NCBI RefSeq assembly: GCF_036323395.1
Contig: NZ_AP028907.1
Coordinates: 1,410,001-1,442,000, forward strand
Direction: 5' to 3'
DNA from: Pyrodictium abyssi
GTDB lineage: Archaea; Thermoproteota; Thermoprotei_A; Sulfolobales; Pyrodictiaceae
Length of the DNA: 32,000 nt
In this document: positions 1 to 32,000 of the stretch, piece by piece
Numbering within the stretch: the stretch's first letter is position 1
Layout of the letters: the number at the start of each line of letters is the position of its first letter
The notes under the pieces: generated by a model
The model's database searches: none
What the model was told of the DNA's origin: nothing
The model's input: only the letters and a program-made list of their open reading frames with translations
Position numbers and translations under genes: made by a program

Positions 1-256
1 GGATATTTTTACATGCTCCGATCCGGCTGACATGGATACGGTCTCCTCTTACGTCTAGGGGCGCGCTTACGCGCTAGACAGATGAAGCTACTGCGAAAGG
101 CGGTTATTAAGACTTGCCCTAGTCTGTGTCTCCTCTATTGCCCCGGCGGCTGAAGCCAAGCTGGTATATCTCCGGCTGCCCGTATAGGAATCTGGCCGGG
201 GGCTGTGTGGAGGCTGGCCTGTCCCGAGGCCGCCGGGTTGGCCGCTGTGGAGCCCC

Positions 257-691
257 TCAGGGAGCGGCGTCCGAGCCCCGGTTCTCCTCTATGTGGCTGG
301 CGGTGAAGGCGTAGGGTAGTAGCTCGCCGAGCCTCCATGACCGCCTCCGCCCAGTCTTGGTGGAGACCGATACTACTAGGGTCTCTGGGTCCCCGAACTC
401 GGCTAGGACCTGGCGGCAGGCGCCGCAGGGCGGGAGCGGCTCCGGGGTATCGGCTACTATGGCTACCCTGGCTATGCGACGGCGGCCCGCTGCCACCATT
501 GCCGCGACTGCTGCTCTCTCGGCACATATGGTCAGCCCGTAGCTAGCGTTCTCCACGTTGACCCCAGTGTACACTGTGCCGTCGTCGGCCTCGACGGCTG
601 CCGCTACATGCACGTTGCTGTAGGGCGCATAGCTGTTACGATGAACGCTCATGGCCTTCTCTACTAGCTTCTCGATGCCCGGGTCCTGCAC
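257..691 (-). CDS. cdd: Cytidine deaminase (small homotetrameric type)
   Basis: 144-aa ORF with the zinc-ligand signatures of the cytidine deaminase fold: TICAERAAV (C-A-E) and PPCGACRQVL (P-C-x-x-C). The size is typical for the family. Confidence 0.85.
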   Translation of the reverse strand: MQDPGIEKLVEKAMSVHRNSYAPYSNVHVAAAVEADDGTVYTGVNVENASYGLTICAERAAVAAMVAAGRRRIARVAIVADTPEPLPPCGACRQVLAEFGDPETLVVSVSTKTGRRRSWRLGELLPYAFTASHIEENRGSDAAP

Positions 692-807
692 GCTTTCTCG
701 CCCTCGTGTGTCCGGCTAGGGGTGGGCCCCGGGGTATCTCGGCTGCTACGAGGGGTTCAAAGAGGTCCGGGATATGGCCCCGGTAGAGCGGGGGCTAGAG
801 AGGCGCC

Positions 808-2262
808 TTGTCCAGCGACGGGCTGAGGACCGTTATAGGGCTCGAGGTTCACGTACAGCTAACGAGTCTCCGGACTAAGCTGTTCTGCAGCTGCAGCGCC
901 GACTACCGCGGGGCGCCGCCCAACACCCATGTCTGTCCGGTCTGTCTCGGGCTCCCCGGCGCCCTGCCCGTGGTGAACGAGGAGGCTGTCCGGAAGGCTA
1001 TCCAGGTCTGCCTCGCCGTGAATGGACATGTCGCCAGGCTTCTCCGGTTCGACCGTAAGCACTACTTCTACCCCGACCTGCCCAAGAACTACCAGATAAC
1101 CCAGTACCTTGAGCCGATATGCACTGGCGGCTACATAGAGGTAGAGACGCCGGAGGGCCCTAAGAGGATAAGGCTGAGACGAATCAACATCGAGGAGGAC
1201 CCGGGCAGGATTGTCTACCCTGGCGGCGGGCCGCTCACGAGCCCCTATGTGCTGGTCGACTACAACCGGAGCGGCGTCGCGCTCCTAGAGATAGTCACCG
1301 AGCCCGACATAGGCTCGCCAGAGGAGGCTGTAGCGTTCCTCGAGAAGCTCCGGAGTATCCTGGAACACCTGGGTGTCTGCGACTGCGGCCTCGAGGGCGC
1401 TATGCGCGTCGACGCTAACGTGAGCGTTGAGGGCGGTGAGCGCGTCGAGGTAAAGAACATAGGCAGCTTCCACGAGGTGAAGCGGGCGCTAGCCTACGAG
1501 ATCACTAGGCAGCGCGACCTACTGTTGAAGGGCAAGCCGGTGCGGCGGGAGACCCGCCACTGGGACCCGATACGCAAAGTCACGCTCCCGGCTAGGGTGA
1601 AAGAGACCGAGGAAGACTACCGCTACATGCCGGACCCCAACCTGCCGCCGGTGCCCATACCCAGGAGCCTTGTCGAGGAGCTGCGGGAGACGCTGCCAGA
1701 GCTGCCTGACGCGCGCGCTAAGAGGCTCGAGCGCGAGTACGGCCTCCGCCCCCAGGTGGCGAGGGTCCTGGTTACCAGGAAGGTTCTCGCCGACTTCTTC
1801 GAGGACGCCGCAAAGCTGTACCAGGGAAGCTACGAGAGGATGGCTAACTACCTGGTCAACGACCTGCTTAACTGGCTTAAGGACGACGACCTGGCAGGGC
1901 TCTACGAGAGGGTGAAGCCGGAGCACCTGGCGAAGCTGATGAAGCTCCTAGACTCCGGCGTTATAAGCATAAGGCAGGCAAAGGAGATGGCCGAGCACAT
2001 AGCCAAGCGCGGCGTCGACCCGGAGAAGCTTGTGGACGAGCTCGGGTTCCGCCGTATAGCGGACCCGGAGAAGCTCCGGCCGATAGTGGAGGAGGTGTTC
2101 CAGGAGAACCCTAAGGCTGTCGAGGACGCGCTCCGGAACCCCAAGGCTGTGAACTTCCTGGTAGGGATGGTTATGAGGAAGACGAGGGGGCGTGCGGACC
2201 CCGCGGTGGCGAGGAGGCTCGTAGTGGAGAAGCTTGACGAGATACGGGAGGCGGGGGCCTAG
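808..2262 (+). CDS. gatB: Asp/Glu-tRNA(Asn/Gln) amidotransferase subunit B
   Basis: 484 aa with a TTG start. It has the GatB blocks VIGLEVHVQL, KLFCSC, NTHVCPVCLGLPGALPV and FDRKHYFYPDLPKNYQITQ. The length fits GatB (about 480 aa), not GatE (about 620 aa). Confidence 0.9.
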   Translation: MSSDGLRTVIGLEVHVQLTSLRTKLFCSCSADYRGAPPNTHVCPVCLGLPGALPVVNEEAVRKAIQVCLAVNGHVARLLRFDRKHYFYPDLPKNYQITQYLEPICTGGYIEVETPEGPKRIRLRRINIEEDPGRIVYPGGGPLTSPYVLVDYNRSGVALLEIVTEPDIGSPEEAVAFLEKLRSILEHLGVCDCGLEGAMRVDANVSVEGGERVEVKNIGSFHEVKRALAYEITRQRDLLLKGKPVRRETRHWDPIRKVTLPARVKETEEDYRYMPDPNLPPVPIPRSLVEELRETLPELPDARAKRLEREYGLRPQVARVLVTRKVLADFFEDAAKLYQGSYERMANYLVNDLLNWLKDDDLAGLYERVKPEHLAKLMKLLDSGVISIRQAKEMAEHIAKRGVDPEKLVDELGFRRIADPEKLRPIVEEVFQENPKAVEDALRNPKAVNFLVGMVMRKTRGRADPAVARRLVVEKLDEIREAGA

Positions 2263-2708
2263 AGGCCTAGTCTTACTGCCTCCACGTCTATGCTCTTTGC
2301 GTAGCGCTCCGCGTCGTAGCTGAACTGGTAGGCGGCTGCTACTGGGACGACCTCTGTGTTCTCCAGCTTCTCGGCCAGCTCGCCCGCCTCGTCGACCAGC
2401 ACGTCTATGTCGCCCACGTCCATGTAGGGCTTCGCGTAGAGGTAGAACGCCACCCCTTCGAACGCTACCAGCGCGCGGGCGTAGGGTATGTCGTCCACAC
2501 CGTAGTCCTCGACTATGCGGAGCAGCCGGGCCCCCTCGAGCCTGCCGCCGAGCACGAACGCTTCGACCACGGTCCTCACGTCGGCCATGAAGCGTATGAG
2601 GCTAGGGCCCCGGGCCCCCGTAGCCTCTGCTGCCGGTGCCTCGAAGAGGCTGTGGGCCAGGCTCTCTAGCCCTATGGGCTCCTCTACTACTAGGCTCACG
2701 CGTCCCAC
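2259..2708 (-). CDS. Hypothetical protein (acidic, 149 aa)
   Basis: Open frame with a GTG start and plausible protein-like composition. It is convergent with gatB and overlaps its end by 4 nt. I recognise no motif. Confidence 0.45.
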   Translation of the reverse strand: MGRVSLVVEEPIGLESLAHSLFEAPAAEATGARGPSLIRFMADVRTVVEAFVLGGRLEGARLLRIVEDYGVDDIPYARALVAFEGVAFYLYAKPYMDVGDIDVLVDEAGELAEKLENTEVVPVAAAYQFSYDAERYAKSIDVEAVRLGL

Positions 2709-2910
2709 CCGAACACAGTATTCGTGTCCGTGGCGGGGGTTTAGCCCGAGGGGGTAGTGTAGAACCGGGTATCAACCCTGCATAGCGGGCGTCTGGGTCG
2801 CTGCTAGACCCGGGGCCCTAGCTCGTGTCATCCGGGTTATACCCGGGTATCACCTGGCCATGTCGTACCCAGAGCCGCCGACACGTGGAATAGAAAACCG
2901 GCGGAGCGGG

Positions 2911-4047
2911 CTAGGCTGGTGGGCTTGAGCTTGGCTGCACTAGGGGGAAGTCCACTATCTTCGCCTTGTAGCGCTTGCCGCGCCTCTCTATCTCCACGCT
3001 GAGGCCCATCAGGGCGTGACTCGGCTTTATGTAGGCCTGTGCTAGGCTCCGCTTCAGCACGGGGCTGTAGGCTCCACTGGTAACGTAGCCTATCTCGACG
3101 TCGTCTATGTAGACCTTGTCTCCCTGCCGCGGCACTATGCGGGCCTTCTTGCCGAGCTTAAGGCCTACACGGACCCTGGCTGCTCCACGGCGTAGCGCCT
3201 CTCGGAGTGCCTGGCAGCCTACGCAGTCCTGCTTGGGGCCGGGCTGGAATACCCACCAGTACCTGGCTTCCACTGGCGTGGTCTCCTCGTCTATCTCGTG
3301 GCCGTATAGTACGAAGCCTACCTCCATGCGTAGGCTGTCGCGCGCACCCAGCCCACAGAGCCGGCCATCAAGCTCCTTCAGCAGCTCAGCCGCCTTGAGC
3401 AGTATCTTCTCGCCTTCGCCTGCCTCTGCTATTATCTCGAACCCGTCCTCGCCTGTCCACCCGCTGCGCGATACTATGAGTGCTCGTGCACCTGCTGCTT
3501 CCAGCTCCACGTTGCGGCGGAAGCGGAGCACCTTGAGGTCGAGCATCTCGCTCGGCGCCCCTAGCTTCTTCATGAGTTCTGCCGCGCGGGGCCCTTGGAC
3601 CGCGAAGAGCACCCAGTCCATTGTGTGGTCCTCTACGCGTGCCTGGGCGCCGAGCTTCCCTATCCACTCGTCTAGCCAGCCGCGTATCTTCTCGCGGTTA
3701 ACAGCATTGGGGACGATGAGCCATCCGTCGGCGCCGAGGTTGTAGGTCATCACATCGTCCTTGAAGCCGGCGTGCTCGTTTAGGAACGCCGTCGGGCCCA
3801 CCATCATGCCTTCCTCCGACGTTATGTCGCGGGGTAGTAGGTGGTCTAGGACCCGCGTAGCGTCGCTACCGCTCAGCAGGAGACGGCCCATGTGGCTTAG
3901 GTCGAAGAACCCTACCGTCCTGCGGACGGCAAGGTGCTCCTCCATGACGCTTGTGTAGTTTATCGGCGCCTCCCATCCAGCGAACTCGCCGAACTGCGCG
4001 CCGAGGCTCTTGTGGACGTCGTATAGGGGGATGCGCAGCTTAGCCAA
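2911..4047 (-). CDS. gcvT: Aminomethyltransferase, glycine cleavage system T protein
   Basis: 378 aa with a TTG start. It has typical GcvT blocks: PLYDVH..GA.FGEFAGWE.PI.Y, FDLSHMGRL, SRSGWTGEDGFEI and GLGARDSLRME. Confidence 0.9.
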   Translation of the reverse strand: MAKLRIPLYDVHKSLGAQFGEFAGWEAPINYTSVMEEHLAVRRTVGFFDLSHMGRLLLSGSDATRVLDHLLPRDITSEEGMMVGPTAFLNEHAGFKDDVMTYNLGADGWLIVPNAVNREKIRGWLDEWIGKLGAQARVEDHTMDWVLFAVQGPRAAELMKKLGAPSEMLDLKVLRFRRNVELEAAGARALIVSRSGWTGEDGFEIIAEAGEGEKILLKAAELLKELDGRLCGLGARDSLRMEVGFVLYGHEIDEETTPVEARYWWVFQPGPKQDCVGCQALREALRRGAARVRVGLKLGKKARIVPRQGDKVYIDDVEIGYVTSGAYSPVLKRSLAQAYIKPSHALMGLSVEIERRGKRYKAKIVDFPLVQPSSSPPA

Positions 4048-4255
4048 GGCCTACTCTACACCGTGTACTCCTGGAGCGCTAGGCACCACATGATAAACCC
4101 ATGCCCGAGGAGGGCTCGGGGAGGGGCCACCTCCCCATACCCCAGCGCCCTCCGGGGGCGCTGGGCGTCCGGGCTAGGGGGATCCCCCAGGCCCCCTCAC
4201 AGCCCAGGCTGAGAGAACTGCATGCTGCCGGATAAAGCGTGAAGCTTCCGGGCGG

Positions 4256-4624
4256 CTAGGCCTCAGCAGCAACCGTTTTGCCCAGGTACAGTAGCCGGCC
4301 ACGACGGCTATCAATGTAGTAGCGCAGCACAGGCTTGCCCACAGCTCTGAGGGGCCTTGGCTTAGCTGAGTCCGCTTCTACTTCTACTAGCTCGTCTACC
4401 GCGTAGGGCATCTCAGCCTCATCTAGCCCTACGCACTCGAGCCCAGCTAGGACTGGGCAGAGCCGGCGGCTCCACCAGCCGCGGGGAGCCGCCACTAGCT
4501 CGTAGCCGCGCGTGTAGGCTATGGCCCTCGCGAGCTCGCCTACTAGGCCTAGGGCACGGCTCGGGGATGCTATGTGCTTGGGACTGGGTAGTAGAAGCCC
4601 GAGCCCGCTACGCTGGAACGTCAA
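4256..4624 (-). CDS. Hypothetical protein (122 aa)
   Basis: ORF with a TTG start and a TATA-like GTTTATAC about 45 nt upstream on the minus strand (4665..4675). No recognisable motif. Confidence 0.4.
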   Translation of the reverse strand: MTFQRSGLGLLLPSPKHIASPSRALGLVGELARAIAYTRGYELVAAPRGWWSRRLCPVLAGLECVGLDEAEMPYAVDELVEVEADSAKPRPLRAVGKPVLRYYIDSRRGRLLYLGKTVAAEA

Positions 4625-4800
4625 GGCTTGCAGCCCTCATACAAGAGTAGCCCCACTCTTGGCCCAGTATAAACCTTTAGGCCCACCAGCCTCCCACTGC
4701 TACACGGGCCCGACAACTACAAAAGAACCCTGCAAAGCGCTGTGCTAGACAATGGAGGGGCAGCCGGGTCGTCTAGCGGCCAAGGATGCGGGGCTTTGGA

Positions 4801-4824
4801 TAGCGGCCCTCTACCCCCTACCCC
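4801..4824 (+). repeat. 5' arm of the 24-bp intron-terminal inverted repeat (TAGCGGCCCTCTACCCCCTACCCC)
   Basis: It pairs position by position with 5520..5497, giving 23 Watson-Crick pairs and one U.G pair at 4810:5511. Confidence 0.9.
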
Positions 4825-4830
4825 GCTTTC

Positions 4831-5428
4831 CTACCTCGTGCTGCTCCTAGCCCGTCTTGCCATCTCGCTAGCCACCTTGTAGGAGCCGCCCAGCAAGTCT
4901 AGCCTGTTGAAGATAAACACTCGATACTTGCCTCCATGAAGATAGTAGTTGCAGCTGGCCCCTATCAGGCTACAAACACTCACCACGAGACTTGCTATCT
5001 TCTTTGAGGCTGTAGTTATGGCTACGCGGAAATAACCGCCACGCCTCCGCTCAATGTTTCCATCAGAGTCTATAAGCCCTTCAACGACGCCTATTAGGGC
5101 CTCTAGAGGGACTCCCTCTACGCCTTCCTCAAGAACCCTTGAGATAAACCTAGTCAGCGAGAACACTAGGCATTTACCACACACTGATACGACTACCTCG
5201 CCACCCTGCATAAACACGTTAGCATTGAATCCGAGGGATGCAATCACGTAAACAAGCTCCTTCAAGATCTCCGGACTCGTGAGGCCCGAGAAAAAGCCTT
5301 ATCCGGTAGTCATAACGCTTTCTATCTATATAGATACTGCCGTCGCCTAGACAGAACCCTGCAAGGTAGCCCCATTTACGCCAACCAACTCTACTAGTTA
5401 GCTCCTCGTAGTCACCACGACACTGCAT
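4831..5428 (-). pseudogene. Two-motif (single-chain) LAGLIDADG homing endonuclease, antisense to the tRNA, interrupted by a +1 frameshift
   Basis: The N-terminal frame starts at ATG 5428 and reads [46 protein letters not shown] (motif 1). The C-terminal frame is open from 5298 and ends at stop 4831; it contains ...EALIGVVEGLIDSDGNIERRRGGYFRVAI... (motif 2). The frames join at a T5 run (plus-strand A5 at 5291..5295). Deleting one T gives a protein of about 198 aa, close to I-DmoI in size. Confidence 0.8.
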
Positions 5429-5456
5429 AGGTCCCGAGGAATCGTGTAGAGAACGG

Positions 5457-5471
5457 TAATAATACAAATAA
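5457..5471. promoter_or_regulatory. AT-rich TATA-like block (TAATAATACAAATAA), candidate bidirectional promoter inside the intron
   Basis: This is the only strongly AT-rich block in the intron. Its centre (about 5464) is about 36 nt upstream of the HEG ATG (5428) on the minus strand. It is also about 33 nt upstream of the 3' helix arm (5497) on the plus strand. Confidence 0.45.
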
Positions 5472-5496
5472 GCTCCCCAGAGGGAACACGAGGTAT

Positions 5497-5520
5497 GGGG
5501 TAGGGGGTAGGGGGCCGCTA
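5497..5520 (+). repeat. 3' arm of the 24-bp intron-terminal inverted repeat (GGGGTAGGGGGTAGGGGGCCGCTA)
   Basis: Reverse complement of 4801..4824 except for one G.U position. It lies immediately 5' of the BHB central helix. Confidence 0.9.
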
Positions 5521-5558
5521 GAAGAGCCCCCGTGACCGGGGTTCGAATCCCCGCCCGG

Positions 5559-6323
5559 CTACCATCTCCCTCCAACCCGGCTAGCTCTGCCCCCCTCTAG
5601 CTCCTCTATGAGCGACCCCACTCCGTCTAGCGTGTACTCGCTGGGGTAGAGGGCTTCGGGGTAGCCTAGCTCCTTTAGCTTCTTAGCCGTGGTCGGGCCT
5701 ATGGCTACTGGCTTGAAGCCCGGGCTGCCTGGGCTCGGGTAGTGCTTGGTGAAGGCCTCGGCTATGCTGGGGCTCGTGAACACCACGTAGTCGAACATGT
5801 CGGCTATCCTCGCAGCCGCTGAGGCCATCCGGTCTAGGACAACGACCCGGTATAGAGGGATCTCCACGGCCTCTATTCCGTGGCTCTCTAGGCCGCGTAC
5901 TAGGTCTGGCACAGCCTTCTCGGAGCGGGGTAGCAGGACGCGGCGCGGGCGCAGAGATGCTAGCTCTTCTGCCAGTGCTGCGCCACGGTATTCCCTCGGC
6001 ACGTAGTCCGTGCGGACTCCGTGCTGCTCAAGCACCTGGCGGGTCTTGGGCCCGACCGCTGCTACCCGGATCCTTCCCTGCGTCTGTAACACGCGTATCT
6101 TCTCGAGCAAGCTGGCTAGGAGCCTGGGGGCACGGGGACTCGTGAATACTACCCAGTCGCTCTTCTCGAGTTCTTTCTCCACTTTCTCGGCTGCCCCGGG
6201 TACTGGCTCTACATCGATCACGGGGATGTGGGCTACTACCGCTATCTCGGCGAGCCGGCCGGGCTCTGAGCCGGGCGGGCGTAGGAGGAGGACGTGGGGC
6301 CGCCTGTCTAGCTTAGGCGCCAA
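5559..6323 (-). CDS. hemD: Uroporphyrinogen-III synthase
   Basis: The C-terminal 254 aa of the 397-aa track ORF look like HemD: two repeated half-domains with VVFTSP motifs ([10 protein letters not shown] and [13 protein letters not shown]) and [16 protein letters not shown]. The upstream part of the track ORF is an out-of-frame shadow of cobA. The start is placed at in-frame TTG 6323, just before HVLLLRPPG, and is uncertain. Confidence 0.75.
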
Positions 6324-7066
6324 AGCTTGTCCCTCAGCTCCACCGTGTGGCCGAAGATTATGAGCGCTGGAGGCTGTACACCTGCCCGACGGGCTTTCTC
6401 GACGATGTCCCGTAGCCTGCCTGCCACCACCCGCTGCTCTGGGGTCGTGGCTTTCTCGACTATTGCTACTGGGAGGTCGGGGTCTACGCCCTCCTCTAGC
6501 ATCTCTCTCACTATGTTCTCTAGGTTGCCTACACCCATTACCACTACTAGTGTATCCACCGTCTTCATTATTTTGCCGTAGTGCACCATTTTCCTGTCCT
6601 TGTCGGGAGCCTCCCTGCCCGTGGCTACCGCGAAGCTCGACGCTATGCCGCGGCTGGTGACTGGTATACCCGCGTAGGCCGCGCCCGCGATTGCACTGGT
6701 CAGGCCGGGGACAACTTCGCACTCTACTCCGTGCTCGCGGAGGTAGATGCACTCCTCTTCGCCACGTCCAAAGACGTAGGGGTCGCCGCCGTGAAGGCGT
6801 ACAACCTTTTTGCCTTCACACGCCTTCTCCAGAAGCAGCTGGTTGATCTCCTCCTGGGTCATCGTGTGTGCGCCGGGCTTCTTACCAGCGTAGATAAGCT
6901 CTGCCCCGGGCTTAGCGTAGTCTAGCAGCTCTTTCGCAACTAGCCGGTCGTATACTATGACGTCGGCTTGTTGTATGAGGCGTAGCCCCTTCACCGTTAT
7001 AAGCTCGGGGTCACCAGGCCCGGCGCCGACTACGTATACGCGTCCCCCTCTACACTCTCTGACCAA
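6308..7066 (-). CDS. cobA: Uroporphyrinogen-III C-methyltransferase (SUMT)
   Basis: 252 aa with the tetrapyrrole methylase signatures VYVVGAGPGDPELITVKGLRLIQQADVIVYD and RLHGGDPYVFGRG. Confidence 0.9.
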   Translation of the reverse strand: MVRECRGGRVYVVGAGPGDPELITVKGLRLIQQADVIVYDRLVAKELLDYAKPGAELIYAGKKPGAHTMTQEEINQLLLEKACEGKKVVRLHGGDPYVFGRGEEECIYLREHGVECEVVPGLTSAIAGAAYAGIPVTSRGIASSFAVATGREAPDKDRKMVHYGKIMKTVDTLVVVMGVGNLENIVREMLEEGVDPDLPVAIVEKATTPEQRVVAGRLRDIVEKARRAGVQPPALIIFGHTVELRDKLWRLS

Positions 7067-7117
7067 AACTGGCCAGCACCCCGCTCCTAGGACTCTAGGA
7101 CCCCCGGGACAGGAGGG

Positions 7118-8026
7118 CTAGAGAGTGATACCCGCCGAGGCTGCTTTGGCCCTTAGCTCTAGGGCGGCGTCTATGCCGAGCTGTGCCGGCCTCTCCGGGT
7201 CGCCCTCCACGGTGACGTCTACCCTCTTGCTGCCGTCCGGCGACGCTACTGCAGCGTGTATGTAGAGTATGCCTTTTTCTATCCAGGCGTAGGCTCCTAG
7301 CGGGGTGTGGCAGCCGCCTCCCGCGTATGCTAGGAAGGCTCTCTCAGCCCTAGCCATTGTCATGGCTTCTTCGTCGGTCGCGTCCTCGAGCAGCGGTAGT
7401 ATGTCGCCGCGGCTGTATAGGGTGTAGACTCCTAGTATCCCCTGGCCAGGCGCTGGAGGCAGTACGTCGGGCGGTATACGCCAGTACTCTATGTCTAGGC
7501 CTAGCCGCTGGAGCCCTGCTTCAGCGAGTATTATGGCATCGTACATTCCCTGCTGTAGCTTGCGCAGCCTCGTGTCAACGTTGCCGCGCAGCGGCTTGAA
7601 CACGAGGTCGCTGCGGACCCGCTTCAGCATGGCGACACGCCGGGCGCTCGACGAGCCGACTACTGCGCCGGCTGGTAGGTCCCATATCGTTTTGGGGCTC
7701 CCGCGGGTGACAAGCACGTCGAAGGGCGAGGCTCGGGGCGGCGTCATTGCTAGTACGAGGCCGGGGCTAACCTCACTCGGCACGTCCTTGAGGCTGTGTA
7801 CTGCTATGTCTGCCCGGCCTTCTAGTACTGCTAGGTTTACCTCCTTCTCGAATAGCCCCTTACCGCCTATCATCGTGAAGGGCTTGTCCTGGTGTATATC
7901 ACCTCGTGTCTTGACTATTACTAGCTCGAACTCTACCTCGGGGTGCCGCTTCCTGATCTCGTTGAGCGCGAGCTGGGTCTGGGCCAGGCTTAGCTTGCTA
8001 CCTCGGGTCGCTACTCGTATCTTCAT
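7118..8026 (-). CDS. hemC: Porphobilinogen deaminase (hydroxymethylbilane synthase)
   Basis: 302 aa with MKIRVATRGSKLSLAQT, GGKGLFEKE, DIAVHSLKDVP and the cofactor-Cys region GGGCHTPLGAY. Its ATG overlaps the hemL stop (ATGA). Confidence 0.92.
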   Translation of the reverse strand: MKIRVATRGSKLSLAQTQLALNEIRKRHPEVEFELVIVKTRGDIHQDKPFTMIGGKGLFEKEVNLAVLEGRADIAVHSLKDVPSEVSPGLVLAMTPPRASPFDVLVTRGSPKTIWDLPAGAVVGSSSARRVAMLKRVRSDLVFKPLRGNVDTRLRKLQQGMYDAIILAEAGLQRLGLDIEYWRIPPDVLPPAPGQGILGVYTLYSRGDILPLLEDATDEEAMTMARAERAFLAYAGGGCHTPLGAYAWIEKGILYIHAAVASPDGSKRVDVTVEGDPERPAQLGIDAALELRAKAASAGITL

Positions 8027-9309
8027 TGCTCCCGGAGCCTCTTAAAAGCGTCTTCAAGTGCTGTTATGGTTTCCTCAACGACCTCGGCTGTGTGGGCAGC
8101 GCTTGTGAAGATTGCCTCCATCTGGCTCGGCGCTATGAAGACGCCGCGGCTTAGCAGCTCCTGGTGCAGCTCGTTGTACATCTCGCGGTTGCTTCTGGCA
8201 GCATCCTCTGGCGACGCGACCTCACCGTCTACGAAGAACACCTGGAACATGTTCTCGACATAGTTGACCGTAGCCTTTATACCGTAGCGGCTGATTAGGT
8301 CCTCTACTGTCTTAGCTAGCTTGGAGGCTGCCTCACGGGCTACCCGGTAGGGTTCGCCGGTTTCAAGCACCTCTATCGTGGCCAGTCCTGCCGCCATAGT
8401 TACCGGGTGCGCGTTGAACGTACCAGCATTGAACACTTTGCCACTAGGCGTGAAGTTCTCCATTATCTCGCGCGGGCCGGCCACAACCCCTATTGGGAAG
8501 CCACCGCCTACTATCTTTCCGAGTGTTGTTATGTCGCCGCGTACACCATAGTACTCCTGGGCGCCGCCCAGGCCTAGGCGGAACCCGGTGATGACCTCAT
8601 CCATTATGAGGAGCGCGCCATACTGGTCGGCTAGCTCTCTTAGACCCTTTAGGAACCCGGGCTTAGGCGGTATGACTCCCGCGTTGCCGGCGACCGGCTC
8701 GACTATTATGGCTGCTACCTGGTCGCCATGCTTCTTCATTATCTTCTCTACGCTCTCTACGTCGTTGAAGCGGGCTATTAGTGTTAGTTTTGCCACCTCC
8801 TCGGGCACGCCTAGGCTCGAGGGGACACCGTACTCTGCTGCCGCGCTACCAGCGCCCACAAGCACTGCATCGTGAGCACCGTGGTAGCAGCCGTTGAACT
8901 TCACTATGTACTTGCGGCCGGTGTAGCCTCTAGCAAGCCGTATAGCCGCCATTGTAGCCTCGGTACCGCTATTGACGAACCTCACCATGCCGCCTTGGTG
9001 GTAGTACTTGAGTATCTTCTTGGCAAGCTTTATCTCCAGCTCGGCCGGAGTGCCGTAGGCCCAGCCCCGCTCCAGCTGCTCCTTGACGGCTTCTAGTACA
9101 CGGGGGTGGCGGTGCCCGAGGAACATGGGGCCATAGGCTAGCACATAGTCGATGAGTCGCTCCCCGTCAACCGTGTAGAGGTAGGGGCCTTCGGCCCGGC
9201 TAACGTAGAAGGGGTAGGGCTTTACGGCCGCACGTATAGGGCTGTTAACGCCCCCAGGAAACAGGTTTAGGGCCTCCTCGTAAAGCTTCCTGCTCTCCTC
9301 GCCGGGCAA
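8023..9309 (-). CDS. hemL: Glutamate-1-semialdehyde 2,1-aminomutase
   Basis: 428 aa with GGVNSP.RA, F.NSGTEA.M.A.RLARGYTGR, DEV.TGFR and the PLP-Lys region TLGKI.GGG.P.G. Confidence 0.92.
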   Translation of the reverse strand: MPGEESRKLYEEALNLFPGGVNSPIRAAVKPYPFYVSRAEGPYLYTVDGERLIDYVLAYGPMFLGHRHPRVLEAVKEQLERGWAYGTPAELEIKLAKKILKYYHQGGMVRFVNSGTEATMAAIRLARGYTGRKYIVKFNGCYHGAHDAVLVGAGSAAAEYGVPSSLGVPEEVAKLTLIARFNDVESVEKIMKKHGDQVAAIIVEPVAGNAGVIPPKPGFLKGLRELADQYGALLIMDEVITGFRLGLGGAQEYYGVRGDITTLGKIVGGGFPIGVVAGPREIMENFTPSGKVFNAGTFNAHPVTMAAGLATIEVLETGEPYRVAREAASKLAKTVEDLISRYGIKATVNYVENMFQVFFVDGEVASPEDAARSNREMYNELHQELLSRGVFIAPSQMEAIFTSAAHTAEVVEETITALEDAFKRLREQ

Positions 9310-9745
9310 GAATGGAGCACCCTCGTGTTTAGCGAAGTTGACTATTATAGAGCATTAAATTAGCTTGGCCCGGCTCCTTTCAGGGGCTCACTCGCTGTTC
9401 CCGTGTAGCCAAAGACGCTATCGCATCCCCGGAGGCTGCATCACCGCCCCCTAGGCCTCTGCAGACGAAGGCAAGGGAGTGCCTCCGGGGCCTCCTGGGG
9501 AGACACCTAGGGGGCTCGTGCCCCGTGACCCACAGCTCATCCAAGCAGCCCGGCCAGAACTACCACTGGGCGAGAGGGCCAAATTATAGCTAGGGCTGAA
9601 GTCACACACTTGTTTCGCGCAATCAGCCGCGGCGACTGCAGAGGAGATGAACAGGACACGGTACCAGTGGGAAAGACAGCAGATGAGAAGCGTGCCACTC
9701 AGCTTTAAAAACGCTGTAGCTGCTAGTTCGTGTACGGTCTCGGCG

Positions 9746-9907
9746 CTACTTCTCCTTCTTCTTCTTGGCGCCGCCTCCGCCGCCCTTACCCTTAGGCTCT
9801 ATGAACTCCTTGAAGTACCAGCCGTGGGCACGCTTTATGTGCTCTAGAAGCGCCTTTCTACGGTACATGCCCTTGCCGCAGACGGGGCACGGCCTAGCGC
9901 CGACCAC
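9746..9907 (-). CDS. Small C2H2 zinc-finger protein with a Gly/Lys-rich tail (53 aa; below the ORF-track size cutoff)
   Basis: Hand translation from GTG 9907 gives MVGARPCPVCGKGMYRRKALLEHIKRAHGWYFKEFIEPKGKGGGGGAKKKKEK, ending at stop 9746..9748. It fits C-x2-C-x12-H-x4-H, with the conserved hydrophobic and Leu positions of classical C2H2 fingers. It lies 44 nt downstream of the kinase-like gene on the same strand. Confidence 0.55.
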   Translation of the reverse strand: MVGARPCPVCGKGMYRRKALLEHIKRAHGWYFKEFIEPKGKGGGGGAKKKKEK

Positions 9908-9951
9908 CGTTTGTCCCCGGGCACCAACCCCTGGAGCTGCGGGGGTTAAGG

Positions 9952-11460
9952 CTAGTTCTCTCCAGGGCTAGCCGCTGCGAGTATGGCTCTACGGGTCTTC
10001 TCGAGCACGTTTGGCGGCACCACCGCCAGGAAGGGGGCCATGTACTTGTGCTTCGCGGCCTCGAGGAGTACTTCTCTGCTTCCGCCAGCCTCTAGATACC
10101 CGCTGGCTATCATACGGGCTCTCTCGGGCCCGTTGCGCGGCGCGTACAGGAGGGAGTAGTAGCACGCGACAGCCACGTCCCATGCCGCGTCCTGGACGCC
10201 ATTGATCTCCCGCGCCTGCTCGAGGTCAACTATGTAGAGTCTCTCACCGTCGTAGACGAAGTTGCTGGGATTAGCATCCCATAGAGCGACGCCGCTACTA
10301 TGCAGGCGGGCTAGCAGCTGGCCTGCCTCGCGGTACGGCTCCGGGACGGGTTCCCGCTGCAGCATAGCCACGAGGTCTACGCCTTCAATGTAGCTGTATG
10401 CCGCCTGGCGGCGCCTTGGGTCTATGAGCAGCGGCTGTGGCACGTTGAATCCGCGCTCGTCTAGAAGCCTGTTGTAGTAGTACTCGGCGTTTAGCCTCGC
10501 GAGTGCGCGGAGCCGTGGACGGGGCAGGGGCAGTGAGGCTATGGAGGCTGCAAGCCACTTCACCGCCGTTATGTCTATGTACCTCTTGACTACTGCTGGC
10601 CGGAAGCCCCCGGCCTCCACGGTCCTAACACTCCTTATGATGCCTTTACGGCTGAGCTTCACGCTGCGTAGAAGCCTCTTGACGCCGGTTATAGCGTAGA
10701 GCTGCTCTTCAAACTGGATAAGCTTAGTGGCTACGCGTGCAGCATCTAGCCGGACCAGGAGTAGCGGGTCACGTGTTAACGGGTGTGGTTTACGGCTTAT
10801 ACTCTCAATTATGAGTGTCTGGGGGATAGCCTGGAGCAGGGATAGCGATACCTGCGAGGCAATATTGCCCAGAAGCTGCGCCACCTTAGGCGCCCCGCCT
10901 AGCTGTTGGACGAGCCTCAGCCTCTGGCCGGGCTCATTGTCCACGAGTCTGGCTGGAAGCCAGACGCCGCTAGCCCCAAGCTCGCGTAGTGCTACATCCT
11001 GTACTATTCTCCGTAGCCAAGTATAGTAGTCTCCACGCCGCAGCGCATTACCATAGACTGTGCGTAGCCAGGGGTAGATACGCTGGAGGCGGGCCATCCG
11101 AGCAACAACTGGATATATGTCGGCAATCAGCAAGCGCTCATAGCTCTTATGGAAGAGCCTCCTTAGCCTACTTACCTCTTCGCGGAGTAGTCTGGCTATG
11201 TACTTCACTAGCAGCTCGTTATACACGTTCTCGTCGCCTTCGATGTAGGCTGGCTTTAGAAGCAGTATCGAGGCCAGAGCCTCTCCGAGCAGAGACTCCT
11301 CCACATCAGCGGCCACTATGTCTAGCTGTACTACAGCCTCTAGCCTACCTGCATGGCCTTCTATACAGCTTCGCTCTCTACCCAGCCCGAGAACTAGTCG
11401 GAGGCCCGGCAGGTCGTAGACGAGCTGGACTATTGCAGTACACTCTCCCTTCAAGAGCAT
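9952..11460 (-). CDS. Putative atypical protein kinase (Bud32/RIO/Kdo-kinase-like C-terminal domain) with a large uncharacterised N-terminal region
   Basis: The C-terminal 180 aa or so have kinase-like elements in order: AVVKRY (beta3 Lys), NAEYYYNRLLDERGFNVPQPL (alphaC Glu), hinge YIEG, catalytic loop LHSSGVALWDANPSNFV (D..N) and YIVDLEQA (metal-binding Asp). The N-terminal 300 aa or so have no motif I recognise. Confidence 0.55.
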   Translation of the reverse strand: MLLKGECTAIVQLVYDLPGLRLVLGLGRERSCIEGHAGRLEAVVQLDIVAADVEESLLGEALASILLLKPAYIEGDENVYNELLVKYIARLLREEVSRLRRLFHKSYERLLIADIYPVVARMARLQRIYPWLRTVYGNALRRGDYYTWLRRIVQDVALRELGASGVWLPARLVDNEPGQRLRLVQQLGGAPKVAQLLGNIASQVSLSLLQAIPQTLIIESISRKPHPLTRDPLLLVRLDAARVATKLIQFEEQLYAITGVKRLLRSVKLSRKGIIRSVRTVEAGGFRPAVVKRYIDITAVKWLAASIASLPLPRPRLRALARLNAEYYYNRLLDERGFNVPQPLLIDPRRRQAAYSYIEGVDLVAMLQREPVPEPYREAGQLLARLHSSGVALWDANPSNFVYDGERLYIVDLEQAREINGVQDAAWDVAVACYYSLLYAPRNGPERARMIASGYLEAGGSREVLLEAAKHKYMAPFLAVVPPNVLEKTRRAILAAASPGEN

Positions 11461-11651
11461 CTCCCTTTGCCCCTAGCAGTTACCCACAAGCGTCTTCGCA
11501 CAGCCTAGCTGCCTCCAGGAGTCCATACGCCAGGGCTGCTAGCCCGGCCTTCTTATGGGCTAGGCGCAGCCCAGCCGTACCTCAGCCAGCCCTCCCGGCA
11601 GCAAGCCCTCTTTCAGCGGCACTCAGTAACTGCTACACGGGGGCATAGATC

Positions 11652-12704
11652 ATGCACAGCAACCTATGCATATACTACGACCCCGTGTTTAAGCTTCACA
11701 AGCCGCCACACGGCTTCCACCTAGAGTCGCCGGAGAGACTAGATACGGCCATCAGAGGTCTACGCGACTCGCGCATTTGGGATACTGCAGAACACTACAC
11801 GATACCTCGTAGAGGAGACGAGCTGAGCATGTTCAGGGAGGTGCATAGCCCGGAGTACATAGAGAGTGTACTAGAGCTCGCGGGCCGTGGCGGCGGCTAC
11901 ATAGACCCCGACACCTACGTCTCGCCAGCCACACCGCTAGCTGTGTCTAGCTATGCCGCCGCCGTCCTCGATGCAGCCGAGAAGCTGCTAAACGGTGACT
12001 GCAGGGTAGCCCTAGTACTTGGAAGGCCTCCCGGCCACCACGCTGGCTACTTTGGCAGGGCCATGGGGGCTCCCACGCTAGGCTTCTGCGTATTCAATAT
12101 CACCGCTCTAGCCGCCGTCACGCTGCGTAAGCTCGGCTATGAGACCGCTGTAATAGATATTGACCTGCACCACGGGAATGGGACCCAGGATATACTCTAC
12201 GACAAGCCTATATTCCACATAGATGTGCACCAGGATCCCTCAACAATATACCCTGGCACCGGCTGGCCATGGCAGCTGGGAGACGGCGAGGGGAGTGGAA
12301 CGAAGCTCAACATACTAGTACCACCCGGCTCAGGGGACGACGTGTATGTCGAGCTCCTGCAGAAGGCGCTGGATATGTACCGGTCTCTCGCACCAACAGC
12401 AGACATACTCATCGTTGACGCGGGGCTTGATGCGTACAGGGGCGACGGCCTTGGCGCACTTCATCTCACGACTACGAGCTACCACTCCATGGGTAAGATG
12501 ATATCCGGCATAGGAGCTCCTATACTAGTAGTGCTGCAAGGCGGCTATAGTAGCGGCCTGTATCACGCCCTACCCGCCCTACTGGCTGGCTTGGTGGGCT
12601 GGCCTAACCCCTTCCCCGAGACCCCGTCGAGGACAGAGTCCTCCGTGAGGGCTAAGGCACTTGCATACCTAGAAGAGTTGATAGATTATATGGGATTAGC
12701 CTAG
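11652..12704 (+). CDS. Histone deacetylase-family (arginase-fold) deacetylase, AcuC/acetylpolyamine amidohydrolase-like
   Basis: 350 aa with GRPPGHHA, the zinc-site blocks IDIDLHHGNGTQ and DAGLDAY.GD, and LQGGY. Confidence 0.88.
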   Translation: MHSNLCIYYDPVFKLHKPPHGFHLESPERLDTAIRGLRDSRIWDTAEHYTIPRRGDELSMFREVHSPEYIESVLELAGRGGGYIDPDTYVSPATPLAVSSYAAAVLDAAEKLLNGDCRVALVLGRPPGHHAGYFGRAMGAPTLGFCVFNITALAAVTLRKLGYETAVIDIDLHHGNGTQDILYDKPIFHIDVHQDPSTIYPGTGWPWQLGDGEGSGTKLNILVPPGSGDDVYVELLQKALDMYRSLAPTADILIVDAGLDAYRGDGLGALHLTTTSYHSMGKMISGIGAPILVVLQGGYSSGLYHALPALLAGLVGWPNPFPETPSRTESSVRAKALAYLEELIDYMGLA

Positions 12705-12773
12705 GGACACAACCGACGCGGCTCTATCCAAAAACCAACCCCGGCATGTGATAGTTCTGGGGTGAGTTCATGT

Positions 12774-13229
12774 CTAATCTCTTGCAAACTCGTGTATTAT
12801 CCCAAGGCCTGCAAGCGTCATTACGAAGTCCAGTATGTCTCTTGCAGATATCATCCCCAGGGGCTTACCATCCTCACCGACAACCGGTATGTGGCGGATA
12901 TTTGCGTCGCGCATCTTCTTTATCACTACAACTATGTCCTCGTCAGGCTTCACTGTTATCGGGTCCTCGGTCATTATCTCCCATGCCTGTTTCGTGTTCG
13001 GGTCCCAGCCCTCGGAGCACGCAAATACTAGGTCATGCTCCGTTATTATACCGCGTAGCCTCCCTTCCTCGTCTACAACTAGTACGCTTCCGACGCGCTC
13101 TTCCCGCATTTTGCGTGCAACATCCTTTATTGTTGCATTAGGGTCTATAGTTACTGGAGGAGAGGTCATAACGTCGCGTGCACGTAGCGGGATACGCCTA
13201 CGGCGAAGGAGGAGTATCACGGATGCCAC
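12774..13229 (-). CDS. CBS-domain pair protein
   Basis: 151 aa with a GTG start. It has two CBS repeats: ARDVMTSPPVTIDPNATIKDVARKMREERVGSVLVVDEEGRLRGIITEHDL and AWEIMTEDPITVKPDEDIVVVIKKMRDANIRHIPVVGEDGKPLGMISARDIL. Confidence 0.85.
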   Translation of the reverse strand: MASVILLLRRRRIPLRARDVMTSPPVTIDPNATIKDVARKMREERVGSVLVVDEEGRLRGIITEHDLVFACSEGWDPNTKQAWEIMTEDPITVKPDEDIVVVIKKMRDANIRHIPVVGEDGKPLGMISARDILDFVMTLAGLGIIHEFARD

Positions 13230-13515
13230 CCTCCACTAGATTCTTGTATATTGTTGCTGCACGGTAAAATTGGTATCCACGACGTTCAATAGTGGCATAA
13301 GTATACCATGCCTGGACAATAGCGGAAGGGGCGAGCCCGGGGGGCTTCTAGCTAGCACCTACCGGCGTTAGCATCCTATGTCCTGGCAGCTGGTATAGCG
13401 TAACAAGACGCGGCCCCTAGCAGAATGTGCCTAGGCGAAACTATGTAGCGAGAACGGCGAGGACTAGGGCTTACGTGCACTGAGTATAGGTGGGTTAAAA
13501 ACGCGTAGAACCGGA

Positions 13516-15732
13516 TTAGAAGGGTGTTATGAAGTCCTCGGGCTTCGGCGGCTCTGGTGGTAGGCCCTTCCTCTCGCGTATCTTCTTCACTAGGTCCATG
13601 AGCATGTTGTCAGGTACTGGCGCCCAGCGGCTGAACTCAGTGCCCCAGAAGGCTCTGCCCTGGGTGGCGCTTCTTAGCTCGGCGGCGAGGTCGAAGCTCT
13701 CTGCTACTGGCAGCTCGGCTATTATCCTCATCATGACGCCGTACTCCTTCATGTCTAGTATCTTGCCGCGCTTCCTGGATATCACCGCTATCACGTTGCT
13801 GACGTACTCCTGCGGCACACGTATGTCGAGCTTCTGGAGAGGCTCTAGCAGCGTCGGCTTCGAGGTCAGCATGGCCGCGTATATGGCGTTGCGGACTGCC
13901 GGGTAGATCTGCGCTGGGCCGCGGTGGGCTGGGTCCTCGTGTATCACGGCGTCGTGTAGTATTATCTTGAGGCCTCTCACAGGCTCCTTGGCTAGTGGGC
14001 CCTCCTTCATTGCTAGGCGGAAGCCCTGGATTATGGTGTCCTTGACCTCGCGTAGGTGCTGTACACCTGTCGTCTTGTCTATGAACACGTTTATGTTCTC
14101 GTCGATCGCCCATATCCTCTTGGCCTCGTCGTAGTCCCAGCCAGCCTTCTCCTTGAGTATCTTGGCCCTCTCGTATACGTCCTGGCCCTCCGTTATCTCG
14201 CCATTCTGTATCAGCTTTATAGTCTCCTCGTCTAGCGGCTCCACGCTTATGTAGAGCTTGTTGTGCTTGTTCGGGCTCTTGCCCTCGAACACCTGGCTCT
14301 TCGCGCGCACAGTCTCGCGGTAGACTACTATTGGTGGGCTCGTCTTCACCTCAAGACCGAAGGTCTCCTTGAGCCACCATACTGCTATCTCTATGTGTAG
14401 TGGGCCCATACCGCTTAGCAGGTACTCGCCGGTCTCCTGGTTGATCTTAACCTGTATAGTCGGGTCCTCTATGCTTAGCTTGTAGAGCGCGTCTATCAGC
14501 TTAGGCAGGTCCTTGGGATTCTTCGGCTCTATCGCCACCGTCACTACTGGCTCGGACACGTAGTGTAGCCTCTCGAATGGCGGTACCTTATCCTTGAGGC
14601 TCACTGCTACAGCTGTCTCGCCTGCGCGCGCGTCTTCGAGGCCTAGCGCGGCCGCTATGTTTCCGGCGGGTATCTCGTCCACGACCTCGCGGTCGGGACC
14701 CATGTAAATGCTTACCTGTAGCACCTTAGCACTCTTCCCGGCGTTGACTAGCCATACCTCGTCGCCCTGGCGCAGTGTGCCGCTGAAGATACGGCCGGTG
14801 GCTACTAGGCGGCGTATCTTGGGGTCAACCCTCATGAAGGATATAGCGTATACTAGTGGACCGTTGGGGTCCGCCTCGAGCATCGCCTTGCCTACTTCAC
14901 TGTTTATGTCGCCCTTCCATATCTTGGGTATACGGTACTTCTGTGCCTCACGCGGGTTAGGTATGAACTTGACTACCGCGTCTAGCAGGGACTCATGCAG
15001 CGGTGCTACCTTTGTGGCGAACTCCTCTACTGCCTCCTTGCCCTTGTTGTAGGCGTCGATTATGTCACTGAACTTTATGCCACGCTTCTGGGCTAGGGGT
15101 ATGCTTATGCCCCACTTGTCGCGCGCGCTACCGAATATCACCATACCGCTCATCGGGTCTAGCTGCCACTTCTTCTTGAACTCGGGGTCAGCGTAGAGGC
15201 TTATCAGGTGGTTTACCTCCTTGATTATCTCTACGAACCTCTGCTGTATCTGCTGGGGCGTGTACTTTAGCTCCTTTATGAGCCTGTCAACCTTGTTTAT
15301 GAAGAGTATGGGGCGTACACGCTCCTCGAGGCTCTGACGCAGCACTGTCTCCGTCTGGGGCATCACACCCTCGACAGCGTCTACGACGACTATGGAGCCG
15401 TCCATCATTCGGAGGCTCCTTGTCACGTGGCCGGAGAAGTCTACGTGGCCTGGCGTGTCTACTAGGTTGATTACGTAGGGCTTGCCCTGGTACTCGTGGT
15501 AGAGGCTAATGTTTGCAGACTTGACTGTTATACCGCGCTGCTGCTCCACCTTAAGGTAGTCTAGGGCGAGCGCCTCGCCAGCAATGCGCTGGGATATCAT
15601 ACCCGCTGCCGCGAGCAGCGAGTCGCTTGTCGTGGTCTTACCGTGGTCCACGTGTGCCACGATACCGATGTTTCTTATCTGCTCCACGTTCCTCATTATC
15701 TTCAGGATTTCGTCTACATGCTTGACACGCAT
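13516..15732 (-). CDS. fusA: Translation elongation factor 2 (aEF-2)
   Basis: 738 aa with the GTPase motifs [14 protein letters not shown] and NKVDR, and full-length EF-2 architecture including the H..HRG diphthamide region ([12 protein letters not shown]). Confidence 0.95.
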
Positions 15733-15969
15733 AGCTTACCCTACCCGGGGAAGGGGTCCGGAGCAGCCTCCGGGTTATAAGCCCACTGAGTATAGTCGCC
15801 AGCCCTAGGAGTCCCTGCTGGCACGTGTCGCCCCAGAGCCGGCGGGCAGTATGGCTACAGAAGCGTGCATAGTATTATACTATAGTATTATGCAAGGTAC
15901 AGTAGAAGAGAAGGAGTAAGGAGTAGGAGCGCGTAGCCTCTATCATGCTACCTCCATTATCTAATATGT

Positions 15970-16647
15970 CTACTTGTCTGGTTGCTGCTTCCTGGGTGGC
16001 TTGTAGGGCGCGTGGAGCACACGGTAGATGCGTTGTGCTCTCTCATAGCCTAGAACACGTTCAAGCTCTACTACGGAGGCCCTACATATGGCGCCGATGC
16101 TGCCAAACTTCTCGAGCAGCTTCTCCGCGAGCCTGGGACCTATGCCTGGGAGACTCTGGACAACGTATAGCTGTTGCATCCAGAGCTTGTCTAGCCGAGG
16201 CTTCCTATGCACAACTACGCTGCGCTGGCTCCCGTACTGCTCACGACACGCTATACTGTATATCATCCTGGCTGTCTCGCGCTGGTTGAGGCTCCACAGC
16301 ACACGAACACCATAGTCTATAGTGATGGACGACAGAGCCATGCGGACTTGCTGGCCGCGAGTAGTATAGCTGTCGAGTTTACCCGGGTCGCCTTCAACCA
16401 GGATTACCGGGATATCGTAGTGCTCGCTGAGCCGCCTTACCTGGTCGAATAGCCGGCCATCGAACAAGCTCTCTGCAAGGTCGTATACGGTCTTACGCTC
16501 TATGGCTACACGGTCAGACACTATATAGTCGCCGACACCAGCCATAGTGTATATCACGGCTGCACCTAGCTCCGCGAGAGCCTCGGGGACGCCACTACCC
16601 CGCTCCCTCTCGTCAACGTAGACTCTTGGCCGCCTGCATTCAGCCAA
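15970..16647 (-). CDS. xpf: Short-form XPF/ERCC4-family structure-specific endonuclease (nuclease domain plus HhH2)
   Basis: 225 aa with a TTG start. It has the ERCC4 signature VGDYIVSDRVAIERKTVYDL and a C-terminal tandem helix-hairpin-helix (LQSLPGIGPRLAEKLLEKFGS..). Confidence 0.88.
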   Translation of the reverse strand: MAECRRPRVYVDERERGSGVPEALAELGAAVIYTMAGVGDYIVSDRVAIERKTVYDLAESLFDGRLFDQVRRLSEHYDIPVILVEGDPGKLDSYTTRGQQVRMALSSITIDYGVRVLWSLNQRETARMIYSIACREQYGSQRSVVVHRKPRLDKLWMQQLYVVQSLPGIGPRLAEKLLEKFGSIGAICRASVVELERVLGYERAQRIYRVLHAPYKPPRKQQPDK

Positions 16648-16867
16648 TGTGCCTGCCCTCGCCTAGGGGCTCACCACGTGTGGAGTGCACTAGAGGCTGA
16701 CGCCGCCACGGAGTGATGAGAGTCCGGCGCACCGAACACTTCAGCAAAAATCTCTTGATTTGCGCACTAGACTACTCCGAGGAGCCGCTCATACCAGTGT
16801 AGAGGCACTAGATTTAGGTCTCCGAGGCTGCTGGAGGCCACGGGGCGTCTCCCAGCACTAGGCCGGG

Positions 16868-17395
16868 GTGGATAGGTCCATGGCCAAGACCAGCGGCAAG
16901 AAGAAGGAGCCGGTAGGCGGTTCTAAGAAGGAGCTCGTTATAGTCTCTAGGCCCGCTGTTACACGAGACCAGGTAGAGCGCGATGAGAGGAAGAAGCGTC
17001 TTCTACTGATACTCAAGGCAATGGAGGACCAGGGTGGTATATACGAGAGGAGTCTCGCACACCTAGTATACTGGCTCCAGAACGAGAAGGGGATAGACCT
17101 AGGCTACAACTTCTTCATGGTAGGCGACGTACCCACTTCAAAGGAGCTCCACGAGGACATAATTGCTCTCCTCTACGTCGGCTACGCCGAGACCGACCCG
17201 AAGACAAAGAAGCTACGCCTCACCAACGACGGCAAGGAGTTCCTAGAAAAGAAGGGCATAGACCAGGAGTTCTTCGAGAAACTACGCGCGGCTGTAGAGG
17301 AGCTAAAGCCGAAGATAGCTGCGCTTGATGCGCAGATAGAGCTTACAACGATGCTCTCGAGGCCGAGAGCCCCTCGGCGCCGCAGGTTCTTCTAA
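16868..17395 (+). CDS. Hypothetical basic protein, possible winged-helix core with a C-terminal coiled coil
   Basis: 175 aa from GTG 16868 (alternative ATG at 16880). It has a Lys-rich N-terminus, a predicted helical tail and ends in RRRRFF. It is divergent from xpf. The family is not recognised. Confidence 0.5.
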   Translation: MDRSMAKTSGKKKEPVGGSKKELVIVSRPAVTRDQVERDERKKRLLLILKAMEDQGGIYERSLAHLVYWLQNEKGIDLGYNFFMVGDVPTSKELHEDIIALLYVGYAETDPKTKKLRLTNDGKEFLEKKGIDQEFFEKLRAAVEELKPKIAALDAQIELTTMLSRPRAPRRRRFF

Positions 17396-17688
17396 CACCC
17401 CGACACACACTACCATCTACGCGCACACGCAGCTTGGCCACCAACCGGTTTTTCGACGATAACACATGCCGGGGAAGCCGTCTACAAAAATTCTTCCAAA
17501 GACAAGACAGAGCAAAAGCTCTAAACCGACTCCCCCTGCCGTACTGCTACTCCTTACTACCTTACATTACTCGGGTGCGGGGGTCAGGGACCCCGGCGAC
17601 GCCGCAGAGCTGCGGAGAATTGGATGAGCCGGGTGACGAATTGCACGCCGCCCACCACTATCTTTGCTTGTGGTACAGGGGTGCCCAG

Positions 17689-18987
17689 CTACCTCGGCCT
17701 TAGTCCTGCGATAAAGAAGCCCTGTGTGCCGTGTACGTGTGGTAGTAGTCTACGTACGCGTTCACGGAACGTGTACGGCTTGTAGCCTGGCGATCCGGGT
17801 ATCCTCGGGTCTTCCAGCTCTAGCTTACTGTAGAGTTCAGATATGTGTTCTTCTCCCTCGAATGGAAGTATACTGCACACCGCGTATACTATGTAGCTGC
17901 TTCTGTACGCTAGTGCTTTTCCTAGCATTTCGCGCTGCAGCGCGGGGAACCGGCGGACCCATGCGGGGTCTTCTAGATGCATCTTTATCGCCGGATCCTT
18001 GCCCATGGCCCCGCTGCTGGTACACGGTGCGTCAAGCATCACCTTGTCCGGGGTCACCCGTAGCTGCAGCTCACGGGAATCCGCGTGGACTAGCTCTACG
18101 CGGCTCATGTCTACGCCGTAGAGCTTGAGGAGGCGTTTTGTGCGCTTTAGCCGCTCCCAGGAGACGTCTACGGCTACTATTCTGGCTCTGTTATCGGTTA
18201 GCTGCATTATTAGCGCGTCCTTTACGCCTGGAGCTGCTGCCAGGTCAAGTATAGTGTCGCCGGGCTCTGGATGGAGCGCCTCCACGACGAGCGCTGAGGC
18301 CTTGTCCTGGAAGACTATCTCGCCCCGCCACATCTCGTCTAGATGGTGTAGGGGCTCGCTGAAGTCCACTACCTCTAGCATGTAGGGGAGGTCTGGATCG
18401 CGGCGGACCACTACGCCTTTCTCTAGGAGCCGCTCCGCCACCGTGTCCACGTCAGTCTTTAGCGTGTTTACGCGTATCCACCATTTCTCCTCGTTGAGTG
18501 CTGCCAGCAGCTTCTCTGTCTCATGACGCCCAAGCAGCTCTAGGAATACCTCGACGAACCACTGTGGAAACGAGTAGGTTACTGAGAGCCTTTCCGCCGT
18601 ATCCTCAACACCGTCTAGCAGCTCTTCTACCGTCTCTATGCGGCGCGGCAGGCTCTTCACAAGCTTACGCCTCAGGCGCTCAACACTGTCGATGTACTGC
18701 GCTAGGTGCTCGGATTCGAGGCCCCTCAGCAGGAGCCAGAGCCTGGCCATACGCCGGGCACTCCCGCGGCTCCCATAGATCCTTTGCTCGGCGTAACGGA
18801 GCAGATAGTAGTCCGACACAATGTCGTGCGAGACCCTATAGAGCACCTTAAGCGGCACGTAGCGTGCAGCCTTCTTGTACTCGCGCAGAGCGGCCTGGAA
18901 CGCCCTGTCATGACTAACGTGCTTCGTCATTACTATGTGGAGCACTTTCGCGCTAAAGTCTATGAGGCTTCTAGCAACCTTGTCCAT
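17689..18987 (-). CDS. NOL1/NOP2/Sun-family RNA (cytosine-C5) methyltransferase
   Basis: 432 aa with the SAM motif LDLAAAPGVKD and the catalytic Cys motifs LDAPCTSSGAMGKDP and YAVCSILPFEGEE. Confidence 0.88.
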   Translation of the reverse strand: MDKVARSLIDFSAKVLHIVMTKHVSHDRAFQAALREYKKAARYVPLKVLYRVSHDIVSDYYLLRYAEQRIYGSRGSARRMARLWLLLRGLESEHLAQYIDSVERLRRKLVKSLPRRIETVEELLDGVEDTAERLSVTYSFPQWFVEVFLELLGRHETEKLLAALNEEKWWIRVNTLKTDVDTVAERLLEKGVVVRRDPDLPYMLEVVDFSEPLHHLDEMWRGEIVFQDKASALVVEALHPEPGDTILDLAAAPGVKDALIMQLTDNRARIVAVDVSWERLKRTKRLLKLYGVDMSRVELVHADSRELQLRVTPDKVMLDAPCTSSGAMGKDPAIKMHLEDPAWVRRFPALQREMLGKALAYRSSYIVYAVCSILPFEGEEHISELYSKLELEDPRIPGSPGYKPYTFRERVRRLLPHVHGTQGFFIAGLRPR

Positions 18988-19135
18988 TGATACGCGCTAC
19001 ACCTCCGCCCTGGTACACCCGGCTCCGGACGGACTAGCAGGGGACCCCTGCAGGAAACCTCTGCGATGCGGGCTAATCTGGCTCCCACCAGCCTACGGTA
19101 ATTAAAAGGGCTGGTCAGCGTATCGGGCTCTACTC

Positions 19136-19212
19136 GGTCGTGATGATAGGTGGGCTTACCAGAGCCCTTCGCCAGGCCAAGGGGCTGTGAAGAGTGTGGC
19201 CGTATCTGAGCC
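19136..19212 (+). ncRNA. Candidate C/D-box sRNA (2'-O-methylation guide)
   Basis: C box GUGAUGA at 19140..19146, a degenerate D' CAGA at 19160..19163, C' GUGAAGA at 19187..19193 and D box CUGA at 19206..19209. The C'-D spacer is exactly 12 nt and the C-D' spacer is 13 nt. A 3-bp terminal stem GGU/GCC is possible. A TATA-like TAATTAAAAG lies at 19099..19108, about 30 nt upstream. The D'-C' linker (23 nt, able to form a hairpin) is longer than usual. Confidence 0.4.
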
Positions 19213-19250
19213 AGAGCAAGCACCACTTCCCACGCGGCTGCTCCTGCCAG

Positions 19251-20009
19251 CTATCGCTTCCCATTGACGTGTCCTCTGCTTCCGGGAAGGAAGTCTAGGA
19301 GTGTCCTCTGCCGGGGGTTCTTGGGCTTGCTTTCGGTGTTCTTCGCCCTGTACCACCTGGGGGCAATCCGCTTCAGTGTTAACCAAGAGCGCCTCACGAA
19401 CCATGGAGGCGTGTCCGGTGAGCGGCGATACGCCTCTCTAATCCATTCAAGCGTGCCTGGGTCGGTTGGATACCCGGAGCCGCGAACACCGTAGGCTTTC
19501 CGCAGCTTCTCTATTTCCTCGTCGCGCACGACCTTGGCTATGATACTGGCCGCTGATACTGGTATGTACCGCGTATCGGCTTTCGGCTCGGCTACTACTG
19601 CTCCTCTGAGGCCTGTTAGCCGCTTTACCCCGGCGGCCATCTTCTTAGCCGGGCCCACAGCGTCCATATAGACGGCTTCTGGCTCGCCGTAGAGGCTCTT
19701 TACACGCTGTACTATGTACGCTATTGTTTCTATCTCGAGTTTGTTTAGGTTCACAGCGTCTATGAGTGCTGGCGGCACCTTGACTATTACTGCGTGCTTT
19801 ACGAGCCTCATTATCTCATGGAACAGCTCTCTGCGCTGGCTCGGCGTTAGGTCCTTGCTATCGCGTACGCCTAGCTCTGCAAGCTCCTTTGCAGCCTTGG
19901 GCTCGATAGCTACTCCTGCTATTACCATTGGGCCTATTATTGGGCCTCGTCCCGCCTCGTCTATCCCTACTAATAATCCTCGCCGGGGCTGGGACACTGC
20001 TGATAGCAC
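19251..20009 (-). CDS. rnhB: Ribonuclease HII
   Basis: 252 aa with a GTG start and the catalytic block GIDEAGRGPIIGPMVIAGV. The C-terminal QRTLLDFL matches the PCNA-interacting (PIP) consensus Q-x-x-L-x-x-F-[FL]. Confidence 0.9.
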   Translation of the reverse strand: MLSAVSQPRRGLLVGIDEAGRGPIIGPMVIAGVAIEPKAAKELAELGVRDSKDLTPSQRRELFHEIMRLVKHAVIVKVPPALIDAVNLNKLEIETIAYIVQRVKSLYGEPEAVYMDAVGPAKKMAAGVKRLTGLRGAVVAEPKADTRYIPVSAASIIAKVVRDEEIEKLRKAYGVRGSGYPTDPGTLEWIREAYRRSPDTPPWFVRRSWLTLKRIAPRWYRAKNTESKPKNPRQRTLLDFLPGSRGHVNGKR

Positions 20010-20035
20010 CCTAGCGTGCTATGTGCCGTCCCCTG

Positions 20036-20896
20036 CTACGGGCCGCACTCGTAGCCATAGTTGTTGCCGTATGCTATGCAAGCCGCCTCTTCGGGGTCTA
20101 CAAGGCTTATGCCTGCCAGCCTGTAGCCGCGTAGCATGAGTGCTCGCCTAATGGGCTCTTCCGAGTTCCTTGCCTCAGGCCAGCACTCGTCATCGCGTAG
20201 TAGAAGCCTACATCCAAGGAGTACCTCCGCGTCACCATCCTCGCTGACTATAGCTATTGTTCTGACTGCGCCCGTCTTCATATGGTCTAGGCTCTCCGCA
20301 GCCTCGACCAGGCTCATGCAATGGTCCCGGGGGGTAGAATGCATGCCAGAGGCTACATAGCTGTATAGCTCTCTGATGCAGGTGTTCTCTAGGCCCAGCT
20401 GGACTGCGAGATCTATAGCGTGCTCCAAGACTGATGCCGCGTAGGCGTCCCCTCCGGTGAACGCGTCACCGATGCGGCCCGCCGACTCTTTGTCTAGGTC
20501 TATCCCGGCCTCGCTCATCTTGGCTAGGTGTACGAGAGACCGTAGGTGAAGCGGGCTTTGTAGACGACTAGCTACCTTCGCTAGGTCTTCTACACGCCAT
20601 GTACCCTCGACTATTCTATAGGCTCCTTCGAGCAACGCCTCTCCGCCATACCCCTCTACGAGGACGCTGCGCTCCCTGGCGTGGTTCCGGATCCACGCTA
20701 CTATGCCTAGCAGCGAGAATAGGGTCGGCGCGTCATTCGGCATTAGCGGGTATACTTCGACGTGCTGGACGCCGAGAACCTGGTATGCTTCTTTCCGGCT
20801 GAGGACATCCACCGTCGGCGCGACTATTAGCACTACGTCGTATACAGCTGCTCTTCTCGATACCTTGTCTCCTATCGGCCTAAAGTCTACCGGCAT
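20036..20896 (-). CDS. Hypothetical protein (286 aa)
   Basis: Long open frame with ordinary composition, ending 26 nt upstream of the rnhB start, so probably co-transcribed. No motif recognised. Confidence 0.5.
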   Translation of the reverse strand: MPVDFRPIGDKVSRRAAVYDVVLIVAPTVDVLSRKEAYQVLGVQHVEVYPLMPNDAPTLFSLLGIVAWIRNHARERSVLVEGYGGEALLEGAYRIVEGTWRVEDLAKVASRLQSPLHLRSLVHLAKMSEAGIDLDKESAGRIGDAFTGGDAYAASVLEHAIDLAVQLGLENTCIRELYSYVASGMHSTPRDHCMSLVEAAESLDHMKTGAVRTIAIVSEDGDAEVLLGCRLLLRDDECWPEARNSEEPIRRALMLRGYRLAGISLVDPEEAACIAYGNNYGYECGP

Positions 20897-21054
20897 AGCG
20901 CGGCGCCGCTCCCCCTTGCCGCCGGCTCGGCTACTGTTATGGAGGCTCAGCCTAGTATGCGGTCTGCATCAACAATGACGGGGATTGCGAGAAGGGTCTA
21001 CGCTCCCGGATTCCACATCATAGCCTCCACGGGTCTAGGCTAGTATAGAGGGGT

Positions 21055-22989
21055 TTATTCGGATTCACTGCCCTGCTGCACCCTTACTCTGATTACGCCG
21101 GGGGTTTCTCCTTTTGGCTGTTCAAGCTTTTCTAGCAGTGCTGGGAACACCGAGCCTACTATGTCGTTGAGGGTTATCACGCCCTTGTATCTGTACAGAG
21201 CGTCAACTACTATAACGTAGTCCGTACCATATATTATCATTTGTTCTAGAGCTCTTGATACGCAATCGCCAACTCTAACTAGTGGTGCCTGGGACAGCGA
21301 TACCTCTGCCACCGGTTCGTCCGAGCGCAGCGCGTACCTGAGGTCGAGGCCAGCGTATCCCGGGTCTAGCACCCCAACAACGCGTCCCGCCTCATCGACT
21401 ATCGGGACTATATGCTGCTTGTTAGCTATCATGCGGCGCACTACTTCGCGTAGGGTCTCATTCCAGCTGGCCGTTATGTATCTCTTGCTTGCAAGCTTTT
21501 CTACACGTATGCAGATGCCCTGCTCACGTATTATCTGCAGGAGCGACTCGGCTGTGAATAGGCTCGGCGGTATAGACTGGGGTAGCTGCGACTCTACGAT
21601 GCTTATGCCTCGTGTAGCGAGCGAAGCTGTGAGAGAAGCTACTAGCGCTGGCACGATGAGCACTGGTGTACCGCCTATCTCTGCTACTAGGAAGGCAAGG
21701 CCTACTGGAACCTTAGAGGCTGCCCCGAAGAGGGCGGCCATGCCTAGGTAGGCGTATAGTGCTGGCTTTACATCTGTGTAGCCTGCTACAAGTAGCCCGA
21801 ATAGCTCGCCGAGCATGGCTCCTGCGAAGAGCCCGGGCGCTAGCAGGCCACCACTGCCTCCGCTTCCGACAGTGAGCGCCGTCGCAATTATCTTGAGCAA
21901 TGCCAGCATGAATAGGGACGCAAGCATGCCTATATCTAGTCCGCCAAGCGAAGTAGCTACTATTCCTAGTCTCTGCTCCTGAAAGGCCTCCAGCATCCTA
22001 GCAAGGAGTTCCTCCCCCGTGCCAAGTATATGCGGTACAAACACGCCTATGACGCCTACAATTGCGGCTCCTATCACGGGCTTCACGAATATACTAATCC
22101 TCTTCCTCTCCACTAGCTCGTTTAGGCTCTCCTTTATCCTCTGGTACACGTATGTGTAGAGGTATGCAAACGGCGCTATGAATAGCCCTAGTAGTATATA
22201 AGAAGCCATAGCGTCGAAGCCGTAGACATCCAGCATATCGCCTACATTTATCGATGGAAGCTTGTATTCTGGGCCGAGTATGTGTAGTGAAAAGCTGTAT
22301 GCTATTACCGAGGCGAAGAGGGCTGGCACCAGTGCAGCCGTCTCCATATCTCTTTCGTAGAGCACCTCTATAGCGAATAGTGCTGCACCTACTGGGCTCT
22401 GGAATATGAAGGAAAGCGCGCCTGCAACACCAGCTATGAGCGCTATTTTTCTTTCCTCGACGCTCAGACGCAGCACATTTGATATGAACGAGCCGGATGC
22501 TCCCCCTATCTGTACGGCTGGCCCCTCGGGTCCACCGCTGCCCCCGCCTCCCAAGAGTAGCGCCGAGGCAACAGCCTTCACCAGGGCCACTCTCGACCTA
22601 ACATTGCCTGCCTCGTGGTGGTAGGCATCAACTATAGCATCTGTCCCGCCGCCCTCTGCTTCAGGAGCCCATCTGTACACTATTATGCTGGCTAGAGCCG
22701 CGCCCAGAACCACCGTGAGAGGTACTAGGAACCTGTTATGCCCCTCCAGGGCTATTATCGAGTAGTCAGATACTCCATGCAGTGCGAGCGACGGCTCTAG
22801 GCCGTGGATATACGCCATTATGGCTGTGACAAGCCTCAACATGACGTAGAAGACGCCTATAGCGAGAGAAGAGACTATGGCAGTAACCGTGCTTATGACT
22901 AGCCATCGCTCTACGTAGCCTAGCTGCTCGTTTACGGCCTCAATTATCCTACTCAGCCTCTCTGGCACCCATACGCCCGACTTCATCAC
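21055..22989 (-). CDS. ClC-family chloride channel / H+-Cl- exchanger with C-terminal CBS pair
   Basis: 644 aa and multi-pass hydrophobic. It has ClC selectivity-filter-like blocks GGGSGGPEGPAVQIG and GSGGLLAPGLFAG, followed by two CBS repeats in the last 150 aa or so. Confidence 0.88.
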   Translation of the reverse strand: MMKSGVWVPERLSRIIEAVNEQLGYVERWLVISTVTAIVSSLAIGVFYVMLRLVTAIMAYIHGLEPSLALHGVSDYSIIALEGHNRFLVPLTVVLGAALASIIVYRWAPEAEGGGTDAIVDAYHHEAGNVRSRVALVKAVASALLLGGGGSGGPEGPAVQIGGASGSFISNVLRLSVEERKIALIAGVAGALSFIFQSPVGAALFAIEVLYERDMETAALVPALFASVIAYSFSLHILGPEYKLPSINVGDMLDVYGFDAMASYILLGLFIAPFAYLYTYVYQRIKESLNELVERKRISIFVKPVIGAAIVGVIGVFVPHILGTGEELLARMLEAFQEQRLGIVATSLGGLDIGMLASLFMLALLKIIATALTVGSGGSGGLLAPGLFAGAMLGELFGLLVAGYTDVKPALYAYLGMAALFGAASKVPVGLAFLVAEIGGTPVLIVPALVASLTASLATRGISIVESQLPQSIPPSLFTAESLLQIIREQGICIRVEKLASKRYITASWNETLREVVRRMIANKQHIVPIVDEAGRVVGVLDPGYAGLDLRYALRSDEPVAEVSLSQAPLVRVGDCVSRALEQMIIYGTDYVIVVDALYRYKGVITLNDIVGSVFPALLEKLEQPKGETPGVIRVRVQQGSESE

Positions 22990-23121
22990 TTTCTACCCTT
23001 TCATCAGCGCCGAGACGTAGAGCTCCCCTAGCCCCTCATCAGGGTGTGCCGCTGAGTTGAATAAGAGGAGTATCCCTGGTACCCCTGTCGCCTGGGGATA
23101 GATTACCGGGGTGAGCAGGCT

Positions 23122-23703
23122 GTGTCGGCCACACCTGTAGTGGATATAGCTAGGCTAATAGAGGCTGGCGTCGAAGAGGCGCGCAAGGCTGTAGAGGCTG
23201 GTAGGTTCCACGTCAAGGTATATGCTCTTCCAAGGCCAAGACTCCGCATCAGGAGCCCCAAGAAGAAGATCATAGACGTGGACGAGGGCAAGCTCGCTAG
23301 GCTAGAGTATGCGCTTATACGCTCGCTACTAGCCGCCAAGTCTAGGAACTCTAAGCCAACCTTCAAGGAGTTCGCCGAGCTAGCTGGCGACTACAAGGCT
23401 GCTGCAGCTTATATAGCCGCGCTATGGCGTAGCGGGCTTGTCGAGTTCGACGACACGGCCAAGGCTGTTGACATATACTCCGCGGCTATGTCTCTGAGCC
23501 AGAAGGGCTACGAGAGGAAGATAGCACGCGCGCTAGACGCCACGTTTACGCTAATGGCCGAGAAGCTGGCAGAGCTGCCTGCCGACCAGCTGCTATGTGT
23601 CCAGAAGGAGGGCCGAATATACTGCCGCTACACAGTGACTAACACTGCTAGGAGTCAGGCCAAGGCCCAAGTAAAGGCGCTCAACGATACAATAGCCGGC
23701 TAA
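23122..23703 (+). CDS. Hypothetical protein (193 aa)
   Basis: Open frame with a GTG start. It is helical and basic, and may be a DNA-binding fold. No motif recognised. Confidence 0.45.
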   Translation: MSATPVVDIARLIEAGVEEARKAVEAGRFHVKVYALPRPRLRIRSPKKKIIDVDEGKLARLEYALIRSLLAAKSRNSKPTFKEFAELAGDYKAAAAYIAALWRSGLVEFDDTAKAVDIYSAAMSLSQKGYERKIARALDATFTLMAEKLAELPADQLLCVQKEGRIYCRYTVTNTARSQAKAQVKALNDTIAG

Positions 23704-23900
23704 CACCCAGTTTTACCCCCTCCTTCTCTCCCGGCTCCAGGTCGCCGAGCAAACACGGTTTCTATGCCTCATAACCCCAGTATACCTCCGTGCAGCAGTT
23801 GGGATGCCCGGCCCCTTGTCACGATAGTTGCGTGTCCAATCTTGGCAGACTACTTAATGCCCAGAGCCAGGCCAGGCTGGTACTACGGGTAAGGCGTGCT

Positions 23901-24566
23901 ATGGCGCTGAAGCTGAGATGGTGGCTGCATGCCTGCTTCGAGATAGAGGCGGCTGGCAAGAAGCTGGTAATAGACCCTCACGACGGGGGTAGCCTGGGTG
24001 TCGGCTTCACGGCGCCCAGAGTGACAGCAGACTACGTCCTGGTTACACACGAGCACTACGACCACAACGCTGTAGAGAAGGTATCCAACGAAAGCACCAT
24101 CGTTGTACGGGAGAGGACCGGGGAGTTCGAGCTAGGGCCATTCAGGGTTAAGGGCGTCAGGCTCCCCCATGACGAGTTCGGGGGGCGCATCCGGGGATTC
24201 GTCACCGCATACCGTGTAGAGGCGGAGGGCATCAGCATAGTACATCTAAGCGATTTGGGCCGCATGCTCGAAGAGGAGGAGGTTAACGAAATAGGTAGAG
24301 TAGATGTTGCACTAGTGCCTGCTGGCGGTGTCTATACTCTACATCCACGCCAGGCACTGGATGTTGCTGAGGCGCTCAGCGCGCGGATAGTGATACCCAT
24401 GCATTATTGGCTTCCCGGCATGCAGCTCCCCTTAGAACCCCTTGACACTCTTCTACGCTATGCTAAGAAGTGGCGTGTGGTACGCCTAGACTCTAACACT
24501 GTCGAGCTGTCGCGGGAGGATATACCGGAGGAGAAGACTATAGCCGTCCTCGCGCCGCCTAGCTAG
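23901..24566 (+). CDS. Metallo-beta-lactamase-fold metal-dependent hydrolase (UPF0173-like)
   Basis: It has the H-x-H-x-D-H motif (LVTHEHYDHN). The start is moved to ATG 23901 (MALKLRWWLHACFEIEAAGKKLVIDP), which matches the usual N-terminus of this family. The upstream 37 codons of the track ORF look non-coding. Confidence 0.82.
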   Translation: MALKLRWWLHACFEIEAAGKKLVIDPHDGGSLGVGFTAPRVTADYVLVTHEHYDHNAVEKVSNESTIVVRERTGEFELGPFRVKGVRLPHDEFGGRIRGFVTAYRVEAEGISIVHLSDLGRMLEEEEVNEIGRVDVALVPAGGVYTLHPRQALDVAEALSARIVIPMHYWLPGMQLPLEPLDTLLRYAKKWRVVRLDSNTVELSREDIPEEKTIAVLAPPS

Positions 24567-24590
24567 GTCTTTGGAGCGAGGCTGGGTCTT

Positions 24591-25358
24591 TTGCAGCTGC
24601 ATGGCCGCTGCAGCGGCGACGTGCTCGTGGCGGAGGGGCTTGTAAAGAAGTTCAAGAGGGGCCCCATGATAGGCCCCGTTTCGCTGCGTATAGGCCCGGG
24701 CTCTGTCTACGCCCTTATAGGGCCTAATGGCGCGGGGAAGACGACGACTATACGCATGATACTGGGGATATATAGACCTGATGCCGGCTATGTGAAGATA
24801 TGTGGCGTTGACCCCTACACCGGCCGAGGGGCTCATGGCCTAGCCGCGTACGTGCCCGAGGAGACTGCTGTCTACCCACGGCTTACAGGCTACGAGCATC
24901 TATGGTTCTACGCAGGCCTCTATACCGGAGACCCGGGTGAGACTAAGCGCATCGTTGAGCGGGCCGCGGCGCTATCGGAGCTTGGCGAAGCGCTTACGAG
25001 GCCAGTTGAGAGCTACAGCAAGGGCATGAAGAGGAAGCTGTTACTAGCTCTAGCCCTTGCTCTTAACACCCCGCTCCTGGTCCTCGACGAGCCCACCTCA
25101 GGGCTAGACGTCTACAGTGCTGTCCGTATACGCCAGCTTATAAGACGCGCAGCCGAGGAGGGGCGCGCTGTCCTGGTTACTAGCCATAACATGCTCGAGG
25201 TTGAGAGGATAGCCGATAGAGTGGCCTTCATAGCCAAGGGTAGAATTGTTGACGAGGGACGGCCGGACGAGCTAATACAGAAGTATGGTGCTAGAGACCT
25301 AGAGGAGGCTTTTGTTAAGGCTGTTCCACGGCAGCGGCAGGGAGCAGGCAAGGGCTAG
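24591..25358 (+). CDS. ABC transporter ATP-binding protein
   Basis: It has Walker A GPNGAGKTT, the ABC signature YSKGMKRKL, Walker B LLVLDEPTSGLD and the H-loop TSHN. The start is uncertain (TTG 24591 or GTG 24621). Confidence 0.88.
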   Translation: MQLHGRCSGDVLVAEGLVKKFKRGPMIGPVSLRIGPGSVYALIGPNGAGKTTTIRMILGIYRPDAGYVKICGVDPYTGRGAHGLAAYVPEETAVYPRLTGYEHLWFYAGLYTGDPGETKRIVERAAALSELGEALTRPVESYSKGMKRKLLLALALALNTPLLVLDEPTSGLDVYSAVRIRQLIRRAAEEGRAVLVTSHNMLEVERIADRVAFIAKGRIVDEGRPDELIQKYGARDLEEAFVKAVPRQRQGAGKG

Positions 25359-25372
25359 AGGAGGCGCTGAGT

Positions 25373-26587
25373 ATGCCTGGTTTTCCGCTTGGTTACCGCC
25401 TGGCGGTGCTCGTTAAGAAGGAGGCTCTAGAGCTACTACGCGACCGCCGCAGCCTAGCGTTAATGGTAATATCGGCGTTCCTGTTCCCTCTCCTAGGGCT
25501 TCTCGTAACTGGGCTCAAGACTCAGCAAGCTGCGCTAGTAGCCATAGTTGTATGCGACAAGGGCACGCCCGCTAGGGAGCTGGCCTCTAGGCTCTATAGC
25601 GCTTTCAACGAGAGCCCGGGGTTCAACGCTGTACTAGAGCACGGGCCCGGCTGCACCCCGCCAGAACAAGCAGTGGCCGCTATACTTATCCCGGACGGGT
25701 TTAGCAGGAACGCTACCAGTGTTGACGCGCCCGTTATCGTGAAGATCTACGGGGTTGTGGGGAATCCTGCAGCTGACGAGGCTGTACAGCTGGCGTATAG
25801 CGTTATGAGCGGGTTCTCCCAGGACATTGCCCTGCAGCGGGTTAAAACCCTAGCAAGCCTGGCGGGTAGGCACGTCGAAGCCGAGTATGTGCTCCACCCT
25901 CTGAGGGTTGTTTCCGAGACCGTGACGGAGACTGGGCAGCGTGCTACACCGGAGCTAGAGGAGCGGGCAACAGTTGCGAGGTTTCTAGCATTCTCTGTGT
26001 TCTTCATACTCAATCCTGCGGCCATAGCTGTTGCCGACTCTATAACCCGGGAGCGTGTACGCGGCACCGGCGAGCTGCTCGTGATAACACCGCTCACGGG
26101 CACCGAGCTTGTACTCGGCAAAACCCTGGGCTCAATGACCGCGGCGCTTATAGCTGGTGGGCTGGACACTATAGCTGTTGTAGCCTATGTTGAGACTGTC
26201 TCAGCAGCCGTCGGCCCTAGTCTTATAGTCTTCCACGCAGTGCAAGTAGCTCTGGCGGTAATGGTTACAGCCACCACGACAATGCTAGTCACCATGCTTG
26301 TTCCGGGACAGAGAGCCGCCACGCTGACAGCGAGCATCGTGACCGGGGCTGCTGTCATGGTGTTCTTCTCTATCCTGTTTGTGGACCTAAACACGTTGCC
26401 AACTTGGATTAGGCTGTTACTCTATGCCATACCGTACACGCATACGGCACAAGCCATCGAGAGCTATGCGCTAGGCGATACCGGGGCTGCCCTCGCGCAT
26501 ACTCTAGTGGTAGTCGTGTTAGCTTTGGCCTCCGTAGCTGTTACGGCGCGCCTATACAAGCCGGAAAGACTGGTAAAACAAGACTAA
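25373..26587 (+). CDS. ABC-2-type transporter permease
   Basis: 404 aa starting 14 nt after the ATPase gene. It has an N-terminal TM helix, a large extracytoplasmic loop, and then a cluster of about 5 hydrophobic helices, as in ABC-2 permeases. Confidence 0.72.
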   Translation: MPGFPLGYRLAVLVKKEALELLRDRRSLALMVISAFLFPLLGLLVTGLKTQQAALVAIVVCDKGTPARELASRLYSAFNESPGFNAVLEHGPGCTPPEQAVAAILIPDGFSRNATSVDAPVIVKIYGVVGNPAADEAVQLAYSVMSGFSQDIALQRVKTLASLAGRHVEAEYVLHPLRVVSETVTETGQRATPELEERATVARFLAFSVFFILNPAAIAVADSITRERVRGTGELLVITPLTGTELVLGKTLGSMTAALIAGGLDTIAVVAYVETVSAAVGPSLIVFHAVQVALAVMVTATTTMLVTMLVPGQRAATLTASIVTGAAVMVFFSILFVDLNTLPTWIRLLLYAIPYTHTAQAIESYALGDTGAALAHTLVVVVLALASVAVTARLYKPERLVKQD

Positions 26588-26660
26588 GGGCATAGCGCAG
26601 CCGTTTATACGGGATGATGCAGTGCGCCAGTCTAGGCCCTCTAGATGAACCCCCGGTGAC

Positions 26661-26691
26661 CGGCCGCCGCTACTCTATAGCGGCGGCGCCG
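26661..26691. terminator. Strong GC-rich hairpin between convergent genes
   Basis: CGGCCGCCGCTA-ctcta-TAGCGGCGG(c)GCCG forms a stem of about 12-13 bp with one bulge and a 5-nt loop. It lies between the ABC-2 permease (+) and the FkbM gene (-). A terminator or RNA-stabilising role is only inferred. Confidence 0.3.
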
Positions 26692-26740
26692 GGATGAGCG
26701 AGGAGGCCGTGCTGACCTTCCAGAGCCGGCTGCGCTGGCG

Positions 26741-27598
26741 CTAGGACACGCCTATGACTATGGCCTGCATCCACTTGGCTCCAAGCATTCTCCTGGTTGT
26801 CCTGTACCCTTGGTCGCGCAGGAGAGCCTCTATGCCGGCAGGGTCTGTGAAGGGCGGATGAACCTCTACTATTATCTGCCTAACTGTGCTGGGTGCCAGT
26901 ACACCGTCTTCCGCGGCGTGTTCTAGGACTTCCCATTCTGCCCCCTCTATGTCGAGCTTAAGGAGGTCTACGAAGCCGACACTATGGTCCGCGAGTAGTT
27001 TCTTTAAGCTTATAGCAGGAATAGATAGCGTTTTCACCAGTTCATTCCCCATCATATCCACGTAACGTGGCTGCGTAGTAGTGTTAACCCATGGCTCGGT
27101 TACGTATATCTTCCGAATACAGTACCCGCAGCCACCTAGTGCCCGTGGGTCTACACGCGCCACGTTCTCAAGCATATTCAGCTCCAGGTTCCTGTATAGT
27201 ACTCTCCTTGCAAGAGGGTTTGGCTCAACAGCTATAACTAGCCCGTCACGCTGCATAGCAAGAGCCGCTCTCACCGTAAAGAAGCCGAGGTAGGCCCCTC
27301 CATCGACCACTGTGTTGCCCGGCTCGAGTCTGACAAGTGAGCCCACTTGGTAGTCGTTAATACAGTAGATGTGTAGTAGATTAGCCCACGCCTCTGGCAG
27401 CTGGCTACACGGCACCATAAAGGTTGCTTCTCCGAGCTTTACCTCCAGCTCACCCTTGCATCCATTGATAGTAGCGTCGAGAAGCTGCTCCACTATCTCG
27501 TCTTCTATGCAGCCTCTGGACGAGGCCACCAGCCACGCAAGGTGCTCTTCGTCTCTCGGCTCGGCGGCACCTTTTTCACGCAATGCCTCCTGGCCCAA
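26741..27598 (-). CDS. FkbM-family SAM-dependent methyltransferase
   Basis: 285 aa with SAM motif I VVDGGAYLGFFT. The later block LLKLDIEGAEWEVL is characteristic of the FkbM methyltransferase domain. Confidence 0.78.
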   Translation of the reverse strand: MGQEALREKGAAEPRDEEHLAWLVASSRGCIEDEIVEQLLDATINGCKGELEVKLGEATFMVPCSQLPEAWANLLHIYCINDYQVGSLVRLEPGNTVVDGGAYLGFFTVRAALAMQRDGLVIAVEPNPLARRVLYRNLELNMLENVARVDPRALGGCGYCIRKIYVTEPWVNTTTQPRYVDMMGNELVKTLSIPAISLKKLLADHSVGFVDLLKLDIEGAEWEVLEHAAEDGVLAPSTVRQIIVEVHPPFTDPAGIEALLRDQGYRTTRRMLGAKWMQAIVIGVS

Positions 27599-27883
27599 GG
27601 CTCTCCCGCTGCAGCTGTTAGACCCGTATAGCTCCTTCTACCTAGCCGTCTCCGCAGACACAGCATATATAGTGGAGCCTTGACCCACCAACTCTTGTCG
27701 GCACGAGACGCTTCTAAGCACTGCCGGGCGGGGATGAGGGCTGGGGGCTCCACGAGCCCCCTTCCTAGAGGGCTATGAAGAGGAGTCCCATCACCGACCC
27801 TCTCCTCTCGGGTTTCTCCGTAGCTCGGGTAGATGAGGAGCATTACCATAATAACGCCTCCCGGCGGCTATAGCAATGGTTCC

Positions 27884-27964
27884 TGGGAATGATGAACTGG
27901 GCCCTTACGGTTGCCCTCCGAAGACTCTCACGAGTCGGTGTGGATGGTTTCGCGCCCTGACCCA
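27884..27964 (+). ncRNA. Candidate K-turn / atypical C/D-box-like sRNA or structured 5' leader
   Basis: The 4-bp stem UGGG (27884..27887) / CCCA (27961..27964) brackets AAU-GAUGA (C box AUGAUGA at 27889..27895) and CUGA (27957..27960). This is a canonical K-turn arrangement. A TATA-like ATAATAAC lies at 27847..27854, about 30 nt upstream. The internal D'/C' elements are degenerate (CCGA 27918..27921, GGAUGG 27942..27947) and the spacers (22 and 9 nt) are non-standard. Confidence 0.3.
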
Positions 27965-27990
27965 CAGCACTACATGACGGTGACTATGGT

Positions 27991-29292
27991 ATGCGGGCTA
28001 GGATCGTCGAGTGCAGCAACGCCTCAGGCTCAGTGAGGGCCACGCCATCCCTATGGGACTCAATGGTTAAGATCGTTGCCGTGGCTGCCCGTGGCGGCGG
28101 CGAAGTAGACAATGTTAGGCGGGAGAGTAAGTGCATCCGTGGCCTCCTTAGGGCGTTACAGGGGCTGGGTTACCGTGTTGACTGGGTCTCCTCGACACGT
28201 GTATCGCTGCAGGAGGATGAAGGCCGAGCCCAGGCCAGGATTACTATCAACACTTCGTGTGGCCTGCTTGTGCCGGGCCTAGTGGCTCCACTGGCTGCTG
28301 TACGCCTACCGCCGGGAGGCCAGCTAGTTGTTAGAGGTACTAGCGAATACGTGCTATCGCTCAGCGTGAGGCACGTAATAGAGGCGGTGATAGCAGTAGG
28401 CGGACGGGCATGGCCCGGCGGGGGTCTCTCAAGGCTAGTAGTGGTCGAGCCTAGCGCGTATAGTCCTCGCGGGCGTATAGCCAGGCTGTATAGCCCTCCC
28501 GGCTTTGTAGCTGCCGGCGTCGTTGCCGCGCTCGCCGCGGCAGGCGGTGGCAGGCTAATAGCATATGGCACCGGGGTTAGAGGCACGAAGAGAATGGCTG
28601 CAATGATACACGCCCTTAGGCTTGCCGGCTTCGAGGTAGCAGAGAACAGTGCTGGCGTGCTAGTCACCCCCGCCAGCAGCGGCTCAGGGACGCTAACAGC
28701 GGAGCCAGGCATCCACGAAGCAGCTCTATTGATGGCACTTACCTCTCCATGCATAGGCGGCAAGATACTACTCGAAGGCTTACCAAGCCGGGACGAGGAC
28801 CTATCCGAGCTAGAGTACATACTAAAAGCTACAGGATTCAGCGTAGAAAGGGAGTGCAGTGACGCTTCGTGCAGTCTACGTATAGACTCGTTTGAACCCA
28901 CCTCAACTGTCATAACTGTCCAGGACGACCCCGGCTTCACATTGTTTGGTATAGCTTATACTGCTTCATGGTCTAGGCTAGTCGTCAGCGGGCTACGAGT
29001 TGCAGCACTAGAAGGCCTAGTGGATAACAAACTCGACGTGTTCCTCCAACAGCTCGGCGTCAACGCCTTCTACGAGGACGATGGCGACAAGCTCGTGGCT
29101 GAAGCCGAAGAACCCAGAGAGCCTAGGAGAAGACTTCTCGAATGCAGCGAGCCGGCGTACTGCGTAGCTGCATTGGCTAGGCTACTCCGACTTGGAGACG
29201 GCGTAGTAGAGGGCATTGAAAGGATAGATGACGTGGCGCCAGGCGTCTTGGAGGCTCTCCTCTCTCTCGGAGTAGGCGTGGATATAACATAG
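27991..29292 (+). CDS. EPSP synthase (AroA)/enolpyruvyl-transferase-fold protein, highly divergent, catalytic signature absent
   Basis: 433 aa, a typical AroA length. The block order is AroA-like: N-terminal G.V...PS......(hydrophobic)AA..GG, then LL.AL..LG, DDPG...F..A and a C-terminal ..LLSLGV.V. However, PSLWDSMVK replaces P(G/P)SKS...R and other substrate-binding blocks are not conserved. Confidence 0.55.
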   Translation: MRARIVECSNASGSVRATPSLWDSMVKIVAVAARGGGEVDNVRRESKCIRGLLRALQGLGYRVDWVSSTRVSLQEDEGRAQARITINTSCGLLVPGLVAPLAAVRLPPGGQLVVRGTSEYVLSLSVRHVIEAVIAVGGRAWPGGGLSRLVVVEPSAYSPRGRIARLYSPPGFVAAGVVAALAAAGGGRLIAYGTGVRGTKRMAAMIHALRLAGFEVAENSAGVLVTPASSGSGTLTAEPGIHEAALLMALTSPCIGGKILLEGLPSRDEDLSELEYILKATGFSVERECSDASCSLRIDSFEPTSTVITVQDDPGFTLFGIAYTASWSRLVVSGLRVAALEGLVDNKLDVFLQQLGVNAFYEDDGDKLVAEAEEPREPRRRLLECSEPAYCVAALARLLRLGDGVVEGIERIDDVAPGVLEALLSLGVGVDIT

Positions 29293-29359
29293 AATAACAT
29301 AGAAACGAACTATTATTGAGATATCGCGGTATCGACAACTGGTGCAGGTAAAAACGGTT

Positions 29360-29851
29360 TTAGCTAGACGGCATAAATGTATACCCTTCCATACTGCGTA
29401 GCTTAGAGCTGAATGTTGCTATCTTCTGTATACGGAGCTTTTCTGCCACTGCCAGCGTTATTGCGTCGCTGAGGCTTAGGTCATGCTTCTTTGCCAGCTC
29501 TACCGCTTTTGCTATGTCGTCCATACCCACTGTGTAGACTGTGAGCCTCCCGGTCCTGCTTAGCTGGGATAGGTATGCTGCTAGCTTCTCTACGGCTTCT
29601 AGGGCCTTGGCCCTTACATCCTTGTTGGATGCTAGCTTCTCTATGCTCTCTGCCACGCTTGCCCCGGTGGCAGCACTTGCAGCAGCTACAGCAGCCTTGG
29701 ATAGCGCCTCGACTACTGCTGTGCTCGGTATCACAAGGTCTTCGCTGCCCTCTTCGGCACGGCTGAATATGTTGACCGCGAAGTCTGCACCGGTCTTGCC
29801 TAGTAGGAGCCTTATGAGGACTGTAGAGTCTACCAGTATTGGGCCGACCAT
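29360..29851 (-). CDS. vapC: PIN-domain protein (VapC-like toxin)
   Basis: 163 aa with N-terminal ILVDSTVLI (first acidic residue), VVEAL, and LSLSDAITLAVAEKL (third acidic residue). It has an Ala-rich insertion in the middle. It lies directly downstream of an RHH antitoxin gene. Confidence 0.72.
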   Translation of the reverse strand: MVGPILVDSTVLIRLLLGKTGADFAVNIFSRAEEGSEDLVIPSTAVVEALSKAAVAAASAATGASVAESIEKLASNKDVRAKALEAVEKLAAYLSQLSRTGRLTVYTVGMDDIAKAVELAKKHDLSLSDAITLAVAEKLRIQKIATFSSKLRSMEGYTFMPSS

Positions 29852-29874
29852 CGTGCTACACCTCCATCATACTC

Positions 29875-30096
29875 TTAGCCTGGGAGAACAAACTTGTCGA
29901 TCTCCTCGGCCTCGATACTAGCTTCTATGAGGCCGCGGAGCTTCTTGACGTCTGGCGCCTTGGAGTAGTATATGAAGAGCTTCATAGCCTCCCTGATGGC
30001 CTCGCTCCTTGATAGGCCGTGCTCCTGTGCTACTCTATCAAACTCCCGTAGCAGCTCCTGTGGGACGCGGACGTAGATGGCCGACGCTGTGCTCAA
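29875..30096 (-). CDS. vapB: Ribbon-helix-helix (CopG/VapB-type) antitoxin
   Basis: 73 aa. IYVRVPQELLREFDRVAQEHGLSRSEAIREAM is a typical RHH fold sequence. It lies 23 nt upstream of the PIN gene. Confidence 0.78.
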   Translation of the reverse strand: MSTASAIYVRVPQELLREFDRVAQEHGLSRSEAIREAMKLFIYYSKAPDVKKLRGLIEASIEAEEIDKFVLPG

Positions 30097-30289
30097 GGAT
30101 CAATCACCTATAATGTTTTCATTGCCTTCTTGCTCGGGTATAGAGGAGAGGGCAAACCCAATATATATCTTTTTTATACAAGCAGCGATCCAATGTCTTA
30201 ACCCTTGTTTAAGATGCTGTGCTGGAGGCCGCCGACCTGGACGCAAAAATATAGGAGAACCGCGTGGACGCCGGTGCTGGGAGAGAGCC

Positions 30290-30496
30290 ATGCCCGTGAG
30301 CCGCAAGTACACGGCCTATAGGAAGGCGCTAGAACAGCTCAAGCTCCGCCAGCTAGACGTATTCAGGTACAAGGGCTACGACGAAATAAGAGTACTAACA
30401 CCGGATAACAAGGTGGTATTGATAAAGCTGCCAAAACACCGCGAAGAAATGACCATCGACGAGTTCATAGAGCATGTAAAGAAGTCGATAGCTTGA
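30290..30496 (+). CDS. Small hypothetical protein (68 aa)
   Basis: ATG 30290 is preceded by the TATA-like AAAAATATAG (30245..30254), about 40 nt upstream. The upstream 71 codons of the 139-aa track ORF are Cys/Arg/Pro-rich and look non-coding. Confidence 0.45.
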   Translation: MPVSRKYTAYRKALEQLKLRQLDVFRYKGYDEIRVLTPDNKVVLIKLPKHREEMTIDEFIEHVKKSIA

Positions 30497-30549
30497 TAAC
30501 ATTCTAGCTAGCTTTATACCCCATTCTTCGACTCACTAACGCCTGGCTA

Positions 30550-31560
30550 TTACCACGCTGGGGCGGTCTTACCCTTCACCGCCCTACTGCTATCACGTGC
30601 ATACCTTAAGCAATTTTGTATACCCTTCCGTGGTACTAGCTCTGGGCATCTCTCTATAGTGAAGCTGCACCTCCCCGACAAGTAGTCATCTAGGCTGCAG
30701 GGCTCTACGCGTACACGGTTTTCCTGAAGGACGCAGCGGGGCCCCGCGTACCGGAATATCTCTGGGTGAATTTCCACGAGCTTGTCATAGACGTTCCATG
30801 CCAGCATGCGTATCTCCCACTGAGCATGGCTACACATCCTAAGCGGTAGGAAGCTTTCAAGGAGCTCCCGCGCGTTCATGGTGAAGACTACCCGTGTACG
30901 GACAGCATGTGGTAGCACAAACCGCGCGTCCTCTCTCGGTACTCCTTTGGCAAGCATCTCGTAGTAGGCAGCAGTAGCGTTGAGATGTATGCGTACCTGC
31001 TGGAGGACCGTGTCCATGCTCCACCTCGGGTTTATCACATAGGCTCTGCTAACAGCTGCCACAATCCCGTCAACATGTGCTCCGTTACTCTCCCCTGCCA
31101 GTATTTGCTGTACTGCGTCGGCAGCCCGGCTTAGAGCCATGCTGTAGATGCTGTAGTCTACACTACTGCCCGGCTTCTCCGGACAGTTAACCCCGAGTAT
31201 GCTGCATATCTCCAGCACCATGCTTCTCAAGAATCCTTCTGTATACCTCATACTCTGCTGTGTATAGCTTGCTATCCGGTGGCGAACGAGCTGGTGGCTA
31301 CATACACGGCTGCAGACAGCCTCGAAAGTGTACACGGCGTGCTCTAGGGGGCTTCCATGCCCTCTACGTACAAGTTCACGTATCCATTTCTCGATATCGC
31401 TAGGCTGCATTTCCCAGGCCTTTTCCACCGGCTTCTTCGAGACTGTTATCCTGGCAGCTGCAGCGGCAAGGCGCGGAGCGTCACGGGTATATGAGATAAG
31501 CTTGACGCTAACCGGCGGCGCGATAGATGCTCTGCTAGTCGTTGCCTCTAATAGAGGCAT
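30550..31560 (-). CDS. thyX: FAD-dependent thymidylate synthase ThyX (long form)
   Basis: 336 aa with the ThyX motif RHRIASYTQQSMRY, plus HGSPLEHAVYTFE, GVPREDARFVLP, NARELL.F...R.CSHAQWEIR. Confidence 0.88.
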   Translation of the reverse strand: MPLLEATTSRASIAPPVSVKLISYTRDAPRLAAAAARITVSKKPVEKAWEMQPSDIEKWIRELVRRGHGSPLEHAVYTFEAVCSRVCSHQLVRHRIASYTQQSMRYTEGFLRSMVLEICSILGVNCPEKPGSSVDYSIYSMALSRAADAVQQILAGESNGAHVDGIVAAVSRAYVINPRWSMDTVLQQVRIHLNATAAYYEMLAKGVPREDARFVLPHAVRTRVVFTMNARELLESFLPLRMCSHAQWEIRMLAWNVYDKLVEIHPEIFRYAGPRCVLQENRVRVEPCSLDDYLSGRCSFTIERCPELVPRKGIQNCLRYARDSSRAVKGKTAPAW

Positions 31561-31679
31561 CTAGGCCCCGAAAAGTAGTACTGCAGTAAAACAGTGAGCG
31601 GAGAACTAAGACCCACGAGATAGTGATAAGCACCCTCACAGTTTTAATAGTGTATTCGCGGGGCTCGGCGTTACTACCC

Positions 31680-32000
31680 CTACATTTCGCATGTCTTACA
31701 TGTACTGTTCTCTGTGAGCTCTACTACTACCTCGCCCGTATCTGTTCGTGCTTCTTTTACCTCGAACAACTCCCTAGCTCTTCCATCCATCTCAAGCTCC
31801 TCTGGCCTAGCTCTTTTCCTTAAGTGCATCATCCTCATCTTCCGGCGTGGCTGCTCTTGGCTCTTCTTGCGCCGCCTTATAGGCTTGGTTGACAAGCTCT
31901 TCTGCTCGCCGCCGAAGTAGATTACCTGGAGGCCCTTGCTGCCGTCGCGGTAGACGGTTACACCCTTCAGGCCGCCCAGCCAGGCCACTAGGTAGGCGGT
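31680..32000 (-). CDS. nrdJ: Ribonucleotide reductase (class II, NrdJ-like), C-terminal fragment running off the window
   Basis: The frame is open to position 32000. It reads ...[25 protein letters not shown], the conserved RNR C-terminal block, and has a C-terminal CxxC (CKTCEM) tail. Confidence 0.75.

Follow-up and report, generated by a model that had tools for sequence, protein, structure and literature searches.

Archaeal introns that combine a BHB splice motif with a homing endonuclease gene were found described only for rRNA genes. Known archaeal rRNA introns with endonucleases are those of I-DmoI (Desulfurococcus mobilis 23S rRNA), I-PorI, I-ApeI, and I-Tsp061I/2dch (Thermoproteales 16S rRNA). 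These introns measure about 600-750 nt, their BHB is cut by the tRNA splicing endonuclease, their cargo is a monomeric double-LAGLIDADG enzyme, and they display the presence/absence polymorphism of homing. In tRNA genes, mobile BHB introns are known from Thermoproteales, where transposing introns (Fujishima et al. 2010) account for intron gain (PMC4033280, PMC10714607); the known mobile tRNA introns are without encoded machinery (PMC10714607). The origin of archaeal tRNA introns is an open question.

The locus considered here lies in a 32,000-nt stretch of Pyrodictium abyssi DNA (contig NZ_AP028907.1, positions 1,410,001 to 1,442,000; hereafter, the window). It is very probably a functional tRNA-Gln(UUG) gene carrying a mobile archaeal BHB intron at position 37/38, spread by endonuclease homing. 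An initial annotation, made from the sequence, stated that descriptions of introns this large with an ORF come from archaeal rRNA genes and not from tRNA genes. The literature search agrees: no description of an endonuclease-bearing BHB intron in a tRNA gene appeared in the openly accessible literature searched, and the word 'homing' is absent from two tRNA-gene reviews (PMC4090602, PMC4033280). Endonuclease-bearing BHB introns are not confined to rRNA genes.

Comparison with described systems

The window intron shares with its rRNA counterparts the expected processing by the tRNA splicing endonuclease, the size range, the monomeric double-LAGLIDADG cargo (best fold match I-DmoI), and the presence/absence polymorphism, but differs from them in having a tRNA as host and in occupying the canonical 37/38 site. 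In the 16S rRNA relatives, the endonuclease gene is in sense orientation, whereas it is antisense in all 22 members of the present family, a new arrangement in archaea that forces independent expression. Position, hBHBh' geometry, and expected enzymes are those of canonical archaeal 37/38 tRNA introns; however, the window intron is about 10-50 times longer and contains a protein-coding gene with a putative promoter. The transposing introns of Thermoproteales are short, have no ORF, and move between tRNA species by an unexplained mechanism, whereas the family described here is associated with one site, one tRNA, and an encoded endonuclease.

Three further systems are partly similar. In bacteria and organelles, group I introns interrupt tRNA anticodon loops, and some of these introns encode homing endonucleases (PMC3984707). 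They resemble the window intron as mobile, endonuclease-bearing elements of an anticodon loop, but they are self-splicing ribozymes, while the window intron gives no ribozyme signal and its splicing would depend on proteins via the BHB. Antisense homing endonuclease genes are also carried by group I introns of nuclear rDNA (PMC9548176), where the endonuclease again lies opposite the host RNA gene and requires independent expression; unlike the present case, these introns occur in eukaryotes, encode His-Cys box enzymes, and are group I ribozymes in rRNA hosts. Finally, in the split tRNA genes of Nanoarchaeum, Caldivirga, Staphylothermus, Aeropyrum, and Thermosphaera (PMC3218864), a long GC-rich helix unites the halves into a BHB at 37/38, as it would here, but the halves in the window are collinear, on one strand, and 727 nt apart, which is most simply read as one transcript.

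Structure of the interrupted tRNA-Gln(UUG) gene

The features of the gene and its splice motif are as follows.

4762..4799, plus strand: tRNA-Gln(UUG) 5' exon, nt 1-37, with anticodon UUG at 4795-4797; predicted spliced product, tRNA-Gln(ttg)
5527..5564, plus strand: tRNA-Gln(UUG) 3' exon, nt 38-73, plus encoded CCA (5562-5564)
4800..5526, plus strand: 727-nt BHB intron at canonical position 37/38; empty site in syntenic L089 and L070
4789..4793, plus strand: 5' strand of the anticodon stem (helix h), paired to 5528-5532; unchanged throughout the family alignment
4794..4797, plus strand: 5' strand (nt 32-35) of the central 4-bp helix H, pairing with 5521-5524; 4/4 pairs in 21/21 distinct introns
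4798..4800, plus strand: 5' three-nt bulge G/G/A, cleavage predicted after G4799; GGN in every family member
5525..5527, plus strand: 3' three-nt bulge A/G/C, cleavage predicted after G5526; A[AG]C in every family member
4801..4825, plus strand: 5' strand of the 25-bp outer helix h', pairing with 5496-5520; from fold and covariation
5496..5520, plus strand: 3' strand of outer helix h'; from fold and covariation
4832..4840, plus strand: second, distal helix (9 bp), pairing with 5487-5495 and overlapping the endonuclease stop codon; from a mini-substrate fold of a single sequence

Joining of the two exons yields a 76-mer that ARAGORN types as tRNA-Gln(ttg); its acceptor stem has 7 bp, its variable loop has 4 nt, and its CCA is encoded. 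The intronless orthologs are typed as Gln(ttg) as well, the exons differ from them by zero substitutions, and the 5' exon is 100% identical to positions 2637-2674 of the intronless ortholog L089. The initial proposal of a 76-nt tRNA-Gln(UUG) with encoded CCA is in agreement with both results. Within the 32-kb window, this interrupted gene is the only one for tRNA-Gln(UUG), and its exon sequence is present in more than 120 genomes among the matches listed. Were it also the sole copy in the genome, the cell would depend on splicing of this intron.

The unspliced gene was missed by default ARAGORN and by Rfam at the gathering threshold. When long introns were allowed, a check that the initial annotation had proposed, ARAGORN recovered the correct gene ends (4762-5564) with a splice site off by 2-3 nt and the label 'Leu(taa)'. 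This candidate, 'tRNA-Leu(taa) i(37,724)', was dropped, since a long variable arm is missing, the splice site misfits the BHB, and the orthologs are Gln(ttg). Homologous loci are mislabelled by ARAGORN as Ser, Pro, Leu, or Stop. The default intron-length limit of tRNAscan-SE would also miss a tRNA gene with so long an intron. In annotation, tRNA-Gln(UUG) would seem to be missing from the affected genomes, and 'hypothetical protein' is the name given to the endonuclease fragment.

The syntenic, intronless locus L089 aligns to 4762-4799 and then straight to 5526 onwards; this agreement and the recurrence of the exons far exceed what chance would give. Because the gene is uninterrupted at the syntenic locus of related Pyrodictiaceae, 4800-5526 represents an insertion at 37/38. 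The GC content of the intron is 52%, compared with about 60-65% in the flanks, and suggests a foreign composition.

The junctions form a strict hBHBh' motif, in which two 3-nt bulges and a 4-bp helix are flanked by helices h (5 bp) and h' (25 bp). The central pairs are C4794-G5524, U4795-A5523, U4796-A5522, and U4797.G5521, and the outer helix (4801-4825 with 5496-5520) has zero mismatches and two G.U pairs in its 25 bp. Both bulges and the 4-bp helix are kept in all of the at least 22 distinct homologous introns (654-745 nt). In the outer helix, compensatory double changes were found at 21 of 23 tested pairs (9 sequences); the share of paired cells is 95.8%, whereas slid controls give 50-58%, and none of 500 shuffles reached the observed values. 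Symmetric cleavage of this motif predicts a 76-nt tRNA-Gln(ttg) that matches intronless L089. The single-sequence MFE fold is shifted by 2 nt on the 3' side; the shifted register was rejected, since it pairs in only 16 of 21 distinct introns, compared with 21 of 21 (4/4 pairs) for the hBHBh' register. The structural part of the initial annotation therefore stands throughout: its exon/intron boundaries coincide with the exact empty site in L089 and L070, all of its pairings hold in the fold, with the register kept in 21/21 distinct introns, and its cleavage position 37/38 fits both the BHB geometry and the empty site in L089.

An antisense homing endonuclease gene within the intron

Three features are located on the minus strand of the intron.

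4831..5428, minus strand: homing endonuclease gene of the double-LAGLIDADG, I-DmoI-like type, frameshifted and antisense to the tRNA; ATG 5428-5426, stop 4833-4831
5271..5274, minus strand: frameshift at CCGG, which is one base longer than in L181, whose intact gene is 90% identical; from comparison with P0009/L181
5457..5471, minus strand: AT-rich TATA-like element TTATTTGTATTATTA, 28 nt upstream of the endonuclease ATG; from sequence inspection

The ORF occupies two frames, with fragments of 118 and 144 aa, and is partly annotated, only the 144-aa fragment being called (PABY_15560, 'hypothetical protein'). Removal of any one of the four bases at 5271-5274 gives a protein of 198 aa, identical to P0009 at 176 of 198 positions, and the DNA alignment with L181 puts the extra G at 5273. 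Placement of the frameshift in the A5 run at 5291-5295 was overruled by the intact P0009/L181, which points to CCGG 5271-5274.

In Pfam, the repaired ORF matches LAGLIDADG_3 at 35.2 bits against a threshold of 22.5 and Hom_end at 25.7 against 21.1; the query carried 7 misread residues (aa 47-53), and the best matched stretches are residues 113-156, outside those. Two LAGLIDADG motifs are conserved in the family, the second being VEGLIDSDGN, LIGVVEGLIDSDGN, and every sequence of the family alignment retains the catalytic acidic residues D29 and D122 (numbered as in P0002). The tandem alpha-beta-beta-alpha-beta-beta-alpha fold was modelled on the intact homolog P0002 and not on the broken copy of the window (AF2, pLDDT 92.5, pTM 0.90). 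With this model, the top 32 PDB matches in Foldseek are all I-DmoI (best E 6.6e-9, TM 0.66-0.72, about 180 aligned columns), and the sequence profile matches I-DmoI and 2dch weakly. On the modelled fold, the intron cargo is a monomeric double-LAGLIDADG endonuclease of the I-DmoI type.

Since the gene is antisense, expression from the excised intron RNA is impossible and a separate promoter is needed. The element at 5457-5471 is a candidate for this role, and other members have similar AT-rich elements 25-40 nt before the ATG, such as TTTATAAA in L004 and L050. Convergent transcription of the highly expressed tRNA gene and the endonuclease gene might interfere with either of them. Because the ORF is broken, current mobility of the intron in P. 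abyssi is unlikely. The endonuclease cargo, its antisense orientation, the frameshift, and the one-site family were absent from the initial annotation.

Intron family, distribution, and selection

At least 22 distinct homologous introns, including that of the window, were identified, all at 37/38 of tRNA-Gln(UUG). Every endonuclease homolog found with at least 42% identity is antisense within a 654-745-nt intron at 37/38 of this same tRNA. The sources comprise Pyrodictiaceae, Thermodiscus, Ca. Calypsonella and Desulfurococcaceae MAGs as well as vent or hot-spring metagenomes; one metagenomic intron that is 90% identical to that of the window (L181) has an intact endonuclease gene. The nearest outgroup of the endonuclease (30-34% identity) lies in sense orientation in 16S rRNA introns, a context that Rfam assigns for L144 and that is read, for the others, from rRNA sequence motifs in the flanks.

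The distribution and condition of the introns are those of a mobile element, namely a presence/absence polymorphism with precise boundaries, the same site in diverse hosts, and selection together with sporadic decay. The intron is present in the window, L127, and L181 but absent from the syntenic loci L089 and L070. In five close pairs of endonucleases, dN/dS is 0.15-0.26 (0.23 for the window versus L181), indicating purifying selection. Independent frameshifts at different positions are present in four lineages (4/22), and one of them is repeated in two independent assemblies.

A genome scan revealed intronless, short-intron, deletion-derivative, and long-intron alleles of tRNA-Gln(UUG). At least 33 intronless alleles were found in the scan, and short introns (12-61 nt) at 37/38 occur in at least 52 scanned genomes. 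Together, these allele states suggest a full homing cycle. A viral vector for the intron was also considered and rejected: in viral contigs, the endonuclease-profile scan found distant (30-33%) intein-type relatives only, in large contigs (one labelled GVMAG).

Proposed splicing and homing pathway

A precursor of about 803 nt would be transcribed from the tRNA promoter, and the intron ends would pair through the 25-bp GC-rich helix, bringing the splice sites together and presenting the canonical hBHBh' motif. The tRNA splicing endonuclease (EndA) is predicted to cut after G4799 and after G5526, whereupon an RtcB-type ligase would join the exons and probably circularise the intron. Homing would be carried out by the antisense-encoded monomeric double-LAGLIDADG endonuclease from its own TATA-like promoter; its predicted target is the anticodon-loop site of intronless tRNA-Gln(UUG) genes, and repair of the cut would copy the intron into them. 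In P. abyssi, the 1-nt insertion would have broken the endonuclease and left the intron as a stranded passenger that still needs to be spliced.

Alternative explanations

It is highly improbable that the tRNA gene is dead, with the cell relying on another tRNA-Gln(UUG) copy after insertion of the element. Two MAGs in the scan do have two exon matches each (L049/L094 and L081/L093), but the substitution-free exons speak against loss of function, as does the persistence of the same architecture in many hosts with endonuclease genes diverged to 42-55% identity. In addition, compensatory changes have preserved the BHB and the 25-bp helix in a set of at least 22 diverged introns, a pattern to be expected only under selection for splicing. 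LAGLIDADG genes are carried by group I introns of archaeal rRNA genes (PMC6125680) and of bacterial tRNA genes (PMC3984707); nevertheless, the chance that the insertion is not a BHB intron but a self-splicing group I/II intron or an integrated element is close to nil. Rfam covariance models gave no group I or II match, and no conserved group I ribozyme core (P3-P9), at the gathering threshold or at E<=1; the antisense ORF, promoter region, and terminal helix fill nearly the whole intron and leave a ribozyme core without room, and the intron termini are a covarying BHB. Direct repeats and att duplications are absent because the exons are complementary halves. A group I intron or C/D-box cargo was also sought in a permissive Rfam scan and rejected, the only hit being a spurious tRNA-like mascRNA match on the 3' exon. 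A split gene, in which the halves are transcribed apart, annealed via the 25-bp helix, and trans-spliced, with the endonuclease gene merely lying between them, is improbable, though less so than the two preceding explanations. On the plus strand, the AT-rich stretch at 5457-5471 precedes the 3' helix strand (5496) by about 25 nt, just as on the minus strand it precedes the antisense ATG by 28 nt, and it could be bidirectional; T-runs directly follow the 5' helix strand in some family members (e.g., L001 and L052). Moreover, this 5' half recurs with a similar GC-rich tail in at least 17 other genomes, where the fetched locus (1.6-8 kb) lacks a 3' half. Candidate split 5' halves include L008, L031, L046, L064, L095, and L125, and the matching 3'-half pattern (tail complement first) is, for example, GGGGGCGGCGGCCGAGG-N4-8-CCCCCGTGACCGGGGTTCGAATCC; no endonuclease remnants were found beside these 5' halves in the fetched loci. 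Adjacent split halves are known for the tRNA-Asp of Aeropyrum and Thermosphaera (PMC3218864). In the window, however, both halves are on one strand, in order, and 727 nt apart, and no oligo-T terminator follows 4825. In addition, rRNA BHB introns of equal size are cis-spliced.

Splicing in cis from a single transcript is therefore preferred here. A further alternative concerns the frameshift at 5271-5274. If this were a sequencing or assembly error, the P. abyssi endonuclease would be intact and active and the intron still mobile, which is rather unlikely but has a better chance than any of the rival explanations above. The change is a single-base difference in an ORF otherwise undamaged and 89% identical to the intact P0009, and the dN/dS of 0.23 versus L181 implies that any inactivation was very recent. 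Against an error, the site is CCGG with no long homopolymer, frameshifts are common in the family (4/22, with one reproduced in two assemblies), and the deposited annotation likewise has only the 144-aa fragment.

Implications for intron gain in archaeal tRNA genes

The family supplies a testable mechanism for the origin of archaeal tRNA introns, namely endonuclease-driven homing into the anticodon loop, with empty, occupied, decaying, and deleted states all present in sequenced genomes. Tentatively, and with less than even confidence, it may be proposed that homing of endonuclease-bearing BHB introns is a genuine route of intron gain for archaeal tRNA genes and that this locus family keeps the whole life cycle: invasion of an empty anticodon-loop site, frameshift decay of the antisense gene, internal deletion to introns of 146-169 nt and about 37 nt, and, in some lineages, split tRNA-Gln(UUG) genes arising via rearrangement across the long helix. 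The 146-169-nt and about 37-nt introns share the termini ATAGCGG...CCGCTAGAAGAG with the long introns. If this proposal is true, many ordinary short 37/38 introns would be relics that also shield the site from re-cleavage. The antisense promoter may then already drive the 3' half separately, in which case the long intron would be a direct intermediate on the way from an intron-containing to a split tRNA gene. As a possible tool, the intact homologs would offer thermostable endonucleases for which a defined target of about 20 bp can be proposed.

The Interrupted tRNA-Gln Gene and Its Empty Counterparts

Joined, the exons at 4762–4799 and 5527–5564 yield the 76-nt tRNA-Gln(ttg) with an encoded CCA that the initial annotation had proposed, and ARAGORN run on the joined pieces finds normal arms. 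The unspliced gene (4762–5564) receives no call from default ARAGORN and none from Rfam at the gathering threshold. When long introns are permitted, ARAGORN recovers the outer ends 4762 and 5564, but it displaces the splice site and labels the gene 'Leu(taa)'. This label was ruled out, as the tRNA lacks a long variable arm and ARAGORN assigns Gln(ttg) to the intronless orthologs. The same setting returns wrong anticodons (Leu, Ser, Pro, Stop) at this locus and at the loci L001 and L132–L142, because the splice site is placed without reference to the bulge-helix-bulge (BHB) motif. The region 4762–5564 is an annotation blind spot, in which the tRNA gene has been overlooked and a fragment of the intron ORF stands in the public record of Pyrodictium abyssi as a 'hypothetical protein' (PABY_15560, BES81989.1).

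The strongest single support for an insertion is synteny with intronless relatives. In L089, a Pyrodictiaceae MAG contig, positions 2637–2674 match window positions 4762–4799 at 100%, the alignment passes from 2674 straight to window positions 5526–8026, and the genes upstream align as well; the empty site of L070 gives the same pattern. Therefore, 4800–5526 was inserted in an otherwise ordinary tRNA gene, precisely between nucleotides 37 and 38, which bears out the position first assigned to the intron. The orthologous locus of Pyrodictiaceae occurs in three states: intronless (L070, L089, and L094), with a 42-nt intron (L039), and with a long intron (the window, L127, and L181).

Some other features of the locus were also observed. 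A convergent ORF (5559–6752), uroporphyrinogen-III-synthase-like given a match of Pfam HEM4 to its L127 ortholog, ends in a minus-strand stop codon (5561–5559) that overlaps the final nucleotides of the tRNA acceptor end (5559–5564). The flank containing CAACCCGGCT is kept in Pyrodictiaceae orthologs and was used as a synteny marker. Two MAGs each carry two intronless tRNA-Gln(UUG) exon matches on separate contigs with differing flanks, Sulfolobales MAG KC_007 (L081 and L093) and Pyrodictium sp. SZUA-1443 (L049 and L094, both at contig ends); these may reflect a genuine gene duplication, heterogeneity among strains, or errors of binning.

The Splice Motif

Folding recovers the 5′ bulge G4798/G4799/A4800 described at the outset, together with an outer helix (4801–4825:5496–5520) of 25 bp with zero mismatches. 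In the minimum free energy fold, the four pairs adjoining the anticodon stem are moved by 2 nt relative to the register originally drawn. The original register forms 4/4 pairs in 21/21 distinct homologous introns, the shifted one in 16/21 only, and the latter was rejected on these comparative data. The canonical register pairs nucleotides 32–35 with the four intron nucleotides preceding the last two and leaves GGN as the 5′ bulge and A[AG]C as the 3′ bulge.

Covariation was assessed at the junctions of nine diverged members, aligned over 78 columns without gaps. Paired cells amount to 95.8%, versus 50–58% when partners are slid by 1–3 columns, and compensatory changes on both sides occur in 21 of the 23 outer-helix pairs; in 500 column shuffles the observed values were never reached. 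Selection therefore acts on the RNA structure. Past a small internal loop, 4832–4840 and 5487–5495 would pair in a second perfect helix of 9 bp, which lengthens the terminal stem to ~34 bp. On one side this helix reaches into the endonuclease stop codon, on the other into sequence upstream of a TATA-like element.

The Endonuclease Gene

The intron has a GC content of 52%, compared with ~62% in the surrounding region, and nearly all of its 727 nt is occupied by an endonuclease ORF. Read on the plus strand, its layout is as follows.

A4800: bulge nucleotide, first in the intron
4801–4825, plus strand: 5′ helix strand, 25 nt, then 5 nt
Minus strand: endonuclease gene, 598 nt, antisense
Next ~67 nt: includes an AT-rich, TATA-like element (5457–5471), 28 nt from the ATG
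5496–5520, plus strand: 3′ helix strand, 25 nt, then the last 6 nt of the intron

On the minus strand, the frame is broken into two overlapping ORFs (5219–5575 and 4831–5265) with one LAGLIDADG motif in each. The metagenomic locus L181 has an intron of equal length, 90.3% identical to that of the window, with an uninterrupted ORF encoding the protein P0009. The sole internal indels between them are an extra G at 5273, within CCGG (5271–5274), and a missing T near 4846; deletion of one base of this CCGG gives a 198-aa protein identical to P0009 at 176 of 198 positions. A frameshift at an A5 run was rejected, as intact P0009/L181 sets the lesion at CCGG 5271–5274. The gene of P. abyssi is thus probably inactive, and the intron would be a passenger whose splicing is obligatory.

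The repaired window protein passes the Pfam curated cut-offs for LAGLIDADG_3 and Hom_end, and the family profile weakly matches two enzymes, I-DmoI and 2dch, the latter from a Thermoproteus rRNA intron. For the intact homolog P0002, AlphaFold gives a model (pLDDT 92.5) with a tandem alpha-beta-beta-alpha-beta-beta-alpha fold, whose best 32 matches in PDB are all I-DmoI (E ~7e-9, TM 0.66–0.72). Because the gene is antisense, the endonuclease is not translatable from the intron RNA; a putative internal promoter with a short leader is suggested by the TATA-like elements that family members carry 25–40 nt ahead of the ATG.

Distribution and Relatives of the Intron Family

All protein homologs found at ≥42% identity are encoded antisense in a 654–745-nt intron at position 37/38 of tRNA-Gln(UUG) with near-identical exons. 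At least 22 distinct long introns were obtained from 26 loci, and their hosts include Pyrodictiaceae, Thermodiscus, Candidatus Calypsonella, and Desulfurococcaceae or Desulfurococcales MAGs. The ORF is uninterrupted in most members; frameshifts at differing positions are present in the window, L127, L050/L142, and L147, that of L050 being seen again in an independent assembly. The dN/dS of close pairs is 0.15–0.26 (0.23 for the window and L181), and therefore selection maintains the endonuclease gene and the lesion in P. abyssi is recent.

The 5′ exon was also searched against one genome per species (at least 120 loci), and the alleles were classed together with eight loci fetched earlier. This gave at least 33 intronless alleles, at least about 52 with short introns (12–97 nt), and at least 16 with introns >100 nt, comprising 13 long (654–745 nt) and 3 mid-size (146–175 nt). 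Eight of the 13 long alleles are the earlier loci, and the genome survey itself added at least 5 long and at least 3 mid-size ones; among the matches listed, 27 survey loci were placed in no allele class.

Several ORF-less introns retain long-intron termini (ATAGCGGC...GCCGCTAGAAGAG). The 169-nt intron of L082 has both termini in common with the long introns L085 and L127 (92–93% identity over 27–30 nt) but not the interior, while L018/L096 (146 nt), L035 (37 nt), and L112 (38 nt) keep ATAGCGG...CCGCTAGAAGAG-type ends. This fits, without proving, an origin of these introns by internal deletion of long ones, and points to mobile introns as the ancestors of some short canonical tRNA introns.

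The next-closest endonucleases (30–34% identity) lie in sense orientation in archaeal 16S rRNA introns (L144–L156), a location shown by Rfam for L144 only (SSU rRNA 367–3092, ORF 1474–2061) and suggested by rRNA flanking motifs for L145–L156; this outgroup sits near the region bordered by GAACCTTACC and GGTGCATGG. Remoter relatives (22–33% identity) are found inside long ORFs of ~625–930 aa (L129–L131, L157, L160, L163, and L171), which suggests inteins; by eye, some of these frames resemble IMP-dehydrogenase or ribonucleotide reductase, and L129–L131 are large viral contigs, one labelled GVMAG. Given these relatives, the tRNA-Gln clade is a distinct branch of the archaeal intron/intein LAGLIDADG radiation, set apart by its host gene and inverted coding strand.

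Proposed Mechanism and Alternatives

In P. abyssi, splicing most likely starts from a single precursor, in which the 25-bp terminal helix would hold the two splice sites together as an hBHBh′ substrate (the strict BHB form with flanking helices); the tRNA splicing endonuclease EndA would cleave after 4799 and after 5526, and RtcB would join the exons. These steps are established for archaeal tRNA and rRNA introns. The target of the endonuclease would be the intronless anticodon-arm DNA (GCGGGGCTTTGG|CCCCCGTGACC), a sequence invariant across hosts, and any intron at 37/38, short ones included, would break this site and confer immunity to cleavage.

Splicing in trans of two separately transcribed halves is considered improbable, although the AT-rich element 5457–5471, read on the plus strand, also precedes the 3′ helix strand by ~25 nt. 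Far less credible is a dead tRNA gene, which is opposed by the unchanged exons and by the covariation of the splice motif; selection on that RNA structure would be hard to reconcile with it. Judged by covariance models, a group I or group II intron is excluded, as those of Rfam gave no match. With regard to the frameshift at 5271–5274, an assembly artefact has a real, if minor, chance, and would alter only the statement on current mobility.

Comparison with Known Systems

The tRNA-Gln(UUG) with a BHB intron is confirmed, and its initial interpretation is supported; sequence comparison extends it with an antisense endonuclease gene, its likely decay in this genome, and family-wide evidence for homing. 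The open literature agrees that ORF-bearing introns are described for archaeal rRNA, not tRNA, genes: a search for archaeal tRNA/BHB introns with homing endonucleases gave only rRNA introns, group I introns, and organelles, and earlier mention in subscription-only papers is possible. Introns of the BHB type bearing homing endonuclease genes (HEGs) were placed only in rRNA genes by Nawrocki et al. 2018 (PMC6125680) and Jay & Inskeep 2015, the word 'homing' is absent from two dedicated tRNA reviews (PMC4090602, PMC4033280), and mobile archaeal tRNA introns were still elements without an encoded protein in a 2023 meeting report (PMC10714607). The present introns are of the same element type but differ in the tRNA host gene and the inverted HEG, for which the only precedent found is among nuclear group I introns of eukaryotes (PMC9548176). 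Chan et al. 2011 tabulated split and permuted tRNAs, and the long tRNA-Gln intron of the Pyrodictium clade is absent there (PMC3218864).

Candidate Split tRNA-Gln Genes

In about 17 genomes, a 5′ half of tRNA-Gln(UUG), complete to G37, is followed by a 15–19-nt GC-rich tail, most commonly ACCTCGGCCGCCGCCCCC (L008, L020, L031, L033, L037, L044, L046, L055, L061, L064, L067, L095, L101, L107, L108, L122, and L125). The hosts are MAGs labelled Sulfolobales, Acidilobaceae, or Desulfurococcaceae and Desulfurococcaceae archaeon AG1. No 3′ half was found on either strand of the whole fetched loci (1.6–8 kb), nor were endonuclease remnants at these loci, which are candidates for split, trans-spliced tRNA-Gln(UUG) genes at 37/38. 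In the table of Chan et al. 2011, as far as its split genes are concerned, the sole published split Gln(UUG) is that of Nanoarchaeum, at 32/33 (PMC3218864). Five of these loci have the same ~355–360-aa ORF downstream on the same strand, FEN-1 flap endonuclease-like by eye. The GC-rich tails are similar to the long introns' 5′ helix strand.

Follow-up and report, generated by a model that had tools for sequence, protein, structure and literature searches.

Endonuclease-bearing BHB introns are known from archaeal rRNA genes, where they are of the I-DmoI, I-PorI and I-ApeI type (PMC4496867, PMC6125680). For archaeal tRNA genes, Chan et al. 2011 reported introns of 11-129 nt (PMC3218864), and a 2014 review of tRNA introns contains no mention of homing endonucleases (PMC4090602). 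Chan et al. also described the 'cis-split' tRNA-Asp of A. pernix, in which a '121-nt intron' forms an hBHBh' motif with a 14-bp G/C stem beside the BHB. That intron carries a sense promoter with a transcription start predicted 20-25 nt before the intron 3' end, and northern blots show two tRNA halves (PMC3218864). Against this background, we examined a tRNA-Gln gene of Pyrodictium abyssi whose intron ends form a long helix and which shares features with both the rRNA introns and the split tRNAs.

The window, a stretch of 32,000 nt of the P. abyssi genome, holds a tRNA-Gln(UUG) gene at positions 4762-5564 of the plus strand, with both exons contained in one 803-nt stretch of that strand. The 5' exon (4762..4799, +) provides tRNA positions 1-37 and the anticodon UUG at 4796-4798. 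Across 40 relatives, it is 95-100% identical to tRNA-Gln genes that are intron-less or carry a short intron. The 3' exon (5527..5564, +) provides positions 38-76, including an encoded CCA at 5562-5564. Roughly 30 nt upstream of position 1 lies a promoter-like box, ACAAAAGAACCCTG (4719..4732, +), which was scored with a position weight matrix built from the sequences upstream of the other tRNA genes in the same genome; its score of 7.6 places it in the top 0.06% of genome positions. The exons are separated by a canonical (37/38) BHB intron of 727 nt (4800..5526, +). Exactly these bases are missing from the orthologous locus of two congeners, and folding recovers the hBHBh' structure. The anticodon stem (4789-4793 with 5528-5532, +) serves as helix h. 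The central helix H consists of 4 bp, one of them a U.G pair, between CUUU (C32-U35, 4794-4797) and GAAG (5521-5524); the 5' strands of h and H together occupy 4789..4797 (+). The 5' three-base bulge, GG|A (4798..4800, +), contains the predicted cut 4799|4800, and alignment to the intron-less congeners stops at 4799. The 3' strand of H and the 3' three-base bulge, AG|C (5525-5527), span 5521..5527 (+), with the predicted cut at 5526|5527. The locus therefore has two 3-nt bulges on opposite strands with 4 bp between them, and the flanking helices h and h' are both present.

The whole genome encodes one UUG and one CUG tRNA-Gln gene. Given that the UUG gene is single, splicing of its precursor should be essential. 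The tRNA at this locus was missed by ARAGORN with default settings and by the Rfam tRNA model in both gathering and E-value modes, so tRNA-Gln(UUG) may be reported by annotation pipelines as absent from genomes of this kind. When ARAGORN is run with the intron option, it detects the locus and mislabels it as tRNA-Leu(taa) with a 724-nt intron. The other long-intron calls that ARAGORN makes in this genome (Ser, Thr, Trp, Met and Arg) are without an end helix, look like false positives and were set aside.

The earlier note, made from the DNA sequence, had drawn attention to complementarity between the two ends of this intron. Inspection of the sequence and a repeat finder bear this out: every one of the 24 positions in segments 4801-4824 and 5497-5520 is paired, with 23 Watson-Crick pairs and a single U4810.G5511. 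An additional G4825.U5496 pair brings the helix, hereafter the stalk, to 25 bp, formed by a C-rich 5' arm (4801..4825, +) and a G-rich 3' arm (5496..5520, +) that were delimited by the repeat finder, pairing and family comparison. The 24-nt arms are 672 nt apart. The helix also directly adjoins the BHB, as had been proposed, with A4800 standing as the third bulge base before the 5' arm and A5520 being followed by GAAG at 5521-5524. Within 4500-5800, the longest ungapped helix of Watson-Crick and G.U pairs is 25 bp, compared with 13.0 +/- 1.4 bp and a maximum of 20 bp in 300 dinucleotide-preserving shuffles of the same region. Minimum free energy folding of the whole 801-nt precursor recovers the stalk (z = -6.9). 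The arm sequence was found nowhere else in the 2.22-Mb genome, even with up to 3 mismatches allowed. The 24/25-bp helix is the h' stalk of a mobile BHB intron residing in tRNA-Gln.

Mobility is evident from the distribution of the intron. Among 41 relatives compared, the intron is present only in the Pyrodictium abyssi genome and is missing from the 3 other genomes of the genus. With two congeners, G002 (84% identity) and G001 (73%), the window aligns collinearly over more than 2 kb to either side. Both alignments stop at 4799 and pick up again at 5526/5527, and no duplication is present. The intron-less allele of genome G024 reads ...CTTTGG|CCCCCG... at the junction. A search for the endonuclease encoded by the intron, covering 351 genomes of the class and then species-representative genomes and metagenomes, retrieved 17 further distinct homologous endonuclease introns of 654-1182 nt, all inserted in tRNA-Gln (UUG or CUG) at position 37/38. 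Their hosts are other Desulfurococcales-type genomes and metagenomes, such as Desulfurococcales MAGs, 'Candidatus Calypsonella navitae' and Thermodiscus sp. Patchy presence and absence among close relatives, together with homologues in distant hosts, matches the pattern of mobile endonuclease-bearing archaeal introns of the rRNA type.

The cargo of the intron is a double-LAGLIDADG homing-endonuclease gene (4831..5428, -), recognized from its open reading frames, Pfam matches and homologues at the same position elsewhere. The gene runs antisense to the tRNA, from 5428 down to 4831 on the minus strand, and the intron loop is its reverse complement. The same antisense orientation is observed in 18 of 18 distinct introns (the 17 relatives and the window). 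The read-through protein P0001 matches LAGLIDADG_3 at 35.2 bits (cut-off 22.5) and Hom_end at 25.7 bits (cut-off 21.1), and the intact homologues of G132 and G249 also exceed the Pfam cut-offs. One +1 frame change breaks the gene. Homology places this change at about 5270-5275 rather than in the A5/T5 run at 5291-5295, because the closest homologues hold the first frame through FLGPHES (FLGSHES in G104). In the intron family, about ten of the 17 relatives have an open frame of at least 184 codons, and the rest are broken. Endonuclease homologues at the same position in other genomes share 32-60% identity, and the nearest, at 60%, belongs to another family. More distant homologues (35% identity or less), which are inteins or free-standing genes, are without a G+C-rich flanking helix. 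A profile of the endonuclease retrieved no solved-structure relative from PDB sequences at E <= 0.01. The intron has a single AT-rich block, TAATAATACAAATAA (5457..5471, strand unassigned). Read on the minus strand, it precedes the endonuclease ATG by 28 nt; read on the plus strand, it precedes the 3' arm by 24 nt. Its sequence and placement make it a probable TATA box for the endonuclease gene, and the intron family members examined have a comparable TATA-like box at ~20-32 nt from their 3' arm.

A stalk of 16-33 bp adjoins the BHB in all 17 relatives, whether or not the endonuclease gene is intact. Summed over these 17 stalks, there are 360 Watson-Crick pairs, 11 G.U pairs (5 of them internal), no A.C mismatch and a few bulges of 1-3 nt. 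The arm sequences vary widely among genomes while complementarity is kept. The test set beforehand was whether the arms of orthologous introns are unconserved or fail to covary, and this is not the case. In the 10 sequences that share a common ungapped register, counted from the bulge, 160 of 160 stalk cells are paired, with compensatory double changes at 13 of 16 positions. When the partner strand is slid by 1-3 nt as a control in the same 10 sequences, pairing falls to 40-58% and compensatory positions to 0-3. RNAalifold applied to a MAFFT alignment of 12 full introns recovered the BHB core but no more than the first two pairs of the stalk, since the two arms are gapped inconsistently; the count from the bulge was used in its place. 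On this comparative evidence, the helix is selected as an RNA helix, as indicated by covariation across the intron family, the 5 internal G.U pairs and the lack of A.C mismatches. Apparent covariation would also arise from an inverted repeat maintained at the DNA level, and the excess of G.U over A.C, which favors selection on the sense RNA, amounts to just 5 versus 0 internal cases.

Retention of the stalk is independent of endonuclease integrity. Introns with a dead endonuclease retain stalks of 21-30 bp, and the ORF-less 155-nt intron L007 of genome G038 retains one of 16 bp. Given that stalks persist in both settings, the sequence record points to a stalk kept by host selection for splicing and not by the endonuclease.

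The length of the stalk was examined by partition-function folding of the full 801-nt precursor at 75-95 C, with the stalk shortened in silico. The model is crude in that Turner parameters are extrapolated to 95 C and proteins, polyamines and modifications are ignored. Over this temperature range, the predicted probability of stalk formation is at least 0.90 when 16 bp or more are kept, 0.68-0.82 with 12 bp, at most 0.09 with 8 bp and about 0 with 5 bp. The modelled probability of the exon-exon anticodon stem is more than 10-fold lower without the stalk. The central CUUU/GAAG helix is predicted at low probability even with the full stalk (0.013-0.026 across 75-95 C). This modelling suggests that closing a 670-nt loop at high temperature needs about 12-16 bp or more, a threshold that agrees with the 16-bp lower bound of natural stalks. 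Two expectations of the earlier note can be read in this light. Its statement that the helix is longer than the splicing endonuclease motif needs holds, yet the length is approximately what closure of a 670-nt loop would require. Its proposal that the helix holds the splice sites together over ~670 nt at high temperature is likewise suggested by the partition-function results.

Taken together, these results lead us to consider it likely that the helix is the clamp of a mobile intron. Under this explanation, a mobile BHB intron would have invaded the genome's only tRNA-Gln(UUG) gene, which would be transcribed as a single ~800-nt precursor. In the cell, the 25-bp G+C-rich stalk would zip the intron ends together across the 670-nt loop and set the two 3-base bulges 4 bp apart, such that the splicing endonuclease could cut at 4799|4800 and 5526|5527 and the ligase RtcB join the exons. 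Cleavage at growth temperature would then be expected to depend on stalk length. The stalk probably also permits ligation of the intron ends into a circle. With just one copy of the tRNA gene in the genome, selection by the host would maintain the stalk even after the endonuclease has decayed.

Whether the two arms meet within one transcript or between two bears directly on this explanation. The earlier note suggested that the helix could act in trans as well as in cis. Splicing in cis is the simplest reading for the P. abyssi genome, since the gene is contiguous, no run of five or more T occurs on the sense strand of the 727-nt intron, and the match to a sense promoter inside it is unexceptional. 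The gene could instead be a 'cis-split' tRNA, in which the AT-rich block at 5457-5471 fires on both strands, the 3' half starts at ~5494-5497 with the 3' arm as its leader, and the helix joins two transcripts in trans. The A. pernix tRNA-Asp sets a precedent for such an arrangement, having an internal sense promoter, a 14-bp stem and two halves on northern blots (PMC3218864), and true trans halves of the same tRNA, broken at the same position, exist in a family of the same order (f11, described below). The position of the TATA-like box relative to the 3' arm, here and in the family members examined, would suit a sense promoter as well, and its sense reading, CAAATAAGCTCCCC, resembles the genome's tRNA promoters. 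However, the sense promoter-like match (5465-5478) scores 6.2, in the top 0.15% of genome positions, and ~2-3 matches this good are expected by chance in the 900 nt scanned; several other sense matches in the intron score higher. The missing T-run leaves nothing of that kind to end a 5' half, and the same box is well placed for the antisense endonuclease ATG. We therefore regard two-transcript assembly as unlikely at this locus, although a minor 3' half with its own start may arise.

Two further explanations would assign the stalk to the intron itself rather than to the splicing of its host. Excised archaeal BHB introns are commonly circularized, and a stalk that ends at both cut sites would keep the intron ends together for ligation. 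As the entire loop is reverse-complementary to the ORF of the endonuclease, the stalk might mainly serve to produce a very stable circular RNA, antisense to the endonuclease mRNA, that could dampen expression. Stalks are, however, equally long where the endonuclease is dead, and 16 bp remain in the ORF-less L007; an antisense regulator cannot explain their retention in these introns, whereas the host's need for splicing can. This role is accordingly very improbable as the main function of the stalk. The anatomy of the locus, a near-perfect 24-bp inverted repeat around ~670 bp, also recalls a MITE or IS element, in which case the arms would be the terminal inverted repeats of a DNA transposon that landed in the tRNA gene. 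We rejected this reading, which has next to no likelihood, since the element is single-copy, leaves no target-site duplication and carries no transposase. The empty site in congeners ends precisely at the BHB cut sites, the cargo is a LAGLIDADG endonuclease, and the element occurs only inside tRNA-Gln at position 37/38. Moreover, arm sequences that diverge while keeping complementarity, tolerating G.U and showing no A.C are at odds with transposon termini. The clamp of a mobile intron spliced in cis thus remains our preferred explanation.

The earlier note had also likened the helix to the leader/trailer pairing of split tRNAs, and the likeness is sound in kind and in length. Within the same order, family f11 has no contiguous tRNA-Gln in 8 of 8 genomes from 5 genera. 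Its tRNA-Gln is predicted from sequence to be assembled from 5' halves (UUG and CUG) and 3' halves that have promoters of their own and are joined at 37/38; the distance between halves ranges from kilobases to ~900 kb, and some lie on different contigs. The trailers are rich in C/U and the leaders in G/A; together they provide 13-19 paired bases adjoining the BHB, and these duplexes covary between genera. In genome G034, one 3' half serves both 5' halves. The 25-bp duplex of P. abyssi is longer than either the f11 duplexes, which belong to the same tRNA, or the 14 bp of the A. pernix tRNA-Asp. The P. abyssi locus thus has a complementary G+C-rich trailer and leader beside the BHB, but not the separate loci or transcription units of a split tRNA.

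A further possibility is that the stalk of endonuclease-bearing tRNA-Gln introns was the evolutionary precursor of split-tRNA leader/trailer duplexes, a proposal that we hold tentatively and consider more doubtful than probable. Invasion by the intron would install a clamp of at least 16 bp able to hold the splice sites together over any distance, and would bring with it an AT-rich promoter box ~20-30 nt from the 3' arm. Deletion of the ORF, as in the 155-nt stalked intron of G038, or rearrangement within the intron, as in f11, could then leave a working tRNA. No endonuclease remnants were detected beside the f11 halves, where the search gave just spurious weak matches, one of them inside a dehydrogenase gene. 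Similarity between the intron arms and the f11 trailers does not exceed that expected from composition (P = 0.03-0.7 before multiple-test correction). Were the proposal true, it would name the 'agent specific for these tRNA sequences' left open by Chan et al. 2011, and the P. abyssi locus would be a natural intermediate for comparing cis and trans splicing.

The significance of the locus extends beyond that proposal. Our full-text literature searches, incomplete in coverage, did find papers on split tRNAs and on endonucleases encoded in the BHB introns of archaeal rRNA genes, and returned no description of a LAGLIDADG gene in an archaeal tRNA intron or of a split tRNA-Gln in the f11 group. Together with its 17 relatives, the locus presents tRNA introns of 654-1182 nt that, by comparative sequence evidence, appear to be kept spliceable by a long covarying clamp. 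Such a clamp would explain how a tRNA gene tolerates a selfish gene in its anticodon loop at ~90 C or above. A single archaeal order includes the full range of forms of this tRNA, from intron-less genes, through genes whose intron is short, stalked but ORF-less, or endonuclease-bearing, to trans-split halves. With this series, direct comparison and biochemistry can be brought to bear on the old question of where tRNA introns and split tRNAs come from.

Placed beside known systems, the long stalk is, as a structural device, to be expected both in large BHB introns and in split tRNAs; of more interest are its setting, which is less usual, and the series of cis and trans forms to which it belongs. 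The A. pernix tRNA-Asp is similar in belonging to the Desulfurococcales, in its break at 37/38, in having an hBHBh' motif followed by a G/C-rich stem, and in an AT-rich box, promoter-like in sequence, that precedes the 3' arm by 20-30 nt. It differs in that its internal promoter is on the tRNA strand and its halves are separate transcripts, whereas the P. abyssi gene is contiguous, with a 727-nt endonuclease-coding spacer and an unsupported sense promoter. In Nanoarchaeum equitans and Caldivirga maquilingensis, also hyperthermophiles, a G+C-rich complementary extension adjoins the BHB and joins the tRNA parts (PMC3218864, PMC4033280). These parts come from separate loci with their own promoters, unlike the arms described here, which lie in one transcription unit. 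The f11 genes encode the same tRNA as the P. abyssi gene and have the 37/38 junction and the BHB in common with it. They also have a TATA-like box, whose spacing from the leader downstream of it is broadly comparable (~10-35 nt), but their halves lie apart and one 3' half can serve two 5' halves.

The rRNA introns provide the remaining comparison. The rRNA genes of P. abyssi are themselves intron-less. In a relative, G037, the 23S rRNA gene contains an intron of ~635 nt whose LAGLIDADG ORF lies on the sense strand and whose stalk, at the splice site, measures ~15 bp (6+5+4 bp); published rRNA introns are likewise long-stalked. Like the tRNA-Gln introns, these introns have a long G+C-rich stalk with the BHB at its base and a LAGLIDADG gene within a loop of ~600-700 nt; in both, close relatives differ in whether the intron is present, and the endonuclease gene decays. 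The tRNA-Gln introns stand apart in their host, in an endonuclease that is antisense in every case as opposed to sense in the G037 23S intron, and in longer stalks (16-33 bp), uninterrupted in the window. On balance, the endonuclease-bearing rRNA BHB intron is a closer comparator for this locus than is the split tRNA.

The tRNA-Gln(UUG) gene in the window (4762-5564) was entirely missed by default ARAGORN and by Rfam. When ARAGORN was run with its intron option, both tRNA-Gln genes were mislabelled because the intron boundary was wrongly placed: the CUG gene (G000:C1:174378-174476) was returned as 'Pyl(cta)' and the UUG gene as 'Leu(taa)'. At window 5559-5564, the 3' end of the tRNA (discriminator base plus CCA) is overlapped by the stop codon of hemD, a gene in convergent orientation (Pfam HEM4, E = 3e-46).

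At 52% G+C, the window intron (4800-5526) lies below the genome (59%) and above every other member of the endonuclease intron family (31-43%), reflecting either drift towards host composition or origin in a G+C-rich donor. Within window 5269-5295 (minus strand), the frame change of the broken LAGLIDADG endonuclease gene is better assigned to ~5270-5275 (minus-strand TCC-G-GAG) than to the T5/A5 run (5291-5295), because the first frame still agrees with the nearest homologue through FLGPHES (FLGSHES in genome G104). Two exact copies of the 12-nt sequence AGAACCCTGCAA form a direct repeat: one lies in the promoter region of the tRNA (4724-4735) and the other within the intron (5353-5364), where its minus strand encodes LAGF of the first LAGLIDADG motif. 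Chance would yield ~0.05 such 12-nt matches in 1.3 kb; the repeat is probably a coincidence.

U at tRNA position 33 is near-universal. Several tRNA-Gln genes (L020 and L021 in G010 and G016; L009 in G035; L071) have the anticodon loop CCTTGG, and others have CTTTGG. The CCTTGG loops would carry C at position 33 in place of U, with anticodon UUG.

Stalked introns are also found in relatives. A tRNA-Gln(UUG) gene of G038 (L007; C4, ~229141-229372) contains an AT-rich 155-nt intron without an ORF, which retains a 16-bp stalk, has a TTAAATA box ~30 nt before the 3' arm, and may have arisen from the endonuclease intron by deletion. Shorter tRNA-Gln introns of 20-33 nt in related genera (L005 in G009, L011 in G008, and L006 in G025) share the outer stalk bases of the window intron at both ends (GCGGCC...GGCCGC); these could either be ancestral to the endonuclease intron or be what deletions have left of it, the likeness being too short for a test. 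Beyond tRNA, a ~635-nt intron in the 23S rRNA gene of G037 (L113; C16:31200-35000) encodes a double-LAGLIDADG protein on the sense strand and has a ~15-bp stalk (6+5+4 bp) adjoining the splice site.

In family f11 of the same order, tRNA-Gln is encoded exclusively in trans-split halves with a 37/38 junction (8/8 genomes, five genera), for which a literature search of incomplete coverage found no description. In G034 (contig C1), the two 5' halves lie at 102120-102158 (L118) and 963090-963128 (L117), and a single 3' half (1009046-1009088, L116) is common to the UUG and CUG versions; further half loci (L120-L144) lie in genomes G207-G213. An AT-rich, promoter-like box accompanies every half, and the trailer/leader duplex comprises 13-19 paired bases that covary between genera.

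Follow-up and report, generated by a model that had tools for sequence, protein, structure and literature searches.

An antisense LAGLIDADG homing endonuclease gene in a bulge–helix–bulge intron of the tRNA-Gln(UUG) gene of Pyrodictium abyssi

The interrupted tRNA-Gln(UUG) gene

In the window, i.e., the whole 32,000-nt stretch of Pyrodictium abyssi DNA that was analysed, a gene for tRNA-Gln(UUG) occupies positions 4762..5564 of the plus strand and is interrupted at the canonical 37/38 site by a long intron, inside which a gene for a LAGLIDADG homing endonuclease lies on the opposite strand. The features of the tRNA gene and of its intron, in the order of the plus strand, are as follows.

4762..4799, plus strand: exon 1 of tRNA-Gln(UUG), nucleotides 1–37, with the anticodon TTG at 4796-4798 (in-silico splicing, exon matches elsewhere)
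4794..4800, plus strand: 5′ side of the bulge–helix–bulge (BHB) motif, in which C32-U35 (4794-4797) form one strand of the central 4-bp helix (read from the sequence)
4800..5526, plus strand: BHB intron of 727 nt at position 37/38 (junction as in the intron-less alleles, pairing statistics)
4801..4824, plus strand: 5′ arm of the G+C-rich intron helix of 24 bp, TAGCGGCCCTCTACCCCCTACCCC, which pairs with 5497-5520 and includes one G-U pair
5497..5520, plus strand: 3′ arm of the intron helix, GGGGTAGGGGGTAGGGGGCCGCTA (complementarity, covariation)
5521..5527, plus strand: 3′ side of the BHB motif, in which GAAG (5521-5524) pairs with C32-U35 (sequence, intron-less alleles, pairing statistics)
5527..5564, plus strand: exon 2 of tRNA-Gln(UUG), nucleotides 38–73 with an encoded CCA at 5562-5564 (exon mapping, ARAGORN on the spliced sequence)

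When exon 1 (AGCCGGGTCGTCTAGCGGCCAAGGATGCGGGGCTTTGG, 4762-4799) and exon 2 (CCCCCGTGACCGGGGTTCGAATCCCCGCCCGGCTACCA, 5527-5564) were joined in silico, ARAGORN recognized a 76-nt tRNA-Gln(ttg) cloverleaf with CCA. With its default settings the same program called no tRNA in the window, nor did Rfam at its curated gathering thresholds, and with introns allowed ARAGORN returned the right span with the intron off by a few bases and the tRNA miscalled as Leu. Standard tRNA finders thus miss these genes, leaving an annotation gap in which genomes with such interrupted genes appear to be deprived of tRNA-Gln.

Neither exon has a second copy within the window. Elsewhere, identical copies of exon 1 are present in more than 120 genomes, and a genome-wide scan with the exon 1 pattern returned at least 120 loci, among which the spliced product is found uninterrupted (CTTTGG directly followed by CCCCCG) in 35 other genomes. 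Related tRNA-Gln genes with and without the insert, which the original prediction had named as the means to define the homing site, were both found, the former at 27 loci. The intron-less allele, GGATGCGGGGCTTTGGCCCCCGTGACCGGGG, is the putative cleavage site of the endonuclease. At the intron-bearing loci the exons are identical or differ by one base, although the endonucleases encoded there are only 45–55% identical.

The intron and its bulge–helix–bulge junction

The 5′ bulge is formed by G36, G37 and A4800 and the 3′ bulge by A5525, G5526 and C5527 (3 nt each), with the splice sites after 4799 and 5526, respectively, i.e., in both cases after the second nucleotide of the bulge. The anticodon stem closes one side of the motif and the 24-bp helix closes the other, giving the order helix, 3-nt bulge, 4-bp helix, 3-nt bulge, helix that characterizes an archaeal BHB intron. 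Across 19 non-identical junction sequences, pairing over the 24 pairs of the hBHBh′ structure reaches 91.4%, with compensatory double changes at 13 of the 15 arm pairs. None of 500 shuffled controls attained the observed pairing values, and slid registers fell to 47–65%. In the CUG isoacceptor the central helix is altered and still pairs with C34 (C34:G), the pairs of the central helix being either conserved or covarying. Since the intron-less alleles show the exact junction and the pairing covaries, the BHB structure is well supported, and the occurrence of compensatory changes across lineages with ~45%-identical proteins points to selection for splicing. Judged from this pairing, the pre-tRNA can fold into the canonical substrate of the tRNA splicing endonuclease.

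The intron has a G+C content of 51.7%, compared with 62% in its flanks. Its helix arms are 672 nt apart, and on the tRNA-sense strand the sole open reading frame is one of 65 aa (5054..5251), as the original prediction had stated. Rfam reported no family above threshold anywhere in the window, hence no group I ribozyme core was found.

The endonuclease gene

The features on the minus strand of the intron are listed below.

4831..5428, minus strand: LAGLIDADG homing endonuclease gene, 198 codons, ATG at 5428 and stop at 4831-4833 (Pfam, homologues, fold)
5053..5088, minus strand: LAGLIDADG motif 2, VVEGLIDSDGNI, residues 114-125, with Asp122 at the catalytic position
5271..5274, minus strand: likeliest site of a 1-nt insertion that frameshifts the gene (DNA alignment, deletion scan)
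5330..5368, minus strand: LAGLIDADG motif 1, residues 21-33, with Asp29 at the catalytic position
5457..5471, minus strand: AT-rich TATA-like box, TTATTTGTATTATTA, a candidate promoter that ends 28 nt (about 28-29) before the endonuclease ATG

Two LAGLIDADG blocks had been predicted on this strand at a distance of about 100 aa, and in the repaired 198-aa protein they are 93 residues apart. The description of the gene as a 598-nt reading frame that fills a compact cassette stands as far as the space is concerned (598 of the 672 nt between the arms), but not as far as the frame is concerned: 4831..5428 is not one open frame, the two motifs lying in separate frames (ORF 5219..5575 and ORF 4831..5265, both minus strand), and one base has to be removed to join them, as the term 'repaired' in the original prediction implied. 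Aligned at the DNA level with four homologues, the window is one base longer within GAGT[C]CGGAG, and in a deletion scan the removal of any base in 5271-5274 gave the best-scoring 198-aa ORF (252.3 bits). A repair at the T5 run near 5290 was rejected, as both the alignment with the four homologues and the deletion scan point to 5271-5274. The Pfam search, the PDB sequence search and the family alignment described below used the protein repaired at the T5 run, in which 6 residues differ, and the conclusions are unaffected.

Searched against the LAGLIDADG profiles of Pfam, the repaired protein matched both LAGLIDADG_3 (35.2 bits, cutoff 22.5) and Hom_end (25.7 bits, cutoff 21.1), and it aligns end to end with intact homologues of 194-204 aa. 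The family alignment shows no variation in the GDG and DSDG motifs, including the acidic residues D29 (LGDG) and D122 (DSDG). A direct sequence search of the PDB returned nothing significant (best E 0.2, for I-MsoI), and a comparison of folds was thus needed. An AlphaFold2 model (pLDDT 89, pTM 0.88) showed two alpha-beta-beta-alpha-beta-beta-alpha halves, for which the best PDB matches by Foldseek were I-DmoI (E 2.3e-9, TM 0.63-0.73) and then I-Tsp061I. By motifs, profiles and predicted fold, the protein is a single-chain LAGLIDADG endonuclease of the I-DmoI type, in agreement with the original assignment.

The copy in this genome has probably been inactivated recently. The extra base is carried by a single assembly and may also be a sequencing error. 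A 144-aa minus-strand ORF matches, except for its start codon, a 'hypothetical protein' of P. abyssi.

Homologous introns and conserved orientation

The endonuclease gene is antisense to its host in 23 of 23 complete, non-identical homologous tRNA-Gln introns, which span 654-769 nt. Four further loci, three of them partial (L078, L144, L164) and one longer (L175), have the same layout, and a sense-oriented derivative is found at none of the 27 loci. The orientation was determined by exon mapping together with a six-frame profile search of all large introns, in which matches were obtained on the antisense strand alone. Each homologue with a retrieved contig sits within a tRNA-Gln gene and opposite to it, and a metagenome scan added extra loci, all of them antisense. 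Two of the loci, L129 and L175, have tRNA-Gln(CUG) as the host, and divergence within the antisense loci extends down to 35% identity. Because the layout is common to all homologous loci, an inversion introduced by the assembly is excluded, and the antisense placement within the tRNA-Gln gene that had been predicted is both genuine and conserved. The L175 intron also holds a 43-aa ORF that Pfam did not recognize and that has, by eye only, a ribbon-helix-helix look.

The more distant relatives of the protein (25–35% identity) have a different setting. Archaeal SSU rRNA genes harbour eleven of them in the orientation of the rRNA, a further two share the strand of an SSU rRNA that borders them on one side, and none is antisense; the contrast with sense-oriented rRNA-intron endonucleases that had been drawn from the sequence alone thus holds for the distant relatives of this very protein. 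In a rough neighbour-joining tree, all tRNA-Gln enzymes form one clade and the rRNA enzymes another. The tree indicates a single origin of the antisense layout, in the common ancestor of the tRNA-Gln enzymes, with the sense layout retained by the relatives in 16S rRNA introns. The flip in orientation would then coincide with the move to a tRNA host as a single event, and since one clade counts as one event, the uniform orientation cannot be read as repeated selection for the antisense strand.

The family is small, with five representatives at E<=1e-30 among 1.84 billion proteins. No close relative was found in a collection of viral contigs, which therefore gives no evidence for a viral vector.

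Presence, absence and decay of the intron

The tRNA-Gln gene of the window belongs to a syntenic locus (GCV_T, orf4256, which is a conserved 122-aa ORF, tRNA-Gln, HEM4) that carries the intron in the window and in L004 and is uninterrupted in the Pyrodictiaceae MAGs L088 and L069. The intron is thus polymorphic for presence and absence at an orthologous site, as is characteristic of mobile introns. Of the 23 complete copies, 16 have an unbroken endonuclease frame; the seven others are each broken at a different place (the window, L004, L008, L051, L053 and L146, together with L084, which has an in-frame TAG). Between the window and L004, the endonuclease gives a dN/dS of 0.20, suggesting that both inactivations are recent. 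The dS of the same pair is higher for the endonuclease (0.85) than for the flanking genes (0.31-0.53), which could hint at separate acquisitions or reflect a weaker codon bias.

Introns without the endonuclease ORF are also found. Those of 146-175 nt include one (L081) with arms ~93% identical to the Pyrodictiaceae copies; blastn inside the 97-175-nt ORF-less introns detected no endonuclease remnants, and only the L081 arms gave a match. The ORF-less introns may be either deletion derivatives or precursors. In at least 56 genomes, introns of 12-61 nt occupy the same site with the same GAAGAG/GAAGAA ending, and such short introns would destroy the target site of the endonuclease. In several low-G+C members of the family, the intron contains T5-T6 runs in the tRNA sense, which could terminate archaeal RNA polymerase before exon 2 and would be awkward for simple cis-splicing in those members.

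Predicted expression of the antisense gene

Among intact copies, three unsaturated pairs gave dN/dS values of 0.14-0.17. A ratio of ~0.15 indicates purifying selection and presupposes a translated product, from which we infer that the antisense gene is expressed in the intact members of the family. The original prediction had reasoned that the gene needs a promoter of its own, and this gains support from the purifying selection in the intact homologues and from the TATA-like box ~29 nt upstream of the ATG. The 32 kb hold two 15-mers with at least 14 A/T in all, of which this box is one. It lies in the 69-nt spacer between the ATG and the 3′ arm, it is conserved in the close relative L004, and in most clades the ATG is preceded at 22-28 nt by a comparable box. 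Archaeal TATA boxes are centred near −26, and leaderless mRNAs are usual in Crenarchaeota; the spacing of the box to the ATG thus predicts a leaderless mRNA, read from the gene's own putative promoter on the minus strand.

The endonuclease ORF reaches into the arm in some loci. Any endonuclease transcript has to continue through the 5′ arm and through exon 1 on the opposite strand, so that it inevitably meets tRNA transcription head-on and is complementary to the pre-tRNA. Antisense regulation of either tRNA maturation or endonuclease expression, as had been suggested, is conceivable on this layout, and in this genome it is probably moot because the gene is frameshifted. Archaeal RNA polymerase terminates at T runs, and avoidance of oligo-T that would end pre-tRNA transcription was considered as a cause of the antisense orientation. 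It was rejected because the T-run counts are symmetric: in 12 introns there are 48 runs of T4 or longer in the tRNA sense and 46 in the endonuclease sense, and 22 vs. 23 runs of T5 or longer.

Interpretation and alternative explanations

Taken as a whole, the locus is best explained as a mobile or recently mobile archaeal BHB intron that carries an antisense endonuclease cassette, to which we assign a probability of about 0.8. Excision of the intron and ligation of the exons would restore a normal tRNA-Gln. Between the helix arms, the opposite strand carries a self-contained cassette that consists of the TATA-like box and the 198-codon gene for the single-chain enzyme, which in intact members would be made from its own leaderless mRNA. 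The enzyme would cut the conserved intron-less tRNA-Gln gene in the DNA of the anticodon arm, and repair would then copy the intron in (homing). Expression of the enzyme is probably kept low by transcription from opposing directions and by complementarity to the abundant pre-tRNA or intron RNA. The 1-nt insertion would place the element in the window at the decay stage of the homing cycle, in which the intron must still be spliced.

A functionally split gene would account for the same exons differently: the two halves (exon 1 with the 5′ arm; the 3′ arm with exon 2) would be transcribed separately and joined in trans through the 24-bp helix, the 3′ half starting from the same AT-rich box acting bidirectionally, with the endonuclease cassette simply filling the gap. 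The box does precede the 3′ arm by 25 nt in the plus-strand sense, just as it precedes the ATG by 28 nt in the minus-strand sense; the G+C-rich helix is far longer than cis-splicing needs and recalls the trailer/leader pairing of split tRNA genes (PMC3218864); a T5 run directly follows the 5′ arm in the tRNA sense in L001, L053 and the ORF-less L031; and in at least 10 genomes exon 1 is followed by a similar G+C-rich tail with no exon 2 within 2.4-6.5 kb. However, in the window the two exons follow each other on one strand at a distance of 727 nt, and no run of T4 or longer occurs in the tRNA sense of the intron, so that read-through is unobstructed and plain cis-splicing is the simpler reading. 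Moreover, the direction of an archaeal promoter depends on a BRE element, none could be assigned at the AT-rich box, and large rRNA introns with long helices are known to be spliced in cis. A split gene is thus quite unlikely for the window. Less credible still is the idea that the interrupted gene is a defunct pseudogene whose transcript is not spliced at all, with tRNA-Gln(UUG) supplied from another locus and the insert being a decaying selfish gene. The frameshift in the endonuclease, the silence of the tRNA finders at default settings and the inspection of 32 kb of the genome would fit such a case, but conservation of the exons is perfect and extends to the encoded CCA, the splice-site helices have been kept by compensatory substitutions across lineages with ~45%-identical proteins, and neither exon is duplicated within the window; we regard this explanation as having very little chance of being right.

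A further alternative bears on the meaning of the orientation, opposing the antisense-regulation reading rather than the identification of the intron and the endonuclease. It holds that the orientation is functionally meaningless, a cassette with its own promoter having landed backwards once in a short tRNA-Gln intron and the accident having been inherited. A single origin of the orientation makes such a frozen accident a serious possibility, and the antisense copies do form one clade. A recipient intron existed, since short introns that occupy this site and likewise end in GAAGAG are widespread, with L036 even sharing the ATAGCGGC...GCCGCTA stem, and the T4+ runs (48 vs. 46) show no strand asymmetry that would favour an orientation. 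On the other hand, the layout has persisted through deep divergence (to 35% identity), has reached a second isoacceptor and has been accompanied by purifying selection, so that it is at least fully compatible with mobility. None of the 27 loci has a sense-oriented derivative. We place the accident somewhat below an even chance.

The mobile-intron reading can be extended in one direction. A cassette inserted backwards would place a promoter inside the tRNA gene, and the gene might thereby come to tolerate being torn apart by rearrangement, so that introns of this family would be the mobile element long sought as the source of split tRNA genes; we consider this rather improbable. If it were true, the candidate split tRNA-Gln 5′ halves of related genomes would be its products. 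Such candidates are seen in at least 10 related genomes, with trailers (CGGCCGCCGCCCC) that closely resemble the intron arms (CGGCTACCGCCCC). The 3′ halves that match them would be of the GAAGAGCCCCCGTGACCGGGGTTCGAATCC type.

Relation to known systems

The closest known systems are the BHB introns of archaeal rRNA genes, i.e., I-DmoI in the 23S rRNA of Desulfurococcus mobilis and the introns of I-PorI, I-ApeI and I-Tsp061I, which encode enzymes of the same fold and size. These introns are alike in their protein-spliced BHB type, in their phylum and in the signs of a homing cycle (presence/absence, decay, ORF-less derivatives). In contrast, the present intron interrupts a tRNA gene, at the canonical 37/38 position, and its endonuclease gene, which is read from the other strand and has a putative promoter of its own, cannot be translated from the excised intron. 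While the ORF of the characterised archaeal mobile introns is on the sense strand, it is antisense in the window and at all 27 related loci. Enzyme and splicing motif match those of the classical mobile rRNA introns of archaea; what differs is the tRNA host and the strand.

Antisense endonuclease genes as such have been described in myxomycetes and fungi, whose nuclear rDNA contains group I introns with His-Cys-box homing endonuclease genes (PMC9548176, PMC3679873). These resemble the present gene in lying inside an intron, antisense to the RNA gene that hosts them, and in needing their own transcription, and they differ in their eukaryotic hosts, in the self-splicing group I ribozyme and in the enzyme family. 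No such ribozyme was found in the window by Rfam, and the splicing of the present intron is assigned to the tRNA endonuclease. I-Ssp6803I is encoded by an intron in a cyanobacterial tRNA-fMet gene. More generally, bacterial tRNA genes host group I introns with homing endonuclease genes (PMC3984707), which share with the present case a mobile intron in the tRNA anticodon loop carrying its own endonuclease, and which differ in being self-splicing ribozymes with a sense-strand ORF of another family.

For the split and recently split tRNA genes of Desulfurococcales and Nanoarchaeum, a mobile element hitting one precise tRNA position has been proposed as the cause (PMC3218864). These genes share with the present one the position 37/38, the G+C-rich complementary sequences that join the halves, and the archaeal order. 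They are unlike it in that here both exons are on one strand, 727 nt apart, with an identifiable mobile element between them. A full-text literature search found no archaeal tRNA intron with a homing endonuclease gene, a result that is no proof of absence given the poor coverage of subscription journals, and two broad reviews, on tRNA introns and on tRNA gene diversity, mention neither homing nor an ORF in this context in the portions consulted. An archaeal tRNA intron that bears an endonuclease gene, in antisense, is thus apparently undescribed.

Significance

Archaeal tRNA introns are usually described as short and non-coding, with endonuclease-driven mobility documented for rRNA introns alone. 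The family reported here indicates that full homing elements can reside in tRNA genes, and it offers a concrete way in which introns at position 37/38 may be gained and lost. The predicted promoter on the opposite strand would amount to an expression strategy that has not been described for archaeal introns. The contrast with the sense-oriented 16S rRNA relatives offers a tractable system for asking how genes borne by introns come to expression, and whether head-on transcription or RNA complementarity restrains a selfish nuclease. In one archaeal order, tRNA-Gln genes are found that are intron-less, that have a short intron, an endonuclease-bearing intron or an ORF-less intron, and that are apparently split, which bears on the debate about the origin of split tRNA genes. 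The main value of the finding lies in the family rather than in the single frameshifted copy, i.e., in a conserved and selected homing endonuclease that is encoded in antisense within a tRNA intron.

ORF-less introns and candidate split genes of tRNA-Gln(UUG)

The site at which the endonuclease-bearing intron interrupts tRNA-Gln(UUG) is also occupied, at other loci, by introns that carry no ORF.

ORF-less introns at the same site of tRNA-Gln(UUG)
L081: 169 nt
L020 and L095: 146 nt each
L031: 175 nt
L052: 97 nt
L036: 37 nt, a minimal hairpin (ATAGCGGCTA...TAGCCGCTAGAAGAG)

The L081 intron has an AT-rich interior, and its arms share ~93% identity with the arms of the endonuclease introns in Pyrodictiaceae. 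The ORF-less introns could be either deletion derivatives or precursors.

A further arrangement was found at no fewer than ten loci (at least L032, L034, L047, L060, L063, L094, L100, L106, L107 and L123), where a G+C-rich trailer (~15 nt, e.g., ACCTCGGCCGCCGCCCC) comes after exon 1 of tRNA-Gln(UUG) and exon 2 was not found on either strand of an 8-kb block, which covers 2.4-6.5 kb downstream. Housekeeping genes adjoin these exon-1-only loci, e.g., A-ATPase subunit I (L107) and FEN-1 (L063). The loci, which come from MAGs of Sulfolobales, Desulfurococcales and Acidilobaceae, are candidates for split tRNA-Gln genes, and their trailers are similar to the arms of the endonuclease introns (CGGCTACCGCCCC). 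At L107, the A-type ATPase catalytic subunit gene (4539-7925), which adjoins the candidate tRNA half, harbours a LAGLIDADG-domain intein, a known type of element with no relation to the tRNA-intron finding.

Endonuclease introns in tRNA-Gln(CUG)

Antisense endonuclease genes were also observed in introns of tRNA-Gln(CUG), the other isoacceptor.

L129, 1124-1965: 769-nt tRNA-Gln(CUG) intron with a more divergent family member (36% identity) in antisense
L175, 1-1260: tRNA-Gln(CUG), encoded by the minus strand, with an intron of ~1190 nt

In L129, the 3′ end of the intron is altered to GGAG, so that the pairing with C34 is kept. The L175 intron contains, besides its antisense endonuclease gene, a 43-aa ORF in the tRNA sense (MPKRVNVTFNDDEFERLRK...), the two being divergent in orientation and separated by a TATA-like box flanked by the inverted repeats CTGACTAAGTAAGACAG and CTGTCTTACTTAGTAAG. 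The 43-aa ORF gave no Pfam match; by eye, the ORF and the inverted repeats resemble a small ribbon-helix-helix repressor and its operator.

Further features of the window and of other loci

Folding of the window intron showed an extra helix of 8 bp that lengthens the stem past an internal loop. One strand of this helix overlaps the region of the endonuclease stop codon, and the other the spacer of the putative promoter. Conservation of the helix is not obvious in L004, a close Pyrodictiaceae relative with the same intron. Apart from the TATA-like box at 5457-5471, the sole strongly AT-rich 15-mer region of the 32-kb window is probably an intergenic promoter or terminator region.

Window, 4833-4840 with 5486-5493: extra 8-bp helix (ACCUCGUG / CACGAGGU)
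Window, 30160-30178: AT-rich region (AATATATATCTTTTTTATA)
L140, 850-887, minus strand: exon 1 with anticodon loop CCTTGG
L150, 2588-2662: group II intron D1-D4 match directly downstream of the 16S rRNA gene

In the L140 loop, C stands in place of the universally conserved U33; the rest of this endonuclease-bearing tRNA-Gln is intact. The C reflects either an assembly error (the contig is short) or a damaged tRNA. The 16S rRNA gene of L150 itself carries a LAGLIDADG intron, on the sense strand.

Annotation of the interrupted tRNA-Gln

Fragments of the endonuclease are annotated as hypothetical proteins (P0001 and P0007), and P0007 even extends through the antisense of exon 2. The window tRNA (4762-5564) is absent from default ARAGORN and Rfam output, and genomes with such introns will seem to be without tRNA-Gln(UUG) under standard annotation.

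Follow-up and report, generated by a model that had tools for sequence, protein, structure and literature searches.

A predicted internal promoter and an antisense homing endonuclease pseudogene between the halves of a tRNA-Gln(UUG) gene of Pyrodictium abyssi

Since split tRNA genes were discovered in Nanoarchaeum, it has been debated whether they are old relics or arose recently from mobile elements. Chan et al. (2011) argued that the splitting is recent and driven by mobile elements, the agent not being identified (PMC3218864). The closest described system comes from the same work: Aeropyrum pernix tRNA-Asp(GUC), once annotated with a 121-nt intron, possesses an internal BRE/TATA on the tRNA strand, a 14-bp GC stem and a canonical BHB at 37/38 (PMC3218864). 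Its two halves were seen by RT-PCR and northern blotting, and read-through RNA occurred in trace amounts only (PMC3218864). In that survey, archaeal tRNA introns spanned 11-129 nt, and the tRNA-Gln of Nanoarchaeum equitans was found to be split at 32/33; a tRNA-Gln(UUG) split at 37/38 is absent from its split tRNAs (PMC3218864). Two further systems bear on the locus described here, namely archaeal rRNA introns of the BHB type that encode LAGLIDADG homing endonucleases (PMC4496867), and the bidirectional BRE-TATA-BRE promoters of Pyrococcus furiosus, in which a shared TATA serves divergent starts 49-50 bp apart (PMC6640164).

Here, we analysed a 32-kb stretch of the Pyrodictium abyssi chromosome (32,000 nt, hereafter the window; all coordinates refer to it). 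The original prediction had proposed that an AT-rich block within an interrupted tRNA gene could act as a bidirectional promoter, transcribing an endonuclease gene on the minus strand and the tRNA's 3' half on the plus strand. In the literature searched, in which subscription journals were thinly covered, no homing endonuclease gene (HEG) was reported from archaeal tRNA introns or from split tRNAs. We thus found no earlier report of an HEG between tRNA halves, while adjacent halves as such are of a kind already known.

A tRNA-Gln(UUG) gene interrupted at 37/38

The P. abyssi locus is a tRNA-Gln(UUG) gene interrupted at 37/38 by an intervening sequence of 727 nt (4800-5526) with a canonical BHB (Table 1). 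Neither ARAGORN nor Rfam, the latter at its gathering thresholds, reported a tRNA in the unspliced 32-kb window, and the gene was rebuilt by hand from its exons. On the spliced sequence, with 4799 joined to 5527, ARAGORN returned tRNA-Gln(ttg) with a clean cloverleaf of 76 bases. As the gene is overlooked by standard tRNA finders, P. abyssi and its relatives will seem to be devoid of tRNA-Gln(UUG). A cobA-like ORF neighbours the locus, and hemD is located on the minus strand with its end at 5559.

The junction adopts the canonical hBHBh' form, with 3-nt bulges GGA (4798-4800) and AGC (5525-5527) and a 4-bp central helix (4794-4797/5521-5524). The outer helix is the anticodon stem (4789-4793/5528-5532), and the inner helix is formed by the two arms (4801-4824/5497-5520), which pair over 24 consecutive, GC-rich base pairs including one G-U. 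Overall, 33 of the 33 proposed BHB pairs are Watson-Crick or G-U. The arm duplex amounts to about -68 kcal/mol, counting in an extra 8-bp helix (4832-4839/5488-5495), and the 24-bp arm is retained in a two-piece cofold. The extra helix could form in a cis precursor only; as a conserved feature it was ruled out, being absent in the related loci L146 and L080. At this junction, the tRNA splicing endonuclease would be expected to cut and RtcB to ligate.

Table 1. Features of the interrupted tRNA-Gln(UUG) locus, in window coordinates
Feature	Position	Strand	Details
Candidate 5'-half promoter CCGACAACTACAAAAGAACCC	4710..4730	+	conserved island in comparison with L146
tRNA-Gln(UUG) exon 1, positions 1-37	4762..4799	+	anticodon TTG at 4796-4798
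Intron start / 5'-half trailer	4800..4824	+	5' bulge GGA 4798-4800; 5' arm 4801-4824
Weak T-run GCTTTCC	4825..4831	+	directly after the 5' arm (arm end 4824)
Double-motif LAGLIDADG HEG pseudogene	4831..5428	-	ATG at 5428, stop 4831-4833; antisense to the tRNA
AT-rich block, predicted BRE/TATA promoter of the 3' half	5457..5474	+	matrix match 5459-5474 ATAATACAAATAAGCT, TATA core 5466-5471
Predicted start (primary 5' end) of the 3'-half RNA	5495..5497	+	T/A or T/G initiator step in GTATGGGG
3'-half leader / intron end	5497..5526	+	3' arm 5497-5520 (24 nt, GGGG...); central-helix strand 5521-5524; AGC bulge 5525-5527
tRNA-Gln(UUG) exon 2, positions 38-73	5527..5561	+	encoded CCA 5562-5564

The antisense gene between the halves contains two LAGLIDADG motifs, one of them reading VVEGLIDSDGN, and its frame-corrected product scores 31.5 bits with Pfam LAGLIDADG_3 and 24.7 bits with Hom_end, above the respective cut-offs of 22.5 and 21.1. 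An intact HEG of this family, compared with PDB sequences by phmmer, gave no match at E up to 1. The P. abyssi copy is a pseudogene, its frame being shifted by a 1-nt insertion at about 5270-5274, as seen in comparison with L080 and L146. A frameshift at the T5 run near 5292-5296 was dropped, since the same comparison points to the former position. In the public annotation, the gene appears only as a 144-aa C-terminal fragment, a P. abyssi hypothetical protein (99% identity).

The closest comparison is provided by L146, a metagenomic Pyrodictiaceae contig that is syntenic with the window (hemD and gcvT as neighbours). Both exons are identical between the two (38/38 each), while the whole intron is 75% identical. 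This bears on the possibility that a mobile element has killed the tRNA gene and that a functional tRNA-Gln(UUG) is encoded elsewhere in the genome. A selfish homing endonuclease cassette with a decaying HEG would fit such a scenario, and the search for tRNA-Gln(UUG) in P. abyssi covered the 32-kb window of a 2.2-Mb genome. A dead gene is, however, hard to reconcile with exons that are 100% identical next to an intron that has diverged by a quarter, with a canonical BHB motif, with arms that change in step so that their pairing is kept across lineages, and with the persistence of the same arrangement in about ten lineages. We therefore regard a dead gene as very improbable.

The AT-rich block as a candidate promoter of the 3' half

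The coordinates of the original prediction proved right for the block (5457-5471), the HEG ATG (5428), the 3' arm (5497-5520) and the GCTTTCC motif (4825-4831). It had further described the block, TAATAATACAAATAA, as the only AT-rich stretch of the intron. With A/T at 14 of 15 positions, the block is indeed the most extreme, being the intron's most AT-rich 15-mer, and 14/15 A/T or more is reached at just one other place in the 32-kb window, but it is not the sole AT-rich stretch of the intron: a second stretch at 5318-5338, within the HEG coding sequence, reaches up to 12/15. Composition alone is not significant, as an equally AT-rich block arises in 8.6% of intron shuffles (P 0.086). What places the block beyond chance is its oriented promoter score together with its position, its conservation and its recurrence in 13 loci.

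To score promoters, we used a 16-nt BRE/TATA matrix obtained by expectation-maximisation from 112 sequences located upstream of the tRNA-Gln 5' exon in other genomes. In its consensus, GAAAAACTTATAAACC, an A-rich BRE precedes the TATA box, which makes the matrix oriented. On the plus strand, 5459-5474 scored 10.4 bits, the second-best value among 63,970 window positions on both strands; on the minus strand, the block scored 0.7 bits. The TATA ends 25 nt before the 3' arm. In shuffles of the block's own 68-nt spacer, so good a plus-strand match 19-33 nt before the arm occurred with P about 0.0025, and against other windows of the same intron the match has a P of 0.0008. Its 10.4 bits lie just under the values of stand-alone 3' halves from metagenomes, which served as positive controls (10.7-15.5 bits), and under the median of the training promoters (12.0 bits). 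Within the P. abyssi window the matrix is weakly validated, 3 of 16 matches of at least 7.5 bits lying upstream of a long ORF, and a strong match at 5063-5078 is a look-alike in coding sequence. A sigma-70 promoter scan, which is irrelevant to archaea, returned nothing.

In archaea, the centre of the TATA box is usually located at about -26. Counting about 26 nt onwards from the TATA position, we infer a plus-strand start at A5495 to G5497, and the sequence around it, GTATGGGG, is kept in L146 and L118. The original prediction had put this start near 5491 and had proposed that the 3' half could have a transcript of its own. The latter idea is now well supported by comparative evidence and has an experimentally verified precedent in A. 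pernix, and the start is now put at 5495-5497.

The conservation of the region points in the same direction. Between L146 and the window, the block (5455-5474) is identical at 19/21 positions (90%), as compared to 73% for the spacer on the HEG side of the block and 53% on the arm side. The plus-strand element also stands out as a conserved island when L047 and L144, a second pair of loci, are compared. As the block stands out although the HEG is dead, the pattern is not what would be expected if the block served the HEG alone. Judged from score, position and conservation, the block probably acts as a promoter of the 3' half.

The main competing explanation is that the block is the promoter, or the relic of a promoter, of the antisense HEG only, and that the tRNA arises solely by cis-splicing of a precursor of about 800 nt started upstream of 4762. 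At 29-44 nt upstream of the HEG ATG, the block is placed at a distance that would suit a TATA box of that gene, TATA boxes are nearly symmetric, and a shared bidirectional TATA is known from P. furiosus (PMC6640164). Several relatives with an intact HEG also show weak minus-strand matches 19-36 nt before the ATG. In addition, the tRNA strand of the intron is free of T-runs of four or more, and the extra 8-bp helix is one that only a cis precursor could form. The score at the block, in contrast, favours the plus strand (10.4 against 0.7 bits), the extra helix is not conserved, and no other part of the spacer is as well conserved as the block, although the HEG is a pseudogene in the window and broken several times over in L146. 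Related loci add two observations: the plus-strand element is kept at the same distance from the arm in relatives that have no HEG, and in L121 the element is located 25 nt from the arm, while the start codon tentatively assigned to its broken HEG is about 115 nt away. Taken together, a promoter for the HEG alone is unlikely, but it is the most serious of the alternatives.

The minus-strand half of the proposed bidirectional promoter is weakly supported, with 0.7 bits at the block and a pseudogene as the gene to be served. In the window and in L146, no minus-strand match of at least 4 bits was found upstream of the HEG ATG, and in the other loci the minus-strand matches are modest and variably placed. 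By analogy with known bidirectional promoters, some minus-strand initiation is plausible, which in P. abyssi would transcribe a pseudogene only.

The block might also be a chance AT stretch, or a T-rich terminator on the minus strand of the upstream hemD, with no role in tRNA expression. The shuffles that yield an equally AT-rich block in 8.6% of cases are compatible with chance. For a terminator speak the minus-strand end of hemD at 5559 and a short minus-strand hairpin (5487 to 5472) followed by TTATTTGTAT, which was flagged by a simple terminator scan. The minus-strand T-run, however, comprises three at most, and by eye no hairpin is present at the matching sequence of L146. In that contig the block is conserved over its flanks although hemD is about 2 kb off with another ORF in between, and elsewhere the same element occurs at the same arm distance beside quite different neighbour genes. 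Both variants are accordingly very improbable, and we continue to treat the block as the predicted promoter of the 3' half.

For the 5' half, a candidate promoter is the island at 4710-4730, which is identical to L146 at 20/21 positions, as compared to 52% for the following 21 nt. It reaches 2.3 bits with the trained matrix, and its core TACAAAAGAAC resembles TACAAATAAGC of the internal block. The GCTTTCC motif behind the 5' arm is not conserved, the corresponding sequence of L146 being GCTCCTC, and the plus strand of the intron is without any run of four or more T, so that read-through cis precursors could still be made in P. abyssi. The genuine split 5' halves of GC-rich relatives are likewise without long T-runs. 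In AT-rich relatives whose HEG is intact, the tRNA strand of the 'intron' contains several T5-T6 runs, and full-length transcription is expected to be hindered there. Any RNA with both exon 1 and the 5' arm would be able to anneal to a separate 3' half, so that no precise end of the 5' transcript is needed, and cis and trans routes can coexist. They may do so in P. abyssi, in analogy to the trace of read-through seen by RT-PCR in A. pernix.

Interrupted and split tRNA-Gln(UUG) genes in related archaea

To survey the same gene in relatives, a genome collection was scanned with the 5' exon, which identified at least 120 loci, mostly in MAGs of Desulfurococcales, Sulfolobales, Acidilobaceae and Pyrodictiaceae; exon 1 is the same in all of these at least 120 loci. 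The state of position 37/38 differs widely. Among the matches listed, an intron is lacking in 33, about 50 have a short one of 12-61 nt, the intervening sequence measures 97-175 nt in four and 667-745 nt in five, and at 24 the first search pattern found no 3' exon. At least 14 of these 24 have a normal 5' exon that continues into a GC-rich trailer, e.g. ACCTCGGCCGCCGCCCCC, and over the 2.4-6.5 kb that follow the 5' exon neither strand contains a 3' exon.

The reciprocal pieces were found in a metagenome scan for a complementary leader joined to the 3' exon, which yielded 11 stand-alone 3' halves of tRNA-Gln(UUG). None of them has a 5' exon in the surrounding sequence; in L126, the best centred of them, none is present within about 6.8 kb on either side. 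Each of the 3' halves is preceded by a promoter match of 10.7-15.5 bits, e.g. AACGCTTATAAGTT, with 21-25 nt between the end of the TTATAA and the first base of the leader arm. The window sequence AATACAAATAAGCT and the 3'-half promoter of L122, AACACTTATAAGCT, agree at 11 of 14 positions. With stand-alone 5' halves on the one hand and stand-alone 3' halves on the other, tRNA-Gln(UUG) is truly split at 37/38 in some of the relatives.

An intervening sequence of 97 nt or more is present in 13 related loci, and in all 13 of them a plus-oriented match of 7.4-13.1 bits is located 24-33 nt before the 3' arm, the arm starts having been set by hand. The sequences of these elements differ widely among the 13 loci. 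In 12 of the 13, the plus match exceeds the best minus match within 110 nt (sign test P 0.003, a value that overstates independence, as the loci share ancestry and are not independent trials). The element lies at an equal distance from the arm in loci with quite different neighbour genes, and it is also present in the HEG-less loci L012, L077, L024 and L046, although there is no endonuclease gene to serve. The arms covary, with their pairing maintained across lineages, and the arrangement as a whole persists in about ten lineages. The recurrence of the oriented element agrees with a promoter of the tRNA 3' half.

The HEG family was found in all five long introns, in a sixth locus from the metagenome scan (L121) and in six further loci, which were reached via protein clusters; only seven clusters among 5.8 billion were homologous to the HEG. 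In all 13 HEG loci, the gene is antisense and lies in tRNA-Gln(UUG) at the same site. It is intact in L006, L118/L143, L141, L142 and L144/L145 and broken in the window, in L146 (in several places) and in L080, L047, L045 and L121. Introns without the HEG but with the same kind of arms occur in L077, L012/L091, L024 and L029. The presence of intact, broken and absent copies among relatives is the pattern expected of a homing element that is gained, decays and is lost. Beside the fully split halves, tblastn searches with the intact HEGs detected no endonuclease remnants, and descent of the split genes from HEG-bearing ones is accordingly argued from the similarity of their arms and promoters only.

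The proposal that the locus represents an evolutionary intermediate is supported by the range of states seen at this position of the tRNA in relatives: intronless, interrupted by a short intron, present as adjacent halves and fully split. One tRNA thus displays every stage at one position: uninterrupted, with a short intron, as adjacent halves with an intact HEG, as adjacent halves with a decayed or deleted HEG, and as fully separated halves with promoters of their own. The order of these stages was deduced from presence and absence among the relatives.

A possible gene-splitting cassette and its relation to known systems

Based on these observations, we propose the following model. The block would act as an archaeal core promoter on the plus strand, consisting of an A-rich BRE and a TATA, with transcription initiated where the 3' arm begins, at about 5495-5497. 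The locus would then comprise two adjacent transcription units on one strand, the 5' half with exon 1 and the trailer arm and the 3' half with the leader arm, exon 2 and CCA. Both RNAs would anneal via the 24-bp arm helix to give the canonical hBHBh', which the tRNA splicing endonuclease and a ligase would cut and join at 37/38 to yield tRNA-Gln(UUG). The 600 bp between the halves are the decaying antisense LAGLIDADG HEG. The anatomy of the locus, the oriented promoter match with its spacing, its conservation and recurrence, and the fully split relatives are observed; initiation at about 5495 and the share of mature tRNA made in trans are inferred. Viewed as a unit of arm, HEG, promoter and arm, the cassette looks like a homing element that brings along its own means to keep the host tRNA functional.

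A wider scenario, which we put forward tentatively and consider possible rather than probable, is that this LAGLIDADG element spreads among the Thermoprotei as a gene-splitting cassette. It would insert at 37/38 of tRNA-Gln(UUG) and create two transcription units rejoined via the BHB; decay or deletion of the HEG would leave adjacent halves separated by 97-175 nt, and rearrangement would give rise to the fully split genes seen in MAGs of Sulfolobales, Acidilobaceae and Desulfurococcales. If this is true, the cassette would be a concrete and still active agent for a late origin of split tRNAs by mobile elements, with the P. abyssi copy in decay. With an internal promoter to rescue the downstream half, it would become understandable that an essential tRNA gene tolerates a 700-bp antisense gene at little cost, and also that such a tRNA gene can later be pulled apart. 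As P. abyssi is culturable, the predicted 5' end at about 5495 and a 3' half of about 70 nt are directly testable.

With the bidirectional promoters of P. furiosus, the locus shares a near-symmetric TATA, and the starts predicted earlier (5437/5491) or in revised form (about 5442/5495) are 53-54 bp apart. Unlike in P. furiosus, a BRE is recognisable at the block on the plus side only, and the minus-strand product would be the mRNA of a pseudogene.

A second parallel concerns rRNA introns, whose LAGLIDADG homing endonucleases include I-DmoI, I-PorI and I-ApeI. Their genes have the sense orientation, and the excised intron can serve for their expression. The P. abyssi element resembles them as a BHB-bounded insertion in a stable-RNA gene that encodes a double-motif LAGLIDADG protein, is polymorphic for presence and absence and occurs in decayed copies. 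It differs in that its host is a tRNA gene, in that the HEG is antisense and in that a predicted promoter for the downstream exon lies within the element.

Like the trans-spliced tRNAs, whose halves are transcribed separately, such as those of Nanoarchaeum equitans, the tri-split tRNAs of Caldivirga maquilingensis and tRNA-Lys(CUU) of Staphylothermus, the locus has a complementary GC-rich leader and trailer and a BHB, and relatives of the locus are fully split in the same way. Unlike in these, the halves of P. abyssi are 727 nt apart on one strand, and a cis precursor is possible.

The closest counterpart is tRNA-Asp of A. pernix. The halves of the latter were demonstrated experimentally, while those of P. 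abyssi are known from their sequence. The two genes further differ in the tRNA (Gln(UUG) instead of Asp), in the length of the spacer (727 versus 121 nt) and of the arm (24 versus 14 bp), and in the antisense HEG that lies between the P. abyssi halves. Common to both are adjacent halves on the same strand, a canonical hBHBh' at 37/38 with a GC-rich stem, a BRE/TATA on the tRNA strand within the intron and a start, in P. abyssi a predicted one, at the GC-rich leader. Both loci can thus be read as intermediates between intron-containing and trans-spliced tRNA genes.

The tRNA-Gln(UUG) gene and its surroundings

The tRNA-Gln(UUG) gene of the window was missed entirely by both ARAGORN and the Rfam tRNA model, and this tRNA is probably missing from the annotated genomes of P. 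abyssi and its relatives. The last bases of the gene (5559-5564) are overlapped by the end of the minus-strand hemD reading frame. On the same strand, a small hairpin followed by TTATTTGTAT, which was flagged as terminator-like, is located just before the AT-rich block (5457-5471) predicted to be the plus-strand promoter of the 3' half. On the syntenic metagenomic Pyrodictiaceae contig L146, two ORFs of 487 and 68 aa, the former without a Pfam match, lie between hemD and the tRNA; both are absent from the window.

Two stretches within the apparent intron are perfect 8-bp complements, and their pairing lengthens the helix of the GC-rich arms flanking splice site 37/38 past a small internal loop. 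This extra helix, which would be possible in a cis precursor only, is probably due to chance, because comparison with the window showed it to be absent from both L146 and the relative locus L080.

Coordinates and loci of the features discussed
Feature	Position or loci	Strand, size or score
tRNA-Gln(UUG) gene	window 4762-5564	+
Homing endonuclease gene (HEG)	window 4831-5428	-
HEG in relatives	L006, L045, L047, L074, L080, L118, L121, L141-L146	
Extra helix	window 4832-4839 (ACCTCGTG) / 5488-5495 (CACGAGGT)	8 bp
Promoter-matrix look-alike	window 5063-5082	both strands; 9.6 and 8.8 bits
Hairpin	window 5472-5487	-
hemD stop	window 5559-5561	-
Other AT-rich site	window 29346-31889, especially 30160-30178	
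ORF	L146 1362-2825	487 aa
Split 5' halves, among matches listed	L014, L025, L027, L041, L051, L052, L056, L059, L090, L096, L102, L103, L110, L120	
Stand-alone 3' halves	L122, L125-L129, L131, L132, L135, L137, L138	
HEG-less 'introns', among matches listed	L012/L091; L077; L024; L046; L029	146; 169; 175; 97; 37 nt

The endonuclease family and promoter-matrix look-alikes

The HEG family is tiny, with seven clusters among 5.8 billion proteins. Its site is position 37/38 of tRNA-Gln(UUG) in every locus, always in antisense orientation. Roughly five lineages retain an intact copy of the gene and roughly six a broken one, as is typical of a homing cycle.

Inside the window HEG, the 16-nt BRE/TATA matrix trained on tRNA-Gln upstream regions of other genomes found a strong look-alike on both strands, which falls where the second LAGLIDADG motif (GLIDSDG) is encoded; its plus-strand 16-mer also occurs in the HEG-bearing L047 (9.6 bits). 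As at this site, the matrix yields false positives in coding sequence. Matrix matches also clustered at the sole other window site with at least 14 of 15 A/T.

Split relatives and candidate adjacent halves

Some MAGs assigned to Sulfolobales, Acidilobaceae and Desulfurococcales, as well as metagenomes, encode tRNA-Gln(UUG) as two entirely separate halves divided at 37/38, a split absent from the 2011 list of known split tRNAs (PMC3218864). The split 5' exons, among the matches listed, bear GC-rich trailers, and the fetched sequence, which reaches 2.4-6.5 kb downstream of them, contains no 3' exon. Each stand-alone 3' half has a leader complementary to these trailers and a strong promoter of its own. 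Five further loci among the metagenome matches (L124, L130, L133, L136, L140) are tRNA-Gln(CUG) genes interrupted by short introns and have no relation to the split family; GGCCGAG is present by chance on the 3' side of their introns.

Long arms of the same kind as in HEG-bearing loci also flank the HEG-less 'introns', those of L077 resembling the window, L024 resembling L121 and L029 resembling L047. All four HEG-less 'introns' of at least 97 nt contain an internal plus-strand promoter-like element. These loci are candidate split genes with adjacent halves, which would be further examples of the type of A. pernix tRNA-Asp(GUC), with its internal promoter (PMC3218864).
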